Below are positions 1 through 64,000 of a stretch of DNA of 64,000 bases, piece by piece. Source of the stretch: an uncultured Chloroflexia bacterium (GTDB lineage Bacteria > Chloroflexota > Limnocylindria > Limnocylindrales > CSP1-4); assembly GCA_963696045.1 (NCBI GenBank), contig CAVOIR010000002.1, positions 12,562-76,561 on the forward strand, read 5' to 3'. Position numbers and translations under genes: made by a program. The notes beneath the pieces were generated by a model. That model made no database searches. It was not told the DNA's origin and was given only the letters and a program-made list of their open reading frames with translations. Position 1 is the stretch's first letter, and each line of letters starts with the position of its first letter.

Positions 1-321
1 AGGCAGGCCGAAGCGGGTCCAGTAGAGCGCCACGTCGCAGGCGGGGTAGCCGGGGGTGGCACCCGGGACGCGTCGCGCGGTCGAAACGACTGGCAGGTCG
101 ATGCCCAGGCTCGGGATGCGGATGCGCACCGGTCGAGAGGGCACGTCGAGGCGGACCGGGGCGGGGCTCGGGCTCACGGGTGGGGACGGCGTCTCGAGGA
201 GCGGCTCGAACTGGCTACAGCCGGCGGCCGCGATCGCGAGGCAGGCAGCGGCCAGAAGGCCGGCGCGGGCGGCTGGGCGTCCGGGTCGTGGTGGAGAGCA
301 CGGACGGGAGCGGTCCGTCAT
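1..321 (-). CDS. Lipoprotein, partial (3' end outside window), possible sortase-like/secreted enzyme
   Basis: Reverse-strand frame is open from the ATG at 319-321 to the window edge. The N-terminus MTDRSRPCSPPRPGRPAARAGLLAAACLAIAAAGCSQ has a signal peptide with a lipobox Cys. It is followed by a Pro-rich linker and VRIRIPSLGIDLPVV. Not in the ORF track because it is truncated by the window. Confidence 0.5.
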   Translation of the reverse strand, partial: MTDRSRPCSPPRPGRPAARAGLLAAACLAIAAAGCSQFEPLLETPSPPVSPSPAPVRLDVPSRPVRIRIPSLGIDLPVVSTARRVPGATPGYPACDVALYWTRFGLP

Positions 322-326
322 GCTGC

Positions 327-690
327 TCAAGCGATGGGTCCCGGCCGCAGCTCGTCGAAATCGGGAGCGCGGCCACGGTAGATAACCCCGCCCACCTGGG
401 CCGGTTCGCCGTTCCAGTAGCCATTGGATAGGCAGAACCACTCGCCGCTGACGAGCGCCGGGTTCATCACGATGGGGAACGGTGGATGCAGCGGGACGAC
501 CGAGGCCACGGCGACCTCGTCGCCGACCATCGCCGACCGGCCGAGCACCAGGCAGGCGAGGCCCTCCCGGAGCTCGCAAATGGCGGTAGCGGCGGCGCAG
601 ACCGATCGCCCTCGCCTTCGCCCGCCGCCTGACCTCGCCTTTCTCCGGGTAGCCCTTGGCTCGCGCGGTAGGGCCGACGGGATCGGTCAT
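327..690 (-). CDS. Hypothetical protein (needs one frame change near 600)
   Basis: ORF 327..548 (...VASVVPLHPPFPIVMNPALVSGEWFCLSNGYWNGEPAQVGGVIYRGRAPDFDELRPGPIA) has protein-like composition. An ATG at 688-690 with an upstream GAGGA opens MTDPVGPTARAKGYPEKGE in another frame and joins it after one shift. It sits 5 nt upstream of the lipoprotein gene and 18 nt downstream of tetR. Confidence 0.3.
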
Positions 691-707
691 GAGTCCTCAT
701 CACGCCG

Positions 708-1385
708 TCACAAGGTCGAAAGGCGCTCCAGGCCATCGAGGATGAGGTCGAGACCGAAAACGAACTCGACGTCGTCGTCACACGCCCCGAGGGTGCCCTC
801 GTGGCTGACCGACCCGGCCAACCGGGCGACGTTCGGGAACCGCACGGCCATGACCGAGGCGAGTTCGGCCATCTCCTCGGGCGACGGCTGCGCTCGGCCG
901 GTCTCGTCGAACAGGGCCGGGCTGAAGCCGAAGACCCGGCTGTCGAGGACATGGAGGGCGTGGTGGGCGAGCTCGAGTGGAAAGCCGGCGCCGAGCAGGC
1001 TCGCGAGGACGCGCTCGATCTGGGCGATGGCTGCCGGCCCGCCCGTGCCGCGCTCCTCGAGCACGCGCCGCGCCCAGGGATGGCGGAGCATCGTCGCCCG
1101 CGCGGCCATCGCCTGCTCGCGAAGGGCGGACTTCCACGTCAGACCCGCCGATGCCGGCCCGATGCCGCCGACCACGACATCGAGCATGCCGTCGAGCAGG
1201 TCATCCTTGCTGCGGACGTGGCGATAGATGGCCATCGGGTCCACGCCGAGCTCCTGACCGAGCTTGCGCATGCTGATGGCGTCGGTGCCGCCGCGGTCGG
1301 CGAGGTCGACGGCGGCCCCGAGCACGCGCTTCCGAGAGAGGGGTGCGCGTCGGTCAGCGATCGTGGCGTCGTCCTGAGTGGTCAT
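708..1385 (-). CDS. TetR family transcriptional regulator
   Basis: Intact 225-aa ORF. N-terminal HTH: RKRVLGAAVDLADRGGTDAISMRKLGQELGVDPMAIYRHVRSKDDLLDGM. The C-terminal helical ligand domain resembles the tetracycline-repressor C-terminal type. Confidence 0.9.
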   Translation of the reverse strand: MTTQDDATIADRRAPLSRKRVLGAAVDLADRGGTDAISMRKLGQELGVDPMAIYRHVRSKDDLLDGMLDVVVGGIGPASAGLTWKSALREQAMAARATMLRHPWARRVLEERGTGGPAAIAQIERVLASLLGAGFPLELAHHALHVLDSRVFGFSPALFDETGRAQPSPEEMAELASVMAVRFPNVARLAGSVSHEGTLGACDDDVEFVFGLDLILDGLERLSTL

Positions 1386-1401
1386 ATCGGGTCTTGACGG
1401 A

Positions 1402-1436
1402 GTCTACGCCGTAGCGCTACTGTCTACGGCGTAGAC
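1402..1436. promoter_or_regulatory. Candidate TetR operator (perfect 13-bp inverted repeat) in a divergent promoter region
   Basis: GTCTACGCCGTAG (1402-1414) and its exact reverse complement CTACGGCGTAGAC (1424-1436). They lie in the 101-bp gap between tetR (start 1385, minus) and the DUF385 gene (start 1487, plus). Each half is itself near-palindromic. Confidence 0.6.
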
Positions 1437-1486
1437 TACATAGTAGATTCGCAGCGGGGGGCTGGACCACGAGGAGGAAACGCTAC

Positions 1487-1972
1487 ATGTCGCACGTCAT
1501 GTCCGAGGACGCCGGACCGCGCCAGCGGATCCCGGGCTGGATCATCCGCTCGATCTGGCGCATGCATCGCGCGCTCTACGCCTTGACCGGCGGACGGCTC
1601 GGCCTCCGGCGCCCGAACGCGGCGAGATGGGGGATGCTCCGACTCCACTCGACCGGCCGACGAACAGGCCAGGAGCGCATCGCGATCCTCGGCTACATCG
1701 AGGACGGCCCGAACCTCGCCACGCCAGCGATGAACGGCTGGATGGAGCCGGAGCCGGCATGGTGGCTCAACCTCCAGGCACATCCCGATGCGACCGTCGA
1801 GCTGCCCGGCCGCGAGCGGCGCGATGTGCGCGCCCGGGCCGCGGTGGGCGAGGAGCGCGACCGAATCTGGCGGCAGCTCGTCGAGCTCGGGACGTCGGCG
1901 TACACCGACGCGAACGCGGCAATGCGCCCGCGCGGGACCGCGATCGTCGTGCTCGAGCCGCGGACGGAGTAG
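1487..1972 (+). CDS. Deazaflavin (F420H2)-dependent nitroreductase-family oxidoreductase (DUF385)
   Basis: Intact 161-aa ORF. RMHRALYALTGGRLG...LLRLHSTGRRTGQERIAILGYIEDGPNLATPAMNGW..PAWWLNLQAHPDATVEL is the characteristic DUF385 pattern. Confidence 0.85.
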   Translation: MSHVMSEDAGPRQRIPGWIIRSIWRMHRALYALTGGRLGLRRPNAARWGMLRLHSTGRRTGQERIAILGYIEDGPNLATPAMNGWMEPEPAWWLNLQAHPDATVELPGRERRDVRARAAVGEERDRIWRQLVELGTSAYTDANAAMRPRGTAIVVLEPRTE

Positions 1973-1975
1973 CAG

Positions 1976-2935
1976 TCAGCTTCGAGACCCTGAGTTCCCG
2001 AGCCTCATGGTGGCGGGCGGACAGCCGGGATCGACGCAGTCCGGCACCTGCTGGCCCTCGGTGGTGACGGTGAAGCGGAGCTCGCGCCACCTCGACCGGC
2101 TCCGTGCCGTCGCCACACGCGGACCCTGAACACGGCGCGCAGGACCGGGCCACGGACCCGCTGGCCCTGCACGACCCAGCCGTCCTCGTGGCCCGTCTCG
2201 GAGTCCCCAACGCTTGCGTCCATGGGCACATCCTGAAACCGCATCTTGATCGGCTTGCCGAAGCCGCTCCCACCACGCGAAACCTTCCGATAGTGGCCGT
2301 GGTGCAGATGGGAGCCGGTCGTGGTGCCGATGTCGGAGATGCGACCCAGGTGCTGCCGTAGCTCGATGGGCGCACCCACCCGCACCCTCCTGGGCGATGT
2401 CCTTCATGTGGGAGTAGAGCGTCCGGAAGCCACCAGCGTGGTCGATGAGGAGGTCGCTCACGCCCGGGTCGTCCGGACCATCCGTCCCGGGGGCGCGGAA
2501 GTCGAGATGAACGACGATCCCGGGCGCCGGTGCCGATACCCAGTCACCCTCGTCGGCACCGGGTCCGCCGCGGTTGAAGTCGACCGCGAAGTCGCTGTGC
2601 CCGGCGTACGTCGACGTCCTGTACGACCAGCGGGTCCCGAAGGGCGGGAAGAAGTAGCCATCGGGCAGCCTCACACCCTCGACCGGTCCGCGACGCAGCG
2701 GCTCGGTCGGCGTGAACTGGATGCACGTCCCATGGGTGATGCCGGTCGTGACGCTCCGGGCCGACTCCACGAGCGCATCGTCCTGGGAGAGGTCCCAGTC
2801 GTACCGGTCGATGGCCTCGGTGGTCGACAGCCGGACGGTGGGCTTGCGGCTGTTCACCCGCATGCGTCTCGTGACGGGGCAACCGTCCAGGGTCTCGAAC
2901 CGCGGAGGGTCGAGCGGGTTCGCCCTCGTGGTCAC
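1976..2935 (-). CDS. M23 (LytM-type) metallopeptidase, interrupted by at least 2 frame changes
   Basis: ORF 1976..2935 carries HSDFAVDFN and LIDHAGGFRTLYSHMKDIAQEG. The motif continues in ORF 2005..2385 as VRVGAPIELRQHLGRISDIGTTTGSHLHHGHY. The junction is at a G run near 2385-2395. The 3' end is uncertain. Confidence 0.75.
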   Translation of the reverse strand: MTTRANPLDPPRFETLDGCPVTRRMRVNSRKPTVRLSTTEAIDRYDWDLSQDDALVESARSVTTGITHGTCIQFTPTEPLRRGPVEGVRLPDGYFFPPFGTRWSYRTSTYAGHSDFAVDFNRGGPGADEGDWVSAPAPGIVVHLDFRAPGTDGPDDPGVSDLLIDHAGGFRTLYSHMKDIAQEGAGGCAHRATAAPGSHLRHRHHDRLPSAPRPLSEGFAWWERLRQADQDAVSGCAHGRKRWGLRDGPRGRLGRAGPAGPWPGPARRVQGPRVATARSRSRWRELRFTVTTEGQQVPDCVDPGCPPATMRLGNSGSRS

Positions 2936-3081
2936 CTCTCTCCTTCGCGGCGACGTCGGTCGTCCCCTGCGATGGTGGCACCGAGACGTTCAGCGTCTCG
3001 CCGCTGAAGCGGCCTCCGTCATGCCCTCCTGGCCGACGCGGTCGGTCAGTGGGCCAGGCGGAGGCCGCATCCCCCAGACGC

Positions 3082-4353
3082 TTACTCGGTGGCGGCCAGC
3101 CGGTCGACTGCCATCTGCCCGGCCTTCTGGCCCAGCTCGGCCGCCTGGACATCGGCAGTCCGGAAGTGGAGTCCCTCGAGCACGCGGGCATCGATGATCT
3201 CGTTCATCACGTCGGTGAGCGTGGTGAAGCTGCGTGGTGGGGGCGGCGTCTCCCCGATGCCGTTGAACGTCATGGCCACATCATCGGAGCCGAAGAAGCC
3301 CCGGAGTGCTCCCACCTGGGACCCGGAGTAGCAGTTGAACCCGGACGGGTGGTCCGGATACGGCGGTGTCACGACGAGCGGAGTCCAGTCAGGGTCGGGC
3401 TCCGTGGCGTCGTTGCCGTCCGAGTCCGCCTCCACGATGGCCGTGATGGGTCGCCAGAACATCCAGTGGTACTTGTCGTCGAAGCAGCCGATGATCGCGT
3501 CAGCCGCCCCCAGGCCCGTCAACGCGAAGAGCCTGGCTGCCTCGACCGCGCTCAGGCCCTGCTCGACGGCGAGCGCGCGCTCGGCGCCCTGCCACTGGGG
3601 AAGCGCGCCGAGCCAGAAGGACGCGATGGCGTTCTGCTCGTCCGTCCGGCTCGCCGGGTCGGCCGAGCCAAGGTCCTTCACCTCGTTGTAGTCCGCGGCG
3701 TACTCGGCGCTGTCGAGCGCATTCGGGCCGGCCGTGCGGAGCACCGTGATGTCGTCCAACAGGAAGGGCTTGACCTTCGCGACCCAGGAGCCCCCGTAGT
3801 CCAGGTTGTCCGGAGGCGTGGGCCGCCAGCCGCCCGGCTCCTCAAGATGGGCGATGGGGTTCTCGACCCCGCGCCCGTCGCCCTCGCGGGCCGCCAGCAG
3901 GGCCGCGGCCGCCGCCTGCCCGACGGCGATGCCATCGTCCTTCGCCTGGCCGTCCTCGATGGCGCCAAGCGAGGCATCGAGCTTGGCCTGGAGGTCCGCC
4001 TCCTGCTCCGGGAAGAGGTTCGCAAGCACATCATGCGCGGCGCTCGCGACCGCCGCCGCCTGCGAGGCACCCGAGTCGGCCTCGACAGCGCCGATATACG
4101 GGGTGTAGCCGCCCGCGATCGAGACCACGGCGTCGTAGACGGCTGCCTGGACCATCCCCATCGCGAGGATCGCCGTGGTCGGCGCCAGCGGCGGGTCCGC
4201 GCCCCCGATGGCCGCCATCGTGTTGGCGTTCCAGTCGACCACGGTCTGACCGGAATCGTCGGCCTGCTGCGCCCGGGCCACGGGGGCCAGGGCGATCACC
4301 ATGAGTGTGACGAGCGCGAGCCCAGTCCGCGCACGCCGATGCACGAATCCCAT
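3082..4353 (-). CDS. Vanadium-dependent haloperoxidase / PAP2-superfamily secreted enzyme
   Basis: Intact. Start chosen at MGFVHRRARTGLALVTLMVIALAPVARAQ (signal peptide), preceded by AAGGAGGG. The C-terminal region DDKYHWMFWRPITAI...PPYPDHPSGFNCYSGS...ARVLEGLHFRTAD matches acid-phosphatase/haloperoxidase motifs. Confidence 0.75.
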   Translation of the reverse strand: MGFVHRRARTGLALVTLMVIALAPVARAQQADDSGQTVVDWNANTMAAIGGADPPLAPTTAILAMGMVQAAVYDAVVSIAGGYTPYIGAVEADSGASQAAAVASAAHDVLANLFPEQEADLQAKLDASLGAIEDGQAKDDGIAVGQAAAAALLAAREGDGRGVENPIAHLEEPGGWRPTPPDNLDYGGSWVAKVKPFLLDDITVLRTAGPNALDSAEYAADYNEVKDLGSADPASRTDEQNAIASFWLGALPQWQGAERALAVEQGLSAVEAARLFALTGLGAADAIIGCFDDKYHWMFWRPITAIVEADSDGNDATEPDPDWTPLVVTPPYPDHPSGFNCYSGSQVGALRGFFGSDDVAMTFNGIGETPPPPRSFTTLTDVMNEIIDARVLEGLHFRTADVQAAELGQKAGQMAVDRLAATE

Positions 4354-4421
4354 CCTCACCCTCCTTCTGATGAGTGATGGGACGGTGACTGTGCACCCCT
4401 CCTCGACGCCCGTCCACGTCG

Positions 4422-5162
4422 ATGCACGACGCGGTGACGCGTCCGTGCTCCCGCGCCATCCTGAGTATCGGTGAACTCGGACGAGATTCCAACCCATCGA
4501 TTTCGGGAAAGCGGTGGAGCTACGCGGTCGCGCTCGAGTGGCCCGGTTGGTGCCGTCTCGCCAAGGGCGACGGCGATCCGGTCGCGGAGCTCCTCGCGGT
4601 GGGGCCGCGGTACCAGGTGGCGCTGGCCATGAGCGACATCCCCTTCCACCCGCCGAGCGGGCCGGCGGAACTCGAGGTCATAGAGGTCCTGAAGGGCAAT
4701 AGCGGTACCGAATGGGGCGTCCCTTCCGTGGTGCAAGCTGCAGACGAGCGCCCGCTCGATGGGGCCTCGATCGATCGGCTGGCGGCCGTCCTCCAGGCGA
4801 CCTGGCTGACCTTCGACCGGGCCGTCGATGCGGCGCAGGGCCTCGAGCTGCGCAAAGGGCCGAGGGGCGGGGGACGCGACCTCGACGCGCTCGTGCGGCA
4901 CTGTCTGGAGTCGGACCTGGCCTATCTGCGAAACCTGGAATCGCGGACACCCAAGCTGGCCGACGGCGGCTGGAAGGCCTCCCAGGCCGCCATCCGCGAG
5001 CGCGCGCTCGAGGCGTACCACGATCGCGCCGCAGGCCGCCAAGTCAGAGATCCGAACCGCGTCACCAAGGTGTGGAACCCGCGCTTCGACGTACGCTATG
5101 TGGCCTGGCACACCCTCGTCCACGCCTGGGAGATCGAGGACCGGAAGCTCGACCCGGCCTGA
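4422..5162 (+). CDS. DinB-like four-helix-bundle protein with a HicB-like N-terminal segment (function unknown)
   Basis: Intact 246-aa ORF. WSYAVALEWPGWCRLAKGDGDPVAELL (HicB-like fold signature), then LDALVRHCLESDLAYL...YVAWHTLVHAWEIEDR (DinB-like His-containing helices). The start is uncertain. Confidence 0.5.
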   Translation: MHDAVTRPCSRAILSIGELGRDSNPSISGKRWSYAVALEWPGWCRLAKGDGDPVAELLAVGPRYQVALAMSDIPFHPPSGPAELEVIEVLKGNSGTEWGVPSVVQAADERPLDGASIDRLAAVLQATWLTFDRAVDAAQGLELRKGPRGGGRDLDALVRHCLESDLAYLRNLESRTPKLADGGWKASQAAIRERALEAYHDRAAGRQVRDPNRVTKVWNPRFDVRYVAWHTLVHAWEIEDRKLDPA

Positions 5163-5203
5163 ACAACTGGTTGGGGCGACCGCGGAAGCTCCGTCGAACC
5201 TGT

Positions 5204-6356
5204 CTACTCGTCCGGCATCACCAGCTCGGCGCTGGCGACCGTGGTCGTCATGGCGAAGTGTTCCCACTCCCGGATCCTGTCCTCCAGTCCGAGGTCGTCG
5301 AGGAACCGGCAGTCCTCCAGGAGATCGGTGGCACCGCGGAACAGCCCAGCTACTGACACGCGCTCCTCGCACGCGCCGATCCACGGCGCGATCCACGAGA
5401 CAGGGCCCGCGTTCCCGATCTCCACATAGGGCACGAAGCACGTCTCGAGCGCGGACCCTTGACACCGTTCGGCCTCCATGTCCGAGAACGAGGCCCGTCG
5501 CCACGCAAAGGTGTAAGGGCGCCATTCGACGGCCAGATAGCGACGGTCCCACGAGCCGGGCAAACCGTCCCACCATCCAGGCAGGACCGCCTGGGGCAGC
5601 TGCGGCCGCGTCTGCCACGAGGTCACGTAGATGGGATCTGCCGATAGCGTCCCTCCCACGTCGAGCTCGCAGCCGCGCGCCGAATTCGGCGGCCAGTGCG
5701 TCAGCGGTCCAGCGGGCCGATGACTCCTGGATCACCTCCAGCGCCGTAGCTCGCGCGATGATCGCATTCACGGTGATGCGAACCATGTCGAACTGCGGGC
5801 GGATCCAGAGGACGCGTTGGGTCCTGCTCGGTTCATCGGGGTCCAGGCTCCAGCCGTCGAGGATCCGACCAGTCGAGAGCAGGACGCTGCCTGCGGGGTC
5901 CTCCTGAGCGTGGGTCGTCTGGATCACGGGACCGCATCGGACCATCGCCCCGAGGTCGGCCCCTTCGGGGCTCCCTCCCTCCAGGGGAGCCACGTGGATG
6001 CCCTCGAGCGCGTACCAGGCGGCAAGGACGACGACGCGTTGTGTGCCGTAGTTGGTGGCACGGATCTCCGCCTGCACAGGCACGAGGTCGTCGAGGTCGC
6101 CGGCGGCGTCTCGGTCGGCGGTGGTGAGGGCGACCTCGAAGCCCATCGACGGTGGCAGACGCCCGGGAGCCAGCGTGGTCTCGTCGATGTACCTGACGAA
6201 GGGCCACAGGAATGTGGTGGCCGCGGCGGCGGTGCCCAGGAGGGCTAGGAACGCTCCCTTGTGCCGTCCGATGAGAGCGATGGACGCGCGCAGAGGCCTC
6301 AGGAGCTCCGGGCTGCTTCGACCGCCACCGCCGCCGCCACTTGACGGTGTCGCCAC
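5204..6356 (-). CDS. Membrane-anchored protein of unknown function (one frame change near 5650)
   Basis: The real part of ORF 4356..6482 has a TM helix (AFLALLGTAAAATTFLWPFV) and a soluble domain (...RVLWIRPQFDMVRITVNAIIARATALEV...). It continues in ORF 5204..5659. A GTG start overlaps the TAG stop of the C1 peptidase gene (TAGTG at 6356). Confidence 0.55.
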
Positions 6357-7213
6357 TACCTGAAGATGTCGCTGTCCACGAACTCGCCTGAGACGAGGGT
6401 CCAGAAGTCGTCGGCCAGGCTGGCCAGGATGTAGTCGTAGGGCAGCCAGCCGTAGCCGCCCATGCCCCAGCCCGTGCCCCACGAGTTGCGGATGAGGAGC
6501 GCGCCCTTGCTGGTGCCGATGCGCTTGTCGTCGTCGTAGCCGACGGCGAGGATGGCATGGCCACCAGCCACCGCGTCGGTCGGCGCGGGCATCGGGATCT
6601 CGCCCTTGCCGTCACCCGAGGGCGGGATGGACTCGTAGACGGTGAAGCCGAACATGCTGGGCAGCTGCCCGGCAAGGCTGCGACGGACGTTGAGCAGGAT
6701 CTCGTCGGGACGGGCGGCCGGTGGGTCAAGCCGGTAGTACTTGATGGCCTGGAAGCTCTGCGCGAAGGTGTACAGGAATGCCGTCGGCTCGGTGTCGTAC
6801 TGGTCGACCCGGTACGGCCAGTAGCGCTCGGGCGGCACGCCGAAGACGACGAGCCCCTTCATCGTGTCGCGCAGGTACGCGCCGGTGTCGCCGGTGAGGC
6901 CCATGAGCTTGCGCGTGACCTTGTACAGGAACAGCCGCGAGCCATCCACGTGCTTGTTGTGCGCCCGACGCTCGAAATACTCGTAGAGGCCGACGCCGGC
7001 GTTGGCCGTGCACGACCCGAGGCGACCCTGATCCTCGATGGGCGAGCACCAGGGCCGCAGGTCGACCGACTTGGGCAGCGACCTTGCGGCCTTCCGCAGT
7101 TGCGGCGATTCGGCGAGCACCGCCTGGACAGCGTCTGTCTCGCCGGTGTAATCACGGAAGTCGGGAAGGTCCGGATGCCATCCCATCGTGAGTCCGTGGA
7201 CCGTGAGTGCCAT
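6356..7213 (-). CDS. C1 (papain-like) cysteine peptidase, no signal peptide
   Basis: 285-aa segment of ORF 6356..9064 starting MALTVHGL, preceded by GAAGGAGG. Catalytic motifs: IEDQGRLGSCTANA (Gln/Cys), GGHAILAVGY (His), IRNSWGTGWG (Asn). Confidence 0.9.
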   Translation of the reverse strand: MALTVHGLTMGWHPDLPDFRDYTGETDAVQAVLAESPQLRKAARSLPKSVDLRPWCSPIEDQGRLGSCTANAGVGLYEYFERRAHNKHVDGSRLFLYKVTRKLMGLTGDTGAYLRDTMKGLVVFGVPPERYWPYRVDQYDTEPTAFLYTFAQSFQAIKYYRLDPPAARPDEILLNVRRSLAGQLPSMFGFTVYESIPPSGDGKGEIPMPAPTDAVAGGHAILAVGYDDDKRIGTSKGALLIRNSWGTGWGMGGYGWLPYDYILASLADDFWTLVSGEFVDSDIFR

Positions 7214-7269
7214 GATCGTTCCTCCTTCGTCTGGATGGCGGGCGCCCGGCACGGACGGGCGCCCATGTC

Positions 7270-10200
7270 CTACCGCTCGGGCTCGAACTGCTCGCTCTCG
7301 GACGCGGCAGCCGAGTAGGTGCCCAGGTAGTGGGCCTGCGCCCACTTCGTGGCCTCGCCGAACGGGTTGCCGTAGTCGCGCCCGAATCGGCCGTCCTGAC
7401 CGACCTCGGTCTCGACCGTGAAGGACCGCTGCCCGTCGCTGACCTCGATGAGGACGGTCCCCGAGGACACCGGGCTGCCGTCGTCGACGAAGCGGACGAT
7501 GCCGGTCGTGTAGGTGAGCTTGCGCCGCTCGATCCTGATGTCGGTCATGCGCCCGGCGCCGACCTGGATCCCGACGCCGCCGGTCAGGATCCGTGCGCCG
7601 CAGTCGGTCTGGTAGGGACGGACCGCCACGCCTTCGATGCTGACCCGGTTGGGGACCTCCCAGAGGAAGCTCGGGCCTCTCCTGGCCCCGCTCCCCCACG
7701 TACTTCCATTCGGCCGTCCCCCAGAGGGCCTCGTCGAAGACGACGACCGGGCGTGAGGCCTTGCCGTCGACGCGGAGCCACTGGTGCTCCAGGAAGACCC
7801 GGTGCTGCGGGTGCGTCTGCTTGACCTCGGCGAAGACGTGCGTGCTTCGGCTGAAGGGATTGGCCAGCAGCACGCTGGTGCCCACGCGCGTGGATGGCGA
7901 GGCCGAGGCGCTGATGAAGCTCGTGTAGTTCGAGCGCGCCTCGTTGTTGTAGATGTTCTGGTCGACGATGGCCGGGTTGCCCGGTGCCTGGTAGAGCCGG
8001 ATGCGGACGATGACGCAGTAGTGCCGGCCGTCCGCGGAGCTCGGGTTCCACGGACGGCTGAACTCGACGGTCGCGCCCGGACCGATGTCCTTCCGGTCGA
8101 AGCCGAGCGAGACCCACGGTCCGTCGCCGGTGGTGTACTCGGTCACGAAGAAGTCGACCACGACCCCGGTGGCGATGAGGTCACCGGCATTGCGGACCTT
8201 GGCCACGATGGTGTTGTCGTGCCCCAGCCAGGGCGTGTTGAACCACTTGGCGGGCTCGGCCGTGGCGCGCGCGTTGCGGACCTCGATATCGGGGCTCTGC
8301 CATCCGGGCCCGCCCTGCCAGGGACGGATGCCGGGCTCGGGCTTGCCCTGCGAGCCATAGGTGATGCGGACCGAGGCCTGGTCCACGGCCGTCGAGACGA
8401 CGGTCACGGCGAGGTCCATCTGCGTGCCCGGGTCCTTGTCCTCGAAGTCCGCCCCGCTGCCGATGATGGGTCCGTCGCCATCGACATCCTGGGCCACGAA
8501 CATGATGCGCGGCCGCGCCAGCGGGGCCACGTAGTCCTCCGACGTCACGTCGGTCACGACGACACGGCGGTCGGTGACGAGGTCGTCGCTGACCAGGCCT
8601 GACTGCTCGCTGCGGTACTCGACGTAGTAGTTGAGGCCGTCGCCGAGGCGGATCTCGATGCCGCGGAATCGGCCCGCGGGCGGGTCTGCCCGTTCGGCGG
8701 GATGGAGCGTGATGGTGTCGTTGACGCCGCCCGAGCCCTGGAAGTTGTAGAGGCGCAGCTGGTTCGCGGGCACCCAGCCCATGCGCATCTTGTTCGAGAT
8801 GCTGTAGTGCGGCAGCCGGTCGCGGGAGCCCGCCATCATCTCCCAGTCGGAGGTGATGCGGGCCGTGACGTCAGCGCTGTACTCCTCGATGTCGTAGACG
8901 TCGAGCAGGCCCAGGTTGTGGCCGACCTCGTGCGACAGGGTGGTGTGCATCTGGCGACCGTCGTGGGCCGCGAAGTCGAGGGGGACGTAGGTGTAGGCGA
9001 TGTCGCCCTGCTCGGTCATGACGTTGGTGCCCAGGAGCAGGTGCTCGCTTGCCCAGGCTCGCATGCGGCCAGACGAAGCGGTTGCCCGCCGTGCTGTTGG
9101 CGTCCGGTGAGCGGGGCACGATGACCAGGGCGTCGACCGCTGTCAGGTCCGCCCGGGTCACGACGCCGGCGCTGAGGGCACGGCTGATGATGGTCTGGAT
9201 GGTCGTCCCGACCGAGGACCAGCGCGCGTCGATGACGTTCCCGTTGGCGTCCTTCTTCTGGGCGAAGTAGGTCGTCCAGGGATCGGGCAGGTTGACGGGT
9301 CCGAAGACCTGGTTGTTGCGCGCCGCGATGCGTGAGCCCCCGACCCGGGTTGCCGCCGGACGCCGCGACGAAGCCCGAGTTCTCCTCGTAGTAGTGGCGC
9401 GCGGACCGGGTCTGAGAGTTGAAGGTGACGCCGTTGACGGCGTGGCCGAGCACGGCCGTCCGGTTGGCGGTCACGGTCGCGGCAGGTGTCGTCGGCCAGC
9501 GGGCGGTCGAGGTGTCCACCAGGAGCAGGAGTGTGTTCCAGGTACCGGTGTGGGTGAGGTCGCCGAGGTTCTGCGGCGTGTTGGGCCCGCCACCCCAGCC
9601 GCCGCCACCCTCCATGGCCGTGGCGCCGGCGATCATCCGCGACGGACCGGTGTCGGCGTCGTACCAGTGGTCGGTCACCTCGAAGGCGGTCTCCGCCACG
9701 AAGCTGCCGGTGGCGGCCTCGACGAGGGCCAGCGGATAGCGACCCACCGCACCGCCGGCGACGAGCAGCGGCTCGGGGTCGCCGCCGGCGTCAGTGCGGG
9801 CGTAGGAGACGAGGCCGGCATCCGGGCCGTCGGGCACCTCGAGACGGACATCGTCGGGCCCCAGACCGGTTCCCGCGAGCGAGAACCGCACCGGCGTCCA
9901 CGAGCCGACGAAGAGCGGCCCGAGAGGCGGCACGATGTAGGGTCGCTGGGCGAAGTCGGTGACGCTGTCCGCCACCGCGAGGACCTCGGACGTGAGCACG
10001 ACGATGCGGCCATCCGCCAGGCCCTGGGCGGCGATGAGCGTGCCGGGCAGGTCGGCGATCGAGCCGGTCGTCACGGTCCCCGTCGACGGGTCGACCGCTG
10101 ACAGCGCGCCGATGGCCGGATGGCAGGCAACCAGGGAGTCCTTGGCGCTGCCGATGCGCTCGACCGCGGGCAGGGCCGGTGAGACGGCCCGGGTACGGCC

Positions 10201-10696
10201 GGCCCGGAGGCGGGCGATCGTGCCGGCGCCGGTGGCACGGTCGTTGAGGCCGACGTAGGTCTCGCGACCGAGGATGAGCACGCCGCTGGCACCGCGGACG
10301 GGCAGCTCGTCCTGGTCGCCGCTGTCCAGATCGGTGCTCGTCAGCCGCGTGTCCCTGGCGGTCCGTGCGACGGTCAGCACGACCGGGCGCAGGCGCCGGC
10401 TCGCGGCGACCTGGAGCGGCGCGGCCCGGACGTTGCCGGCGCGCTTGGCGGCCGAGTCCCGGATCGTCGGGGTCGACGGTCCAGAGGCCACCGTTCCGGG
10501 CGGCGAGGACGAGCGTCGACCCATTGCCGGTGATGTCGGCGGCACGGATCCGCGTGGACTGGGCGATGGCGAGCGCGCCGCCACCAAGGCTCACGCTTCC
10601 GAGCGCTCCTCCCGCCAGCACGATCCAGGCGCAACCCCGCTTCTCATCGACGTGCATGCCCGCCGGCTGCTTCAGCGATGAAAGGACATTCAGCAT
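7270..10696 (-). CDS. Large (~1140 aa) M6/immune-inhibitor-A-like zinc metalloprotease, multidomain, interrupted by ~4 frame changes
   Basis: ATG at 10696 follows AGGAG. The N-terminal repeat region may be propeller-like. The peptidase region carries HYYEENSGF...FVWPHA...TLSHEVGHNLGLLDVYD (HEXXH). A CARDB-like module follows (DIEVRNARAT...VAKVRNAGDLIATGVVVDFF). The C-terminal beta domain is in ORF 7270..7629. Frame joins are near 10455, 9335, 9060 and 7650. No signal peptide is evident. Confidence 0.75.
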
Positions 10697-11008
10697 CCTG
10701 ATCTCCTGCCGGTCCACCTGCCGTCACGCGGGCACGACCAGCCGCGGCAGGGGACTCGATGACATGTGCAGGGGCGACCCGTCGGCGCGGTTCGCTCGGC
10801 GCCTGGAGCACGGGCTCCGGCTGCCACCGCCGTATCGGGGACCCTTCCCGCTCGTCCTTCTCTATGCGCGTCTCTCGCGCGGGACCGTGCACCCCCCAGC
10901 GGCGGCATCGTACCCGCACCGCGATCACTGAGGGAATGCGTACTTCCGTGACCTCCCCGGTCGGCGCACGAGGGAGGAGCGGTGTGCCTCAGCCCCCGCC
11001 CGGGTCCC

Positions 11009-11845
11009 TCAGCCCCGTCCGGCAGCCACCTCGGGACGCGCGAAGATGGCGTCGAAGACGCTCCGGTCCGACAGGTACGCGGGGCCGTGGACCTCCGGGA
11101 ACCCGAGGCCCAGGTCCACGCGCAGGTCCTCGATGCCCGGCTGGTCCGGCCAGACCGGACGGGCGATGAACGCGAGGACGTCACGCCGGTCGTAGATGTT
11201 GAGCCAGGGCTGGAAGGGCGGTCGCGCATCGACCCCCAGGCCCCCGAAGGTCTCCAGGACCGGCGCCTGGGAGCCCACCGTCACGAAGAGGTCCGGCCGC
11301 GGGCTGGCCGGGTCGCGCAGCAGGTCGAACAGGACGATGCCGCCGAGGCTGTTTCCCAGCGCGATCAGCGGGCGCGCCGCGTCCGTGACCGCCCCCAGGA
11401 CACCGCTCACGTGCTCACGGATGGCGTCCCCCGCGCGCTGATAGACGAGCACGTCAGCCACGCCGAGGATCTCCTGCATGAGGGCATCCCGTCGCTCGAG
11501 GAGCACGTCCGTGGCCCAGAGGCGCACGCGGGCGGGGGCCTTCACGTTGAGATACTGGAGCGCGATGATGCCGCCAGCCACCCCCTGGACGAGGCGGCCG
11601 AGGCCGCGCTCACGAGTCGCGGGCTTCGGGCGACCCGCCCGCGGGCGACCGGTCCGCAGCTCGTCGGGTGGCGTGGCCACGAGGACCCGCTCGAGCGTCG
11701 GCCCGACGGCATCACCCCAGTCGGCCGCCACCACGGCCATGTCGCTGCCGCGGGCGGCCAGGCTCTCCCGGATGCGCCGAACGTGGTCCGCCACGCCAGC
11801 GCCCCGGTCGCTGGCGCCGTGGACATAGACGATGGTCCCGCTCAT
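11009..11845 (-). CDS. Alpha/beta-fold hydrolase (esterase/lipase-like)
   Basis: Intact 278-aa ORF. It starts IVYVHGASDRG. The nucleophile elbow is ALGNSLGG (GxSxG). Confidence 0.75.
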   Translation of the reverse strand: MSGTIVYVHGASDRGAGVADHVRRIRESLAARGSDMAVVAADWGDAVGPTLERVLVATPPDELRTGRPRAGRPKPATRERGLGRLVQGVAGGIIALQYLNVKAPARVRLWATDVLLERRDALMQEILGVADVLVYQRAGDAIREHVSGVLGAVTDAARPLIALGNSLGGIVLFDLLRDPASPRPDLFVTVGSQAPVLETFGGLGVDARPPFQPWLNIYDRRDVLAFIARPVWPDQPGIEDLRVDLGLGFPEVHGPAYLSDRSVFDAIFARPEVAAGRG

Positions 11846-11941
11846 CGGACCTGCCGGGCCTTGGTCCTTCGGTCCGCGCGGTAGAGGTAGGCCGACGCGC
11901 CGTCGGGGCCGAGGCCCACGAAGCGGTGTTCCATCCGGATC

Positions 11942-12841
11942 TCAGCGGTCCTTCTTCTTGCGGTCGCGCAGGCCCGCCCTCGCGTCGCTCGTGCTGTCAC
12001 TGTCCGCCGGCAGGAAGGGCTCGATGGACTCACGCGCAGCGCGGAGCGCCTTGATGGCGGACGCGATGCCCTTGGCATCCGGCGATGTCCTGAGCAGGTC
12101 GAGGGCATCCTCGATATCGCTCGCCGCATCGGCGAGCGCATCGGCCGTGTCAGCCGGCTCGTCCGGCTCGGGGTTCGGGTCGTCGAGGGGTGGGTCGAGG
12201 TCGGGCTCGGGCGGCTCCTTGGGCACGATGGGTCGCGAGCGCCAGACGACGAGGCCCAGCCAGCGGTCACGGCCGGGGAAGACCAGGGCGCCGCTGGCGT
12301 CGCGGACGTTGGCACAGGCCTCTTTGACGACCGACCACTCCCACCAGCGCGGACCCTTGGGCATCTTCCTGCCGCCGACGGTCCGACCGTCGGCCAGGGG
12401 ATCGAAGACCTTCACCTTGAGGCTGCCGCCGCGGTCCTTCCCCACGCGCAGGAGTACCGCGTGAGCGCCCGTGAACGACGTGCTCGCCCAATGCCGGGGG
12501 CTCTTCCTCGAGATGGTGCCGTAGTCGAGCGCCACCACGACCGGGCGCTTGCGCTCGAAGAGCAGCTCCCGCAGTCTCTCGAACTCCGACCCATCGGCGA
12601 TCGAGGCGCGCAATGGCTTCAGGCCCGACTTCTTGGCGGCGTCCCTGAAGTCCACGATGGCGCGATGCCAATCCCACGGGTTGGTGGGCCCGTCGTCCTT
12701 GATCTTGGCGCGGACGCGCTCGGTCGTCGTGCGCACCTTCCCGATGGTGGCGTAGTCGATGGCCATGACCGTCGAGGCCACGCCGCAGTCCACCGATTCG
12801 GTGCTGGAGCCATCGAGCTGCGGCTCAAGCTTGATCCCCAT
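11942..12841 (-). CDS. Putative papain-fold (C39-like) cysteine peptidase with an acidic disordered tail
   Basis: Intact ORF. DCGVASTVMAIDY (candidate Cys), FTGAHAVLLRV (candidate His), KVFDPLADG (Asp). The C-terminus is a Pro/Asp/Glu-rich tail. ATG at 12841 is preferred over GTG at 12850 because GGGAGG lies 8 nt upstream. Confidence 0.55.
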   Translation of the reverse strand: MGIKLEPQLDGSSTESVDCGVASTVMAIDYATIGKVRTTTERVRAKIKDDGPTNPWDWHRAIVDFRDAAKKSGLKPLRASIADGSEFERLRELLFERKRPVVVALDYGTISRKSPRHWASTSFTGAHAVLLRVGKDRGGSLKVKVFDPLADGRTVGGRKMPKGPRWWEWSVVKEACANVRDASGALVFPGRDRWLGLVVWRSRPIVPKEPPEPDLDPPLDDPNPEPDEPADTADALADAASDIEDALDLLRTSPDAKGIASAIKALRAARESIEPFLPADSDSTSDARAGLRDRKKKDR

Positions 12842-12964
12842 CCTGGTCACCTCCCTCTGGACAGCTGCCTCCGCGCCGGCAGCGATGGCGCACGCCGGCG
12901 CAGCCCCCCACCCTGGTCGAGTGTATGCCCGGGATGCGTTGGAGCCGCTGCTAGACTCGATCCC

Positions 12965-13577
12965 ATGAAGCCTCCCGGCAGGGCCTCATGGATCGTCGCG
13001 CTGACGTCGTCCATCCTGACCATGGGCCTCGTCACAGGCAGCGCCTCGGCACAGGCGACGGAGCCGCCTCCCGATCCCCGAGCCGACGGTCATCACGAGC
13101 CTCGTGGGGCAGTTCCCGCCCACGGTCGCCGGGAGCAGCCTCGAGATCATCACCTTCAGCGGCGCGGAATGGCTGGCCGGCTTCGATGCCTCGGGCACCG
13201 GCACGCAGTTCACCGACTACCTCTTCGCACTCGGCGTCGGGCCAGAGTCATTGGACAGCCAGGTGGCGCTGGCCTCGGGCGTCTTCATCAACAGCCTCGG
13301 AGCCAGCACCGCCCTCACCGCCATCGCGGTCTGCCCTTCGGACCCGGTCTCGCTCGTGGAGAACACGCTGTTGCTGTACGGACAGCCCGGCGAGCTGCCG
13401 TCCACGGTGACGGCGGCGAACGGTGATGCGGTGACGACCGGCACGGCGTTCACGGACGTGCTCCAGATCCGGGCCATGGCCAAGAGCAACGTGGTCTGGC
13501 TCATCGACGCCTCGGAGCCAGCGGTCCCGGAGATCATGGCCGCCATCCCGGCGCTGCCGGTCGCCTGCCCAGCCTGA
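12965..13577 (+). CDS. Secreted protein, unknown family (one module; paralogous to 25413..26526); one frame change near 13078
   Basis: Signal peptide MKPPGRASWIVALTSSILTMGLVTGSASAQA. The frame join is at a CCCC run. It continues EPTVITSLVGQFPPTVAGSSLEIITFSGAEWLAGF...NVVWLIDASEPAVPEIMAAIP. Confidence 0.6.
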
Positions 13578-13582
13578 CCACG

Positions 13583-15367
13583 CTAGCTCGGGTCATGGAA
13601 GAACTGGTCCAGGGTCTCGTGGACACCGACCAGCGATGACAGGTTCGTGCCGCTGCTGGTGGCACCGTTGCGGTTGATGCAGATGACGGACCGCGGCCGG
13701 GTCGAGGTGCGCACGTCCCGCGCCTCGGCGCTGCTGGCGAGCGAGCCACGGGACACCTCCACGACCATGGGGTCCCAGGCGCCGATGAGCCCGGTGATGG
13801 GGTCGAAGGCCACCACCCGGAAGAGCTGGGAGTTGGCCGGGCAGGCCCCCGTGAACGTGCGGCCGGTGTCGGTCGTCGTGGTGCCGGGGGCCGGGGTGGA
13901 CACGGCGATCTCCTGGAGGCGGCCCTCGTATCCGAAGGCGAACGAGGTGAACACCTGGATGACGTCCGTCCGCGCGGGCGTGGGCACGATGATGTGGGTC
14001 TCGACCGCGGAGCGAGCGGGGATGCGCACCGGTCGCTGCCACGCCAGCCCCGATTCGAGCTCGCAGAGACGGGGATAGAGGGCTTCGTACTCGTCGTGCC
14101 GTTCCCAGAGACTCCGGCTCGGGATGGGATCGACGATCGCGCCAGTCGACGCACAGCTGCGCGGTCGGGGCCAGGCTCGCCGACGGCTGCTGGCTCAGGA
14201 TCCCGGTGGGCAGGGTCTGTTCGAACGCGGCACGGTTGCACTCGGTCGATGATCTGCTGCTGCGTCTTTCTCGAATCGGGGTTGTTGTCGCGGAAGTTCA
14301 GGACGCAGGAGTTGGTCAGATTCGCCCGCCTGGTCTCGGGATCGGCGCGGCGGCCTCGGAGCTCGGGGCTGGGGACGGGCCCGTCGGCGTCTCGTTCCGA
14401 TAGCCCACCTGGACCTCGTAGGGGCTGTGCAGGATGGTGATCGGTGCGTCGGTGGGGTTCTCGGCCCGGATGACGAGCCCGAAGCGTCCCCGTTCGTCCT
14501 CGCCCTCCACCGGGTCCACCGAGACGAGGACGTTGATGGAGGCGGGCTGGTCCGTCGGGTCGACGACCAGCGAGTACCACACCCCGTAGAACGTCATGGC
14601 GAGGCCGAGCACCGCGGCGATCGTGAAGCCCGGAGAGCTTCGATAGCGAGCCATCGAAGCTGATGCCGTAGGCCGGTCCGGCGCGGAAGAGGGTGGCGAG
14701 GGCCCATGTCGCGGTGACCAGCACGAGGACCGCGCTGACGAGGTACACGACCCGGGTGATGTCCACGGTCTCGGCGAAGAGCAGTCCCAGCGCGATCGTC
14801 GCGGTGCACACCCAGAAGGCGCCACTGACCACGATGCCGTAGGCCCACACCATGGGGGCCTTCGACTGCAGGACGAGCGCGGCGATGACCATCAGGACGC
14901 CGACCACCGCGTAGGCCTCGAGCATGCCCTTGGGGCGGAGCGGCAGCTGCCACAGGACGGCCAGGAGCCAGAAGCCGATGAGGATGAGGCCCCAGATGGC
15001 CAGGATGCGACGGACGCCCTCGACGGGGCCGGCGGCTCGAAGGGCGCGCGTCGCGGTGAAGGAGAGCGCTGCGACCGCGATGGCGGTGCCGGCCAGGGCG
15101 CGCGCCCGGTCGGCCTCCTCGGGCCGGCCCACCAGGCCCAGCAGCTCGTTGACGACGACCACCACGAGGGTGAGCAGGCAGACGCCGGAGACGATGGCCG
15201 CCCGAAGGGCCCAGCGTCGCCGCGCGTCTGCTGACGGCCAGGGCTCGGAATGCTCGACCGGCTGACCCGCTGAGCCCGGACAGGTCGTCCCCAGGCGGCG
15301 GGACCGCGGGCTGCTGTGCCTCGGTCACATCCGCGTCCCGGGGAAGAGGGGTCGCGTCCGTCGTCAT
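13583..15367 (-). CDS. Polytopic membrane protein with a ~330-aa C-terminal extracytoplasmic domain, unknown function (~5 frame changes)
   Basis: Start MTTDATPLPRD. TM-rich block in ORF 13534..15165 (ILAIWGLILIGFWLLAVLW, AYAVVGVLMVIAALVL, VWAYGIVVSGAFWVCTATIALGLLF, VVYLVSAVLVLVTATWALATLF). Further pieces are in ORFs 14316..14825 and 13583..14029 (…ICINRNGATSSGTNLSSLVGVHETLDQFFHDPS). Confidence 0.55.
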
Positions 15368-15546
15368 CCTGGCCTGCGCCGTCGATGGTAGCCAGCCGGT
15401 CAAGCAGGGGGTCCGGGGACCGCAGGGGCACGCCTCGGGTAGGCCGGTCGGGTCATTGACAGGTCCCGACTCGGCACTACCATGCCGAGCCCTGGGGGGA
15501 CCTCTGGGAGGGCAGAGCCATCGCAGCCTCACGGACCTGGATCACG

Positions 15547-15969
15547 GTGGGGGTGATCGTGGCCCTCATGGCGGTCGCCGTCGTGGCCGTGGTCGCCGAT
15601 GTCGAGCTGCCGTTCCTGGGCGTCTTCGACGATCGCGAGCTGATCATCCTGTTGCTCGCGCTCGCCGTGGCGGTGGGCGTCGTGGTGACGCTGGAGGCAC
15701 GAGCCCGGCCCAACGGCGAGTACCGCGCCACGATCGCGGGCACGCTTCCGTGGGTGCCCTGGACCGCGGCCATCCTCTCCACGGCGCTGTATCTCGCGCC
15801 CATCGGCGATCGTGAGCTCTTCCGGGACAACGCGGTCGCCTTCGGCGTCCTCGCAGCCATGCTCCTGTGGCTCGCGTATCCGCTCGCCGATCGCCGCTAT
15901 GCGACGGCCGACACCCAGAGCCCCGGCTGGTCGGCGGCATTGCGCGACCGCGTCCAGTGGCTGCACTGA
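15547..15969 (+). CDS. Small 4-TM membrane protein, unknown function
   Basis: Intact 140-aa ORF with four hydrophobic helices. It is divergent from 13583..15367. Confidence 0.6.
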   Translation: MGVIVALMAVAVVAVVADVELPFLGVFDDRELIILLLALAVAVGVVVTLEARARPNGEYRATIAGTLPWVPWTAAILSTALYLAPIGDRELFRDNAVAFGVLAAMLLWLAYPLADRRYATADTQSPGWSAALRDRVQWLH

Positions 15970-15973
15970 GACG

Positions 15974-16840
15974 GTGGCTGACGGGACACAGGTGCGCTCG
16001 GAGACGCCCGCCGATGAGCGCATCCTGGCCATCGCCCGGAGTAGCCTGGAACAGCTGAAGGCCGACCTGCGCAAGGGAGGCATGGGCTGGGTCACCCGCG
16101 ACGCGTACATGGCTGCCTGGGCCGATGTCCATCGCGTCGAGCAGCTTCTCGTCGACGTCAGCCCGCCGGCGGACCTCGTGCGGCTGGCCATGACCGACGT
16201 GCTGCGGGTGCACGGCTCGAACATCCCCGATGCGGAATCGCTGGAGCGACGCCTGCGGCTCGCAGCGTCGGTCATCGACCCCGGCAGCGACGCCTTCTTC
16301 CGCACGGTCGATGTGGCCGCCCCGGACGCGGAGGACTCCCCGGGCGCCGGCACGGTCGGACCGACGCCTGACGCCAGGGTGGAAGCACGCGCCCGGGCGG
16401 TCATCCGTGCCGTGCACGACAGCATCACGTCCTACCGCAGCGGCCTGTGGTCCGAACTGGCCTATGCGCGCTGGCTGCTCCTGCGCACGACCGCGACCGC
16501 GGGCCTGGTGGCCTACCTCGTGCTGGCGCTGGCCCTCGTCGTGGGCGTCTCGGAGCGTCACCTCGGGACGGCCTGGGCGTACTTCCTCACGGGCGCGGTC
16601 GCCGGTCTGTTCCTGCGGCTGCGGCGGGCGGGGACGGAGACGTCGGTCAGCGACGACTACGGCCTGGAGTACGCCCGCCTGTACCAGACGCCGCTGCTCT
16701 CGGGGATGGCCGCCGTCATCGGGGTCGTCATCATGGCCTCGATCTCGGGCGCGACGCTCGGCGACATCCTCGTCCAGGAGACCCCGCCGACCCTGGCCGC
16801 CGAGGCCCAGGCCACCGACACCTTCGAGGCCGAGGACTGA
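15974..16840 (+). CDS. Membrane protein with an N-terminal helical soluble domain and 3-4 TM helices, unknown function
   Basis: The GTG at 15974 lies 5 nt after the stop of the upstream gene. Sequence: ...ILAIARSSLEQLKADLRKGGMGWVTRDAYMAAWADVHRVEQLL... then LLLRTTATAGLVAYLVLALALVV, AWAYFLTGAVAGLFL, LLSGMAAVIGVVIMASI. A further TM-containing reading frame extends to 17120 (see findings). Confidence 0.55.
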   Translation: MADGTQVRSETPADERILAIARSSLEQLKADLRKGGMGWVTRDAYMAAWADVHRVEQLLVDVSPPADLVRLAMTDVLRVHGSNIPDAESLERRLRLAASVIDPGSDAFFRTVDVAAPDAEDSPGAGTVGPTPDARVEARARAVIRAVHDSITSYRSGLWSELAYARWLLLRTTATAGLVAYLVLALALVVGVSERHLGTAWAYFLTGAVAGLFLRLRRAGTETSVSDDYGLEYARLYQTPLLSGMAAVIGVVIMASISGATLGDILVQETPPTLAAEAQATDTFEAED

Positions 16841-16877
16841 CCCGAGGCCACCAGCGACGACGGGGCCGAGGTGCCGC

Positions 16878-16940
16878 CAGACGGATGGTGCCGCAGCCCC
16901 AGACGATGGCGCCGCAGCGCCAAACGATGGCGCCGGGCCG
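16878..16940 (+). repeat. 3 x 21-nt imperfect tandem repeat (encodes DGAAAP-type repeats in one frame)
   Basis: cagacggatggtgccgcagcc / ccagacgatggcgccgcagcg / ccaaacgatggcgccgggccg. In the frame of ORF 16230..17120 this reads TDGAAAPDDGAAAPNDGAGP. Confidence 0.6.
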
Positions 16941-17132
16941 TCCGAGCAGGCCACCAGCGCACGGCTCGGCGAGGCCTTCGACCTGGAGACCTACCCGCTG
17001 GGGGTGGTCATCGCGCTCATCTTCGGGCTCACCCCGGGCCTCGTGCTCGATCGGCTGGGAGCCTCGCTGAGCGGGACGAAGAGCGCCATCGTCTCGAGCC
17101 GCGCCGGCAACCAGAAGTAGCCCATCGGCGCC

Positions 17133-17834
17133 TCAGCCGCGCTTCGCACGCCCCCTGATCCACGTCTCGACCTGCTCGGCCCGCAGGGGACCGCGGTGAC
17201 CGATATGCCAGCGACCGGGGGCCTCGGCCAGGAGCTCCCGGACGCTCTGCTCGATGGCCGCGAGGTCGTCCGCGAAGTACGGCAGGCGCGGGGAACCGCC
17301 ACGCAGCGCCCGTCCCGCCAGCAGGTCCCCGCAGATGGCGTCGCTCGCCGAGGATGACGCTGACCGAGCCTGGGGTGTGGCCCGGCGTGGCGACGGTGCG
17401 GCCGGCCACGCCGTAGGGCGCCAGGTCGAACGTCTCCGTCGTGGACGATCTCGGGCTCGAAGGCCGGGGCCGTCCTGGGTGCGAAGAGCGCGAAGACGCG
17501 ACCGAAGAGGTCCGTGCCGTGGAGCGGGCGATCCCGCCCGGAGCGCGCGATCTCGGCATCGGCCGCATGGAGGGCCACCGGCGCATCGAGGGCTTCGCGC
17601 AGCCGGCTCACGCCTCCCGAGGTGGTCGAGGTGGCCGTGCGTCAGCAGGATGAGCGACACGTCGGCCGGCCTGATCCCGCTGTCCCGGAGCGCTCGCAGC
17701 ACGCCGCCGGCCATGCGCGGGTAGCCGGCGTCGACGACGATGGTGCGCTCATCCCGGATGAGGTAGGCGTTGAGGAAGCCCCACGGGGCCAGGGCGACCG
17801 GGGTGATCCTGGGGCTGGACCGGCCGTCTACCAT
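17133..17834 (-). CDS. MBL-fold metallo-hydrolase (~3 frame changes)
   Basis: FLNAYLIRDERTIVVDAGYP...ILLTHGHLDH (HxHxDH motif) in ORF 17133..17882. It continues in ORFs 16991..17611 and 17029..17586 (TVATPGHTPGSVSVIL), then returns to the first frame for the C-terminus. Confidence 0.75.
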   Translation of the reverse strand: MVDGRSSPRITPVALAPWGFLNAYLIRDERTIVVDAGYPRMAGGVLRALRDSGIRPADVSLILLTHGHLDHLGRREPAARSPRCAGGPPCGRCRDRALRAGSPAPRHGPLRSRLRALRTQDGPGLRARDRPRRRRSTWRPTAWPAAPSPRRATPQARSASSSASDAICGDLLAGRALRGGSPRLPYFADDLAAIEQSVRELLAEAPGRWHIGHRGPLRAEQVETWIRGRAKRG

Positions 17835-17873
17835 GGCGCGGCGAGGATACCCGCCGCCAGCGAGGAAGCACCA

Positions 17874-19220
17874 GTGGACCACCTACTGGTCCCGCACGAA
17901 GCGAGCACGACCACGGCGCAGGTCTGGGTGGGGCGGTTCGGCGGCGCGCGGCCGCAGGGCCTGCGTCTCGCCGTGGGCAGCGGCGCTGCGATGCCGGTGC
18001 CTGACGCCTGGCAGGCGCACACCATCGACGGCGTCGTCCGGATGTGGTGGCAGCGCCATCTGGTCACCGGTCTGGCCGCCGGCGAGCGCCACGTGGTGCG
18101 CCTGCTCGATGGCACCACGGAGGTCGCGACCGCCGTGACCTCGACGCTACCGGAACGGCTGCCGCTGCTCGACGAGCGTCCCTTCACGTGCCTGCTCGGC
18201 TCCTGCTTCGGCTGGGACGGCGACCCCTTCGGGCGAGAGGTCGGCGCCGCCATCCGCCAGCTGCCGGTGACCCATCGGCCCGACGTCACGTTCCTCTGCG
18301 GCGACCAGGTCTACCTCGACGCGCCGTTCCCGCGCTACCTGCACCACCTCCCCGGCGGCGAGGGCATGCGCCTCGAGTTCTTCGAGAAGTACCGCGCCAA
18401 CTGGGCATCGACTGACCAGGGCCCTGGCTATTCGGAGGTCCTGCGCCAGGGAGCGACGTACTTCACCTCGGACGACCACGAGCTCTGGAACAACGCCCCC
18501 AACAAGACACCGGTCGTGGTCAAGACCTGGTTCGGGCCGTGGCGCCAGGAGTGGTACGACACGGCCTCGGAGCTGTACGACGCCTTCCAGGCGCCGGCGC
18601 GGGTGATGGGCTTCTCGGTCGGACGGCTCTCGTTCCTCGTGGCCGACCTGCGCCTCGATCGCGCCGCCGACCGCTCCCGCCTGCAGCGCGATCCGGACCA
18701 CCAGCGCGTCATCGATTGGATCGATGGCCTGTCCGGGCCGGGCGTGCTCGTGCTCGGCCAGCCCGTGCTGGCGGCCGAGGCGGGCTGGAAGGGCAACATC
18801 GCCGACTGGGGCCTGCCCGACTACCGCCAGTACGGGCCGCTGGTGGCGGCGATGCAGCGCTCCCGCCACGACGTCGTCGTGCTCACCGGCGACGTCCACT
18901 TCGGCCGCGTGGCCGGCGCTCCCCTGCCGGGCGGCGCCAACCTCTACGAGGTCATCGCATCGCCGTTCGCGCTCGTCAGCTCGCTCCTGCCCCAGGAGTG
19001 GGGAGCGCCGCCCGGGCGATTCCCGGAGCGCCCGCTGCCCGGCACCGTGGGGAGCCCTGTGTGGTACCGGGACGACTACAAAGTCGCGGTCGACCATTTC
19101 GCGACCGTGGCCTTCCAGGATGCCGGCGGCCGCCTCGTCATGCGCGTGACCGCCTGGCCCATCCCGCAGCTCGGCCAGCCCCTGGTCGCGGGGCCACAGT
19201 GGGGGACATACCTGTCGTGA
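17874..19220 (+). CDS. PhoD-like phosphatase / metallophosphoesterase-fold protein
   Basis: Intact. GTG at 17874 follows GAGGAAG. FTCLLGSCF...FLCGDQVYLDAP...YFTSDDHELWNN...VLTGDVHFGRVA are calcineurin-like/PhoD-type metal-ligand motifs. Confidence 0.7.
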   Translation: MDHLLVPHEASTTTAQVWVGRFGGARPQGLRLAVGSGAAMPVPDAWQAHTIDGVVRMWWQRHLVTGLAAGERHVVRLLDGTTEVATAVTSTLPERLPLLDERPFTCLLGSCFGWDGDPFGREVGAAIRQLPVTHRPDVTFLCGDQVYLDAPFPRYLHHLPGGEGMRLEFFEKYRANWASTDQGPGYSEVLRQGATYFTSDDHELWNNAPNKTPVVVKTWFGPWRQEWYDTASELYDAFQAPARVMGFSVGRLSFLVADLRLDRAADRSRLQRDPDHQRVIDWIDGLSGPGVLVLGQPVLAAEAGWKGNIADWGLPDYRQYGPLVAAMQRSRHDVVVLTGDVHFGRVAGAPLPGGANLYEVIASPFALVSSLLPQEWGAPPGRFPERPLPGTVGSPVWYRDDYKVAVDHFATVAFQDAGGRLVMRVTAWPIPQLGQPLVAGPQWGTYLS

Positions 19221-19227
19221 GGTCGCC

Positions 19228-19984
19228 ATGATCCCGAACCGCGAATCGTCCGCCTCCCGGCCCAACGCCGACCTGCGCAAGACACGCGTCCGCCTTCCGG
19301 CAGACCAACAGCGCGTGGCTCGCCGAGCACGGCCTGCGCGAGGGCGTGCTGCTCCTGGGCGGCGCCTCGCTGGTCGACTTCCGTCAGCGTGTCGCGCAGT
19401 CGGGCCTGCGCGGCGACCTGACGCCGTCGTACTGGTCGCTCTGCGGCCTGCTCGTCGACGACGGCACGCGGTTCCTCTCCGTGCCGCTCGCCGTGCCCGA
19501 GCCCTCGACCGTGCCGAGCACCAACGCCATCCGCGAGTGCGCCATGGCCGACTACGACGACCCGGTGAGATGGCCCAACATCGGCGTCGTCCGCTTCGCC
19601 ACCGACATGGACGTCGTGGTGGCGCAGGCACGCGAAGTGGCCTCGCGGCGCACGGTCGTCGAGCTGCCTGCCCTGGTCCTGGCCTGGCTCGGCTTCGCCT
19701 GGGGGGTCACCGGCCAGCACAACCCGCTGACCGAGTCGCAGGGCATCCCCTCCGCGGTCTTCGTCGAGACCGCGCATGCCCTGGCCGGCGTCGAGCTGAC
19801 GCCGGGACTGGCCTCCGCGACGAGCTGCCCGGAGGCCATCTGGCAGGCAGCCAAGTGGTGGCACGAGTACTACGAGGAGGCGCCCACGATCGCCATCGGA
19901 ACGCACAGCGCGGGACCCATGCCGCCGCAGGGCCGCTACGCCATCCGCCAGCCCAAGGCCCAGGCCGGCGGGAGTGGGAGCTGA
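19228..19984 (+). CDS. Hypothetical protein (possible frame change near 19290)
   Basis: ORF 19346..19984 has protein-like composition (SLVDFRQRVAQSGLRGDLTPSYWSLCGLLVDDG...AIWQAAKWWHEYYEE). The upstream in-frame extension lacks a start, but ATG 19228 in the adjacent frame would supply one. Confidence 0.5.
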
Positions 19985-19989
19985 GCGCG

Positions 19990-21749
19990 ATGGACGCCGA
20001 TCCCGCACTACGACGCGGTCGTCATCGGCTCGGGCTTCGGTGGCTCGGTCATGACCCTTCGCCTCGCGGCCGGCGGGCAGCGCGTGCTGCTCCTCGAGCG
20101 CGGCCGCCGCTACCCGCCAGGGAGCTTCCCGCGCAGCCCGTACCGCATGGCCCGCGCGCTGTGGGACCCGAGCGAAGGGCTCTACGGCATGTTCTCGGTG
20201 TGGTCCTTCGACAACCTCGGCGCCATCGTCGTCGAGCGGGCTCGGCGGCGGCTCGCTCATCTACGCCAACGTGCTGCTGCGCAAGGACCCCGAGTGGTTC
20301 GTCAACGAGGACGGCGCCGGGGACAGCCCCGAGCGATGGCCCGTGACCCGCGAGGACCTGGAGCCCCACTACGACGAAGCCGAGCGCGATGCTCGGCGCC
20401 CAGCGCTTCCCCTTCGACGCGGAGCCGTACGCCAGCACGCCGCGGACGCGCGCCTTCCATGACGGCCGCGACCCGGCTGGGCTGGCAGCCCTTCTTCCCT
20501 CCGCTGGCCGTCACCTTCGCGGCGGATGGTCGCCCGCCGGCCATCGGCGAGCCCATCCCCGAGCCCGCCGGACGCCCCAACCTCCATGGCATGGCGCGCA
20601 CGACGTGCCGGCTCTGCGGCGAGTGCGACATCGGCTGCAACTACGGGGCCAAGAACACGCTCGACTTCAACTACCTGTCAGAGGCCGCGCACGCCGGCGC
20701 CGAGATCCGCGACCGCTGCGAGGTGCGCGAGTTCGAGCATCGTGACGGCGGCGGCTACGTCGTCCGCTACGTCGAGCACGACCTGGCCTGGGAGGGCAGG
20801 CCGCACGACACCGGGCGGCTGCCGCTCCAGGAGGTCAGCGCCGACGCGCGTCGTCCTCGCGGCCGGCACGCTCGGCACGACGTACCTGCTGCTGCGCAAC
20901 CAGCAGCGCCTGGGTGGTCGGCTGGCCGGCCCTGGGCACGCGCTTCTCGGGCAACGGCGACCTGCTGACGCTGGCCCTGCGAGCCGCGGGACCCGTCAGG
21001 GCAGGCCGATGCCCATCGAGGGCGGCGTCGGGCCGTCGATCACGGTCGCCGTGCGGTTCGCGGGCGAGCCCGACCCGGACGCCGCTGCGGGCGTCGCCGG
21101 GCCGCGGCTTCTACATCGAGGACGCCGGCTATCCGGACCTGCTCAACTGGCTCGTGCACTCGGCCGCGCTGCCGTTCTGGCTCGCCCGCGCAGGCCCACA
21201 CGTCAAGGCGCCTGCTGCTGCGGCTGCTCGGGCCGCGGCGCGGACACCGACATGAGCGCCGAGCTGTCGCGCCTGCTCGGCGACGCCGAGCTGTCGGCGG
21301 GGCTCCTGCCGCTGCTCGGGCATGGGCCGCGAGGTGCCGGTCGGCGTGCTCGGCCTGCGCGACGGCCGGCTCCACGGCAGACTGGTCGATCGACCGCTCG
21401 CGCGCCTACTTCGATGCGGTGCGGAGCCGCGCAGAAGGAGCTCGCGCACGAGCTGCGGCGCCGAAGCTCCAGGACAACCCGGTGTGGCACCTCGGCCGCC
21501 GGGTCATCACCGTCCACCCGCTGGGTGGCGCGCCGATGGGTCGCTCACGCCGCGGAGGGCGTCGTCGACGCGTGGGGACGGTGTTCGGGCATCCCGGGCT
21601 CTACGTCGCGGACGGCTCGGTGATGCCCGGGCACGGTGGGGCCCAACCCGAGCCTCACCATCGCCGCCCTGGCCGAGCGCTTCGCGGACGGCCATCCTCG
21701 ACGAGCCGCGCGGCGAGCCGCGTCGCGGCGTCGCGCGGGTCGGCCATGA
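19990..21749 (+). CDS. GMC-family (cholesterol-oxidase-like) FAD oxidoreductase, heavily interrupted (~8 frame changes)
   Basis: Pieces read across three frames. HYDAVVIGSGFGGSVMTLRLAAGGQRVLLLERG (FAD GxGxxG). CRLCGECDIGCNYGAKNTLDFNYL. VVLAAGTLGTTYLLL. VITVHPLGGAPMG...GLYVADGSVMPG..GPNPSLTIAALAER. Confidence 0.8.
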
Positions 21750-21762
21750 CCCGGCGGGCGCC

Positions 21763-23287
21763 ATGACGCGCCGGTCGCTCATCCTCGCCGGCGGCGGCTA
21801 CAAGGTCGCCTTCCAGGCGGGCGTGCTGCAGGTCTGGCTCGACGAGGCTGGGCCTCGAGTTCGACCACGCCGATGGCGCCAGCGGCGGCAACCTCAACCT
21901 GGCCATGTGGTGCCAGGGCATGAGCGGGCAGCCAGATCGCCGACAACTGGCGCGCGCACGCGGCCGGTGCGACGGCATCGGGCTCAACTGGCGCTCCTGG
22001 TGGAAGCTCATCTGGGCCGATTCACTGCTCACGCTGGACCGCTTCCGCCGCAACCTCCTGCCGCGCTGGGGCCTCGACTGGCGGCGCATCCGCGCCACCG
22101 AGCGCGAGGCCAGCTTCAACCTCTACGACTTCACCGAGCACGAGCTCGTCCCGCTGCCCGCGCTCGCAGATGGACGAGGACCTCCTGATGGCCTCGATCT
22201 CCATCCCGATGTGGTTCCCGCCGGTGCGCCGGGACGGCCACGACCTACCTCGACGCCGTGTTCCTCTCCGATGCCAACCTCGAGGAGGCCATCGACCGCG
22301 GCGCCGACGAGCTCTGGGTCATCTGGACGGTCAGCGAGCGGAGCGAGTGGTGGGCCGGCTTCGTCGGCATCTACTTCGGCATCATCGAGACCGTCGCCAA
22401 CGGCAACCTCCGCCGCGTCCTGCGACGCATCGAGCGCAGCAACGCCGCGCTGGCGGCCGGGGGCAGCGGCGAGTTCGGGCGGCACATCGAGGTCAAGCTC
22501 ATCCGCGGCGGAGGTGCCCATGCACTACCTCGTCGTCCTGTCGGGCGACCGCGTGCGCGAGGCGTCGAACGCGGGCGTCCTGGCCGCCCGCGCGTGGTGC
22601 CGCGAGCAGGGCATCCCGCTCCGCGACCCGGAGGCCGTCGCGGCCGCCACGGACACCACCCGTCTGCGCTTCACCGAGGAGATGAAGGGCTTCGTGGCCG
22701 CCGGGGAGACGAGACACTGGCAAGGGCCGGGCAGCGGCCGAGGCCCGCGGCGAGCGGCTGATGGTCCACCTCACCATCTCGCTCGACGGCGTCCGCCGCT
22801 TCATCGCCGACCCGGAGCGTGAAGGCACGGCGGAGGGCTGGGTCGAGTGGTCGGCCTGGCCAGGGCGTCGGCCGGTCGAACGGGGCACCTTCAACCTCTT
22901 CGTCGACGCCGGCGACCCCACGGTCAAGTGGATGCGCTACCGCCTCTTCGTCGCGCGATCCCGACGGGGCGGCCCGCCACGATCAGCGGCTTCAAGCACG
23001 TCCGCGACGACCCCGGGTTCGACCTCTGGTCGGATACCTCGACGCTCTTCACGCGCGTCTTCCGCGGCCACGTCACGCTCGCCGAGGAGGACCAGGCCGA
23101 GGTCCTGGGCGCCGGCGTCATCAACGTCCACCTGGACGACTTCCTGCGACCAGCTCACGACGTTCGAGGTGGATGCCGCGAGCCGCGCCGAGCAGGCCGA
23201 GGTCCTGCTGCCGCGTTCGGGCGCTCCTTCATGGGCAAGCTCTGGGACGTCTACGCGCGGAGGATCCTCGACTATGGCCCCATCTGA
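21763..23287 (+). CDS. Patatin-like phospholipase with a conserved C-terminal extension (~6 frame changes)
   Basis: MTRRSLILAGGGYKVAFQAGVLQVWLDEAG (GGGxK/R oxyanion motif). DGASGGNLN (GxSxG). YLDAVFLSDANL (catalytic Asp region). C-terminal RLRFTEEMKGFV...MVHLTISLDGVRRFIADPEREG...FKHVRDDPGFDLWSDTSTLFTRV. One frame is open from the GMC gene into this one, so a fusion is possible. Confidence 0.75.
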
Positions 23288-23295
23288 CGATCTCC

Positions 23296-23848
23296 GTGCT
23301 CCCCGAGACCGGCCCGCCGCTCGGCTCCGGTCATCGGACCAGCTGGCAGGCTGACCCCGAGCTCCCAGTCGCGGGCGCCATCGAGCTCGGGATGAGCGTC
23401 GAGCAGCTGTGGTCGGTCTTCTCGCGGGTGCGCTCGTGGCCGGAATGGAACCCCTGCATGTGGACGGCGACCGTCTCCGGAGGTCGGACACTCGCCGAGG
23501 GCGGTCCACTGGCCCAGGGGCGCCAGCTCATCTGGGCCTTCAACCCCATCCGGCCGTTCCTCCTCTATCGCCTCCCGGTCGTCGCCCGCCTCGTCGAGGT
23601 GGTGGCGCAGCAGCCGCGTCTCCTGGGAGGTCACCGTCATCCCGGGCATGTGGGCGCTGCACACCTACTGGATGGAGCCCGTCGGCGAGCAGCGCTGCCG
23701 CTTCGGCTCATGGGAGGTGGCAGAGGGACCGGTCTACCGAGGGCTCCGTCCCTTCTGGCAAGCACATTTCACCTTCGTGCGCGACGCGTCCCTGCAGGGC
23801 GCCCGAACGTTGGCCCCCGGCGGCGTCAGCAGCCGAGTGCGTAGCTGA
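23296..23848 (+). CDS. SRPBCC (START/polyketide-cyclase-like) ligand-binding protein (one frame change near 23610)
   Basis: MSVEQLWSVFSRVRSWPEWNPCMW...QLIWAFNPIRPFLLYRLPVVARLVEV, continuing in ORF 23648..23848 (WALHTYWMEPVGEQRCRFGSWEVAEGPVY). The GTG start follows the patatin stop. Confidence 0.65.
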
Positions 23849-24134
23849 CGGCGGCGCAGACCCGCTCCATCGTGTCATCGCTCACCGTCCCGGCGTACGT
23901 CGTCAGCGAAGCCTTCGTGATGGTGTGAAGGCCATCGCAGTTGATGACCGATGGCCGGTGGAGACCGGCCTGCTCGTGGTCGAAGTCGACCTCTGCAGCG
24001 ATGCCGCGGATGGACGATGTGACCTCCGCGACGGTGACGAGCGCGCGCACATCGATGACCTCGGGTCGCGTCAGCACCAGGACGGGCCGGCGCTTGCGCC
24101 CGACCTCGGCGTACCAGATCTCGCCGCGGTTCAC
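23826..24134 (-). CDS. mazF: MazF/PemK-family type II toxin (mRNA interferase)
   Basis: 102 aa from a GTG start: VNRGEIWYAEVGRKRRPVLVLTRPEVIDVRALVTVAEVTSSIRGIAAEVDFDHEQAGLHRPSVINCDGLHTI. The GTGA start/stop overlaps the upstream antitoxin frame. Confidence 0.85.
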   Translation of the reverse strand: MNRGEIWYAEVGRKRRPVLVLTRPEVIDVRALVTVAEVTSSIRGIAAEVDFDHEQAGLHRPSVINCDGLHTITKASLTTYAGTVSDDTMERVCAAVSYALGC

Positions 24135-24338
24135 TCCTCGGTCCAGGCCTCGACACTCGGACCAGAACGGGTCGGGTTGTTCGGGACGACGCTGATAGGC
24201 CTCCCGGTCAGCCCGCGCCGTCGCCGCTCGAACCGCCGCCTCCACGCCGTCGCGAGCCGCCGCTGAGACGTTGACCCTGAGGCGACGTGCGCGCCCAGCG
24301 AGTGCCGGTCCATGGTGAAGCTGCTGCGGAGATGCCAT
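24131..24338 (-). CDS. Putative MazE-like antitoxin (one frame change)
   Basis: ATG at 24338 opens MASPQQLHHG...RVNVSAAARDGVEAAVRAATARADREAYQRR. The frame ending ...EAWTEE-TGA overlaps the toxin GTG by 4 nt (GTGA). The length is not a multiple of 3, so one indel is required. Confidence 0.55.
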
Positions 24339-24344
24339 CGCTGC

Positions 24345-24388
24345 ATGCTAGCACGTAGCAGCACGAATGCTAGCACAACGGTAGCAGC
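24345..24388. promoter_or_regulatory. Candidate mazEF operator/promoter repeats in the mazE-corA divergent region
   Basis: ATGCTAGCAC occurs at 24345-24354 and 24367-24376 (22 bp apart). Each copy contains the palindrome TGCTAGCA and is followed by GTAGCAGC (24355-62, 24381-88). Confidence 0.5.
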
Positions 24389-24435
24389 GACTGCGCTGCA
24401 GGCATGCGCGTGACCCTCGACGCAGCGCGGGCATC

Positions 24436-25396
24436 ATGTCGTGCATGGGCATCACGGTGCGGGTCTATTCGGTGGGGTCGGACCAGGAGGAGGAACTGTC
24501 TCTCGAGGCCGCGGCCGAGCGACTCGATGAGGGCTCCATCCTCTGGGTGGACGCCGACCGCGAAGAGACCTCGCTGGTCGAGATCGAGGAACGGCTCGGC
24601 CTGGGTGATGGCATCCGCAGCCTGGTCTCGAGGCCGCGTGAGGGCCTTGCCCTGCGAGGCCACGACATCCGTCTCTCGGTCACGTGCCTGCGCGACACGC
24701 CTGGCGACGCAACGGCGGTCAGGCTCGACATCCTGCTCGCTCGGAACGTCGTCGTCTCCATCCACGCCGATCCGGTCCGCGGGCTGACCGACCCCATCGA
24801 TACGGTCGCGGAGGATCCGCGATTCGGGCGCCTCGACGCGGGTCGTTTCGGCGGGCTGCTGCTCGACGGCATCCTGGACGGATACGACGCGGCCATCGAG
24901 GAGCTGGAACGGGACATCGACCGCCTCGACGATCTGGCGCTGCGTAGCGAGCAGCGCGAGGACGTGCTCGGAACGATGGTGGAGCTGCGACGCCGCATCG
25001 CCGCGATGCGCCGGTGGCTGGCCCCGAGCCGCGCCGTCTTCGCCGCCCTGACGAGACCCATCGACGATGAGCCATCGCCCATCGGGGCGCCGTCCGTGGA
25101 GCTGGTCGCGCATCTCGACCGCACGCTCGACAGCATCGAGCGATGCCGGAATCAGCTCCTCGGCTCGTTCGACATCGTCATGACCCGAACCAACCAGCGC
25201 ACCAACGACGTGGTGCGCATCCTGACGGTCATCTCGGCCGTGCTCCTGCCGTCGGTCGTCATCGCCGGGATCATGGGCATGAACTTCCAGGCCCGAGCTC
25301 TTCGATGAGCCTCGTCTCTTCTACGTCGTCGTCGGCGCCATGATCGCCCTGGCGGTCCTGACACTGGCATTCGCCCGCTGGCGCCGCTGGATCTGA
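24436..25396 (+). CDS. corA: CorA-family magnesium/cobalt transporter (one frame change near 25290)
   Basis: Cytoplasmic domain, then VVRILTVISAVLLPSVVIAGIMGMNF (GMN motif). The last TM helix (LFYVVVGAMIALAVLTLAFARWRRWI-stop at 25394-25396) is in the adjacent frame. Confidence 0.85.
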
Positions 25397-25412
25397 CCGA
25401 CCGAGCGCCCGC

Positions 25413-26526
25413 TCAGGGCAGGGCGGCGACGGCAGCCTCGGCCAGCTCCGGGCTCCCCGACATGGTCGGTGACGACCCAGACGGTATCGCCGCTCGCCAG
25501 GATGTGCTTCTTCACGGTGCCCAGGTCGATCGTCGTGACCTGGCGCCCGCCAAGCTCAGTCTCGCTGCGGCCGACCTCGCCGGCCAGCGGCTCGCCGGAC
25601 CCGAGCAGGACCTCGGAGCGCAGCCGCTCGACCATCTCTGCCGAAGCCTCGGGCAGCTGGTAGCCCTCGACCTCGACGCTCTGGTCGCTGGACTCGAGCC
25701 CCCACCACGCGACGGCCCCGATGATGTCCGTCGGCGAGATGCCCTCGTCGAGGTAGAGGTCCAGCATCCAGTCCTCGAAGGCCGGGCCAAGGCGCTCCGA
25801 GAGCGTCGGGAAGAACAGCGGCTCGACCGCCTCGTAGAGGCCCGCGCGGCGGCGGCCGTCCAGCTCGACCGGCATTCGCCTCGAGACCATCTCGTCGGTC
25901 GTGACCGCGCTCGGAGTGCCCAGTGGCAGCTGCTCGAGGAGCTCGAGCACAGCGGGCTCATCGGCACCGATGATCCAGGCGGTGTCCCCGTCGATGTACA
26001 CGGTCCGTGGATAGACGCCGGGGATGGCTTCATCCGTCACCCGAAGCACCCAGCGGCTGCCCAGGGGGCGCAATACGAACCCGGGCTCCTCCACGTCGCT
26101 GAGCAGCAGCCGCACGGCCTGCTCCACGAACTCGCCCGCCTCGACGCCGGCGATGCGCAGGCCCACGATGACGGCCTGGTTGCCCTCGGTCGGCTCGGCC
26201 AGGGCGGATCGCACGATCAGGTCGTCGATGTCCTTCCCCAGCGACTCGAGGAGTGCCCGGGTCGCATCGGCATAGGCGGCGTCCTCGGGAGCGCCATCAC
26301 CGGACGCGGCGAGCCATTCGGAGCCGGTATAGGTGCGGACGTCGAGCTCGGCGCCCGCGAGCGTCGTCGGGAAGGCCGGCAGACCGGGCTGTGCCGCCGA
26401 GGGAGCAGGGCTCGGGGATGCCTGGGCAAGGGAGACAGCCGGCAGGGCGAAGGCCAGCATGGAGACGAAGGCGGCCGTGAGCCCCAGCGAGGGACCCGAG
26501 CGCCGGCGCAGGACGCGGTGCAGGAC
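25413..26526 (-). CDS. Secreted protein, two tandem copies of the module seen in 12965..13577 (frame change near the 3' end; start approximate)
   Basis: Signal peptide ...RRRSGPSLGLTAAFVSMLAFALPAVSLAQA. Module 1: FPTTLAGAELDVRTYTGSEWLA...DTAWIIGADEPAVLELLEQLP. Module 2 ends DTVWVVTDHVGEP, then ELAEAAVAALP-stop in the neighbouring frame. Confidence 0.6.
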
Positions 26527-26618
26527 GCAGATGAGGCAACGACGCGGACCTCCCGTGAGCTCTCAGGCGGGCGTCGGCGAGGTGCCGCGTCGCGTCAGCG
26601 AGACACCCTCATCGTGAC

Positions 26619-28085
26619 CTATCGCCAGGGTTGTGTCAGGAGCCGTGCGCCGCGCCCGTCCCCTGACCGTGGCGCCGGCGGAATCCTCCGCGCGTTCGTT
26701 CTCGCCGCACCGCGTGTGGAAGGCCCCTGGAGATAGGGCATCCATGCCGGCGCCACGTCGAACCCGCTGCCGGATGGAGCCGCGGCCTCGCCCCGGTCCG
26801 CTCCGCGAGCGGCGGCGCGCCCACCTCGCCGGCCTTCGCCGGCCCTCCCCCGTGACCCCTTGCCGCCCCGCTTGTGCTTCCGGTCGGCCTTCTTGCCGCC
26901 GTGCTTGGCGACCTTCATCGTGACCATGCCCGACGGCAGGTAGGCGAAGGGGTTGAGTGGGGTGCTGCCCTGCAGGAGCTCGAAGTGGAGGTGCGTCCCA
27001 GTGCTGTTCCCGGTGTTGCCCATCCTGCCGATGGCCTCACCCTGGCGTACGAACTGGCCGACGCGCGCGATGCTCCCCGGGATGAGGTGCCCGTAGCGCG
27101 TCACGTAACCGTCAGGGTGGCTCACGACCATGATCCACGCTCGGCCACCTTCGTCCCAGGGGTTCCAGCCGGCGTAGGCGACCACCCCGTCGGCGGCCGC
27201 ATGGATCCTCGAGCCGTATCCGGACACGATGTCCAGGCCATCGTGGAAGTGCCGGCACGAACCACGAGGCGGGTTCAGGTAGAAGCCGGTGCAGCCGTAG
27301 GTCTGGGCGATGCGGCCGACGCTCGGCCAGGTGAAACCCGGGCCGCTGACGCTGAGCTGCACGCTCGACTGGATCTCTGCGCGCTGGGCTGCCAGGGAGG
27401 TCAGCTGCACGATGTAGGAGCCCAGCCCACCCTCTGCCGATTCGCGGCGCGCCACCGCGCCGCGCAGCGAGCGCTTCAGGCTGTTCAGGCGATGCTGGCG
27501 GGCGCTCCGGTAGCGGATGGCGGTGCGGAAGTGCTGGCCGATGGACTGACGACGAGCCTGTGCCTTCCTGAGCTCGGCGCGGACGCTCTGGACACGGTCG
27601 GCGAACCCGGGCGGGATCTGCTCGGGAGGTGTCGCGGCATGCATGGCCTCGAGCTCGGCGAGCCGCGCCGCCCGCTGCTGGACCACGGCCGTCGCCAGGC
27701 GGTGGGCGCGCTTGTTTCGGGTGATGGCCTGCTTGGCCTCCCGGAGCGCGCGGCTGCTGACCTTCGCCTGGGCCTTGATGGCGGCCACCGCTGCGTCGGC
27801 CGAGAGCATGGCTGATTCGAAGTACGACTGACCCCGCCGGCTGGACGAGATCTGGCTGCCCAGCTCAGTGGCGGCTTCGGCGGTGTGCGTCTCGAGGCTG
27901 CCGATGACGAGCGCAAGGACACAGAGCGACACCACCGCATGGGTGGTCAGGCGCGACCAGACCCGCTGGCTCCCTCGAGGCACCGATCTCCACTCCCGCT
28001 TCGCCGGATCGAGACGACCGTGGCCGTGGGCACGGGCGGCACGCGGGCTCGTCTCTGAAGGCCCCGGCAGCGTAGCCGGGACCAT
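26619..28085 (-). CDS. M23 metallopeptidase with an N-terminal TM anchor, coiled-coil region and a basic Gly/Lys/Arg tail
   Basis: Intact 488-aa ORF. HFHDGLDIV...AWIMVVSHPDGYVTRYGHL...GRMGNTGNSTGTHLHFEL. The coiled-coil-like region spans residues ~80-240. Confidence 0.85.
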   Translation of the reverse strand: MVPATLPGPSETSPRAARAHGHGRLDPAKREWRSVPRGSQRVWSRLTTHAVVSLCVLALVIGSLETHTAEAATELGSQISSSRRGQSYFESAMLSADAAVAAIKAQAKVSSRALREAKQAITRNKRAHRLATAVVQQRAARLAELEAMHAATPPEQIPPGFADRVQSVRAELRKAQARRQSIGQHFRTAIRYRSARQHRLNSLKRSLRGAVARRESAEGGLGSYIVQLTSLAAQRAEIQSSVQLSVSGPGFTWPSVGRIAQTYGCTGFYLNPPRGSCRHFHDGLDIVSGYGSRIHAAADGVVAYAGWNPWDEGGRAWIMVVSHPDGYVTRYGHLIPGSIARVGQFVRQGEAIGRMGNTGNSTGTHLHFELLQGSTPLNPFAYLPSGMVTMKVAKHGGKKADRKHKRGGKGSRGRAGEGRRGGRAAARGADRGEAAAPSGSGFDVAPAWMPYLQGPSTRGAARTNARRIPPAPRSGDGRGARLLTQPWR

Positions 28086-28193
28086 CGGCGTGCGTAGCCT
28101 AACCGAACGTCCATCAGTACCAGTACCCAGGAGCTACGCAGCTTTGCGTATCCACGGGCGCTTCATGGCGCCCTGGCGCACCGCTTGCGCGAC

Positions 28194-28520
28194 TCAGTGG
28201 AGGAGCCGGGACCCCGCGTCCACGCCGTGCTCGGGGGAGTCCTGCTCGAAATCGTGGCCGATGCGCTCCGCGGTTCGATGGATGGCCTCGTCGATCTCGA
28301 GGAACTCGGCCAGGCCTCCGAAGCCGGCATGCCAGTCGAGGAGCTTGTGAAACGCTTCGTGCACGACGGCGTCGCGAAGGCCGGCCAGCTCGAGCTCTGC
28401 GCGTGCCGAGGCTTCGAGCTCGCCGCTCTCGAGGGCCATCGAGAGCGCTTCGTCCAGGGCATCACCGCGGTCGAGGCGAGCGACGATCTCGCGGGCCAGC
28501 TCGCTCACGGTCTTGGGCAT
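28194..28520 (-). CDS. Hypothetical acidic helical protein
   Basis: Intact 108-aa ORF with protein-like composition (MPKTVSELAREIVARLDRGDALDEALSMALESGELE...). No recognisable family. Confidence 0.5.
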   Translation of the reverse strand: MPKTVSELAREIVARLDRGDALDEALSMALESGELEASARAELELAGLRDAVVHEAFHKLLDWHAGFGGLAEFLEIDEAIHRTAERIGHDFEQDSPEHGVDAGSRLLH

Positions 28521-28641
28521 GCGCGCGCTCCCATCTGCTTGCGAGGCACGACCATCGTGCGCTTCCTGACTGCCTGAGGTGACTGCCGAGCCAAGGGTAC
28601 CCGTCCGGCGAAGCGGCGGAAGGGCTGGCCATCCGCCTCGC

Positions 28642-29497
28642 TCAGCCGGCCGAGCTATCGGGCGGTCGCGTCTCGATGGTCTGCGGCGATCCGTGCGTCC
28701 GCTCCGCGATGGTGAAGCGCCCCTCGTGCTCGGCGTGGGGGTCGGAGATGAGGATGCCGAACGTCTCCATGAGGCGATCCGGCGTCAGGACCTCGGCGCC
28801 CGCTCCCAGGGCCACGACACGCCGCGCCAGCAGGAGCACCTGGTGGTACTCGACGGCTTCCCCGATGTCGTGGGTCGCCGTGACGAGGGCTGCTCCGCGC
28901 CGCAGCTCGGCTGCGAAGGCGTCGAGGTAGCGCTCGCGCCCGCCTGCATCGAGCCCGGCCGTGGGCTCGTCGAGGACGATGAGGTCGGCCCGGTGGGCCA
29001 GCACCTTGGCCAGGTAGACGCGCTGCCGCTGCCCGCCCGAGAGGTCCCGCATGGGCCGCCCGCGGAACGCCGTGACGTCCATCGTCTCCATGGCCCAGTC
29101 GACGAGCTCGCGGTCGATGGGGCCCGGTCGTCCGACCAGGCCGAGCGACGGATAGCGCGCCATGCGTACGACATCGACCGCCCGGATGGGCAGCACGGTG
29201 CCGGAGACGTGGAACTGCGAGAGATACGCCAGCCGCGCCGGTGCCCGGCCTGGCGTCGTGCCCAGGACAGCTCAGACTGCCCGCGAGGCTGGGCAGCAGG
29301 CCCACGAGCGTCCGGATGAGGGTCGACTTGCCCGATCCGTTCGTGCCCACGAGGGCGAGCGACCCGCCGGCCGGCACGGCCAGGTCGATGGCGGGCACGA
29401 CGACCTCATCGCGATAGCCGATGGCCAAGGCGCTCGCTTCGATGGCGCTCCGGGCGATGGTGCGCGTGGCTCGTCCATCGGTCGTCATCGCGCTCAT
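28642..29497 (-). CDS. Metal (Zn/Mn-type) ABC transporter ATP-binding protein (one frame change near 29270)
   Basis: Walker A LALVGTNGSGKSTL in the ORF 28655..30400 frame. Signature/Walker B LSGGQRQRVYLAKVLAHRADLIVLDEPTAGLD in ORF 28642..29196. The ATGA start overlaps the permease stop. Confidence 0.85.
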
Positions 29498-30360
29498 GCG
29501 ACCGTCTCCCCGGTCGTCGGGTCGGTCATCTCGCCGTGCGCCCGCGGGGCCCGCAGATTCGTCCAGAGGAGGGCGACGAAGAAGAGCGTCACGGCGACGA
29601 GGACGACGGTCGCGCTCGCCGCGACGTCGAGCCAGTAGCTCGCGAGGAGCCCGAGGTAGGTGCTCAGCGAGCCCGCCATGGCCCCGATGACCATCATCGA
29701 AGCGATGCGGTTGGCCAGCAGCGCACCGGTGGCGGCAGGCGCCAGGAGCATCCCGAAGACGAGCAGGGTCCCGACGGTCTGGAAGGCGACCACCACGGTG
29801 AGCGCCACGAGCAGCATCATCAGCGTGTGGTAGCGGCGCGAGGGAAAGCCCGCCACGTCGGCCTGCTCGGGCTCGAAGCTCAGGAGCAGGAAGGGGCGAG
29901 CGGCAACGGCCGCGACCGTGATGACCAGGACGGTGGCGACCGCCATGACCAGGAGCTGCTCGAGGCTGGTGCCCAGGATCTGCCCGAACAGGATGGCCAG
30001 CAGGTCCCCCTGGAACGTGCCGGAGGCAGAGACGATGACGACGCCGAGGGCGAGCATGGCCACGAACAGCAGGCCGATGGCGGTGTCCGAGGAGAGGCGC
30101 GACCGGCTCGTGACGAGCGTCACGCCACCGATCATGACCACGGCCCCGATGGCGGCCCCGAGCATCCCGGGCAGGCCCAGGAGGATGGCTGCCGCGATGC
30201 CCGGCAGGACGCCGTGTGCCAGCGCATCCCCGATGAAGGCCAATCCGCGGAGGACGACGAACGTCCCGATGACGGCACAGGCCACGGCGACGAGCACGCC
30301 CGCCGCGAGGGCTCGCAGCATGAACGCGTTGTCGAGGAACGGATCGAGCAGGACTTCCAA
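29494..30360 (-). CDS. ABC-3 family metal permease (ZnuB/MntC/TroC-like)
   Basis: Intact 288-aa polytopic ORF. FMLRALAAGVLVAVACAVIGTFVVLRGLAFIGDALAHGVLPG... is typical of ABC-3 permeases. Confidence 0.9.
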   Translation of the reverse strand: MEVLLDPFLDNAFMLRALAAGVLVAVACAVIGTFVVLRGLAFIGDALAHGVLPGIAAAILLGLPGMLGAAIGAVVMIGGVTLVTSRSRLSSDTAIGLLFVAMLALGVVIVSASGTFQGDLLAILFGQILGTSLEQLLVMAVATVLVITVAAVAARPFLLLSFEPEQADVAGFPSRRYHTLMMLLVALTVVVAFQTVGTLLVFGMLLAPAATGALLANRIASMMVIGAMAGSLSTYLGLLASYWLDVAASATVVLVAVTLFFVALLWTNLRAPRAHGEMTDPTTGETVA

Positions 30361-30782
30361 GGATTCCCCCGGGCGCGTTATCGAGACAGAATCTCACCAC
30401 AGTCGCCGGATCCCTGTCATCCGGACGCGGTCATCGCGGCGCGGCGCGCCCCTGCGACCGACGCCTGCCTGCCAGATGTCGGCGTAGGCGCCGCTAGCCA
30501 CCGTGCCTGCCGCCACCAGGTTGCCTGAGGCACCTGGGCGAGGCAGCGCCACGCTCGGTCCGGCGTTCTCCCCAGCCTCGAGCGGGCGCAGGGTCGTCTT
30601 GACGTGGCCTCTTCGGCGCCTTACGTCACCGAGACGGACATCTGTCCTGAAACCGCCGGGGAGGCCGAGGCCGCTGACGATCTTCGGAGGGTCGGGCGCT
30701 TTCGTCGTCTACACTGGTCCTCTCCCCGACTGACCCACGCCTGGCGTCACCAGCCTGGCGTCTCGCCACCGATGGATCACCC

Positions 30783-31565
30783 TTGAACGACCGACGCATC
30801 GCATCGACCGGCCTCGTGATGGTCGCGCTCGTCCTCGTCACCGCCTGCGCCCAGGACGAGGCGGCCTCGTCGCCTGCCTCGGCGTCCCTTGCCTCGACCC
30901 CGGTGCCAGCCGAGACCACCACGCCCGCCTCTCCGGCGGCTCAGGTGTTACCTGCATCGCCCGCGGCGCCTGCCGTGGCGGCTTCGCCCTCAGCGCCCGC
31001 CGTGACCTCTTCGCCTGTGGCGCCTGCGACCACGGCGGCCGCCCTGTCCGGTGGCCTGACCGGGTCGCTCGAGGGTCCCGTGACGGAGCCGCGCCCTGCG
31101 CCGCCGCTGGCGGACCTCGTCAACGCGGACGGCTCCGCGTTCGACCTGGCCGCGTATGCGGGCACCCCGACACTGCTGTTCTTCGGCTACACCCACTGCC
31201 CGGATGTCTGCCCCGCGACCATCGGTGAGATCTTCGGCGTCTTCGAGGCCGCGCCACAGACGAAGGCCGTCTTCGTTTCGGTGGACCCCGAGCGGGACAC
31301 GCCGGAGTGGCTTGCGAAGTGGACGGAGTACCTGCCTGAGAGCTTCGATGCCGTGACCGGCAGTCCCGGCGCCATCCGGCGCGCAGCGGACGGGTACGGC
31401 GTGCGCTATGCCCGGGTCGAGACCACGTCGACGGCGGGGTACACGATGTCCCACACGGCTGACCTGTTCCTCATCGACGGCGAGGGCCGACTCGTGCGCA
31501 GCTTCCCATTCGCTACCCCGGCCGCCGACATCGCGGCCGCCATCGCCGGGCTCCCGGCAGCTTGA
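30783..31565 (+). CDS. SCO1/SenC-family copper chaperone lipoprotein
   Basis: Lipobox LVLVTACAQ, a long Ala/Pro/Ser linker, then a thioredoxin fold with FFGYTHCPDVCP (CxxxC) and YTMSHTADLFLID. Confidence 0.85.
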   Translation: MNDRRIASTGLVMVALVLVTACAQDEAASSPASASLASTPVPAETTTPASPAAQVLPASPAAPAVAASPSAPAVTSSPVAPATTAAALSGGLTGSLEGPVTEPRPAPPLADLVNADGSAFDLAAYAGTPTLLFFGYTHCPDVCPATIGEIFGVFEAAPQTKAVFVSVDPERDTPEWLAKWTEYLPESFDAVTGSPGAIRRAADGYGVRYARVETTSTAGYTMSHTADLFLIDGEGRLVRSFPFATPAADIAAAIAGLPAA

Positions 31566-31578
31566 GGAGGAAGGTCCA

Positions 31579-32193
31579 GTGATCCCATCCCGGCGACTGC
31601 TGCTCGTGTCGCTGTCCGCCCTCGTCAGCGTCACGCTGGCCGGCGGAGCGGCCCTCGCCCAGGACGACGAAGGCGCATCGATCGCGCCCATGGCCTCGAT
31701 GGCACCGATCGAGTCCATGGCACCGATGGCATCCGTTGCGCCGATGGAGTCGATGGCACCAGGGCTGTCCGTCCACGACCCCTGGGCACGCGAATCGATG
31801 ATGGCCGAGCTGGCCGGGGCTGCGTTCATGGTCATCCACAACTCCACGGGCTTCGACGACGCACTCGTAGGCGCGTCGAGCTCCGCGGCTGCAGTCGTGG
31901 AGATCCACGAGACGACGATGGCGGAGGACGGCACGATGGGCATGGCGCCGGTGGCGGAGGTGCCCATCCCGGCCGGCGGTGACGCCGTCCTCGAGCCCGG
32001 CGGCTACCACGTCATGCTCATCGACCTCGTCGCGCCGCTCGAGGTGGGGCAGGCCATCGAGGTCGAGCTCGAGTTCCAGTCGGCCGCGCCCCTGACGGTG
32101 ACGGTCCCCGTGCAGGCCATGGGCCCCATGGGAGCCATGGACGATGACGAAGCCGGGGATGACGACGGGGCCGATGATGAGACGAGACGATGA
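31579..32193 (+). CDS. PCu(A)C (DUF461) copper chaperone with a Met-rich N-terminal repeat
   Basis: GTG at 31579 follows GAGGAGGAAGG. Signal peptide, then APMASMAPIESMAPMASVAPMESMAP, then ...AAFMVIHN...VEIHETTM...PGGYHVMLIDL. Confidence 0.8.
   Translation: MIPSRRLLLVSLSALVSVTLAGGAALAQDDEGASIAPMASMAPIESMAPMASVAPMESMAPGLSVHDPWARESMMAELAGAAFMVIHNSTGFDDALVGASSSAAAVVEIHETTMAEDGTMGMAPVAEVPIPAGGDAVLEPGGYHVMLIDLVAPLEVGQAIEVELEFQSAAPLTVTVPVQAMGPMGAMDDDEAGDDDGADDETRR
31684..31762 (+). repeat. Short tandem coding repeats encoding a Met-rich (M-A-P / M-E-S) copper-binding-type tract
   Basis: Repeated atggcaccgat[c/g]ga[g]tc units. They translate as PMASMAPIESMAPMASVAPMESMAP. Confidence 0.6.
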
Positions 32194-32999
32194 TGACTAC
32201 TAGTCCTCGACTGTCAGGCGCGCCGGGACGACCGGTCGCTCGACTGGGCTCAGCGGTCGCGACCCTGGCGCTCACCCTGTCGCTCGTCGTGGCGGCTGGC
32301 GGTACGGCTGCCGCCCAGGAGACCGGCGGAGCCAGAGCTGACGTGGGCGCCCCTCGTGACGTTGCCGCCCATCGCTGAGCCGCCGTTCATGACGCCGGTC
32401 GGGACTGCGGACGGCTTCAGGCTGGGTGCGGCGGACGCACCCGTGGCCATCGAGGTCTGGGAGGACTTCCAGTGTCCGTTCTGCCAGCGCTTCAGCCTTC
32501 GAGATCAAGCCCGAGCTCGTGGCCCGGTACGTGGACACGGGCCAGGCCAGCCTCACCTTCCGCCAGCTGCCCTTCCTGGGGGACGAATCGCACTGGGCGG
32601 CCGTGGCGGCGAGCCTCGCCGCGGAGCAGGATCGCTTCTGGCCGTTCCACGACTACCTGTTCGCGAACCTGCTCGGTGAGAACGTCGGCAGCTACGGCCT
32701 CGAGCGCCTGCTGGCGATGGGCGAGGCGGCCGGTCTTGACATGGAGGCCTTCAAGGCGGGCCTGGTGCTCGACCAGGCACGCGCGCGGTTCACCGAGATC
32801 GAGAGCCGAGGCCCGCCGCGACGCGAGCGCCCTCGGCATCTCCGCCACGCCGACCGTGACCGTGGACGGGGTGCCGCTCCAGTCACCGGACTTCGAGACG
32901 GTCTCGGCAGCCGTCGAGGCAGCCCTCGCGAACACCGCGGCCTCCCTGTCCCCGAGCACCGCGGTTCCGACCGACGAGGCGGCCGGCGCTGACGAGTGA
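32190..32999 (+). CDS. DsbA-family thiol:disulfide oxidoreductase, membrane-anchored (~3 frame changes)
   Basis: ATGA overlap with the PCuAC stop. TM anchor AVATLALTLSLVVAAGG. VAIEVWEDFQCPFCQRF (CPFC active site). FRQLPFLGDESHWAA...GISATPTVTVDGVPL. Read across ORFs 32190, 32356, 32426 and 32472. Confidence 0.75.
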
Positions 33000-33071
33000 C
33001 ATCCCTCGCGGAGCGGGGCTGTCGACGGCTCCACGCATAGTCACCTTGCGTCGCCAAGCGCAGGCGCTACG

Positions 33072-33896
33072 ATGCCAGCACTTGGGGCTCGCACGGGAGG
33101 ACCACGCTTGACCGCCACGCCACCGCCCGCCGACGACGCACGATCGGCCCTGGGGTTGCCGCCAGTCCAGGCTCCGTGGCCGGGTCAGCAGCCGCCTGCA
33201 CCCGCGCCGCAGGCCCCGGCGCCGCCATCGTCCGCAACACAATCGGCCAGATCGAGCACCCAGGCCAACGTCGACCGAGCGACCGCCATCACCGAGGACC
33301 TCATCGACCGCGGTGCCCCCTGGAGCGCCCGGACGACCTGGACCATCGTCCTCGCCGAGGCCATCGTGGTCGGCGTCCTGGGGCTCATCTTCCTGTTCAA
33401 GCCCCTGGGCGGATCGAGCACGACGCTCCAGCTCGTGGGCATCGTCCTGCTCATCGGTGCGCTCATCTCCGCCTTCCAGCTGTGGCGCCACATGGTCCGC
33501 CCGGACCTCGAGACGCTGGCCGCCTTCCGAGCCGGGTCGGGCATCACGGTCGGGCTGGTCGTCATCGTCGCGACCTTCCTTACGGCCGTCACCGACGCGG
33601 TCTCGGCGGCCCTCGCGGTGGTGGTCGGGATCGGCTTCATCGTCTTCGGCCTCACGGGCGTGGCCACGAGCTTCGTCCGCCGCCAGGGCGCTGCACCGCT
33701 GCCCGCGATCGCCCTGGTCATCAACGCCGGCCTCGCCCTGGCAGGAGTGGTGCTGATGCTCGCCGGGGCAGCCGGGCCGGGCGCGGTGAGCGGCATCTTC
33801 AACCTGCTGGGCATCCTCCTCATCGTGGCCGGGCTCGGCCTGGGCGGCTACAGCTACCTCCTCCGCCAACAGGAGATGTCGGGCGTCCGTCGCTGA
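33072..33896 (+). CDS. HdeD/DUF308-like multi-TM membrane protein with a Pro-rich N-terminus
   Basis: Intact 274-aa ORF with repeated Gly/Ala/Val/Ile-rich helices (IVLAEAIVVGVLGLIFLF, LQLVGIVLLIGALISAF, ...). Confidence 0.65.
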   Translation: MPALGARTGGPRLTATPPPADDARSALGLPPVQAPWPGQQPPAPAPQAPAPPSSATQSARSSTQANVDRATAITEDLIDRGAPWSARTTWTIVLAEAIVVGVLGLIFLFKPLGGSSTTLQLVGIVLLIGALISAFQLWRHMVRPDLETLAAFRAGSGITVGLVVIVATFLTAVTDAVSAALAVVVGIGFIVFGLTGVATSFVRRQGAAPLPAIALVINAGLALAGVVLMLAGAAGPGAVSGIFNLLGILLIVAGLGLGGYSYLLRQQEMSGVRR

Positions 33897-33965
33897 CTGA
33901 CATGCTGGGCTGAGCGCCGCTCGCCTGGGCGCCAGGCTCTGGAGTAGGGATCCAGGCGCAGGGGC

Positions 33966-35854
33966 TCAGGCGCGCGGGCCCGGGACGTGGCCTTCCGGCG
34001 TGCGCCGCAGCAGGCCGCGCCGGTCAAGCTCTTCCAGCAGCGCCATGACGTACTTGCGGCTGGTGCCCGTGGCATCCCGGAGCGCCGCCGGAGTCAGTGG
34101 CGCAACCGTCGCAAGCCCGAGTGCCTGATCGCTGAGGCGTTCGAACGCGGTAGCCGACCAGGCCAGGTCACCGCCGACGACGACGATGCGACCGCTGCGT
34201 TCGAGCTCGCGGACGGCGTCCGGAGGACAGGAGGCCGCCGCTGCGGCGCTGCCCAGGGCAGGCGGGGCTGGGTCATCGAGCGCCTGCAACAGTCGTCTCA
34301 TGGCCTCCTCGCGAGCGGGATCGGGAGGCAGGGCGCCACGTCCCGGCAGGTGGACGGTCTCGCCGCTCCGCTCCAGCCGCCCGTCCGTGAGCATGCCGGC
34401 CAGCAGCGTGGTGGCTGCCTCGTCCGCCGCCGGCCGGTCGATGGACACCGACCGCCGGATGAGCGTGCTTCCGGTGCCGCGGGCGGCGCTGAGGGGCAGG
34501 CCCGCCGTTCCGGGACGCTCCCGGCCTCCAGCCTCGACGGCCGCCAGGATCGCGGCGGCGGCATCCCTCTGGACGTCCGCGGCCAGCTGGGCCCCAGCAG
34601 GTCGAGATCAGGTACCCGTGGAGCTCGATGAGAGCGGCCAGGATGGCATCTCGATCGCCCTCCTCCACGGCCGCCACGAGGCGGGTGAGGCAAAGCGCGG
34701 ACTGGCGCCGCCGCGATCGCCCGCGCGCGCGGATCGGGGTCCAGGACGATCCCGCCGGCCAGCAGCGCGGCGGGTCGTGGCCGACGCAGGACGAAGCGCT
34801 CGCCGATGGCCGTGGCGACCGGCCGATCGAGACGAAGGAGCGCCAGAGCTCGGCCGTCGGGAAGCGTCACCGCATCCCGCCCGCTCCGTCCCAGGATGGC
34901 GCCAGCCTGATCGGTGCCGATGTGGATCCGAGTCGTCGAACCATCCGGAGGAGGCCAGGCATCGTCGGGACGCCGGCCCGGCAGCGCTGCCGGCGCGTCG
35001 AGCACGACCAGGAGGCGGTCGCTGCCGACGACCGCGAGCGGGTCGTGCGCCCCATCGGCGCTGGTCACCACGAGGCCGCGTCGCAGGGACCGCTGTGCGA
35101 TGCCTGCCAGGTTCAAGGCGACGCGGCCCCCGGCTGGGCTCTCCATCACCTCGACGTCGTGGACCTCGATGCCGCGCACGCGCGCACCCAGGTCGCCGGG
35201 CTCGATCCGGACACTCTGGCCCGCCACGAGTGGCGTGCCGCGGGCGCTGCCCGTGACGACGACCCCGCGACCCCGAACGGAGAAGACGCGGTCGATGGCC
35301 ACCCAGGCGCGCTCCGGCCGAGACCGGCGCGAGCCGTCGCGCTCGACGTCATCGCGCAGAGCCGCCAGCGCCGTGCGAAGGGCTTCGAGCCCGGCGCCGC
35401 TGTTGGCCGAGACGGGCACGACCGGTGCTCCAGCCAGGGACGTGGCGGAGAGCAGGTCGGCCACGGCCGAGGCGACCTCCGCGCGCCTGGTCTCCGTCAC
35501 GAGGTCGACCTTCGTGATGGCCACCAGACCGCGCATGATGCCCATGGCGTGGAGGAGACCGAGGTGCTCGAAGGTCTGCGCCATCGGGCCATCGTCGGCA
35601 GCGACGACAAGGAGGGCGGCGTCGATCTCGCCGACCCCGACGAGCATGTTGCCCACCAGCCGGTCGTGGCCCGGCACGTCCACGTAGTCGATCTCCGGGC
35701 CTCCATCGGGCGACCCGTGGGCATAGCCGACGTCGATGGTGAGGCCGCGACGGCGTTCCTCGGGCAGGCGGTCGGCGTCGATGCCGGTCAGGGCCCGCAG
35801 CAGCGTCGTCTTGCCATGGTCGATGTGGCCGGCCGTCCCGATGACGACGGTCAC
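33966..35854 (-). CDS. selB: Selenocysteine-specific elongation factor SelB (2 frame changes near 34690 and 34440)
   Basis: GTPase motifs [37 protein letters not shown]-terminal winged-helix region in ORF 33966..34448 ([23 protein letters not shown]). The GTGA start overlaps the selA stop. Confidence 0.9.
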
Positions 35855-37236
35855 GTCCTCTTCGACCCGAGGACCCTCAGGATGGCGCCCGCGAGTGCCT
35901 CATCGGCACCCGGGTCGACGGTGCGCAGGTCCACCAGCACGGCGCCGTCCTCGATCCGGGCCACCACGCACGGGTCCCCGGTGCGCAGCGCCCTGGCGAG
36001 CCCCGGTGCGCGGCCGAGCCCGAGCCGGAGCGCCACCGAAGGCAGGGTCTGGCCCGGCAATGCACCGCCGCCCACCGCCGACCGAGCCTCGACGACCTCG
36101 ACGCCGGCCGCGCCCAGCGCGTCCAAGCCATTCACGAGCCGCTCCGCGCGCGCTCGGAGGCTGCCCACGTCGACGCCGATGGACTGCCAGACGGGGATGT
36201 CGGTGACCGCCCGCCCGGCGCGGTAGATGGCCAGCGTGGCCGCCATCGCGGCCAGCGTGGCCTTGTCGGGGCGCGTGGCGCGTGCCAGCGGGTCGCGGCG
36301 CATCCGTGTCACGAGGTCGGCGCGGCCGACGATGAGCCCCGCCTGCGGACCGCCCACGAGCTTGTCTCCCGAGAAGGTCACGATGTCGGCTCCTGCGGCC
36401 AGGCGCTCCTGCGGCGTGGGCTCGTGCTCGAGGCCGAAGCGAGTGGTATCCAGGAGTGCCCCGGAGCCGAGGTCCTCGATGAGCGCCACGCCGTGGCGGT
36501 GGGCCAGGGCGGCGAGCTCGGCCGGGTCGGGCAATTCGACGAAGCCTTCCTGGCGGAAGTTCGAGTGGTGGACCCGAAGGACGAGGGCGGCCCGACCTTC
36601 GACCAGGGGCGCTTCGTAGTCGGAGGCGCGCGTCCGATTCGTCGTCCCGACCTCGACGAGGCGTGCCCCGGCCCGACGGATGATCTCCGGGATGCGGACG
36701 CCGCCGCCGATCTCGACGAGCTCGCCGCGCGAGACGACGACGCCTTTCCGCCCGGCGAGGCCGACGGAGAGCGCGAGCGCAGCGGCGTTGTTGTTGGTGA
36801 CGAGCGCATCCTCGGCACCGGTGAGCGCGACGAGGTGCTCCTCCGCCGTCGGGTAGCGACGACCACGGCGGCCGGTCGCGCGGTCGAGCTCGAGAAGGAC
36901 TGTCCCGGCGGCCGCCCGCGACGCTGCCTCGACCGCGGCCCGCGGCCACGCCGCACGACCCAGGTTGGTGTGGACGATGACGCCGCTGGCGTTGATGACC
37001 GCGACCAGGCCCGCGCCGTCTGCACTCGCGAAGCCCGCCAGTCGCTCGACGACATCGTCGGCCAGATCCGCGGGCGACTGTGCCGCCTCACCGGCCCGGA
37101 GGCGCCGGCGCTCCTCGGTCACGACATCGCGCGCACAGGCCAGCAGCGCATCTGCATCGACCGCCGCGTCCACGCGGCGACGGACGAGGGTCAGGACCGA
37201 ATCGACGCTCGGTGGTCGTGCCTGCTGGGGAGCCAT
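35851..37236 (-). CDS. selA: L-seryl-tRNA(Sec) selenium transferase SelA
   Basis: Intact 461-aa [19 protein letters not shown]...[11 protein letters not shown]...[19 protein letters not shown] (PLP-lysine motif SGDKLxGGPQ). Confidence 0.9.
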
Positions 37237-37714
37237 CTCGGCCGATCGTAGCGCTGGACGGTCGGCCGGCGGCGGCCCATGATGACCCGAGCTGGAAGGC
37301 TGGCTGCGACAGGCCTACGCTCGGGCGTAGGGCAGCCGCGCTCGGGCGAGAAGGGCGATCAGCTGCTTGAGGGGCCTGCGAGCTGACGCGCCAGCCAACC
37401 TCGCGCACGACCCACAGCGGATGGAGCTCGCCCTCTCGAGCGACGCTCCATCCTGTGCCTGAGCCAGATCGGTGTGGCGTCCTTGCCGAGCGGACGCGTG
37501 CGGTCGTCGAGCAGGCCACCGTCCATGATCGGCACGCGCTGGAACCGCGGTGGGGCCGGGGTGTTCTGTGCCACTGCCATCTCCCTTCGCCAAGCGCACC
37601 TGACTGGGGTCTGACCGGGCACGGGGCAGACGCCGCTCACCCGAGCGGTCGGCACAGGATACAGGCACGCGCAAGCCCCTTTCCCGGCCGTTCGACCGTG
37701 CCATCCACGCTGCG

Positions 37715-37811
37715 TGGCGGGAGTGCATGGGAGTCGAACCCACCGTGCCGTACCGAGTACGCCACCACTGGTGTTGAAGACCAGGGGACCCACCGGGGCC
37801 CCTCCACTCCC
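37715..37811 (-). tRNA. selC: tRNA-Sec (anticodon UCA)
   Basis: Reverse complement: GGGAGTGGAGGGGCCCCGGTGGGTCCCCTGGTCTTCAACACCAGTGGTGGCGTACTCGGTACGGCACGGTGGGTTCGACTCCCATGCACTCCCGCCA. Hand fold gives a 6-bp D stem (GGGCCC/GGGTCC) with a 4-nt loop. The anticodon loop is CU-UCA-AC. There is a long variable arm (CGTAC/GTACG core), a TTCGA T-loop, and an encoded CCA. Confidence 0.9.
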
Positions 37812-37878
37812 CGACGTCCATGGTAGGGGCAGTCGTGGTCCAGTACGCTGTGCTCCCCACGCGGAGGAGGTCAGGACG

Positions 37879-40800
37879 TTGCGCTGCGGGAACTGCGGCA
37901 CCCAGAACGATGCGGGCCGGCGCTTCTGCGTGGAGTGCGGGACACGTCTCGCCCCTGGCTGTCCACAGTGCGGCGCGCAGAATCCCCCGGCTGCGAAGTT
38001 CTGCGGGGAGTGCGGTACGCCCCTGGCAGGGTCCGGCCAGGCCGCCGCCCCGGCCACCAGTGGGACACCCGGACCTCCTGAACGGCTCGGCCTCGCCGCG
38101 CCGCCGACGGCGGAGCGAAGGCTGGTCACGATCCTCTTCGCCGACCTCGTGGGCTTCACCCCGTTCTCCGAGGCGCGCGATCCCGAGGAGGTCCGCGAGA
38201 CCCTGACACGCTACTTCGACTTGGCGCGCGACGTGGTCGAGGTCTACGGAGGCAGTGTCGAGAAGTTCATCGGGGACGCGGTGATGGCGGTCTGGGGCAC
38301 GCCGGTCACCCACGAGGACGACGCCGAGCGCGCCGTGCGCGCCGCGCTCGACCTGCTCGACGCAGTGCGCGGCATGGGCGAGGGCCTGCAGGCCCGCGCC
38401 GGCGTGCTGACCGGCGATGCCGCGGTCACGCTCGGAGCCAGCGGCCAGGGCATGGTGGCCGGCGACCTCGTCAACACGGCGGCACGTGTGCAGGGCGTCG
38501 CGGAGCCGGGCACCGTGCTGGTCGGGGAGGCGACCATGCGCAGCGCCTCGGGGGCGGTGGCCTTCGAGGCGGCCGGCGATCGCGACCTGAAGGGCAAGGC
38601 CTCGCCCGTCCCGGTCTGGCGCGCTCTGCGCGTCGTCGCGGAGCGCGGAGGCCGCGGCCGCAGCGACGGGCTCGAGGCACCGTTCGTGGGACGGGACATC
38701 GAGTTCCGTCTGCTCAAGGAGCTCTTCCACGCCTCCGGCCGCGAGAAGCGCGTGCGACTCATCTCCATCACTGGGCAGGCCGGCATCGGCAAGAGCCGCC
38801 TCGCCTGGGAGCTGGAGAAGTACCTCGATGGCGTCGTCGAGACCGTCTGGTGGCACCACGGCCGCTCGCCGGCCTACGGCAGCGGCATCACCTTCTGGGC
38901 CCTGGGCGAGATGGTGCGCTGGCGCTGCGGTCTCGCCGAGAGTGATGACGAGCCCACCACCCGAGCGCGAGTCGGCGAGACCGTGATCCGCTTCGTCCCC
39001 GAGGGCTCCGAGCGAGCCTGGATCGAGTCAGCGTTGCTGACGCTCCTCGGCGTGGGAGATGCCGCCGCCACCCCGGAGCAGCTCTTCCCGGCCTGGCGAT
39101 CGTTCTTCGAGCACATCGCCCGGCAGGGCGCGACGATCCTCGTCTTCGAAGACCTCCAATGGGCGGATCCCGGCCTCCTCGCCTTTCTCGACCATCTCAT
39201 GGGCTGGAGCCACGACCTGCCCATCTGCATCGTGACCCTGGCCCGACCGGAGCTCCTCGAGGTCCACCCCGGCTGGGGCGCCTCCGTGCGCGGCTTCACC
39301 AGCATGTCCCTCGAGCCGCTCGACCGGGAGAGCATGGTGAGTCTGCTGGCGGGCCTCGTGCCCGGCCTGCCGCGGGCCACCACCGACCGCATCATCGAGC
39401 GCGCCGACGGCATCCCGCTCTACGCCGTCGAGACCGTGCGCATGCTCGTCGCCGACGGCCGCCTCGTGCTCGAGGACGGCGTCTACCACCCCACCGCAGA
39501 CCTGTCGGCGCTGGAGGCGCCGGAGAGCCTCCGCTCCCTCGTCGGCTCCCGCCTGGATGCCCTCGACCCACCGGACCGCCAGCTGCTCCAGAGCGCGGCC
39601 GTGCTGGGGCACAGCTTCGCCACCGAGGGTCTCGTCGCGGTCACCGGCAGCAGCGCCGAAGAGCTCGAGTCGCGTCTCTGAGGGCCCTCATCCGGCGCGA
39701 GATGCTCACGCACCGTGCAGACCCACGCTCACCGGAGCGCGGCCAGTACGCCTTCGCGCAGGAGATCCTCCGCGAGGTCGCCTACGAGACGCTGGCCCGC
39801 GACGACCGACGGACGCTGCACCTCGCCGCCGCTCGCTACTTCGAGAGCCTTGACACGGACGAGCTGGCCGGCGCGCTCGCCGCCCAGTACCAGGCCGCGC
39901 ATCGCAACTCGCGACCGGGGCCCGAGACCGACGCCCTCGCGATCCAGGCCCGGCTGGCCCTCAAGGCGGCCGCGGACCGGGCCATGAACCTGGGCTCCAC
40001 CGAACAGGCAAAACGGCTCTTCGAAGATGCCTGCGGACTGGCGACGGACCCGGGCGAGCAGGCCGATCTCCTGGAGTCGGCCGGCAAGGCTGCCTCGATG
40101 GCTGGCAGCACCGACGCGCTGGACCTGCTCGATCGCGCCATCTCCATCTACGAGGCAGCGGGTCGTCGCAGCGACGCGGCGCGCGCGACGGCGAGCCAGC
40201 TGAGTACGCTGCTCCATGAGGGCTGGCAGCTCGAGGCGGCCGTGGCCAAGGCGCATACGGCAGCCGATCAGTTCGCGGATCTGGGTCTCGACGAGGGCCT
40301 CGTGAAGATCCTCGCGCAGCTGGCTCGCATCGAGATGCTGCGCCAGGTGGACCTGCCACTCGCCATCGCCACGGCTGACCGCGCGTTGGCGATGGCCGAG
40401 CAGCTCGACCTCGTCCCGGTCGTGGCAGACCTCCTCGTCACCCGAGGGACCGCTCTGAGCAGCCTCGGCCGGGCCCTCGAGGGACTCGGGACGATCGAGG
40501 CCGGACGACGACTGGCGGCTGCTGAGGGCCTGCTCGACGTCGAGCATCGAGCGCTGCTCAACATGTCCGGGTCGCTCGCCGACCGCGATCCACGTGCCTT
40601 CCTGGAAGCCTCTCGCGCGTCGCTCGACCTGGCTCGTCGAGAGGGCTCCAGACCCGCTGCGGCCCTGGCCGCCAGCAACGTGGCGGAGGCGGCGCGCACC
40701 ACCGGCGATTGGGACCTGGCTCTCGCCGAGCTGCGTCGGAGGTCGAGGTCGGCGCCGGCGACGAGCTCAGGATGGTCGAGGAGGGTCTGGTGCTGCTCGA

Positions 40801-41449
40801 GACCGAGCGCGGGGAGGATCGCTCCGCGGCAGCGGCAGCCCTGATCGCGAACGCTGAATCGCGTGTCGCTCTCGGCGAGCCCGTTTGGCAGACGAGGCTT
40901 GACGTCTTTCGCGCCAACCTGGCACTCCCTGCCGGCAGGTACCGAGAGGCCGCCGTCGGGTTCCTGTCGGCCGGCCGTCGGGATGCCTTCAATGCCACCA
41001 ACCTCTTCGCCTCGGCGTCCCTGGCCTCGATGCTCGGCCGGGACGCCGCCGGGACGGAAGCGGCGCTCGCCGGCTCGAGGCGACGGGTTCGCATGGCAGG
41101 ATCGTGAAGCTCGATCGAAAGCGGGCACGCGCGGCACTCGCCGCCCTCGGCGGTCACCAGTCGGAGGCCTTGAACGGCTTTCGCGAGGTCCTCGAAGATC
41201 TGCACAGGCTGGACATCGCGCTTCCGATCGCCATGACGGGACTGGTGATGTGCACGCTCCTCGACCCGTCCGACCGCGGAGGTGGTGGCCGCGGCCGACG
41301 AGGCTCGCACCATCTTCAAGCGGCTGGGTGCTCGGGCCTGGCTCGATCGCCTCGACGAGGCCCTGGGACGCGGACCGGGGGAGCCGCGCACAGCGTCCAC
41401 CTCGCAGGCGCCATCCGCTGTCGTCCCGAGCGCGGCCTCCGCCTCCTGA
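37879..41449 (+). CDS. Zinc-ribbon / class III adenylate-guanylate cyclase / AAA(STAND) ATPase / TPR-like multidomain protein (~4 frame changes)
   Basis: TTG start follows GGAGGAGG. Double zinc ribbon: CGNCGTQNDAGRRFCVECG...CPQCGAQNPPAAKFCGECG. Cyclase: RLVTILFADLVGFT...KFIGDAVMAVWG...VAGDLVNTAARV. P-loop: ISITGQAGIGKSRL. Long helical repeat C-terminus. Frame joins are near 39675, 40740, 41100 and 41275. Confidence 0.85.
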
Positions 41450-41457
41450 CGCGAACG

Positions 41458-42494
41458 ATGCCGTCGCTGCGGCTGACCGACCTGACCGCCTGCGGTGGCT
41501 GCGCCGCGAAGCTCGGTGCCGACGTGCTCGCGGAAGCCCTCGCGGGCCTGGGCGCCGGCGCAGTCGACCCGGGGCTCCTCGTCGGCCTCGATCATCCCGA
41601 TGACGCCGCCGTGTACCGCCTGACTGACGACCTGGCGGTCATCGGGACGCTCGACTTCTTCCCGCCGCTGGTCGATGACCCGCGCACGTTCGGCGAGATC
41701 GCGGCCGCCAACGCGCTCTCCGACGTCTTCGCCATGGGCGGCCGCGTGCTCTTCGCGATGGCCATCGCAGCACTCCCTGAGGACCTGCCGCGCGACGCCA
41801 TGGCGGCCATCTTCGAGGGCGCCGCGACCAAGGTCCGGGAGGCAGGCGGCACCCTCGCCGGAGGGCACACCATCCGTGACACGGAGCCCAAGTACGGCCT
41901 CGCCGTGGTGGGCGTCGCGCACCCGGACCGGCTCTTCCGAAAGGGCGGCGCCCGGGAGGGGGACGTGCTCCTCCTCACGAAGCCCCTTGGGACCGGGCTC
42001 GCTCATCAGCGGCCAGCGCCAGGGCCGGACCGCTGCGGCACACCTGGAGGCGGCCATCGAGCAGATGCGGCGCCTGAACCGCACGGCGGCCGAGGTCCTC
42101 GCCGAGCCATCGGGTGCATGGCGCGACCGACGTCACGGGCTTCGGCCTCCTCGGTCACGGCCTCGAGATGGCGCGGGCATCCGGGGTCCGCCTCGTCTTC
42201 GATGCGGCGGCGCTGCCCGCGCTCGATGGCGCGCTCGAGCTCGCACGCGCCGGCCTGGAGACCGGCGGCGCCACGGCACAACCGCCGCTTCGTCGCCGAC
42301 CGAGCTGTCGATCGCCGATGGGGTCGCGGCCGAGCTCGTCACCCTGGCGCACGACCCGCAGACGAGCGGTGGCCTGCTTGCGGCCGTGCCGCGTGAGACG
42401 GCGCCCGACGTCCTCGCGGACCTCCGCGCCGTGCGGCGATGAGGCCTGGATCATCGGTGAGGTCGTCAGCGGTTCGGGCATCGCCCTCGCCTGA
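41458..42494 (+). CDS. selD: Selenide, water dikinase SelD (Cys form; ~5 frame changes)
   Basis: [20 protein letters not shown] (active-site Cys/Lys loop). DDAAVYRL...[64 protein letters not shown]. Confidence 0.9.
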
Positions 42495-42575
42495 CGCCGC
42501 CGGGTAGACTCGCGGACAGGGCAGGCGGGACCCGGCGTTCGTCCGGGGACGCCACCGCAGGAGGTTCACGCCAGC

Positions 42576-44478
42576 GTGAAGCCATACCGCCGGCTGACCC
42601 AGCCCCTCGTGCGCGACACGCGGGGCGGAGCGCTTCGGACCGCGACCTGGGACGAGGCGCTCGACCGGACCGTCGCCGGCTTCCGTGCCGCAGCCGCGGC
42701 GCACGGAGCCGACACGTTCGGGATCTTCAGCTGCAGCAAGGCGACCAACGAGGTCAACTTCGCGGCCCAGAAGTTCGCCCGCACGGTCCTGGGCAGCAAC
42801 TACATCGACAGCTGCAACCGCACCTGACACGCCCCGAGTGTCGCCGGTCTGGCGACCGTGTTCGGTGCCGGTGGGGGGACCAGCTCATATCGTGAGGTCG
42901 AGGAGACGGACCTCGTGCTCCTCTGGGGCAGCAACGCCCGGGAGACGCATCCGATCTTCTTCCATCACCTCCTGCGCGGCGTCCGGAACGGCGCCCGCGT
43001 CATCGTCGTCGACCCGCGACGCACCAGCTCGGCCGAGTGGGCCGACCTCTGGCTCGGGCCTCGACGTGGGCTCGGACATCGCGCTGGCCAACGCCGTCGG
43101 CCGCGAGATCATCCACGCCGGCCTGGCGAACGAGGCCTTCATCGAGCGCGCCACGAGCGGCTTCGAGGCCTACCGCGAGGCCGTCGAGCCCTGCACGCTC
43201 GAGTGGGCCGAGCGGGAGACCGGCGTCCCGGCCGAGGCCATCCGCGAGCTGGCCCACGCCTACGCCACGGCCGACCGGGCCATCCTCTGCTGGACCCTCG
43301 GCATCACCGAGCACCACAACGCGGTCGACAACGTCCTGGCGCTCATCTCCCTGGCCCTCCTGACCGGGCACGTCGGCCGCTACGGCAGCGGGCTCAACCC
43401 GCTGCGCGGCCAGAACAACGTCCAGGGCGGCGGCGACATGGGCGCCCTGCCCGACCGGCTGCCGGGCTTCCAGCACGTCGAGAACGACGAGCTGCGGCGG
43501 CGCTTCGAGGCGGCCTGGGGCGTGGCCATCCCGCCCCACCGCGGCCGCCACCTCTCGCGAGATGTTCGACGCCATGGAGCGCGACGAGCTCCAGGCGCTC
43601 TACGTCATCGGCGAGAACCCGGTCCAGTCGGAGGCCGACCAGGCCCGCGCTCGGCACCTGCTCGAGAGCCGCGAGCTCCTCGTCGTCCAGGACCTCTTCC
43701 TGACGAAGACGGCCGAGCTGGCCGACGTGGTGCTGCCGGCGGCCGCGGCCTGGGCCGAGTCCGAGGGCACGGTCACCAACTCCGAGCGGCGCGTGCAGCG
43801 GGTGCGCAAGGCGCTGGAGCCGCCCGGCGAGGCCCGCGACGACCTCTGGATCATCTTCGAGCTGGCGCGCCGCATGGGCCACGACTGGGGGCCGCCGGAC
43901 GCCGAGGCCGTCTGGGACGAGCTGCGCTCGCTCTCGCCGGTCCACGCCGGCATGAGCTACGCGCGGCTCGAGGCCCTGGGCGGCCTCCAGTGGCCCTGCT
44001 ACGACGAGTCGCATCCGGGCGAGCTCTTCCTCCACTCGCGGCTCTGGGAGGACCCGGTGCCCGGGCAGCGCGCGCCCTTCGTGCCGGTCGTCCACGACCC
44101 GCCGGTGGACCGCCTGGACGACGACTACCCCATCCGGCTGACGACCGGCCGGCGCCTCGACTCCTACAACACCGGCGTCCAGACGGCCGGCTATCGCTCG
44201 CCGCTGCGCCGCGGCGAGAGCGCTCGACATGAGCCCGGAGGACATCGAGCGCCTCGGGGCTCGCGGACGGGGAGCGGTCGTGCGCGTCGTGTCGCGGCGC
44301 GGCTCGGTGGAGGTGCCGGTCCGCATCGACCCCGGGCTGCGGCCGGGCTCGACCTTCATGACCCTCCACTTCCAGGACGACGTGGCCACGAACCTGCTGA
44401 CCATCGACGCCACCGACCCCAAGTCCGGCACGGCCGAGTTCAAGGCCACGGCCATCCGCGTCGAGCGGCTCGGCCTGA
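42576..44478 (+). CDS. fdhA: Formate dehydrogenase alpha, molybdopterin catalytic fragment, selenocysteine-containing (in-frame TGA at 42825-42827; ~3 frame changes; 3' end uncertain)
   Basis: GTG follows GCAGGAGG. KPYRRLTQPLVR...FSCSKATNEVNFAAQKFARTVLGSNYIDSCNRT-TGA-HAPSVAGLATVFGAGGGTSSY (the canonical FdhF-type Sec motif). LLWGSNARETHPIFF. ...NPLRGQNNVQGGGDMG. ...TNSERRVQRV. ...TAEFKATAIRVERL. As given, the last frame stays open into the GYD gene. A TGA at 44476 in the +1 frame is my guess for the true stop. Confidence 0.85.
42825..42860 (+). other. Sec-recoding site: UGA plus a SECIS-like hairpin
   Basis: TGA at 42825-42827 is in frame between two halves of one protein (42576 and 42858 share a frame). 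13 nt downstream, GTCGCC-GGTCT-GGCGAC (42840-42856) forms a 6-bp stem. Its GGUCU apical loop resembles the GGUC loop of the E. coli fdhF SECIS. Confidence 0.75.
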
Positions 44479-44660
44479 CGCGCTCGCCGAGCGAGCGCCG
44501 CAGCGAGCGGCTGCGACGACCATGGTCAGGAGGGTCGCCACCAGCCTCGTTGGCGACCGCCGGCGCGCGCTTGACAAGCGCGCCGGGCGGGCCACGATAT
44601 CGCGAAGCAGCGGACGACCCCGCCGAGCGCTGCAGCCCATGGCAAGCCGGAGGACGCCCC

Positions 44661-44981
44661 ATGCCGCACTACATGTTCAAGGCCTCGTACACCAGGGAGG
44701 GCCTGCAGGGCATCCTCAAGGAGGGCGCTGCCTCGCGGCTCGACGTCGTGCGCAAGCTGGCCGAGAGCCTCGGCGGCACGATGGAGGTGACCTACTGGGC
44801 CTTCGGCGAGGATGACTTCATCACCATCATGGAGCTGCCCGACAACGCGGCCGCTGCTGCGGCGGCCTCCACGGTCACGGCGTCCGGCGCCGCCTCGATC
44901 ACCACGACCGTGCTGCTCACGGCCGCGGATGTCGATGCGGCGCGCGGTCGGACGGTGCAGTACCGCACGCCCGGCGCGTAG
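44661..44981 (+). CDS. GYD-domain protein
   Basis: ATG follows GGAGGA. MPHYMFKASYTREGLQGILKEGAASRLDVVRKLAESLGGTMEVTYWAFGEDDFITIMELPDN is the GYD family pattern. Confidence 0.8.
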   Translation: MPHYMFKASYTREGLQGILKEGAASRLDVVRKLAESLGGTMEVTYWAFGEDDFITIMELPDNAAAAAAASTVTASGAASITTTVLLTAADVDAARGRTVQYRTPGA

Positions 44982-44999
44982 GGACGCTGACCGACCGGC

Positions 45000-45600
45000 T
45001 TGGACCTGCACATCGTCGGGCCGCTCGCCTCCCCTGCCGAGCGGGCGGCCATCGATGCCGTCCTCGATCCGGAGATCGGCCCTCCAGGCGCCTGGACCGG
45101 CGGACGGCGAGACGCCGGGCCTGAGGCCCACGCCACGCGGGGCGGGGCTCGGGCTCGCTCCCGCCGGGACCTCCTGCTGCCGGCCCTGCACGCGCTCCAG
45201 GCGCAGGCCGGCTGGATCAGCCAGCCCGGCCTGAACCACATCTGCCGGCGCCTGTCGGTGCCACCCGCGGAGGCCTACGGCGTGGCCGCCTTCTACGCGC
45301 TCTTCTCGACGCGGCCACGTCCGCCGGCCGTGGCGCACGTCTGCGACGACATCGCCTGCCGCCTCGCCGGCGCGGAGGAGCTCTGCGGCCGCCTCGAGCG
45401 TGACGTCGGGCCCGAGGGTGAGGCCTGGTCGAGGAGCCCATGCCTGGGACGCTGTGAGGCAGCGCCCGCGGCCCTCGTGACCTTCGCGGCGGGCACCGAG
45501 CGCGCGGTGAGCCTGGCGCCAGCCGACGAGGCAAGCATCCGGAGCTCCCTGACGGGACGGCTGGACACCGGCGCCGGCAGGGGCTCGACGCCTGGCCCCC
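45000..45600 (+). CDS. NuoE/FdsG-like [2Fe-2S] thioredoxin-like subunit (possibly fused to the following NuoF-like gene)
   Basis: LLPALHALQAQAGWISQPGLNHICRRLSVPPAEAYGVAAFYALF...HVCDDIACRLAG...SPCLGRCEAAPAALV (Cys ligand pattern of NuoE). Its sensible reading ends where the NuoF-like frame starts. Confidence 0.75.
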
Positions 45601-46860
45601 GTGCCCCAGTCCGGCCAGGCCGAGCTTCGGCTCCTCGCGAGGGTCGGCATCGTGGATCCCGGGTCGCTCGACGACTACCAGGTACACGGCGGCTATCGGG
45701 CCCTGCCGCGGACGCTCGCCATCGGGCGCGAGGCAGCCATCGCCGAGGTCACGGCCGCGGGCCTCCTCGGGCGCGGCGGAGCGGCCTTCCCCACGGGCCG
45801 CAAGTGGACCGCCGTGGCTGCCCAGCCCGCGCAGCCCCACTACGTCGTCTGCAACGCCGACGAATCGGAGCCCGGCACCTTCAAGGACCGGGTCCTCCTC
45901 GAGGGAGACCCGTTCGCGGTCGTGGAGGCCATGACCATCGAGGCCTTCGCCGTCGGCGCCGCGCAGGGCTACCTCTACGTTCGCGGCGAGTATCCCGAGG
46001 CGGAGGCTTCCGTGTCCCGCGCCATCGCAGCTGCGCGCGCGGCGGGCCTGCTCGGTCCGGACATCCTGGGCTCCGGCCTGGTCTTCGACATCGAGCTGCG
46101 GCGCGGCGCCGGGGCCTACATCTGCGGCGAGGAGACGGCCCTCTTCGCCTCGATCGAGGGTCACCGCGGCGAGCCCCGCAACAAGCCGCCCTATCCCGTT
46201 CAGTCGGGCCTCTTCGGCAAGCCGACCGCGGTCAACAACGTCGAGACGCTCGCCAACGTGCTGCTCATCCTGGGCGAAGAGGGCGGGGCAGCGGCCTACC
46301 GCGCCATCGGCACGGCCGAGTCGAGCGGCCCCAAGCTGTTCTGCCTGTCCGGGCACGTGGCGCGACCGGGCGTCTACGAGGTGCCCTTCGGGACCACGTT
46401 GCGCGAGCTCATCGACCTGGCCGGCGGCGTGCCCGGCGACCGAGCCATCCGGGCCGTGCTGCTCGGCGGTGTGGCCGGCACGTTCGTCGGGCCGGAGGCG
46501 CTCGAGACGCCGCTCACCTTCGAGGGCACGCGTGCCATCGGCGCCTCCCTGGGCTCGGGCGTCGTCATGGTCTTCGACGAGACGGTCGACCTGCTCGGCA
46601 CGCTGCGCCGCATCGCCACCTTCTTCCGTGACGAGTCGTGCGGCCAGTGCGTGCCCTGCCGGATCGGCACCCAGCGCCAGATGGAGGTCCTCGACCGCCT
46701 CGCCCTCACGGATCCGGGCTCGCCCATCCGCGGGGGCCTCGCCGCGCTCATCACCGACCTCGGCCAGGGCATGCGCGACGCGTCGATCTGCGGCCTCGGC
46801 CAGACCGCCTCGGCGGCCATCGAGTCCGCCCTGCGGCAGCCCGGGATGGTGGCCCCGTGA
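45601..46860 (+). CDS. NuoF/FdsB-like NAD- and FMN-binding [4Fe-4S] subunit
   Basis: Intact 419-aa ORF. GLLGRGGAAFPTGRKW, VVCNADESEPGTFKDR, GAGAYICGEETALFASIEG, ESCGQCVPCRIG...ICGLGQTA. Confidence 0.9.
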   Translation: MPQSGQAELRLLARVGIVDPGSLDDYQVHGGYRALPRTLAIGREAAIAEVTAAGLLGRGGAAFPTGRKWTAVAAQPAQPHYVVCNADESEPGTFKDRVLLEGDPFAVVEAMTIEAFAVGAAQGYLYVRGEYPEAEASVSRAIAAARAAGLLGPDILGSGLVFDIELRRGAGAYICGEETALFASIEGHRGEPRNKPPYPVQSGLFGKPTAVNNVETLANVLLILGEEGGAAAYRAIGTAESSGPKLFCLSGHVARPGVYEVPFGTTLRELIDLAGGVPGDRAIRAVLLGGVAGTFVGPEALETPLTFEGTRAIGASLGSGVVMVFDETVDLLGTLRRIATFFRDESCGQCVPCRIGTQRQMEVLDRLALTDPGSPIRGGLAALITDLGQGMRDASICGLGQTASAAIESALRQPGMVAP

Positions 46861-46972
46861 CCGAGTCGGCCCGGGGCCTTGGGCCAGCCGGCGATCCTGC
46901 GCCAGCATGGGATCCGGGGCCCGTGTACTACGCGCCGCCGGCGCGCTCGAGCGTCATCCCGCGGCGCGCCCG

Positions 46973-47892
46973 ATGAAGACACGGACGCCGCATCCTGCCG
47001 ATCACGATCGATGGCGTCGCCGCTGTCCGTCCCCGAGGGTTCGACGATCCTCGAGGCCTGCCGCGAGCAGGGCATCGACACGCCCACGCTGTGCACGCTC
47101 GAGACCCTCCGTCCGGTGAACGCCTGCCGCCTGTGCGTCGTGGAGGTGGCCGGCTCCCGCGCCCTCGTGCCGGCCTGCTCGCGGCGCGTCGAGGCGGGCA
47201 TGGAGATCGCCACGGACAGCCCGCGGGTGCGCCACTCGCGCCGCCTCGTCCTGGAGCTGCTGGCCTCGTCGGTCGATGTCACGCTGGCCGGACCGCGCAC
47301 ACCTGACGGGACGATCGCCGCCTGGATGGAGCGCTACGGCGCCGACCCCGGCCGCTTCGGCCCGGACGTGGCGACGGTGGCCCAGCCCGTCATCGTCGAC
47401 AACGAGCTCTACGTGCGCGACTACGCGCGCTGCATCCTCTGCTACAAGTGCGTCGAGGCCTGCGGAGTGGACGCTCAGAACACCTTCGCCATCGCGGTCG
47501 CCGGTCGCGGCTTCGAGGCCCACATCGCGACCGAGTACGAGGTCCCCCTCCCGGCGTCCGCCTGCGTGTACTGCGGCAACTGCATCGGCGTCTGCCCCAC
47601 CGGCGCGCTGATGTCGCGCCGCGAGCACGAGATGCGTGCGGCAGGCACCTGGGACGAGGCCGCCCAGTCGGTGACGAACACCATCTGCCCATACTGCGGC
47701 GTGGGCTGCCAGCTCGACGTGCACGTCCAGGACGGCGCCGTCGTGAAGGTCAGCTCACCGCTCGATTCATCGGTCACGGGCGGGCACCTCTGCATCAAGG
47801 GCCGCTTCGGCTTCGACTTCGTGGGCGGTGCCCGGCGCGGAGTGAGAAGCCCTGCTCAGGCCGAGCCGTACCCCACGACGGGAATCTCATAG
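46973..47892 (+). CDS. Formate dehydrogenase alpha, N-terminal Fe-S fragment (NuoG-like 2Fe-2S, two 4Fe-4S, MopB 4Fe-4S), truncated; 1-2 frame changes at the 5' end
   Basis: ITIDGV/LSVPEGSTILEACREQGIDTPTLC...NACRLCVVEV. CILCYKCVEAC. CVYCGNCIGVCPTGAL. ICPYCGVGCQLDVHV...GHLCIKGRFGFDFV. After that come 22 unrelated residues and a stop. The fragment lacks the molybdopterin domains found at 42576. Confidence 0.8.
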
Positions 47893-48243
47893 GCAGCGTA
47901 GTCGGCCGCGTTCCGCGTGACGACCGTGGCGCCCAGGCGCTGCGCGAGAGCCGCGATGAGGGCGTCACCCAGGCTGCGGCCCGCGGACCTACCGGCCTGG
48001 CGACGCAGCTCGCCGGCGCTCGCGGCTCCGTCCGGGTCCAGTCGCGACGTACTCGAGCGCCGTCAGGAACCGGCGGATGACGTCGCGCTCCTCGTCCGTG
48101 CCACCAGACAGAGCCTCGCAGGTGACCACGTCGCAGGTGTAGAGCAGGCCTGTCTCCTCGAAGCACGCTTCGACGACGTCCTTGATGCCCGGATACTCGA
48201 GCGACCAGTCGATGGCGACGGTCGTGTCGAACAGGAAGCTCAC
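47856..48243 (-). CDS. vapC: VapC-type PIN-domain toxin (one frame change near 48050)
   Basis: MSFLFDTTVAIDWSL...LYTCDVVTCEALSG in ORF 47989..48243. It continues in the adjacent frame as LDPDGAASAGELRRQAGRSAGRSLGDALIAALAQRLGATVVTRNAADYAAYEIPVVGYGSA-stop. Confidence 0.8.
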
Positions 48244-48508
48244 CGGCGTCGACCCCGGATCCGATCCTCGCGAGCCTGGTCCTCACGGAGCGCCCGGAGC
48301 CACCGATAGGCCTCGTCCGGGTCCTTCCACTGGGACCGCCCGACCGCCGCGCCAACGTCTCCTCGAAGACCGTGCGCATGCGGTCGCGCTTGAGCCGGGC
48401 CCGGACGGCCTCGGCCACGTAGGCCGACCGACCACGCGGGCCGGCCAACGCATCGATCTCGCCGATGACCTCGGACGGCAGCGTCACATTCGTGCGGACC
48501 ATGCCCAT
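48240..48508 (-). CDS. vapB: Ribbon-helix-helix VapB-type antitoxin (one frame change near 48355)
   Basis: GGAGGA then ATG. MGMVRTNVTLPSEVIGEIDALAGPRGRSAYVAEAVRARLKRDRMRTVFEETL. The C-terminus WKDPDEAYRWLRALREDQ... is in the adjacent frame. The stop overlaps the vapC ATG (ATGA). Confidence 0.65.
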
Positions 48509-48526
48509 CGTCGACCGTCCTCCGAA

Positions 48527-48545
48527 GTGTGCGATGCTTGCACAC
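48527..48545. promoter_or_regulatory. Candidate vapBC operator (GTGTGC-N7-GCACAC)
   Basis: Perfect 6-bp inverted repeat 19-37 nt upstream of the vapB start. A third GCACAC half-site lies at 48552-48557. Confidence 0.45.
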
Positions 48546-49017
48546 ACGATAGCACACTCTGGCGCCTGGATGGCTCAGGTCCCAGAGCAGCCATCTGGGC
48601 ACGAGGATCCCGTCGGATGTTCACGATCACTGAACGATCGAAGCCGTTCGACGGCATCTAGTCGTTCGTCGTCGACCGGGACGCGGCTGGGCAGCCCTCG
48701 GGCCACGCTCAGCAGGACCCGGAGCGGAACGTCGAGCCAGCGTCCAGTCGGGTCCACCCGCGCCGAAGTGCCCTTCGACGGCCCGAGTGTTCGATGATCG
48801 TGTACTTTCGTCACCTTCACCCGGTCACGAGCGAGCCAGCGGGTCCGTGCGCCAGCCTCCCGACCGAGCGATCTGGTTGCACCGGGACGCTCATCGGCGA
48901 GCGAGACCGGCATAGGCCGAACGGCATCGGTGGCCACGACCGCTGTGCTCTGGCAGAAGGCCTGCGAGTCGCCTACCGTGTAGTCATGTACGGCTCGCCT
49001 GCCCGGCGGGGCTCCGG

Positions 49018-50796
49018 ATGAAGCCGCTGGAAGAGCCCTTCGCGTCGATCGTCGCTGGTCGTCCGGCCGAGATCGACCTGCGTGGCGTGCGCCTTCTCAG
49101 CGCGCGGCTCTTCACCAAGGACATGGCCTTCCGTCAGGACGAGCGCGAGGCCTTCGGGCTGCGCGGATTGCTGCCCGACCGGGTCCAGAGCATCGAGGAG
49201 CAGGTGCAGCTCGAATGGGAGCACGTCGGGCGCAAGGACGATGCTCTCGAGAAGTACATCGGCCTGGCGGCGCTCCAGGACCGCAACGCGACGCTCTTCT
49301 ACCGGCTCCTGGCCGACCATCTCGAAGACCTCATGCCCATCGTCTACACGCCGACGGTTGGCCAGGCCTGCCAGCAGTTCAGCCACATCATCCGGCGCAC
49401 GCGCGGCATCTGGATCACACCGGCCGACATCGACCGCATCCCGCAGATCCTGCGCAACTCCCCGTTCGCGGACGTACGGCTCATCGTCGTGACCGACAAC
49501 GAGCGCATCCTCGGCCTCGGTGACCAGGGCGCCGGGGGCATGGGCATCCCCATCGGCAAGCTGGCGCTCTACTCGGCCACGAGTGGCCTCCATCCATCGC
49601 TGACGCTTCCCGTGTCGCTCGACGTCGGCACGGACAACCGCCAGCTGCTCGGAGACCCGCTCTACATCGGCTACCGCTCGCGGCGCCTCCGAGGACCCGC
49701 CTACCAGGAGCTCGTCGAGGCCTTCGTGCGGGGCGTGAACGAGACGTGGCCCGGCTGCATCATCCAGTGGGAGGACTTCAAGGGCCCCAACGCGCTGCGC
49801 ATCCTCGACCACTTCCGCGACCGAACGCCCAGCTTCAACGACGACGTGCAGGGCACGGCTGCGGTCGCCCTGGCCGGCATCCATGGCGCGGCTCGCCTCC
49901 TCGGTCGCGAGCTCGGCGACCTGCGCTTCGTGCTGGCGGGCGCAGGCGCGGCGGGGTCGGCATCGCTCGCCTCCTGCACCTTGCGCTGGCCGAGGCCGGC
50001 GTGTCGACCGAGCACGCCCACGGCCAGATCGCGCTCCTCGACTCGCACGGGCTCGTCCACGGTGGCCGGACCGACCTCGACGAGTTCAAACGCTCGCTGG
50101 CGGTCCCGGAGGAGACGGTCGGGCGCCTGGGCCTGACGCTCGAGGGCGACGACCATCGGCGTCTCCGGGAGGTCGTGGCCGCGGTGCGGCCAGACATCCT
50201 CATCGGCACGACCGGCCAGCCGGGGTCGTTCGACGAGCCGGTCATCCGGGCCATGGCCGAGGGCACTGAGCGCCCCGTCGTCTTCGCGCTCTCGAACCCG
50301 TCGAGCCGGGTCGAGGCGACGCCCGACGACGTCCTGGCCTGGAGCGACGGGCGCGCCATCGTCGCCACGGGCAGCCCCTTTCCCGAGCGCTTCCTGGGAG
50401 GGCCGGGATCGCCTCGTGGGTCAGGCCAACAACGTCTTCATCTTCCCGGGCGTCGGCCTCGGAGCGGTGGTGGCCGAGGCGCGCACGATCACCGAGCGCA
50501 TGTTCCTGGAGGCCGCCCGCGCGCTGACCGCCCAGGTCACCGATGAGCGCCTCACGGGCGGTGCCCTGTACCCTCCGGTAGAGGCGCTGGCCGCCATCTC
50601 CCGTGAGGTGGCGATCGCTGTGGCCTCGGAGGCGACACGGTCAGGCGTGGCCGGCATCGGGCCGCACGTGGACCTGCCCGCCGCTGTCGACGAGGCTATG
50701 TGGCACCCCGCCTACGTGCCCTACATCCGTTCGCGCGCCGCGGTCCACCGCGACGAGCTCTACGCCGCCCACGAGGCCGTCGGGCTGCCGAGCTGA
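49018..50796 (+). CDS. NAD(P)-dependent malic enzyme (2 frame changes near 49940 and 50400)
   Basis: [109 protein letters not shown]. Confidence 0.9.
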
Positions 50797-50827
50797 CGCG
50801 AAGTCGTCAGCCGCTACGTGGCTACCG

Positions 50828-53800
50828 TCAGCCGCAGTCGTCCAGGTCGCGCCACTTCTCGACCCTGTCGGCGACCGGCTGTCGGCCCTCGCCCTGATGA
50901 GCCACGGTCAGCGTGCGGTTGGGGATCTCCCCGCAGCCGGCGTCCTTCTCGACCGCCTCCCAGGATCCGCGCGTGTACTTGTACTCGATGGCCGTGCCGT
51001 CCTCGAAGTCGAGGGTGATGGTCCAGGTGCCGTCGTCCTGCCGGGTCATCGGCGTGCTGCCGGGGTCCCAGCCCTGGAAGTCGCCCGCGATGTAGATGGT
51101 GTCCTCGGCCCCCGTGTTCGCCGGCACGCTCACTCGGAGCTCGACGCTGACGATGCGCTCGCTGGCGGCGACCTCGAGCGGTGCGGAGGGCGCAGAGGCG
51201 TTGAAGCCGGTGTCCTGGGCCAGCACCGTGTAGCTGTAGTCCGTGCCCGGCCACGACCGAGGTGTCGAGGAAGACCTCGACGTCGGTGGTCCCGATGGGG
51301 CTGGGCGGTGCATCGGGCCCGTCCGCCCGGAGGACAAGGTAGCGGTGCAGGTCAGGGGCCTCGACGGGTGGCCAGCGGAAGCGCACGCCCTCGCCGGAGA
51401 CGTCGAGCAGCTCGAGGGGGCCTGGCGCAGGAGGCGGCTCTACGTCCGGGCCGGGTCGGGCGACGATCCGCGCGGACCCGGGCACGGGCTGCCAGCTCCG
51501 ACCGCCGTCGGTGGAGACGCGGGCAGTCACGGCATGCTCGCCGAGCGTCTCGGGCTGCAGCGCCCCCTGGAAGACCGTCCCGGGCTCGCTGCTGGATACA
51601 GGTCCCGCGGCCGACCACGCCCAGGCCGGATCCGCGAGCGGGTCGGACCCCACGGGCCCGAGGCCGACCTCCAGGCGGACACCCTCCGCCACGCGCTTGC
51701 CAGGCGCGTCAGCCTCCACGACGGCTTCTCCCGTGACGGTGCCGTCGACCGCCGAGAGGACGACCTCCAGCCTGCTGACCGCGCGCCCATCGTCGTCAAG
51801 CAGGCCGCGCAGCTGGGCCTCGGTGAGGGTCAGCTGTGGCACCGCCTGGACCTCGTCCGAGCGGGGCGAGACATTGCCGGCGGCGTCCAGCGCCACGACG
51901 ACGTAGTGATAGAGCACCCCATCCCGGACGCCCGAGTCGACATGGGCCGTGTCTGCGGTCTCCCCGACCGCCTCGTAGCCGCCTCCGCTGAGGATCGAGC
52001 GAAGGACGCGGTAGCGCTCGGCGCCCTCGACCGCGCCCCAGGCCAGCTCGACGCGGCTCGCGCCGGCCTCGGCGGTCAGGTCGCCCGGGGCATCGGGCGG
52101 CCGGAGGTCAGCTCCCGCCGGGCTCAGGAGCACGGCGACCGAGAGCGGCTCCAACGTGACCGCGGCGATGCCGTCGGCCACGGCCACCGGGTCATGCGCG
52201 CCAAGCGCATCGGTGAGCACTACGCCGTCCGGGACACGGTCGCTGACGTCGATGGCGATCTCGCGGGATCGATCGCCCAGGTTGAGTGCCACGACCGCCG
52301 CCGCACCCTTGCTGCGACGCAGGTAGGCGAGCGTCCCGGCGGCATCATCGGCATGGAGGAAGGCCAGGTCTCCCTCGCGGAGCGCCTCGTGCTCGGCACG
52401 CAGCCGCGCCAGCGTCCGGTAGTGGTCACGGAGCTCGCAGGTCCTCGGCACCCCAGGGGTAGGGCCGGCGGTCGTCGGGGTCGTCGAAGCCGGTGAGGCC
52501 GACCTCGTCGCCGTAGTAGATCGAGGCCATGCCCGGGAAGGTCAGCTGGATGGCCGAGACGAGTCGCAGCTTCGCCTTGCCCTCGGCCAGGGCCGCGGGG
52601 TCGGACTTGGCCTGCCTCGTTGTCGGCCCCGGGCGTCAGCGTCCAGAGGATGCGGGCCGTGTCGTGGCTGTCGACCAGGTTCAGAGGGCCTGCCAAGCCG
52701 GCGGCGGGTAGTCCTCGCGCACGCCCAGCATGGCCGACGCGAAGGCGCTCGGGGTGAGCGCCTCGAGCGAGCCGTCCGGGTCCGGCGTCGCGCCGTTGAC
52801 GAGGCCGATGACCGCTCGCCGGAAGCGGTAGTTCATCGTCGAGTCGGCCTGGTCGCCGAGCAGCCACGGCGTCGAGTCGTGCCACTGCTCGGCGATGACG
52901 ATGGCGTCTTCGGGATGGCCGCCTTCGCGGCATCGCGGATGCTGGCCTGGAACTCGTGGCTCATGCTGTCGGCCACGTCGAGGCGCCAGCCGGCGGTGCC
53001 TCGCTCGATCCAGAGCGGCACGACGCCCTCCGGCGCCCACGAACACCATCGAGCACGTCGGGCAGCTCGTGCAGCTCGGGGATCGAGTCGAAGTTCGCCC
53101 ACCCGACGTAGTAGGTGTCGTCGCCGACCAGCGTCGGTCGGGGCGCAGGGCTCCGGCTGCCCGGGCCCCGGCGGCCGGAAGGTGAACCAGTCGCGATAGG
53201 GTGAGTCGGCGGACTCGCAGGCACCGAGCTCGTCGTAGCGCCCGAAGCGGTCGAACCACGGCGAGTCGGCCGAGACGTGGTTGAAGACGCCGTCGAGGAC
53301 GACGCGGATGCCACGCTCGCCGGCCTCGGCGATGAGGCGGTCGAAGTCCGCCTGCGTTCCGAGGTCCGGGTCGACGTATCGATAGTCGGACGTGTCGTAG
53401 CGGTGGTTGGAGGGCGCCGCGAAGATGGGGTTGAGGTAGAGGACCGTGACGCCCAGGTCGGCCAGGCCGTCGAGGGCGGCGGTGAGGCCGGCCAGGTCGC
53501 CGCCGAAGAAGTCGCGGTTGAGGGCCTGCTCGTCGCAGGGCACGGGCTGGTAGGCGCGGCAGTGGCCCTCGGGCAGCTCGTCCCAGGCCTTCGTGATGAT
53601 GGGCTCGCCGTGCACGTCGCCGTGGCGATAGCGCGTCCGCGCCGGACGGCCCGGGCGTGGCGTCGGGCGACGGGTCGTTCGCAGGGGTCGCCGTTGGCGA
53701 AACGGTCGGGGAAGACCTGGTAGACGACCGAGCCCGGCGCCCAGGCCGGCGTCTCGAAGCCGGGATCGTAGGCCGTGATCTGCCAGCGCTCGGTCCGGCC

Positions 53801-54314
53801 TCGCGACCGAGATCTGGCCGGTGCCGCCGTCGAGCCGGCCGGTCGTCGGCTGAGTACCGTCGTGGCCACCCCGTCGCTGGCCACGAATGGTGTAGTCGAG
53901 GATGGCGGGTTCCGGCCCGGTCTCGACGACCGCCTCCCAGTAGTCGTGGCCGAACTCGCCACCGTCCGGATCGGTCGCCACCCGCTCCATGGGCGACTAC
54001 GCGGCTCGCCAGTCAGGCGCTCGGTGAGCCGCAGCTCCGCAGCCGACAGGTCTCCGGCGGCGGCGCGCAGCCGGCAGCGGACCGGCGGTCCCGGCGGGCA
54101 CGGCGCCGGTCGGCGCCCGGTAGCGGTCGTCCCGGCTGTCGTGCTGGAGGTCCGGCTCGCGGATGGTTCCGTCGACGACCGGCCGGGCCGGTGCGAGCGC
54201 CAGGTGCGGCGGCGAGGCGGTCCGGCGACCGTGACGAGTGCGGGCGAGCCAGTGGCCAGCAGGATCGCCAGGCGGCGCCGCCGCGACGGCGAGCGACGGA
54301 CTCGCGACGGTCAC
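50828..54314 (-). CDS. Very large GH13 alpha-amylase-family enzyme (neopullulanase/amylopullulanase-like) with FN3-like modules and a C-terminal starch-binding-type module; many frame changes
   Basis: N-terminus HDSRDDRYRAPTGAVPAGT. GH13 regions: LYLNPIFAAPSNHRYDTSDY, GIRVVLDGVFNHVS, GWRLDVAD, IAEQWHD, NLVDSHDTARI. FN3-like: RVELAWGAVEGAERYRVLR...YHYVVVALDAAGNVSP. C-terminus: IYIAGDFQGWDPGSTPMTRQDDGTWTITLDFEDGTAIEYKYTRGSWEAVEKD. Confidence 0.8.
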
Positions 54315-54316
54315 CC

Positions 54317-55249
54317 TCAGCCCTTCACGCCTCCCAGCGTGAGGCCGGAGACGAGGTACTTGGAGATGTAGACGAAGAGGATGACGATCGGCACGCTGAC
54401 GATGATCGGCGGCGGCCGAGAGGTCCGCCCACTGCGTCTGGAACTGCCCCTGGAAGCGCTGGATGCCCGACCGGCCAGGTCAGCAGCGCCTCGTTCGTGC
54501 CGATGATCGACGTGGCGAAGAAGTACTCGCCCCAGGCGGCCAGGAAGTTGAAGAGGAAGACGATCGCGAGGGCCGGCAGCGACAGCGGCAGGAGGACCTT
54601 GTAGAACGCCTGGAACTCCGAGCAGCCGTCGATGCGGGCCGCCTCCTCGAGGTCGATCGGGACCGTGTCGTAGTAGCCCTTGAGGATCCAGATGCTGAAC
54701 GGGACCGCCGTCACCGCGTAGGCGATGACGAGGCCCTGGTAGGAGCCGACGAGGCCCAGCTGAACACGATGAGGATGAAGATCGGGACGAGCAGCATGAT
54801 GCCCGGGATGAGCTGGGTCGCGAACAGGAACGTCAGGCCGAAGCCGCGACCCCGGAACCTGTGGCGCGAGAAGGCGTAGGCGGACGTGGCCGACGAGCAG
54901 GACTCCGACGGCGGCCGTCCCGAGCGTCACCACCAGGCTGTTGAAGATCCAGTTGGGGAAGCTCGAGTCGAAGAGCACCTGGTGGAAGGCGTCGAGCGTG
55001 GCGCCCTCGGGGATGATGGCCAGCGACGGGCTCAAGCATGCTTGTCGCCGGGTCGCAGGGCCGTGCTGAAGACGCGGATGACCGGGAAGACGACGACGAT
55101 GACGAGGCGACGATGAGGACGAGCGTGGATGAGCGCCCGCTTGAGCGGCGAGTCCTCGCCCGGCCGGGCGCGCGTCGTGACCCGCTGCGCGAGCCCATCC
55201 CGCGCGGCTCGCGCCGGACGTCCAGCATCTCCTGGACCTGGATGCTCAT
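54317..55249 (-). CDS. Sugar ABC transporter permease (MalG-like; ~3 frame changes)
   Basis: EAARIDGCSEFQAFYKVLLPLSLPALAIVFLFNFLAAWGEYFFA (EAA loop). The true C-terminus ...LVSGLTLGGVKG-TGA (54317-54319) is in a different frame from the end of ORF 54325..55035. ATGA overlaps the malF-like stop. Confidence 0.8.
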
Positions 55250-56320
55250 TCGTAGGCTCCCTTCAGCACGTTGGTCTGGCGCACGTAGAAGATGGTGAAG
55301 ACCAGCAGGATGGCGAAGATGACGAACGCGAACGCGGCCGCGAACCCGAAGCGGCTGAACTGGAAGGCCGCGCGGTAGAGCGCCGGTCACGAGGATGTCG
55401 CTCGTCTCCAGCTCGCTGTGCGTTGATGAAGAACGGCACCAGGATGTTGTTGAAGGTCAGGAACGTGCCCAGCAGGACGGCCGGGACGAGGACCGGGCGC
55501 AGCAGCGGCAGCGTGATGGTGCGGAACGACTGCCGGCTGGTGGCGCCGTCGATGTCGGCAGCCTCGTAGTACTCGCTGCGAGATGCTCTGCAGGCCGCCG
55601 AGCGTGATGACCATCATGAACGGCACGCCCAGCCAGATGTTGGTGATGATCATGGCCGCGAAGTTCCAGAACGGGTCGGACAGCCACGGGATGGGGCCGA
55701 GACCGATGAGGCCGAGGACCTGGTTGACGGCGCCGTACTCGAAGTTGTACTCGGTGCGCCAGATCTGCAGCGACGCGACCGCCGGGATGGCCCAGGGCAG
55801 GATGAGCAGCGCGCGGTAGACGGTCCGCCCGCGCAGTCTCCGGTTGAGCATCAGCGCCAGGCCGATGCCCAGGACGACGTGGAAGAAGATGTTGACGACG
55901 GTCCAGATGAGCGTCTGGGCGAAGAGCTGGTAGAAGCGCGTCTGCTTGAGCACGGGCTCGGTGAAGACGTCGATGTAGTTCTGGAAGCCCACGAAGATGT
56001 CCTTCTCGGCGGCCAGGGGCGTGCCCTCAAGGACAGTGCCCTTCCCACGTCAGCCCCAGGAGGCCCGGCTCCACGAAGTTGCGGATGTTCATCTTCGTGA
56101 ACGAGATGTTGAGCTCGTAGAGCAGCGGATAGACGTACAGGACGAGCACGGCGACGACGGCCGGCGCCAGCAGCATCATCGGCAGGGCCAGTCGGGACCT
56201 GCGCCAGCGAACGAGGACGACGTACAGGAACGCCTCGATGAGAAGCGTCGCGACCAGGAGCACGACGAGCGTCGTGCCCACGTCGAGCAGCGCGGTCTTC
56301 GCAGCTTCGAAGTCGAACAT
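55246..56320 (-). CDS. Sugar ABC transporter permease (MalF-like; ~2 frame changes)
   Basis: ORF 56027..56320 (TM helices) plus ORF 55387..55992 ([18 protein letters not shown]...[20 protein letters not shown]). Then [25 protein letters not shown] in the adjacent frame. It ends ...VLKGAYE-stop. Confidence 0.8.
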
Positions 56321-56406
56321 CGAGCTGGCTGACCTCTCCTACGTACCCGGGGCAGCGGTCATCCGGGCCCCGGCTTGCGTCGGGGCCCGGATGATGGTGA
56401 GGTGGG

Positions 56407-57668
56407 CTATGCCGGGCCGCACTCGCCGCCCGGGGCAACGCCGGCGTCCGCTGCGGACTGCATGTCGGCCGCCGCTGGAGCCTGGTCGGCGTCAGCACTC
56501 GCTGCGTTGGCACGAACGCCGGCGTTCATGGCATCGAACACGCAGCGCATCTCGAGGTTGGTCGGTTGAGGGACACCGTTCTGCATCGCGGCAGCTGAGC
56601 CGGCCAGGAATGGGTCCTCGGTGATGCTCGGGTCGCCCAGGGCCTCGAGATTGCTGGGCAGGCGCTTCAGCGTCGCGAGCTGCTCGAGCTGCTCGTCGGT
56701 GCTGGTGGCGTACTTGATGAAGTCGATGACCGCGTCCTGCAGCGCCGGATCGTCCGCGACCGCCTTCGAGACCATGAAGAAGTTGCCGGCCACGTACGGC
56801 TTGGGGTCCTCGAAGCCCACGATCGGCGGGATGGGGCAGACACCGACCGGGAAGTCGAGCTCGGCGTACGCGCCCAGCGTCCAGTCACCGTTGATGGTCA
56901 TGGCCGCGCTGCCCGACTTGAAGAGGTCGTCGGCGATCTTGTAGTCGGCCTCGACCGGCATGACGCCGTGGACGAACTTGAGGTCGTTCATGAACTTGAG
57001 GGCGTTCGCCATGGCCTCGGTGTCCAGGGTCGGCGTGATGCCATCCTCGGCGAACACGCGGCCGCCGTAGCCACCCAGGAAGGGCACCAGCCAGAAGGAC
57101 TCGTCCTGGCGATAGACGATGCCGTACGTTGCCGGCCTCGGCATCCGTGTTGGCCTTGGCGGCCTCGATCAGGGCATCGCTGTCGGCCGGGCACTCGGGG
57201 ACGAGGTCCTTGTTGTAGTAGAGCATCAGGTGGTTGCCCACGTTGATGGGGACTCCGTACGTGCTCCCGTCGGGCGTCTGCATGGCCGCGACGCCGCCCT
57301 CGACATACAAGCTGTTGTCGATGAGGTCGTCCGTCTGCAGGAGCAGGTCGGCCGCCGTGAACGGGCCGAGATGGTCGGCCACGGTCCAGAGCAGCGCGGG
57401 TGGATTGCCGGCGAAGGACTGGTTCTGGAAGTCGATGCGCGAGGGACTCGCTGCCACCGACCTCCTTCTGGACGACCGAGATGGTGACGTCGGGGTTGGC
57501 TGCCATGTAGTCGTCGGCCAGCTTCTCGACCCACTGCAGCGAACCGTCCGCCTCGCCTTCCTTGGTCCAGATCTCGAACGAGACTCCATCCTGAGCAGCC
57601 GCCGGGACGACGGCGCCCACGACGGCGATCGCCGCAGCGATGACCGCGGCCTTGAACCTGTTGGACAT
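56407..57668 (-). CDS. Maltose/maltodextrin-type extracellular solute-binding protein (MalE-like; ~2 frame changes)
   Basis: GAGGAGGAG then ATG. Signal MSNRFKAAVIAAAIAVVGAVVPAAAQ. FEIWTKEGEADGSLQWVEKLADDYMAANP. YGVPINVGNHLMLYYNKDLV. AMTINGDWTLGAY...GNFFMVSK. Confidence 0.8.
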
Positions 57669-57694
57669 CTTGAGATGTCTCCTCCTCGCTTCGA

Positions 57695-57710
57695 CCGCCG
57701 TCGACGGCGG
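57695..57710. promoter_or_regulatory. Perfect 16-bp palindrome CCGCCGTCGACGGCGG in the malE-like 5' leader
   Basis: Self-complementary. It lies 27 nt upstream of the malE-like ATG in the divergent malE/GH57 region. It could be an operator or an RNA hairpin. Confidence 0.35.
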
Positions 57711-57883
57711 CGCGGATGATGCTCTCGGTCCAGGAGGGATGGCTCCGCGGCTCACGGCGCGGAAGGGCTTCGGGCCTCCAGGCGTCCGACTCGCGGGCAA
57801 CCTCCCCTGGCAGCGATCAGCGCGCGCGATGATACGCCGTCCATCCGGGCGCGGACCAGCGACGTCGGCGCTTCCCCGAACGG

Positions 57884-57896
57884 TGTGTCCGACACA
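57884..57896. promoter_or_regulatory. Perfect 13-bp palindrome TGTGTCCGACACA upstream of the GH57 gene
   Basis: Self-complementary around the centre C. It lies 27 nt upstream of the GH57 ATG. Confidence 0.35.
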
Positions 57897-57922
57897 TCGC
57901 CGGCCGACTAGCATGGTGCGCC

Positions 57923-60112
57923 ATGACCGACCGACGCATCTCGCTCACGCTGGTTCTGCACAACCACCAGCCGGTGGGCAACTTCGGCTTCGTCTTCGAG
58001 GACAACTACCGGGCCGCCTACGAGCCCATGCTGGCCGCCCTCCGGCGCCACCCCGGCGTCCGCCTGGGTCTTCACTACACCGGCCCGCTCCTCGACTGGT
58101 TCAAGGCGCAGAAGCCCGAGTTCCTCGATGGGCTCCGGGCTCTCGTCGATCGCGGCCAGGTGGAGATCCTCGGCGGCGGCTACTACGAGCCTGTCCTGGC
58201 GTCGCTGCGCGAGGTCGACCGGGTCGGCCAGCTGACCCGCATGGCGGACGAGGTCGAGTCGCTCTTCGGCCGCCGTCCGAACGGGGCATGGCTGGCCGAG
58301 CGGGTCTGGGAGCCCGACGTGCCCACCTCGCTGGTCAAGGCCGGCTATGCCTACACCATCGTCGACGATGCCCACTTCCGGGCGGCTGCCATCCCCGCCG
58401 AGCGCCACTGGGGCAGCTACTCGACCGACGACCAGGGCCATCGCGTCATCGTCTTCGGCTCCGAGCAGGGCCTGCGCTACCGCATCCCCTTCCGGCCCGT
58501 GAAGGAGGTCATCTCCTATCTCCGCGAGCACGCCACCGTGGATGGCGAGCTGGTCGGCATGATGGGCGACGACGGCGAGAAGTTCGGCACCTGGCCGGGC
58601 ACCTGGGAGCTCTGCTACGGCAAGGGCGGCTGGGTGGAGCGCTTCTTCACGGCCCTCGAGGAGAATGCAGGCTGGTTGCGCATGCTCCAGCCGTCCGAGG
58701 CGCTGCGCGAGCACCCACCCATCGGCCGCGTCTACCTGCCCACCGGGTCCTACGCCGAGATGGGCGAGTGGTCGCTGCCGGTGGAGGCTCGTCGGGAGTT
58801 CACGCAGCTGCTCCACGATGCGGTCGAAGCCGGGAAGCCCGAGGCCCGCTGGATGCGGGGCGGCTTCTGGCGCAGCTTCCAGATCAACTACCGCGAGATC
58901 AACGACCTCCACAAGCAGATGCTGCGGGTCTCACGGAAGGTCGATGCGCTGCGCGATGAGGCTGCGCGCGCGCGGACCGGTCCAGCGCAGCCCTGGCCCG
59001 CATGACCGACCACCTCTACCAGGGCCAGTCGAACGACTGCTACTGGCACGGCCTCTTCGGCGGCATCTACCTCTCGCACATGCGCCTGGCCACCCTCGAG
59101 CACCTCATCGCGGCGGAGGATGCGGCCGACCGGGCAGCCGGGGCGACCGAGCTTCGCATCGAGACGGCCGATCTCGGACATCGACGGCTACGACGAACTC
59201 CTGGTGACCGCACCCGGCCAGGTCGTGACCGTCAAGCCGAACGAGGGCGGCGGCATCGGCAGCTGGGACATCCGGGCCGTGCGCCACGCCCTCACGTCGG
59301 TGATGCGTCGACGCCCCGAGGCCTACCACGACATGCTCGTCGCGGCCGACACCGGCGAGGTCGAGCAGCAGGAGGCCGGCGAGGGCGCCGTGTCCATCCA
59401 CGACCTCATCAAGGTCAACGAGCCGGGCATCTCGAAGCGCCTCTGGTACGACGCCTACGAGCGTCGCTCGGGGCTCATCCACATCCTGCCGGTGGGCACG
59501 ACTCCGGAGGACTTCGAGCAGGCCGACTTCCGCGAGTCGGGCGATTTCGTGAGCGGGGCGTTCAGCGTGCGCGAGGCAGCTGCGTCGCGGGTCGTCCTCG
59601 AGCGCGACGGCTGGCTATCCACGGCCGATGGCACGCGAAGCCCGCTTCGCGTGCGCAAGACGCTGGTCTTCGGCACCGATCGCCGGGTGCCCACGCTCGA
59701 CCTCGAGGTCGAGGTCACCAACACGGGCGAGCGGCCGGTCGAGGCCCTCCTCGGCATCGAGTGGGCGCTGAACATGCTGGGAGGCGGCGGGAATCCGTCG
59801 GCCTGGTACGCCGTGGGCGGCGATCGCGCGCGCTTCGACGCCGCGCGAGTGGCGCCCGTGGCGCATCACGTCAGCATGGGCAACACCTACATCGGCATCG
59901 AACTGGAATCGCGGCCGCAGCCCGCGGCGGCGGCATGGTGGTCGTCGATCGAGACGATCTCGGTGTCCGAGAGCGGCTTCGAGGGCAACCACCAGGGCGG
60001 CTGCCTCCTCTGGGTCTGGCCGCTCGACCTGGCGCCCGGCGCGTCGATGTCGGTCAGCCTCGCCAATCTCGTCCGCACCTTCGCCGACCGCGCCGAGGAC
60101 GAGGGGTTGTAG
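57923..60112 (+). CDS. GH57-family glycoside hydrolase (alpha-amylase/4-alpha-glucanotransferase-like; 2 frame changes near 58975 and 59170)
   Basis: ISLTLVLHNHQPVGNF, LGLHYTGPLLDW, EILGGGYYEPVLA, AWLAERVWEP, MMGDDGEKFG. It continues as YQGQSNDCYWHGLFGGIYLSHMR and a C-terminal beta domain. Confidence 0.85.
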
Positions 60113-60191
60113 CCCGACCAGCCAGGCAGACCGGCTCACTCCGCTCCCACGTACGCTGGTGACGATATGATTATTGCGATATCATTGCGTC

Positions 60192-60392
60192 ATGGTTGAC
60201 CACAGCACGCTTGACGTCGTCGGGACCAAGGAGGCCGCCGAGATCACTCGGAGTGCGGCCAACGAACTTCGTGCGTGACTGGTCAAGGCGACCGGACTTT
60301 CCGGAGCCCATCGTCTCACTCGGCCGGCGGCGGCTCTGGGATCGGCGGGCCGTGGGCGCATATCGCCGGAACCTCCATGCGAAGCGCGCTGA
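60192..60392 (+). CDS. Small helix-turn-helix DNA-binding protein (frame change near 60245; stop uncertain, may be fused to the MNT gene)
   Basis: ATG 60192 gives MVDHSTLDVVGTKEAAEI. The adjacent frame gives LGVRPTNFVRDWSRRPDFPEPIVSLGRRRLWDRRAVGAYRR, the AlpA/MerR-like pattern (LGV...FP.P...G...W). As given, this frame runs on into the MNT gene. A TGA at 60390 lies in another frame. Confidence 0.5.
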
Positions 60393-60396
60393 TGCG

Positions 60397-60736
60397 ATGC
60401 GAAGGCTGGTGCTCAGCGACGAAGCATCGCGTTGGCTGCCGGTCATCAAGCGACGGATCGTGCGTGGCTTTCATCCCCGGCGCATCGTGCTGTTCGGGTC
60501 GCAGGCGCGTGGGTCCGCAGGGCCGGGAAGCGACATCGATCTGATGGTCGTCGTTGATGAGACCGAGGGTCGACGCCGTCTGGAGGCTCAGATCTACGCT
60601 GCACTCGCGGGCATCCCCGTCGGGACGGACATCATCGTCGTCACGGCTGATGACGTCGACCGCTACCGCGGCGTGGCCGGCACGATCGCTCGGTCCTGCG
60701 CTGGAGGATGGCAGGCTGCTCTATGCCTCGGCCTGA
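60397..60736 (+). CDS. Minimal nucleotidyltransferase (MNT/MntA-like antitoxin; frame change near 60690)
   Basis: RIVLFGSQARGSAGPGSDIDLMVVVDE (GSxxRG...SDxDL motif). The C-terminus ALEDGRLLYASA-stop is in ORF 60554..60736. Confidence 0.8.
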
Positions 60737-61340
60737 GGCGGTCCACGTCGTGGAAGCCTGGCTCTCGAAGGCCGATATCGACCTGGGTACGGCCCGGACG
60801 CTCCTGCGGGACCGTGACGAGACCGCTCCCTGGGTCGTCTGCTTCCACGCTCAGCAGGCCGCGGAGAAGTACCTGAAGGCCTTGTTGGCCGCGAGCGGCA
60901 CCGAGCCGCCGTACGTCCATAACCTCGTCGCACTGCATGCTCGCCTGTCTGCGTCGATCATGCTGCCCGCCGAAGTCGATCTGGCGACGCTTACGACGTA
61001 CGCCTCGGGACCGCGCTATGCGTTCTCGGACTTCCCCGATGAGCCGGAGCCGACGTGGGAGGACGCGGAGCGGGCGCTCACGTGGGCGACGGCGATCGGT
61101 GGGCCGGTGCGCGATCGCCTGTCAACGCCCGGCGACTCCGAGGCGAAGGCCTCCGCGACAAGCGGACGAGCGGTCCGGGTGGTCCGCCGTCGGGCATCCG
61201 ACGACCCGTCCGAAGAACTGGACTACACCTCGGCGAGGGCCACGAACGACGGGCCGCAGCGCCGGGTAGAGGTCCCGATAGACGCCGTACGCCGCCTCGT
61301 ACGCGCCCGGCGTGCTCGCCTGGCTGCGTCGTGCCGGTGA
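60723..61340 (+). CDS. HEPN-domain protein (HepT-like toxin partner of MNT); true 3' end probably earlier than the ORF end
   Basis: ATG overlaps the MNT stop region. AWLSKADIDLGTARTLLRD...VVCFHAQQAAEKYLKALLAASGTEPPYVHNLVALHARL (HEPN helices). After ~135 aa the ORF runs antisense into xylB, which is unlikely to be real. Confidence 0.75.
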   Translation: MPRPEAVHVVEAWLSKADIDLGTARTLLRDRDETAPWVVCFHAQQAAEKYLKALLAASGTEPPYVHNLVALHARLSASIMLPAEVDLATLTTYASGPRYAFSDFPDEPEPTWEDAERALTWATAIGGPVRDRLSTPGDSEAKASATSGRAVRVVRRRASDDPSEELDYTSARATNDGPQRRVEVPIDAVRRLVRARRARLAASCR

Positions 61341-62736
61341 CCTCGACCATGGCCTCGCAGGCCGCCGCGACCGTCGGGTACCAGCCGGCCGCCACCGCGG
61401 CCAGGATGGCCGCGCCGCTGGCGACCCCCTCGGCCGTGCGCGTGGACGAGAGCGGCACGCCCAGCACGTCGGCGATGATCTGGCGCCACAGCGGGCTGTT
61501 CGTGCCACCTCCGGACGCGCGCAGGTCGCGCAGCGGCTCGGGCGAGGTCTCGCGCACGAGCTCGAACACGTCGCGCAGGCTGAAGGCGACGCCCTCGAGC
61601 ACGGCGCGCACCAGGTGGCCCAGGCCGTGCCGCACGGTGAGGCCCACGAAGGCGCCGCGCGCCAGCGGGTCGGGATAGGGCGTCCGCTCGCCCGAGAGGT
61701 AGGGCAGGAAGACGAGCCCGTCCGACCCGGGCGGCACCTCGGCGGCCAGCGCGGTCAGCTCGTCCCACGACCGCTCGGGCGCCAGCTCGTCGTGGAGCCA
61801 CTTCAGCGAGCCCGCCGCGGATAGCGTCACGCCCATGAGGTGCCAGGTCCCCGGCACGGCATGGCAGAAGGCATGCAGCCGTCCCTCGGGCTCGATGGCC
61901 GGACCCGCGGTCGGCACGAAGACGACGCCCGAGGTCCCCACCGACATGGCGCCCACACCGGGCACCACGGCACCGACGCCCACGGCGTTGGCGGCTTGAT
62001 CGCCCGCCCCGCCGACGACCGGCGTCCCCGCCCGCAACCCGGTCGCCGCCGCGGCCTCGGCCGAGACGACGCCCACGACGTCGGGCCCCTCGACCGTCCG
62101 AGGCAGCATCGCAGGGTCGAGCCCAAGGGCCTCGACGACCTCATCCGACCATGTGCGCGCGGCGAGGTCGAAGAGGACCGTGCCGGCCCCATCGGCCACA
62201 TCGAGGGCGTGCTCTCCGGTGAGCTTGAAGCGCACGTAGTCCTTGGGCAGCAGCATGTGGCGGGCGCGCGCCCAGGCCTCGGGCTCATGGTTGCGCACCC
62301 AGAGCAGCTTGGGCGCGGTGAACCCGGTGAGCGGCTCGTTGCCGGTGATGGCGATGAAGCGCTCGCGACCGACCCGAGCGCGGATCTCGTCGCACTCGGC
62401 GGCCGTGCGCTGGTCGTTCCAGAGGATGGCGGGGCGCACCACCTCCCCGCCGGCGTCGAGGAGGACGAGGCCGTGCATCTGACCCGCCGCGCCGATGGCG
62501 GCGATCGAATCGGCCGAGGTGCCCGTCTCGTGCAGGACCGTCCCGATGGCCTCCTTGGCGGCTGTCCACCACAGCCCGGGGTCCTGCTCGGCCCAGAGGG
62601 GCTTGGGCGATTCGAAGTCGTAGCCCGAGGCGGCGACACCCACGACCGTCCCGTCGGGCGCGATGAGGATGGCCTTGGTGGCCGTGGTGGAGACGTCCAG
62701 GCCGAGGACGAGGGGCGTGCCGGGGGTCCCGTTCAT
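61223..62736 (-). CDS. xylB: Xylulokinase (FGGY family; 2 frame changes near the 3' end)
   Basis: LVLGLDVSTTATKAILI, GQMHGLVLLD, ILWNDQRTAAEC, GAGDQAANAVGVG, LPYLSGERTPYPDP, RASGGGTNSPLWRQIIADV. The C-terminus ...YRDLYPALRP/SFVALAEV-stop is read across ORFs 61122..61508 and 61223..61801. Confidence 0.85.
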
Positions 62737-63657
62737 GCGGTCGCTGCTTCCTTCTTCCGATCGAGCGCACCCGAGGTCACGAGACGCTCGGCTTCAGCCT
62801 CATCGACGAGGTGGACCTCCCACTCCTCGCGATGCTCGGCAGCCTCTCCGGGGGCCAGGTCCGCGAGCGGTCCGAGGGTCTCGAGCTCGGTGAACTCGGG
62901 CTGCGTGTAGACCTGCGCCGAGGCACCCATGTCGGCGTACTCGCGCTCCTCGTCGTGGCCCGCCCGCTTGACCAGCAGGACACCTCCTCCCCAGTGGGCC
63001 ACCCAGCCACGGCGGAGGCTCGTGCCGACCTTGAAGTTGCCCCCGACGCCCGCCTGCGCCCCTCGGTCCGCACGGACCTCGAGGGCCGAGTCCGTGAGCA
63101 CGAGGCGCGGGTCGTCCATGCGGGCGTACGGCCAGAGCACGATGTTGCGCTGGGCCAGGAAGCCGCCCGCGTCGAAGGGCTCGGTGAGCAGCGGCATCCA
63201 CGCGCGCCCGCCGGGGGCCATCATCGTGATGGCCCAACAGGCCAGGCGCTGGGGTTGGTCGGACGTGTTCACGACGCGGTAGTCGAACGTGAAGCGCTCC
63301 GGTCCTGCCACCCGGATCGTCGTCTCGCGGCTCGTCCCGGATACCGGGTCGGGCGGCGTGCGCAGGCCCACCCCGTCGGACAGGTCCTCGACCTCCACCG
63401 GAGACATCGTCCGGCCGATAGGTCACCCGTGGATCCTCCGGCGCGGCCCACAGCCGATGGCCGCCGTACAGGTGGAAGGGGCCCGAGCCCGGACAGGCCA
63501 GCGTCATGTCCGGCAGCTCCGCGAAAGCGTTCCGGCCGTCTCCGGCGAGGAGCGCCAGGACCCGCGGCCCCACGGACGTGGTGATCACGAGGCGCACGGC
63601 ACCCGCCTCGATCTCGATGGCCTCGTGGCCTGCGTAGCGTGTCGTCGTCAGCGGCAT
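62733..63657 (-). CDS. Galactose-mutarotase-like (DUF4380-type) protein (one frame change near 63410)
   Basis: GAGGGGAGGG then ATG. MPLTTTRYAGHEAIEIEAGAVRLVITTSVGPRVLAL...LYGGHRLWAAPEDP, continuing in ORF 62733..63407. ATGA overlaps the xylB start. Confidence 0.5.
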
Positions 63658-63694
63658 CGCGCCCGTCCCTCCCCTCGTCTGCATCAGCCCGATG

Positions 63695-64000
63695 CTAGCG
63701 AGCGGGGAGCTGCCTCGTGGGCGCAGCGCGCGCCTTCGGTCGGCCGGGAGCCCGCGGCCGCGCCGTGGTCTGCCGCACCACGAGCTCGGTCTCGAGGATG
63801 ACGCGGACAGCCGGGTCGGTCGGGTCGGCCAGGAGGCGCACCAGGCGCTGGACGGCGACACGGCCCATCTCGCGCAGCGGCTGGCGCACGGTCGAGAGGC
63901 CCACCCCGCTCGAGAGCCCGACGCCCACGTACGAGGCTTCGACGATGTCATCGAAGCCGAGCACTGACAGGTCCTCGGGCACCCGGAGTCCGGGCCTCGC
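63695..64000 (-). CDS. LacI-family transcriptional regulator, C-terminal part (5' end outside window)
   Basis: PEDLSVLGFDDIVEASYV...LSTVRQPLREMGRVAVQRLVRLL...ILETELVVRQTT is the typical LacI/GalR C-terminal sugar-binding domain end. Confidence 0.8.
   Translation of the reverse strand, partial: ARPGLRVPEDLSVLGFDDIVEASYVGVGLSSGVGLSTVRQPLREMGRVAVQRLVRLLADPTDPAVRVILETELVVRQTTARPRAPGRPKARAAPTRQLPAR

Follow-up and report, generated by a model that had tools for sequence, protein, structure and literature searches.

Organization of the locus

The window analysed here is a stretch of 64,000 nucleotides from contig CAVOIR010000002.1 of an uncultured Chloroflexia bacterium. It carries on one strand, as the sequence-only reading had already seen, a catalytic molybdenum/tungsten (Mo/W)-pterin gene followed by a GYD gene, a NuoE-NuoF-like gene and a NuoG-like iron-sulfur (Fe-S) gene (Table 1). 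The machinery for selenocysteine (Sec) is complete near the operon, with tRNA-Sec, selA, selB and selD all present; the assignment of selA and selB comes from reading their translations and not from a family scan. The window has no second copy of the enzyme genes, and no other gene with an Fe4S4 domain was found near the operon. In the DNA as written, none of the catalytic, NuoEF or Fe-S genes forms an intact open reading frame (ORF).

Table 1. Features of the formate dehydrogenase locus and of the selenocysteine genes around it (window coordinates)
Feature	Position	Strand	Remarks
selB	34298-35854	-	translation read by eye; GTPase motif AGHIDHGKT
selA	35851-37236	-	translation read by eye
tRNA-Sec (selC)	37715..37813	-	ARAGORN; Rfam RF01852, 68.7 bits
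selD (selenophosphate synthetase)	41467..42494	+	directly 5' of the catalytic gene; several frame changes
Ribosome-binding site GGAGG	42560..42564	+	11 nt 5' of the catalytic GTG
Catalytic subunit	42576..44478	+	PF00384 Molybdopterin and PF01568 Molydop_binding; ~635 aa; lacks an Fe4S4 domain
Sec UGA, motif SCNRT-U-HAPSV	42825..42827	+	in-frame, in the catalytic gene
SECIS apical hairpin GUCGCC-GGUCU-GGCGAC	42840..42856	+	12 nt 3' of the UGA
GYD-domain protein, 106 aa	44661..44981	+	PF08734, E = 2.9e-22
NuoE-NuoF-like diaphorase subunit	45000..46860	+	[2Fe-2S] thioredoxin-like, FMN/NADH, SLBB, [4Fe-4S]
Fe-S subunit, NuoG/HoxU-like module plus Molybdop_Fe4S4	46857..47846	+	Pfam; TIGR01591 positions 1-51

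The catalytic gene and its selenocysteine signals

The catalytic gene starts at GTG 42576, and the GGAGG at 42560-42564 that the sequence-only reading had assigned to this start was confirmed; GGAGG or GGAG motifs stand similarly 5' of the catalytic start in many relatives. As written the gene is not one ORF, with frame changes at 43056, 43559 and 44220 and a local pair of 1 and 2 nt indels at 44255/44289. A further 1-nt insertion at 44471, private to the window, removes the stop codon and so leads to read-through into GYD; the end given in Table 1 is the one obtained after its correction. Intact catalytic orthologues of 629-648 aa are carried by short-read metagenome-assembled genomes (MAGs). 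The window copy is 76-83% identical, segment by segment, to the intact orthologue of locus L046, in which the Molybdopterin (PF00384, E = 6.9e-69) and Molydop_binding (PF01568, E = 2.1e-28) domains were identified. Against TIGR01591, the model of the formate dehydrogenase alpha subunit, the catalytic protein covers positions 53-672 only and scores 651.6 bits, below the cut-off of 666.25. The N-terminal Fe4S4 (FS0) domain is missing from this polypeptide and has its counterpart on the Fe-S subunit. The active-site motifs are present in the catalytic part, namely UH and RGQ (...NPLRGQNNVQGGGD...), and U/C-H ... R-G-Q is class I among the motif classes of formate dehydrogenases (PMC8808070).

The UGA stands at the same catalytic position, within SCNRT-U-HAPSV, in 60 of 60 loci examined, and in all 60 catalytic genes it is followed by a covarying SECIS hairpin. 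Across 57 distinct sequences the apical helix of this hairpin is paired in 100% of cells, with compensatory changes at two pairs, and the loop is invariant across relatives. Because the Rfam SECIS_3 match is weak (42822-42880, 19.2 bits, far below the gathering score), we relied on covariation instead. An extended lower helix including the UGA was also considered and rejected (79.8% of cells paired, no compensatory changes).

The diaphorase, GYD and Fe-S genes

The NuoE-NuoF-like gene encodes one fused protein of 519-577 aa in the related contigs L083 and L001; in the window copy the reading frame shifts within the linker between E and F, at about 45558-45597. On the L001 orthologue we identified TIGR01959 (450.9 bits) together with PF01257, PF01512 and PF10589. 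The GYD gene is an optional, variable spacer of the operon. In a tblastn map, only the window, L002, L018, L020 and L075, all of them labelled Chloroflexota, show it between the catalytic gene and NuoEF, and the gene calls of close relatives include it in L002 and L083 but not in L001.

The Fe-S gene starts at GTG 46857 and overlaps the NuoF stop by 4 nt (GTGA), an arrangement that would couple its translation to that of the NuoE-NuoF fusion gene. According to Pfam it encodes Fer2_4, Fer4 and Molybdop_Fe4S4 domains, corresponding to a [2Fe-2S] cluster, two [4Fe-4S] clusters and the motif CPYCGVGC...C-I-K-G. The sequence-only reading had described an Fe-S fragment with these cluster domains that ends near GRFGFDFV, and both points stand; its start at 46973 and its end at 47892 had to be revised to 46857 and 47846. 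Its frame changes lie at 46965, 46993 and 47019. The last 30 residues of the ORF that runs to 47892 are due to a private 1-nt insertion near 47840, whose removal restores a stop at 47846. The Fe-S proteins of relatives end ...GRFGFDFVGGARRE*. The best 120 Fe-S homologues are 274-392 aa long with 70-100% identity, all with Molybdop_Fe4S4 and all without the Molybdopterin domain, while fused relatives are at most 45% identical to the Fe-S part. In an alignment of 16 members the stop falls 3-10 residues past GRFGFxFV, except in two with longer tails, and the four FS0 cysteines and the lysine of the Fe4S4 motif are invariant. The Fe-S subunit also matches HoxU (NF005745, residues 33-240), NuoG and the N-terminal models of [FeFe]-hydrogenases.

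Conservation of the split across genomes

The split is a conserved three-gene layout of Sec-containing formate dehydrogenase in soil bacteria of several phyla. In the catalytic-side search, the best 120 matches are post-UGA pieces of about 542 aa, and none of the 120 is fused. The survey of loci covered 80 species-level genomes whose labels name at least six phyla, a count that is approximate because labels such as Micrarchaeaceae and Saccharimonadales look mis-binned. Wherever the upstream DNA of a locus is long enough, the catalytic, NuoEF and Fe-S genes follow one another in this order on one strand, and the NuoE/NuoF-like partner is present in 78 of the 80 loci, that is, in all those reaching far enough upstream. 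An own start codon lies 3-8 codons ahead of RLTxPLVR in each of the 60 catalytic genes examined. The close relatives L001, L002 and L083, which are independent contigs, share the order selD, catalytic, NuoEF, Fe-S and malic-enzyme gene. Cross-phylum identity is about 65-75%, a level that may be due to horizontal transfer and not to great age. No published description or solved structure with this split was found in the open-access literature; what is new is the split layout, the enzyme kind itself, formate dehydrogenase, being already known.

This distribution bears on the origin of the arrangement, which the sequence-only reading had ascribed to a local event: a lineage-specific circular permutation of a contiguous fdsA by duplication and loss, or else a mis-assembly or collapsed repeat at the junctions. 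The order C-part/E/F/N-part is formally what duplication and loss would give, and both breakpoints coincide at one residue. Nevertheless, the same order and the same split residue recur in every informative locus of the 80 genomes and in the three close relatives, with a conserved Fe-S stop and a conserved catalytic start. A search for a repeat or leftover fragment linking the two junctions returned only short chance matches, and the window holds a single copy of the genes. We therefore regard a local permutation or an assembly fault as extremely improbable. Recurrence of this split at the same residue in many unrelated lineages had been named in advance as the outcome that would speak against a local event, and it is what the comparison of synteny among relatives and the spread across genomes labelled as several phyla revealed.

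The supposed traces of a breakpoint fared no better. The codons E-V-H-A-S upstream of the catalytic start had been taken for a remnant of the stretch that normally comes after FDFV. They are shared by no locus other than the window and its nearest relative, and they overlap the ribosome-binding site; the sequence of other lineages is unrelated there and frequently has an in-frame stop at 1-10 codons upstream, which rules such a relic out. Downstream there are indeed a vapBC-like pair and a modest fall in GC (0.67-0.69), but they are no clue to a breakpoint: vapBC is a variable insert, which L083 lacks and in whose place L001 has DinB, and the stretch of lower GC runs across the conserved malic-enzyme gene. 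Among the outcomes originally considered, a dead rearranged operon and a mis-assembly are contradicted by the same split on independent contigs and in the 80-genome survey, and only a putatively functional two-polypeptide Sec-containing formate dehydrogenase fits the evidence. The clade as a whole may have originated in a permutation of the operon in the distant past, such as by duplication followed by loss, although this left no trace in the window.

Frame changes in the window

Neither 42.5 nor 47.9 kb thus marks a rearrangement or mis-assembly; what does compromise the quality of the window is its scattered single-base indels. At least 10 of them fall within the 5.3 kb of the operon, hitting all three enzyme genes and abolishing two stop codons. 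Such a density could mean that the architecture is the conserved one and that the copy of this genome is a true pseudogene cluster decaying by frameshifts, as could the nature of the indels, which are mostly G/C insertions outside long homopolymers and atypical of textbook Nanopore error. Against decay, dN/dS is 0.10 in every inferred frame segment on both sides of each shift, the mark of purifying selection, compared with more than 2.8 in the wrong frames. Moreover, none of the indels is shared between the three related long-read contigs, L002 and L083 bearing private indels of their own in the same genes. The neighbouring malic-enzyme, selD and selB genes are frameshifted too, and since they are unrelated to the enzyme the cause seems to lie in the assembly and not in the operon. 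Related MAGs are Nanopore-only Flye assemblies with one round of Medaka polishing (PMC12313526), and the window sequence itself presumably comes from a Nanopore assembly. Contig-private indels and a dN/dS of 0.10 in all frame segments make long-read consensus errors the most likely source of the frame changes. The operon is thus probably intact in the organism, and genuine decay is unlikely.

Two polypeptides as one predicted alpha subunit

The two split products tile a single alpha subunit. The Fe-S gene accounts for positions 1-51 of TIGR01591 and the catalytic gene for positions 53-672. On FdsA of Rhodobacter capsulatus the Fe-S part corresponds to residues 7-303 and the catalytic part to residues 308-931, catalytic residue 7 aligning to FdsA residue 308. 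The break had been thought to fall inside the MopB domain and not at a linker; in family-model terms it coincides with the domain boundary between PF04879 and PF00384. From this tiling and from the co-occurrence of the genes, we infer that the two polypeptides associate as one alpha subunit. They could instead be two separate proteins, the first a HoxU/NuoG-like carrier with a vestigial Fe4S4 domain, like cluster N7 of some NuoG, and the second a catalytic protein that has no proximal cluster or another partner. The matches of the Fe-S protein to HoxU and [FeFe]-hydrogenase N-terminal models would agree with this, as would the slightly higher score of the catalytic part against FdhF-type enzymes than against FdsA. 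However, the Fe4S4 motif has four invariant cysteines and an invariant lysine throughout the clade, the pieces abut exactly on both FdsA and TIGR01591 coordinates with neither overlap nor gap, the two genes are always in the same operon, and no other gene nearby could offer an Fe4S4 domain. Separate proteins are thus quite improbable.

The reading that we favour, with a probability of about 0.78, is that the locus belongs, as an ordinary member, to a widespread clade of cytoplasmic Sec-containing Mo/W formate dehydrogenases linked to NAD(H), whose FdsA-type alpha subunit is divided into two polypeptides, one encoded at each end of the operon, and that the copy in this genome is probably intact. 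Under this reading the UGA would be decoded by the adjacent selABCD machinery via the SECIS hairpin, and formate would be oxidized at a Sec-ligated Mo/W-bis-pterin site of the catalytic subunit. The next electron acceptor would be the proximal [4Fe-4S] cluster, bound by the Molybdop_Fe4S4 domain at the C-terminus of the Fe-S subunit; being located there, this cluster would be supplied in trans, and the conserved lysine of the C-x-K-G motif would lie on the same domain. From there the predicted route leads through the two [4Fe-4S] clusters and the [2Fe-2S] cluster of the Fe-S subunit to the [4Fe-4S] cluster of NuoF, FMN and finally NAD+. Complex formation, the electron path and NAD+ as acceptor are all predictions from sequence.

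More tentatively, and at somewhat below even odds, the whole environmentally abundant Sec-containing formate dehydrogenase clade of soil bacteria may take its proximal [4Fe-4S] cluster and the adjacent conserved lysine in trans from a diaphorase-side Fe-S subunit, a design that would have arisen by ancient operon-level permutation, be undescribed in the searchable literature and go unrecognised by current annotation models. If true, this would be a Mo/W-bis-pterin enzyme with its first electron-transfer cluster and its metal cofactor on different polypeptides. The natural split between Fe4S4 and pterin domains would lend itself directly to testing the modularity of the initial electron transfer in formate dehydrogenases. 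The Fe-S subunit goes under the labels "2Fe-2S iron-sulfur cluster-binding protein", "HndD" or "YjgC" in many soil MAGs, and because of the UGA the catalytic gene is called as two pieces of 83 aa and about 542 aa. As a result, formate oxidation and selenium use may be under-recognised in Chloroflexota, Acidobacteriota, Dormibacterota and Eremiobacterota.

Comparison with known formate dehydrogenases

The best solved match to the Fe-S subunit is FdsABG(D) of Rhodobacter capsulatus and Cupriavidus necator (PDB 6TG9/6TGA, 9WXB; E ~1e-47 to 1e-49, over residues 7-303), and FdsA is also a strong match to the catalytic part over residues 308-931. Both systems have the same cofactors ([2Fe-2S], several [4Fe-4S] and bis-pterin) and NuoE- and NuoF-like partners. 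FdsA, however, is one polypeptide of 958 aa, whereas its counterpart in the present operon is interrupted between residues about 303 and 308, with the gene for the catalytic part coming first. In the fds operon, fdsA comes after fdsG and fdsB (fdsGBACD), and the metal ligand of FdsA is cysteine. Here the ligand is predicted to be Sec, and NuoE and NuoF are fused, unlike in FdsABG. The tungsten enzyme FoDH1/Fdh1AB of Methylorubrum extorquens (PDB 7E5Z, 7VW6) is linked to NAD and encoded by two genes, and its alpha subunit is NuoG-like. That subunit is fused, with 989-995 aa, and shows modest identity to the parts found here. The beta subunit of FoDH1 joins NuoE and NuoF in one chain, as does the diaphorase protein of this operon. 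In FdsABG- and Fdh1AB-type enzymes the NuoG-like module is fused to the catalytic domain; here the two are separate genes.

The highest-scoring solved relatives of the catalytic part, at 463-472 bits, are of the FdhF/FdhH type (E. coli FdhH, 1AA6; T. kivui HDCR FdhF, 7QV7; 7BKB_D). These enzymes keep their own N-terminal Fe4S4 domain (residues 1-60), whereas the catalytic protein described here begins at the equivalent of about residue 55-60. E. coli FdhH has a Sec-His active site and a SECIS with a similar loop sequence. With HoxU and the N-terminal part of NuoG the Fe-S subunit shares a module, to which it adds the C-terminal Molybdop_Fe4S4 domain of a formate dehydrogenase catalytic unit. 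A precedent for a Mo/W-bis-pterin catalytic unit on two polypeptides is FwdB/FwdD of formylmethanofuran dehydrogenase, in which the separate piece is the C-terminal pterin-capping domain and not, as here, the N-terminal Fe4S4 domain.

Organization of the formate dehydrogenase operon

The window has a G+C content of about 72%, and its reading frames can be followed clearly by the GC of third codon positions. The region from 42.5 to 47.9 kb holds the four genes of a selenocysteine (Sec) formate dehydrogenase operon, each of them on the forward strand. The order proposed in the sequence-only reading, with the molybdopterin catalytic part of the alpha subunit first, then the GYD and NuoE-like plus NuoF-like (NuoEF) genes, and the Fe-S part last, is real, and the GGAGG reported ahead of the catalytic GTG is present. 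The Fe-S fragment, placed at 46973-47892, does carry the CPYCGVGC cluster at its C-terminus, within a Molybdop_Fe4S4 domain (CPYCGVGC...GHLCIKGRFGFDFV), but its gene starts further upstream, and an insertion near 47840 accounts for the long tail up to 47892.

Features of the operon and its surroundings (window positions)
Feature	Position	Strand	Remarks
selB	34298-35854	-	
selA	35851-37236	-	
tRNA-Sec	37715-37813	-	
Large regulator-like ORF	37714-40844	+	between tRNA-Sec and selD; frame change near 39680
selD	about 41467-42494	+	directly upstream of formate dehydrogenase genes
Molybdopterin catalytic gene	start 42576 (GTG)	+	in-frame TGA 42825-42827
GYD-domain gene	44661-44981	+	
NuoE-like plus NuoF-like gene	45000-46860	+	
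Fe-S gene, NuoG/HoxU-like	start 46857 (GTG)	+	overlaps NuoF stop; last of the four
vapBC-like pair (PIN toxin, RHH antitoxin)	47989-48500	-	frameshifted; between Fe-S and malic-enzyme genes
Malic-enzyme gene	49018-50796		frame changes about 49940 and 50390

In the NCBIfam model of the formate dehydrogenase alpha subunit (TIGR01591, 672 positions), the C-terminal end of the Fe-S protein covers positions 1-51 and the catalytic protein positions 53-672. The cut falls exactly between PF04879 and PF00384 in Pfam, and on the solved FdsA of R. capsulatus the alignment of the Fe-S protein spans residues 7-303 and that of the catalytic protein starts at 308. The two parts thus tile canonical FdsA without gap or overlap. 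The break, described earlier as inside the MopB domain and not at a linker, is indeed inside the functional catalytic unit, but at a recognised domain boundary. The catalytic protein has the active-site motifs U-H and R-G-Q, which correspond to class I in PMC8808070. The Fe-S subunit carries the proximal cluster and the C-x-K-G lysine, a residue that a 2025 paper (PMC12176258) describes as highly conserved and located between cluster and Mo cofactor.

Selenocysteine signals and genes

A hairpin, GUCGCC-GGUCU-GGCGAC, begins 12 nt past the UGA. Across 57 distinct sequences pairing is 100% at all six positions of its stem and its loop is invariant, with compensatory double changes at two pairs and wobble changes at two; the match to Rfam SECIS_3 is weak. 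The tRNA-Sec, selA, selB and selD genes are all within 8 kb upstream of the operon, forming a selenocysteine gene island (34298-42494), and selD adjoins the operon in many related loci too. The N-terminus of the regulator-like ORF in this island resembles a zinc-ribbon/cyclase and is accompanied by a long helical repeat region.

Conservation of the split and of gene order

Among database proteins, the 120 best homologues of the Fe-S part share 70-100% identity with it and all range from 274 to 392 aa; they have Fer2_4, Fer4 and Molybdop_Fe4S4 domains, never a Molybdopterin domain. Each of 16 that were aligned stops a few residues past GRFGFxFV (in close relatives, FDFVGGARRE and a stop codon), and the Fe4S4 motif keeps its four cysteines and its lysine in all of them. 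The best 120 matches to the catalytic part are all post-UGA pieces of about 542 aa, none of them fused. In a comparison drawing on 1.8 billion cluster representatives, relatives of fused length (770-980 aa) never exceed 45% identity to the query, whereas the split clade has at least 65%. All 60 catalytic genes examined have their own start codon 3-8 codons ahead of RLTxPLVR, several with an in-frame stop within 10 codons upstream, and in all 60 the TGA lies between SCNRT and HAPSV. Short-read MAGs contain uninterrupted Sec-containing catalytic ORFs of 629-648 aa. Judged by these homologues, the split alpha subunit is not peculiar to the window genome.

The close relatives L083, L002 and L001, homologous loci on independent contigs, all have the order selD, catalytic, NuoEF, Fe-S and malic-enzyme genes. 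The Fe-S part is 90% identical to that of the window in L002 and 84% in L001, and that of L083 shares a 90% protein cluster with that of the window. A GYD gene was called in L002 and L083 and not in L001; the tblastn map detected it nowhere but in the window, L002 and three further loci (L018, L020 and L075). Scanning a single genome from each species gave at least 593 matching stretches, of which the best 80 loci were mapped. Wherever upstream DNA suffices, the catalytic gene is followed on the same strand by a 0.1-2.5 kb spacer, then NuoEF, then the Fe-S gene. The spacer is about 0.1 kb at the short end, where the label is Acidobacteriota or Dormibacterota, and about 2.5 kb at the long end, where it is Chloroflexota. 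A trehalose-phosphate synthase/phosphatase-like gene on the opposite strand separates the catalytic gene from the remaining operon in L001 (3805-6090) and L083 (5446-7486). Labels of the 80 loci include Chloroflexota/Limnocylindria, Dormibacterota, Acidobacteriota, Eremiobacterota, Actinomycetota, Binatia and others. Carriers labelled Micrarchaeaceae archaeon, Saccharimonadales or Verrucomicrobiia (L013, L073, L012) probably owe these labels to mis-binning of contigs in the MAG collection they come from. The gene order, like the split, is thus not peculiar to the window genome. With both conserved in homologues and mapped loci across differently labelled lineages, the case is the one that the sequence-only reading had named as telling against its own proposal, namely the same split at the same residue in many unrelated lineages.

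Rearrangement, decay or consensus errors

A local rearrangement of a contiguous fdsA had been argued from features at the two junctions. The upstream codons reading EVHAS are confined to the window and L002 and overlap the ribosome-binding site, and so are not a relic. The vapBC-like pair, taken as a breakpoint mark, occupies a variable slot 3' of the Fe-S gene (PIN in L002, DinB in L001, empty in L083), and the supposed lower-GC scar runs on across the conserved malic-enzyme gene. A repeat linking the two junctions was looked for and none was found.

A dead operon could be read from the frame changes, of which the catalytic gene has three (43056, 43559 and 44220) and the Fe-S gene three, all ahead of residue 60. 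The catalytic stop is removed by a 1-nt insertion at 44471, private to the window (relatives end in RLA and a stop codon), and as written the last segment continues in frame through the 180 nt spacer into GYD (ORF 44229-44981). When the window, L083 and L002 are aligned together, no single-base indel is shared between contigs, and each of the three has a set of its own. Comparison of the window with L002 gives dN/dS values of 0.10 (catalytic gene), 0.11 (Fe-S gene) and 0.18-0.20 (NuoEF); the low catalytic value holds separately in all three inferred frames, and in wrong frames dN/dS exceeds 2.8. Single-base indels occur roughly once per 0.5-0.7 kb in the studied region, and unrelated neighbours (malic enzyme, selD and the C-terminus of selB) are frameshifted too, a pattern that looks assembly-wide. 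The frame track suggests similar switches across the whole 64 kb. Related contigs are Flye-style, and among named MAGs the nearest to the window come from the Microflora Danica set, built from Nanopore reads only with one Medaka polish (PMC12313526). The indels of the window operon are probably consensus errors. Local rearrangement, a dead operon and mis-assembly are not supported, and the observation of a split, reordered alpha subunit was itself largely right.

Proposed mechanism and relation to known enzymes

The products probably form a three-subunit cytoplasmic complex, in which formate would be oxidized at a Sec-Mo/W-bis-pterin site. Electrons would exit via the [4Fe-4S] cluster supplied in trans by the Fe-S subunit, and travel on via the NuoG-like clusters of that subunit to the NuoF [4Fe-4S], FMN and NAD+. 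Translational coupling of the Fe-S gene to NuoEF is suggested by their 4-nt start/stop overlap.

Source annotations of the Fe-S subunit are generic ("2Fe-2S iron-sulfur cluster-binding protein", "HndD" or "YjgC"), and no description of this split was found in the full-text literature searched, of which coverage is partial. It is apparently an undescribed, conserved subunit architecture of a familiar enzyme, which helps the annotation of soil MAGs and is moderately relevant to specialists in formate dehydrogenases and selenoproteins. The Fe-S part most closely resembles the FdsA N-terminus, and the catalytic part scores 463-472 bits against FdhF/FdhH-type structures versus 423-427 bits against FdsA, a contrast that might point to mosaic ancestry of the clade. 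Among solved enzymes, FdsABG(D) and the M. extorquens tungsten enzyme come nearest on the Fe-S and diaphorase side, and FdhF/FdhH-type proteins for the catalytic part; in all of these the Fe4S4 and pterin domains are on one chain, whereas here they are on two.
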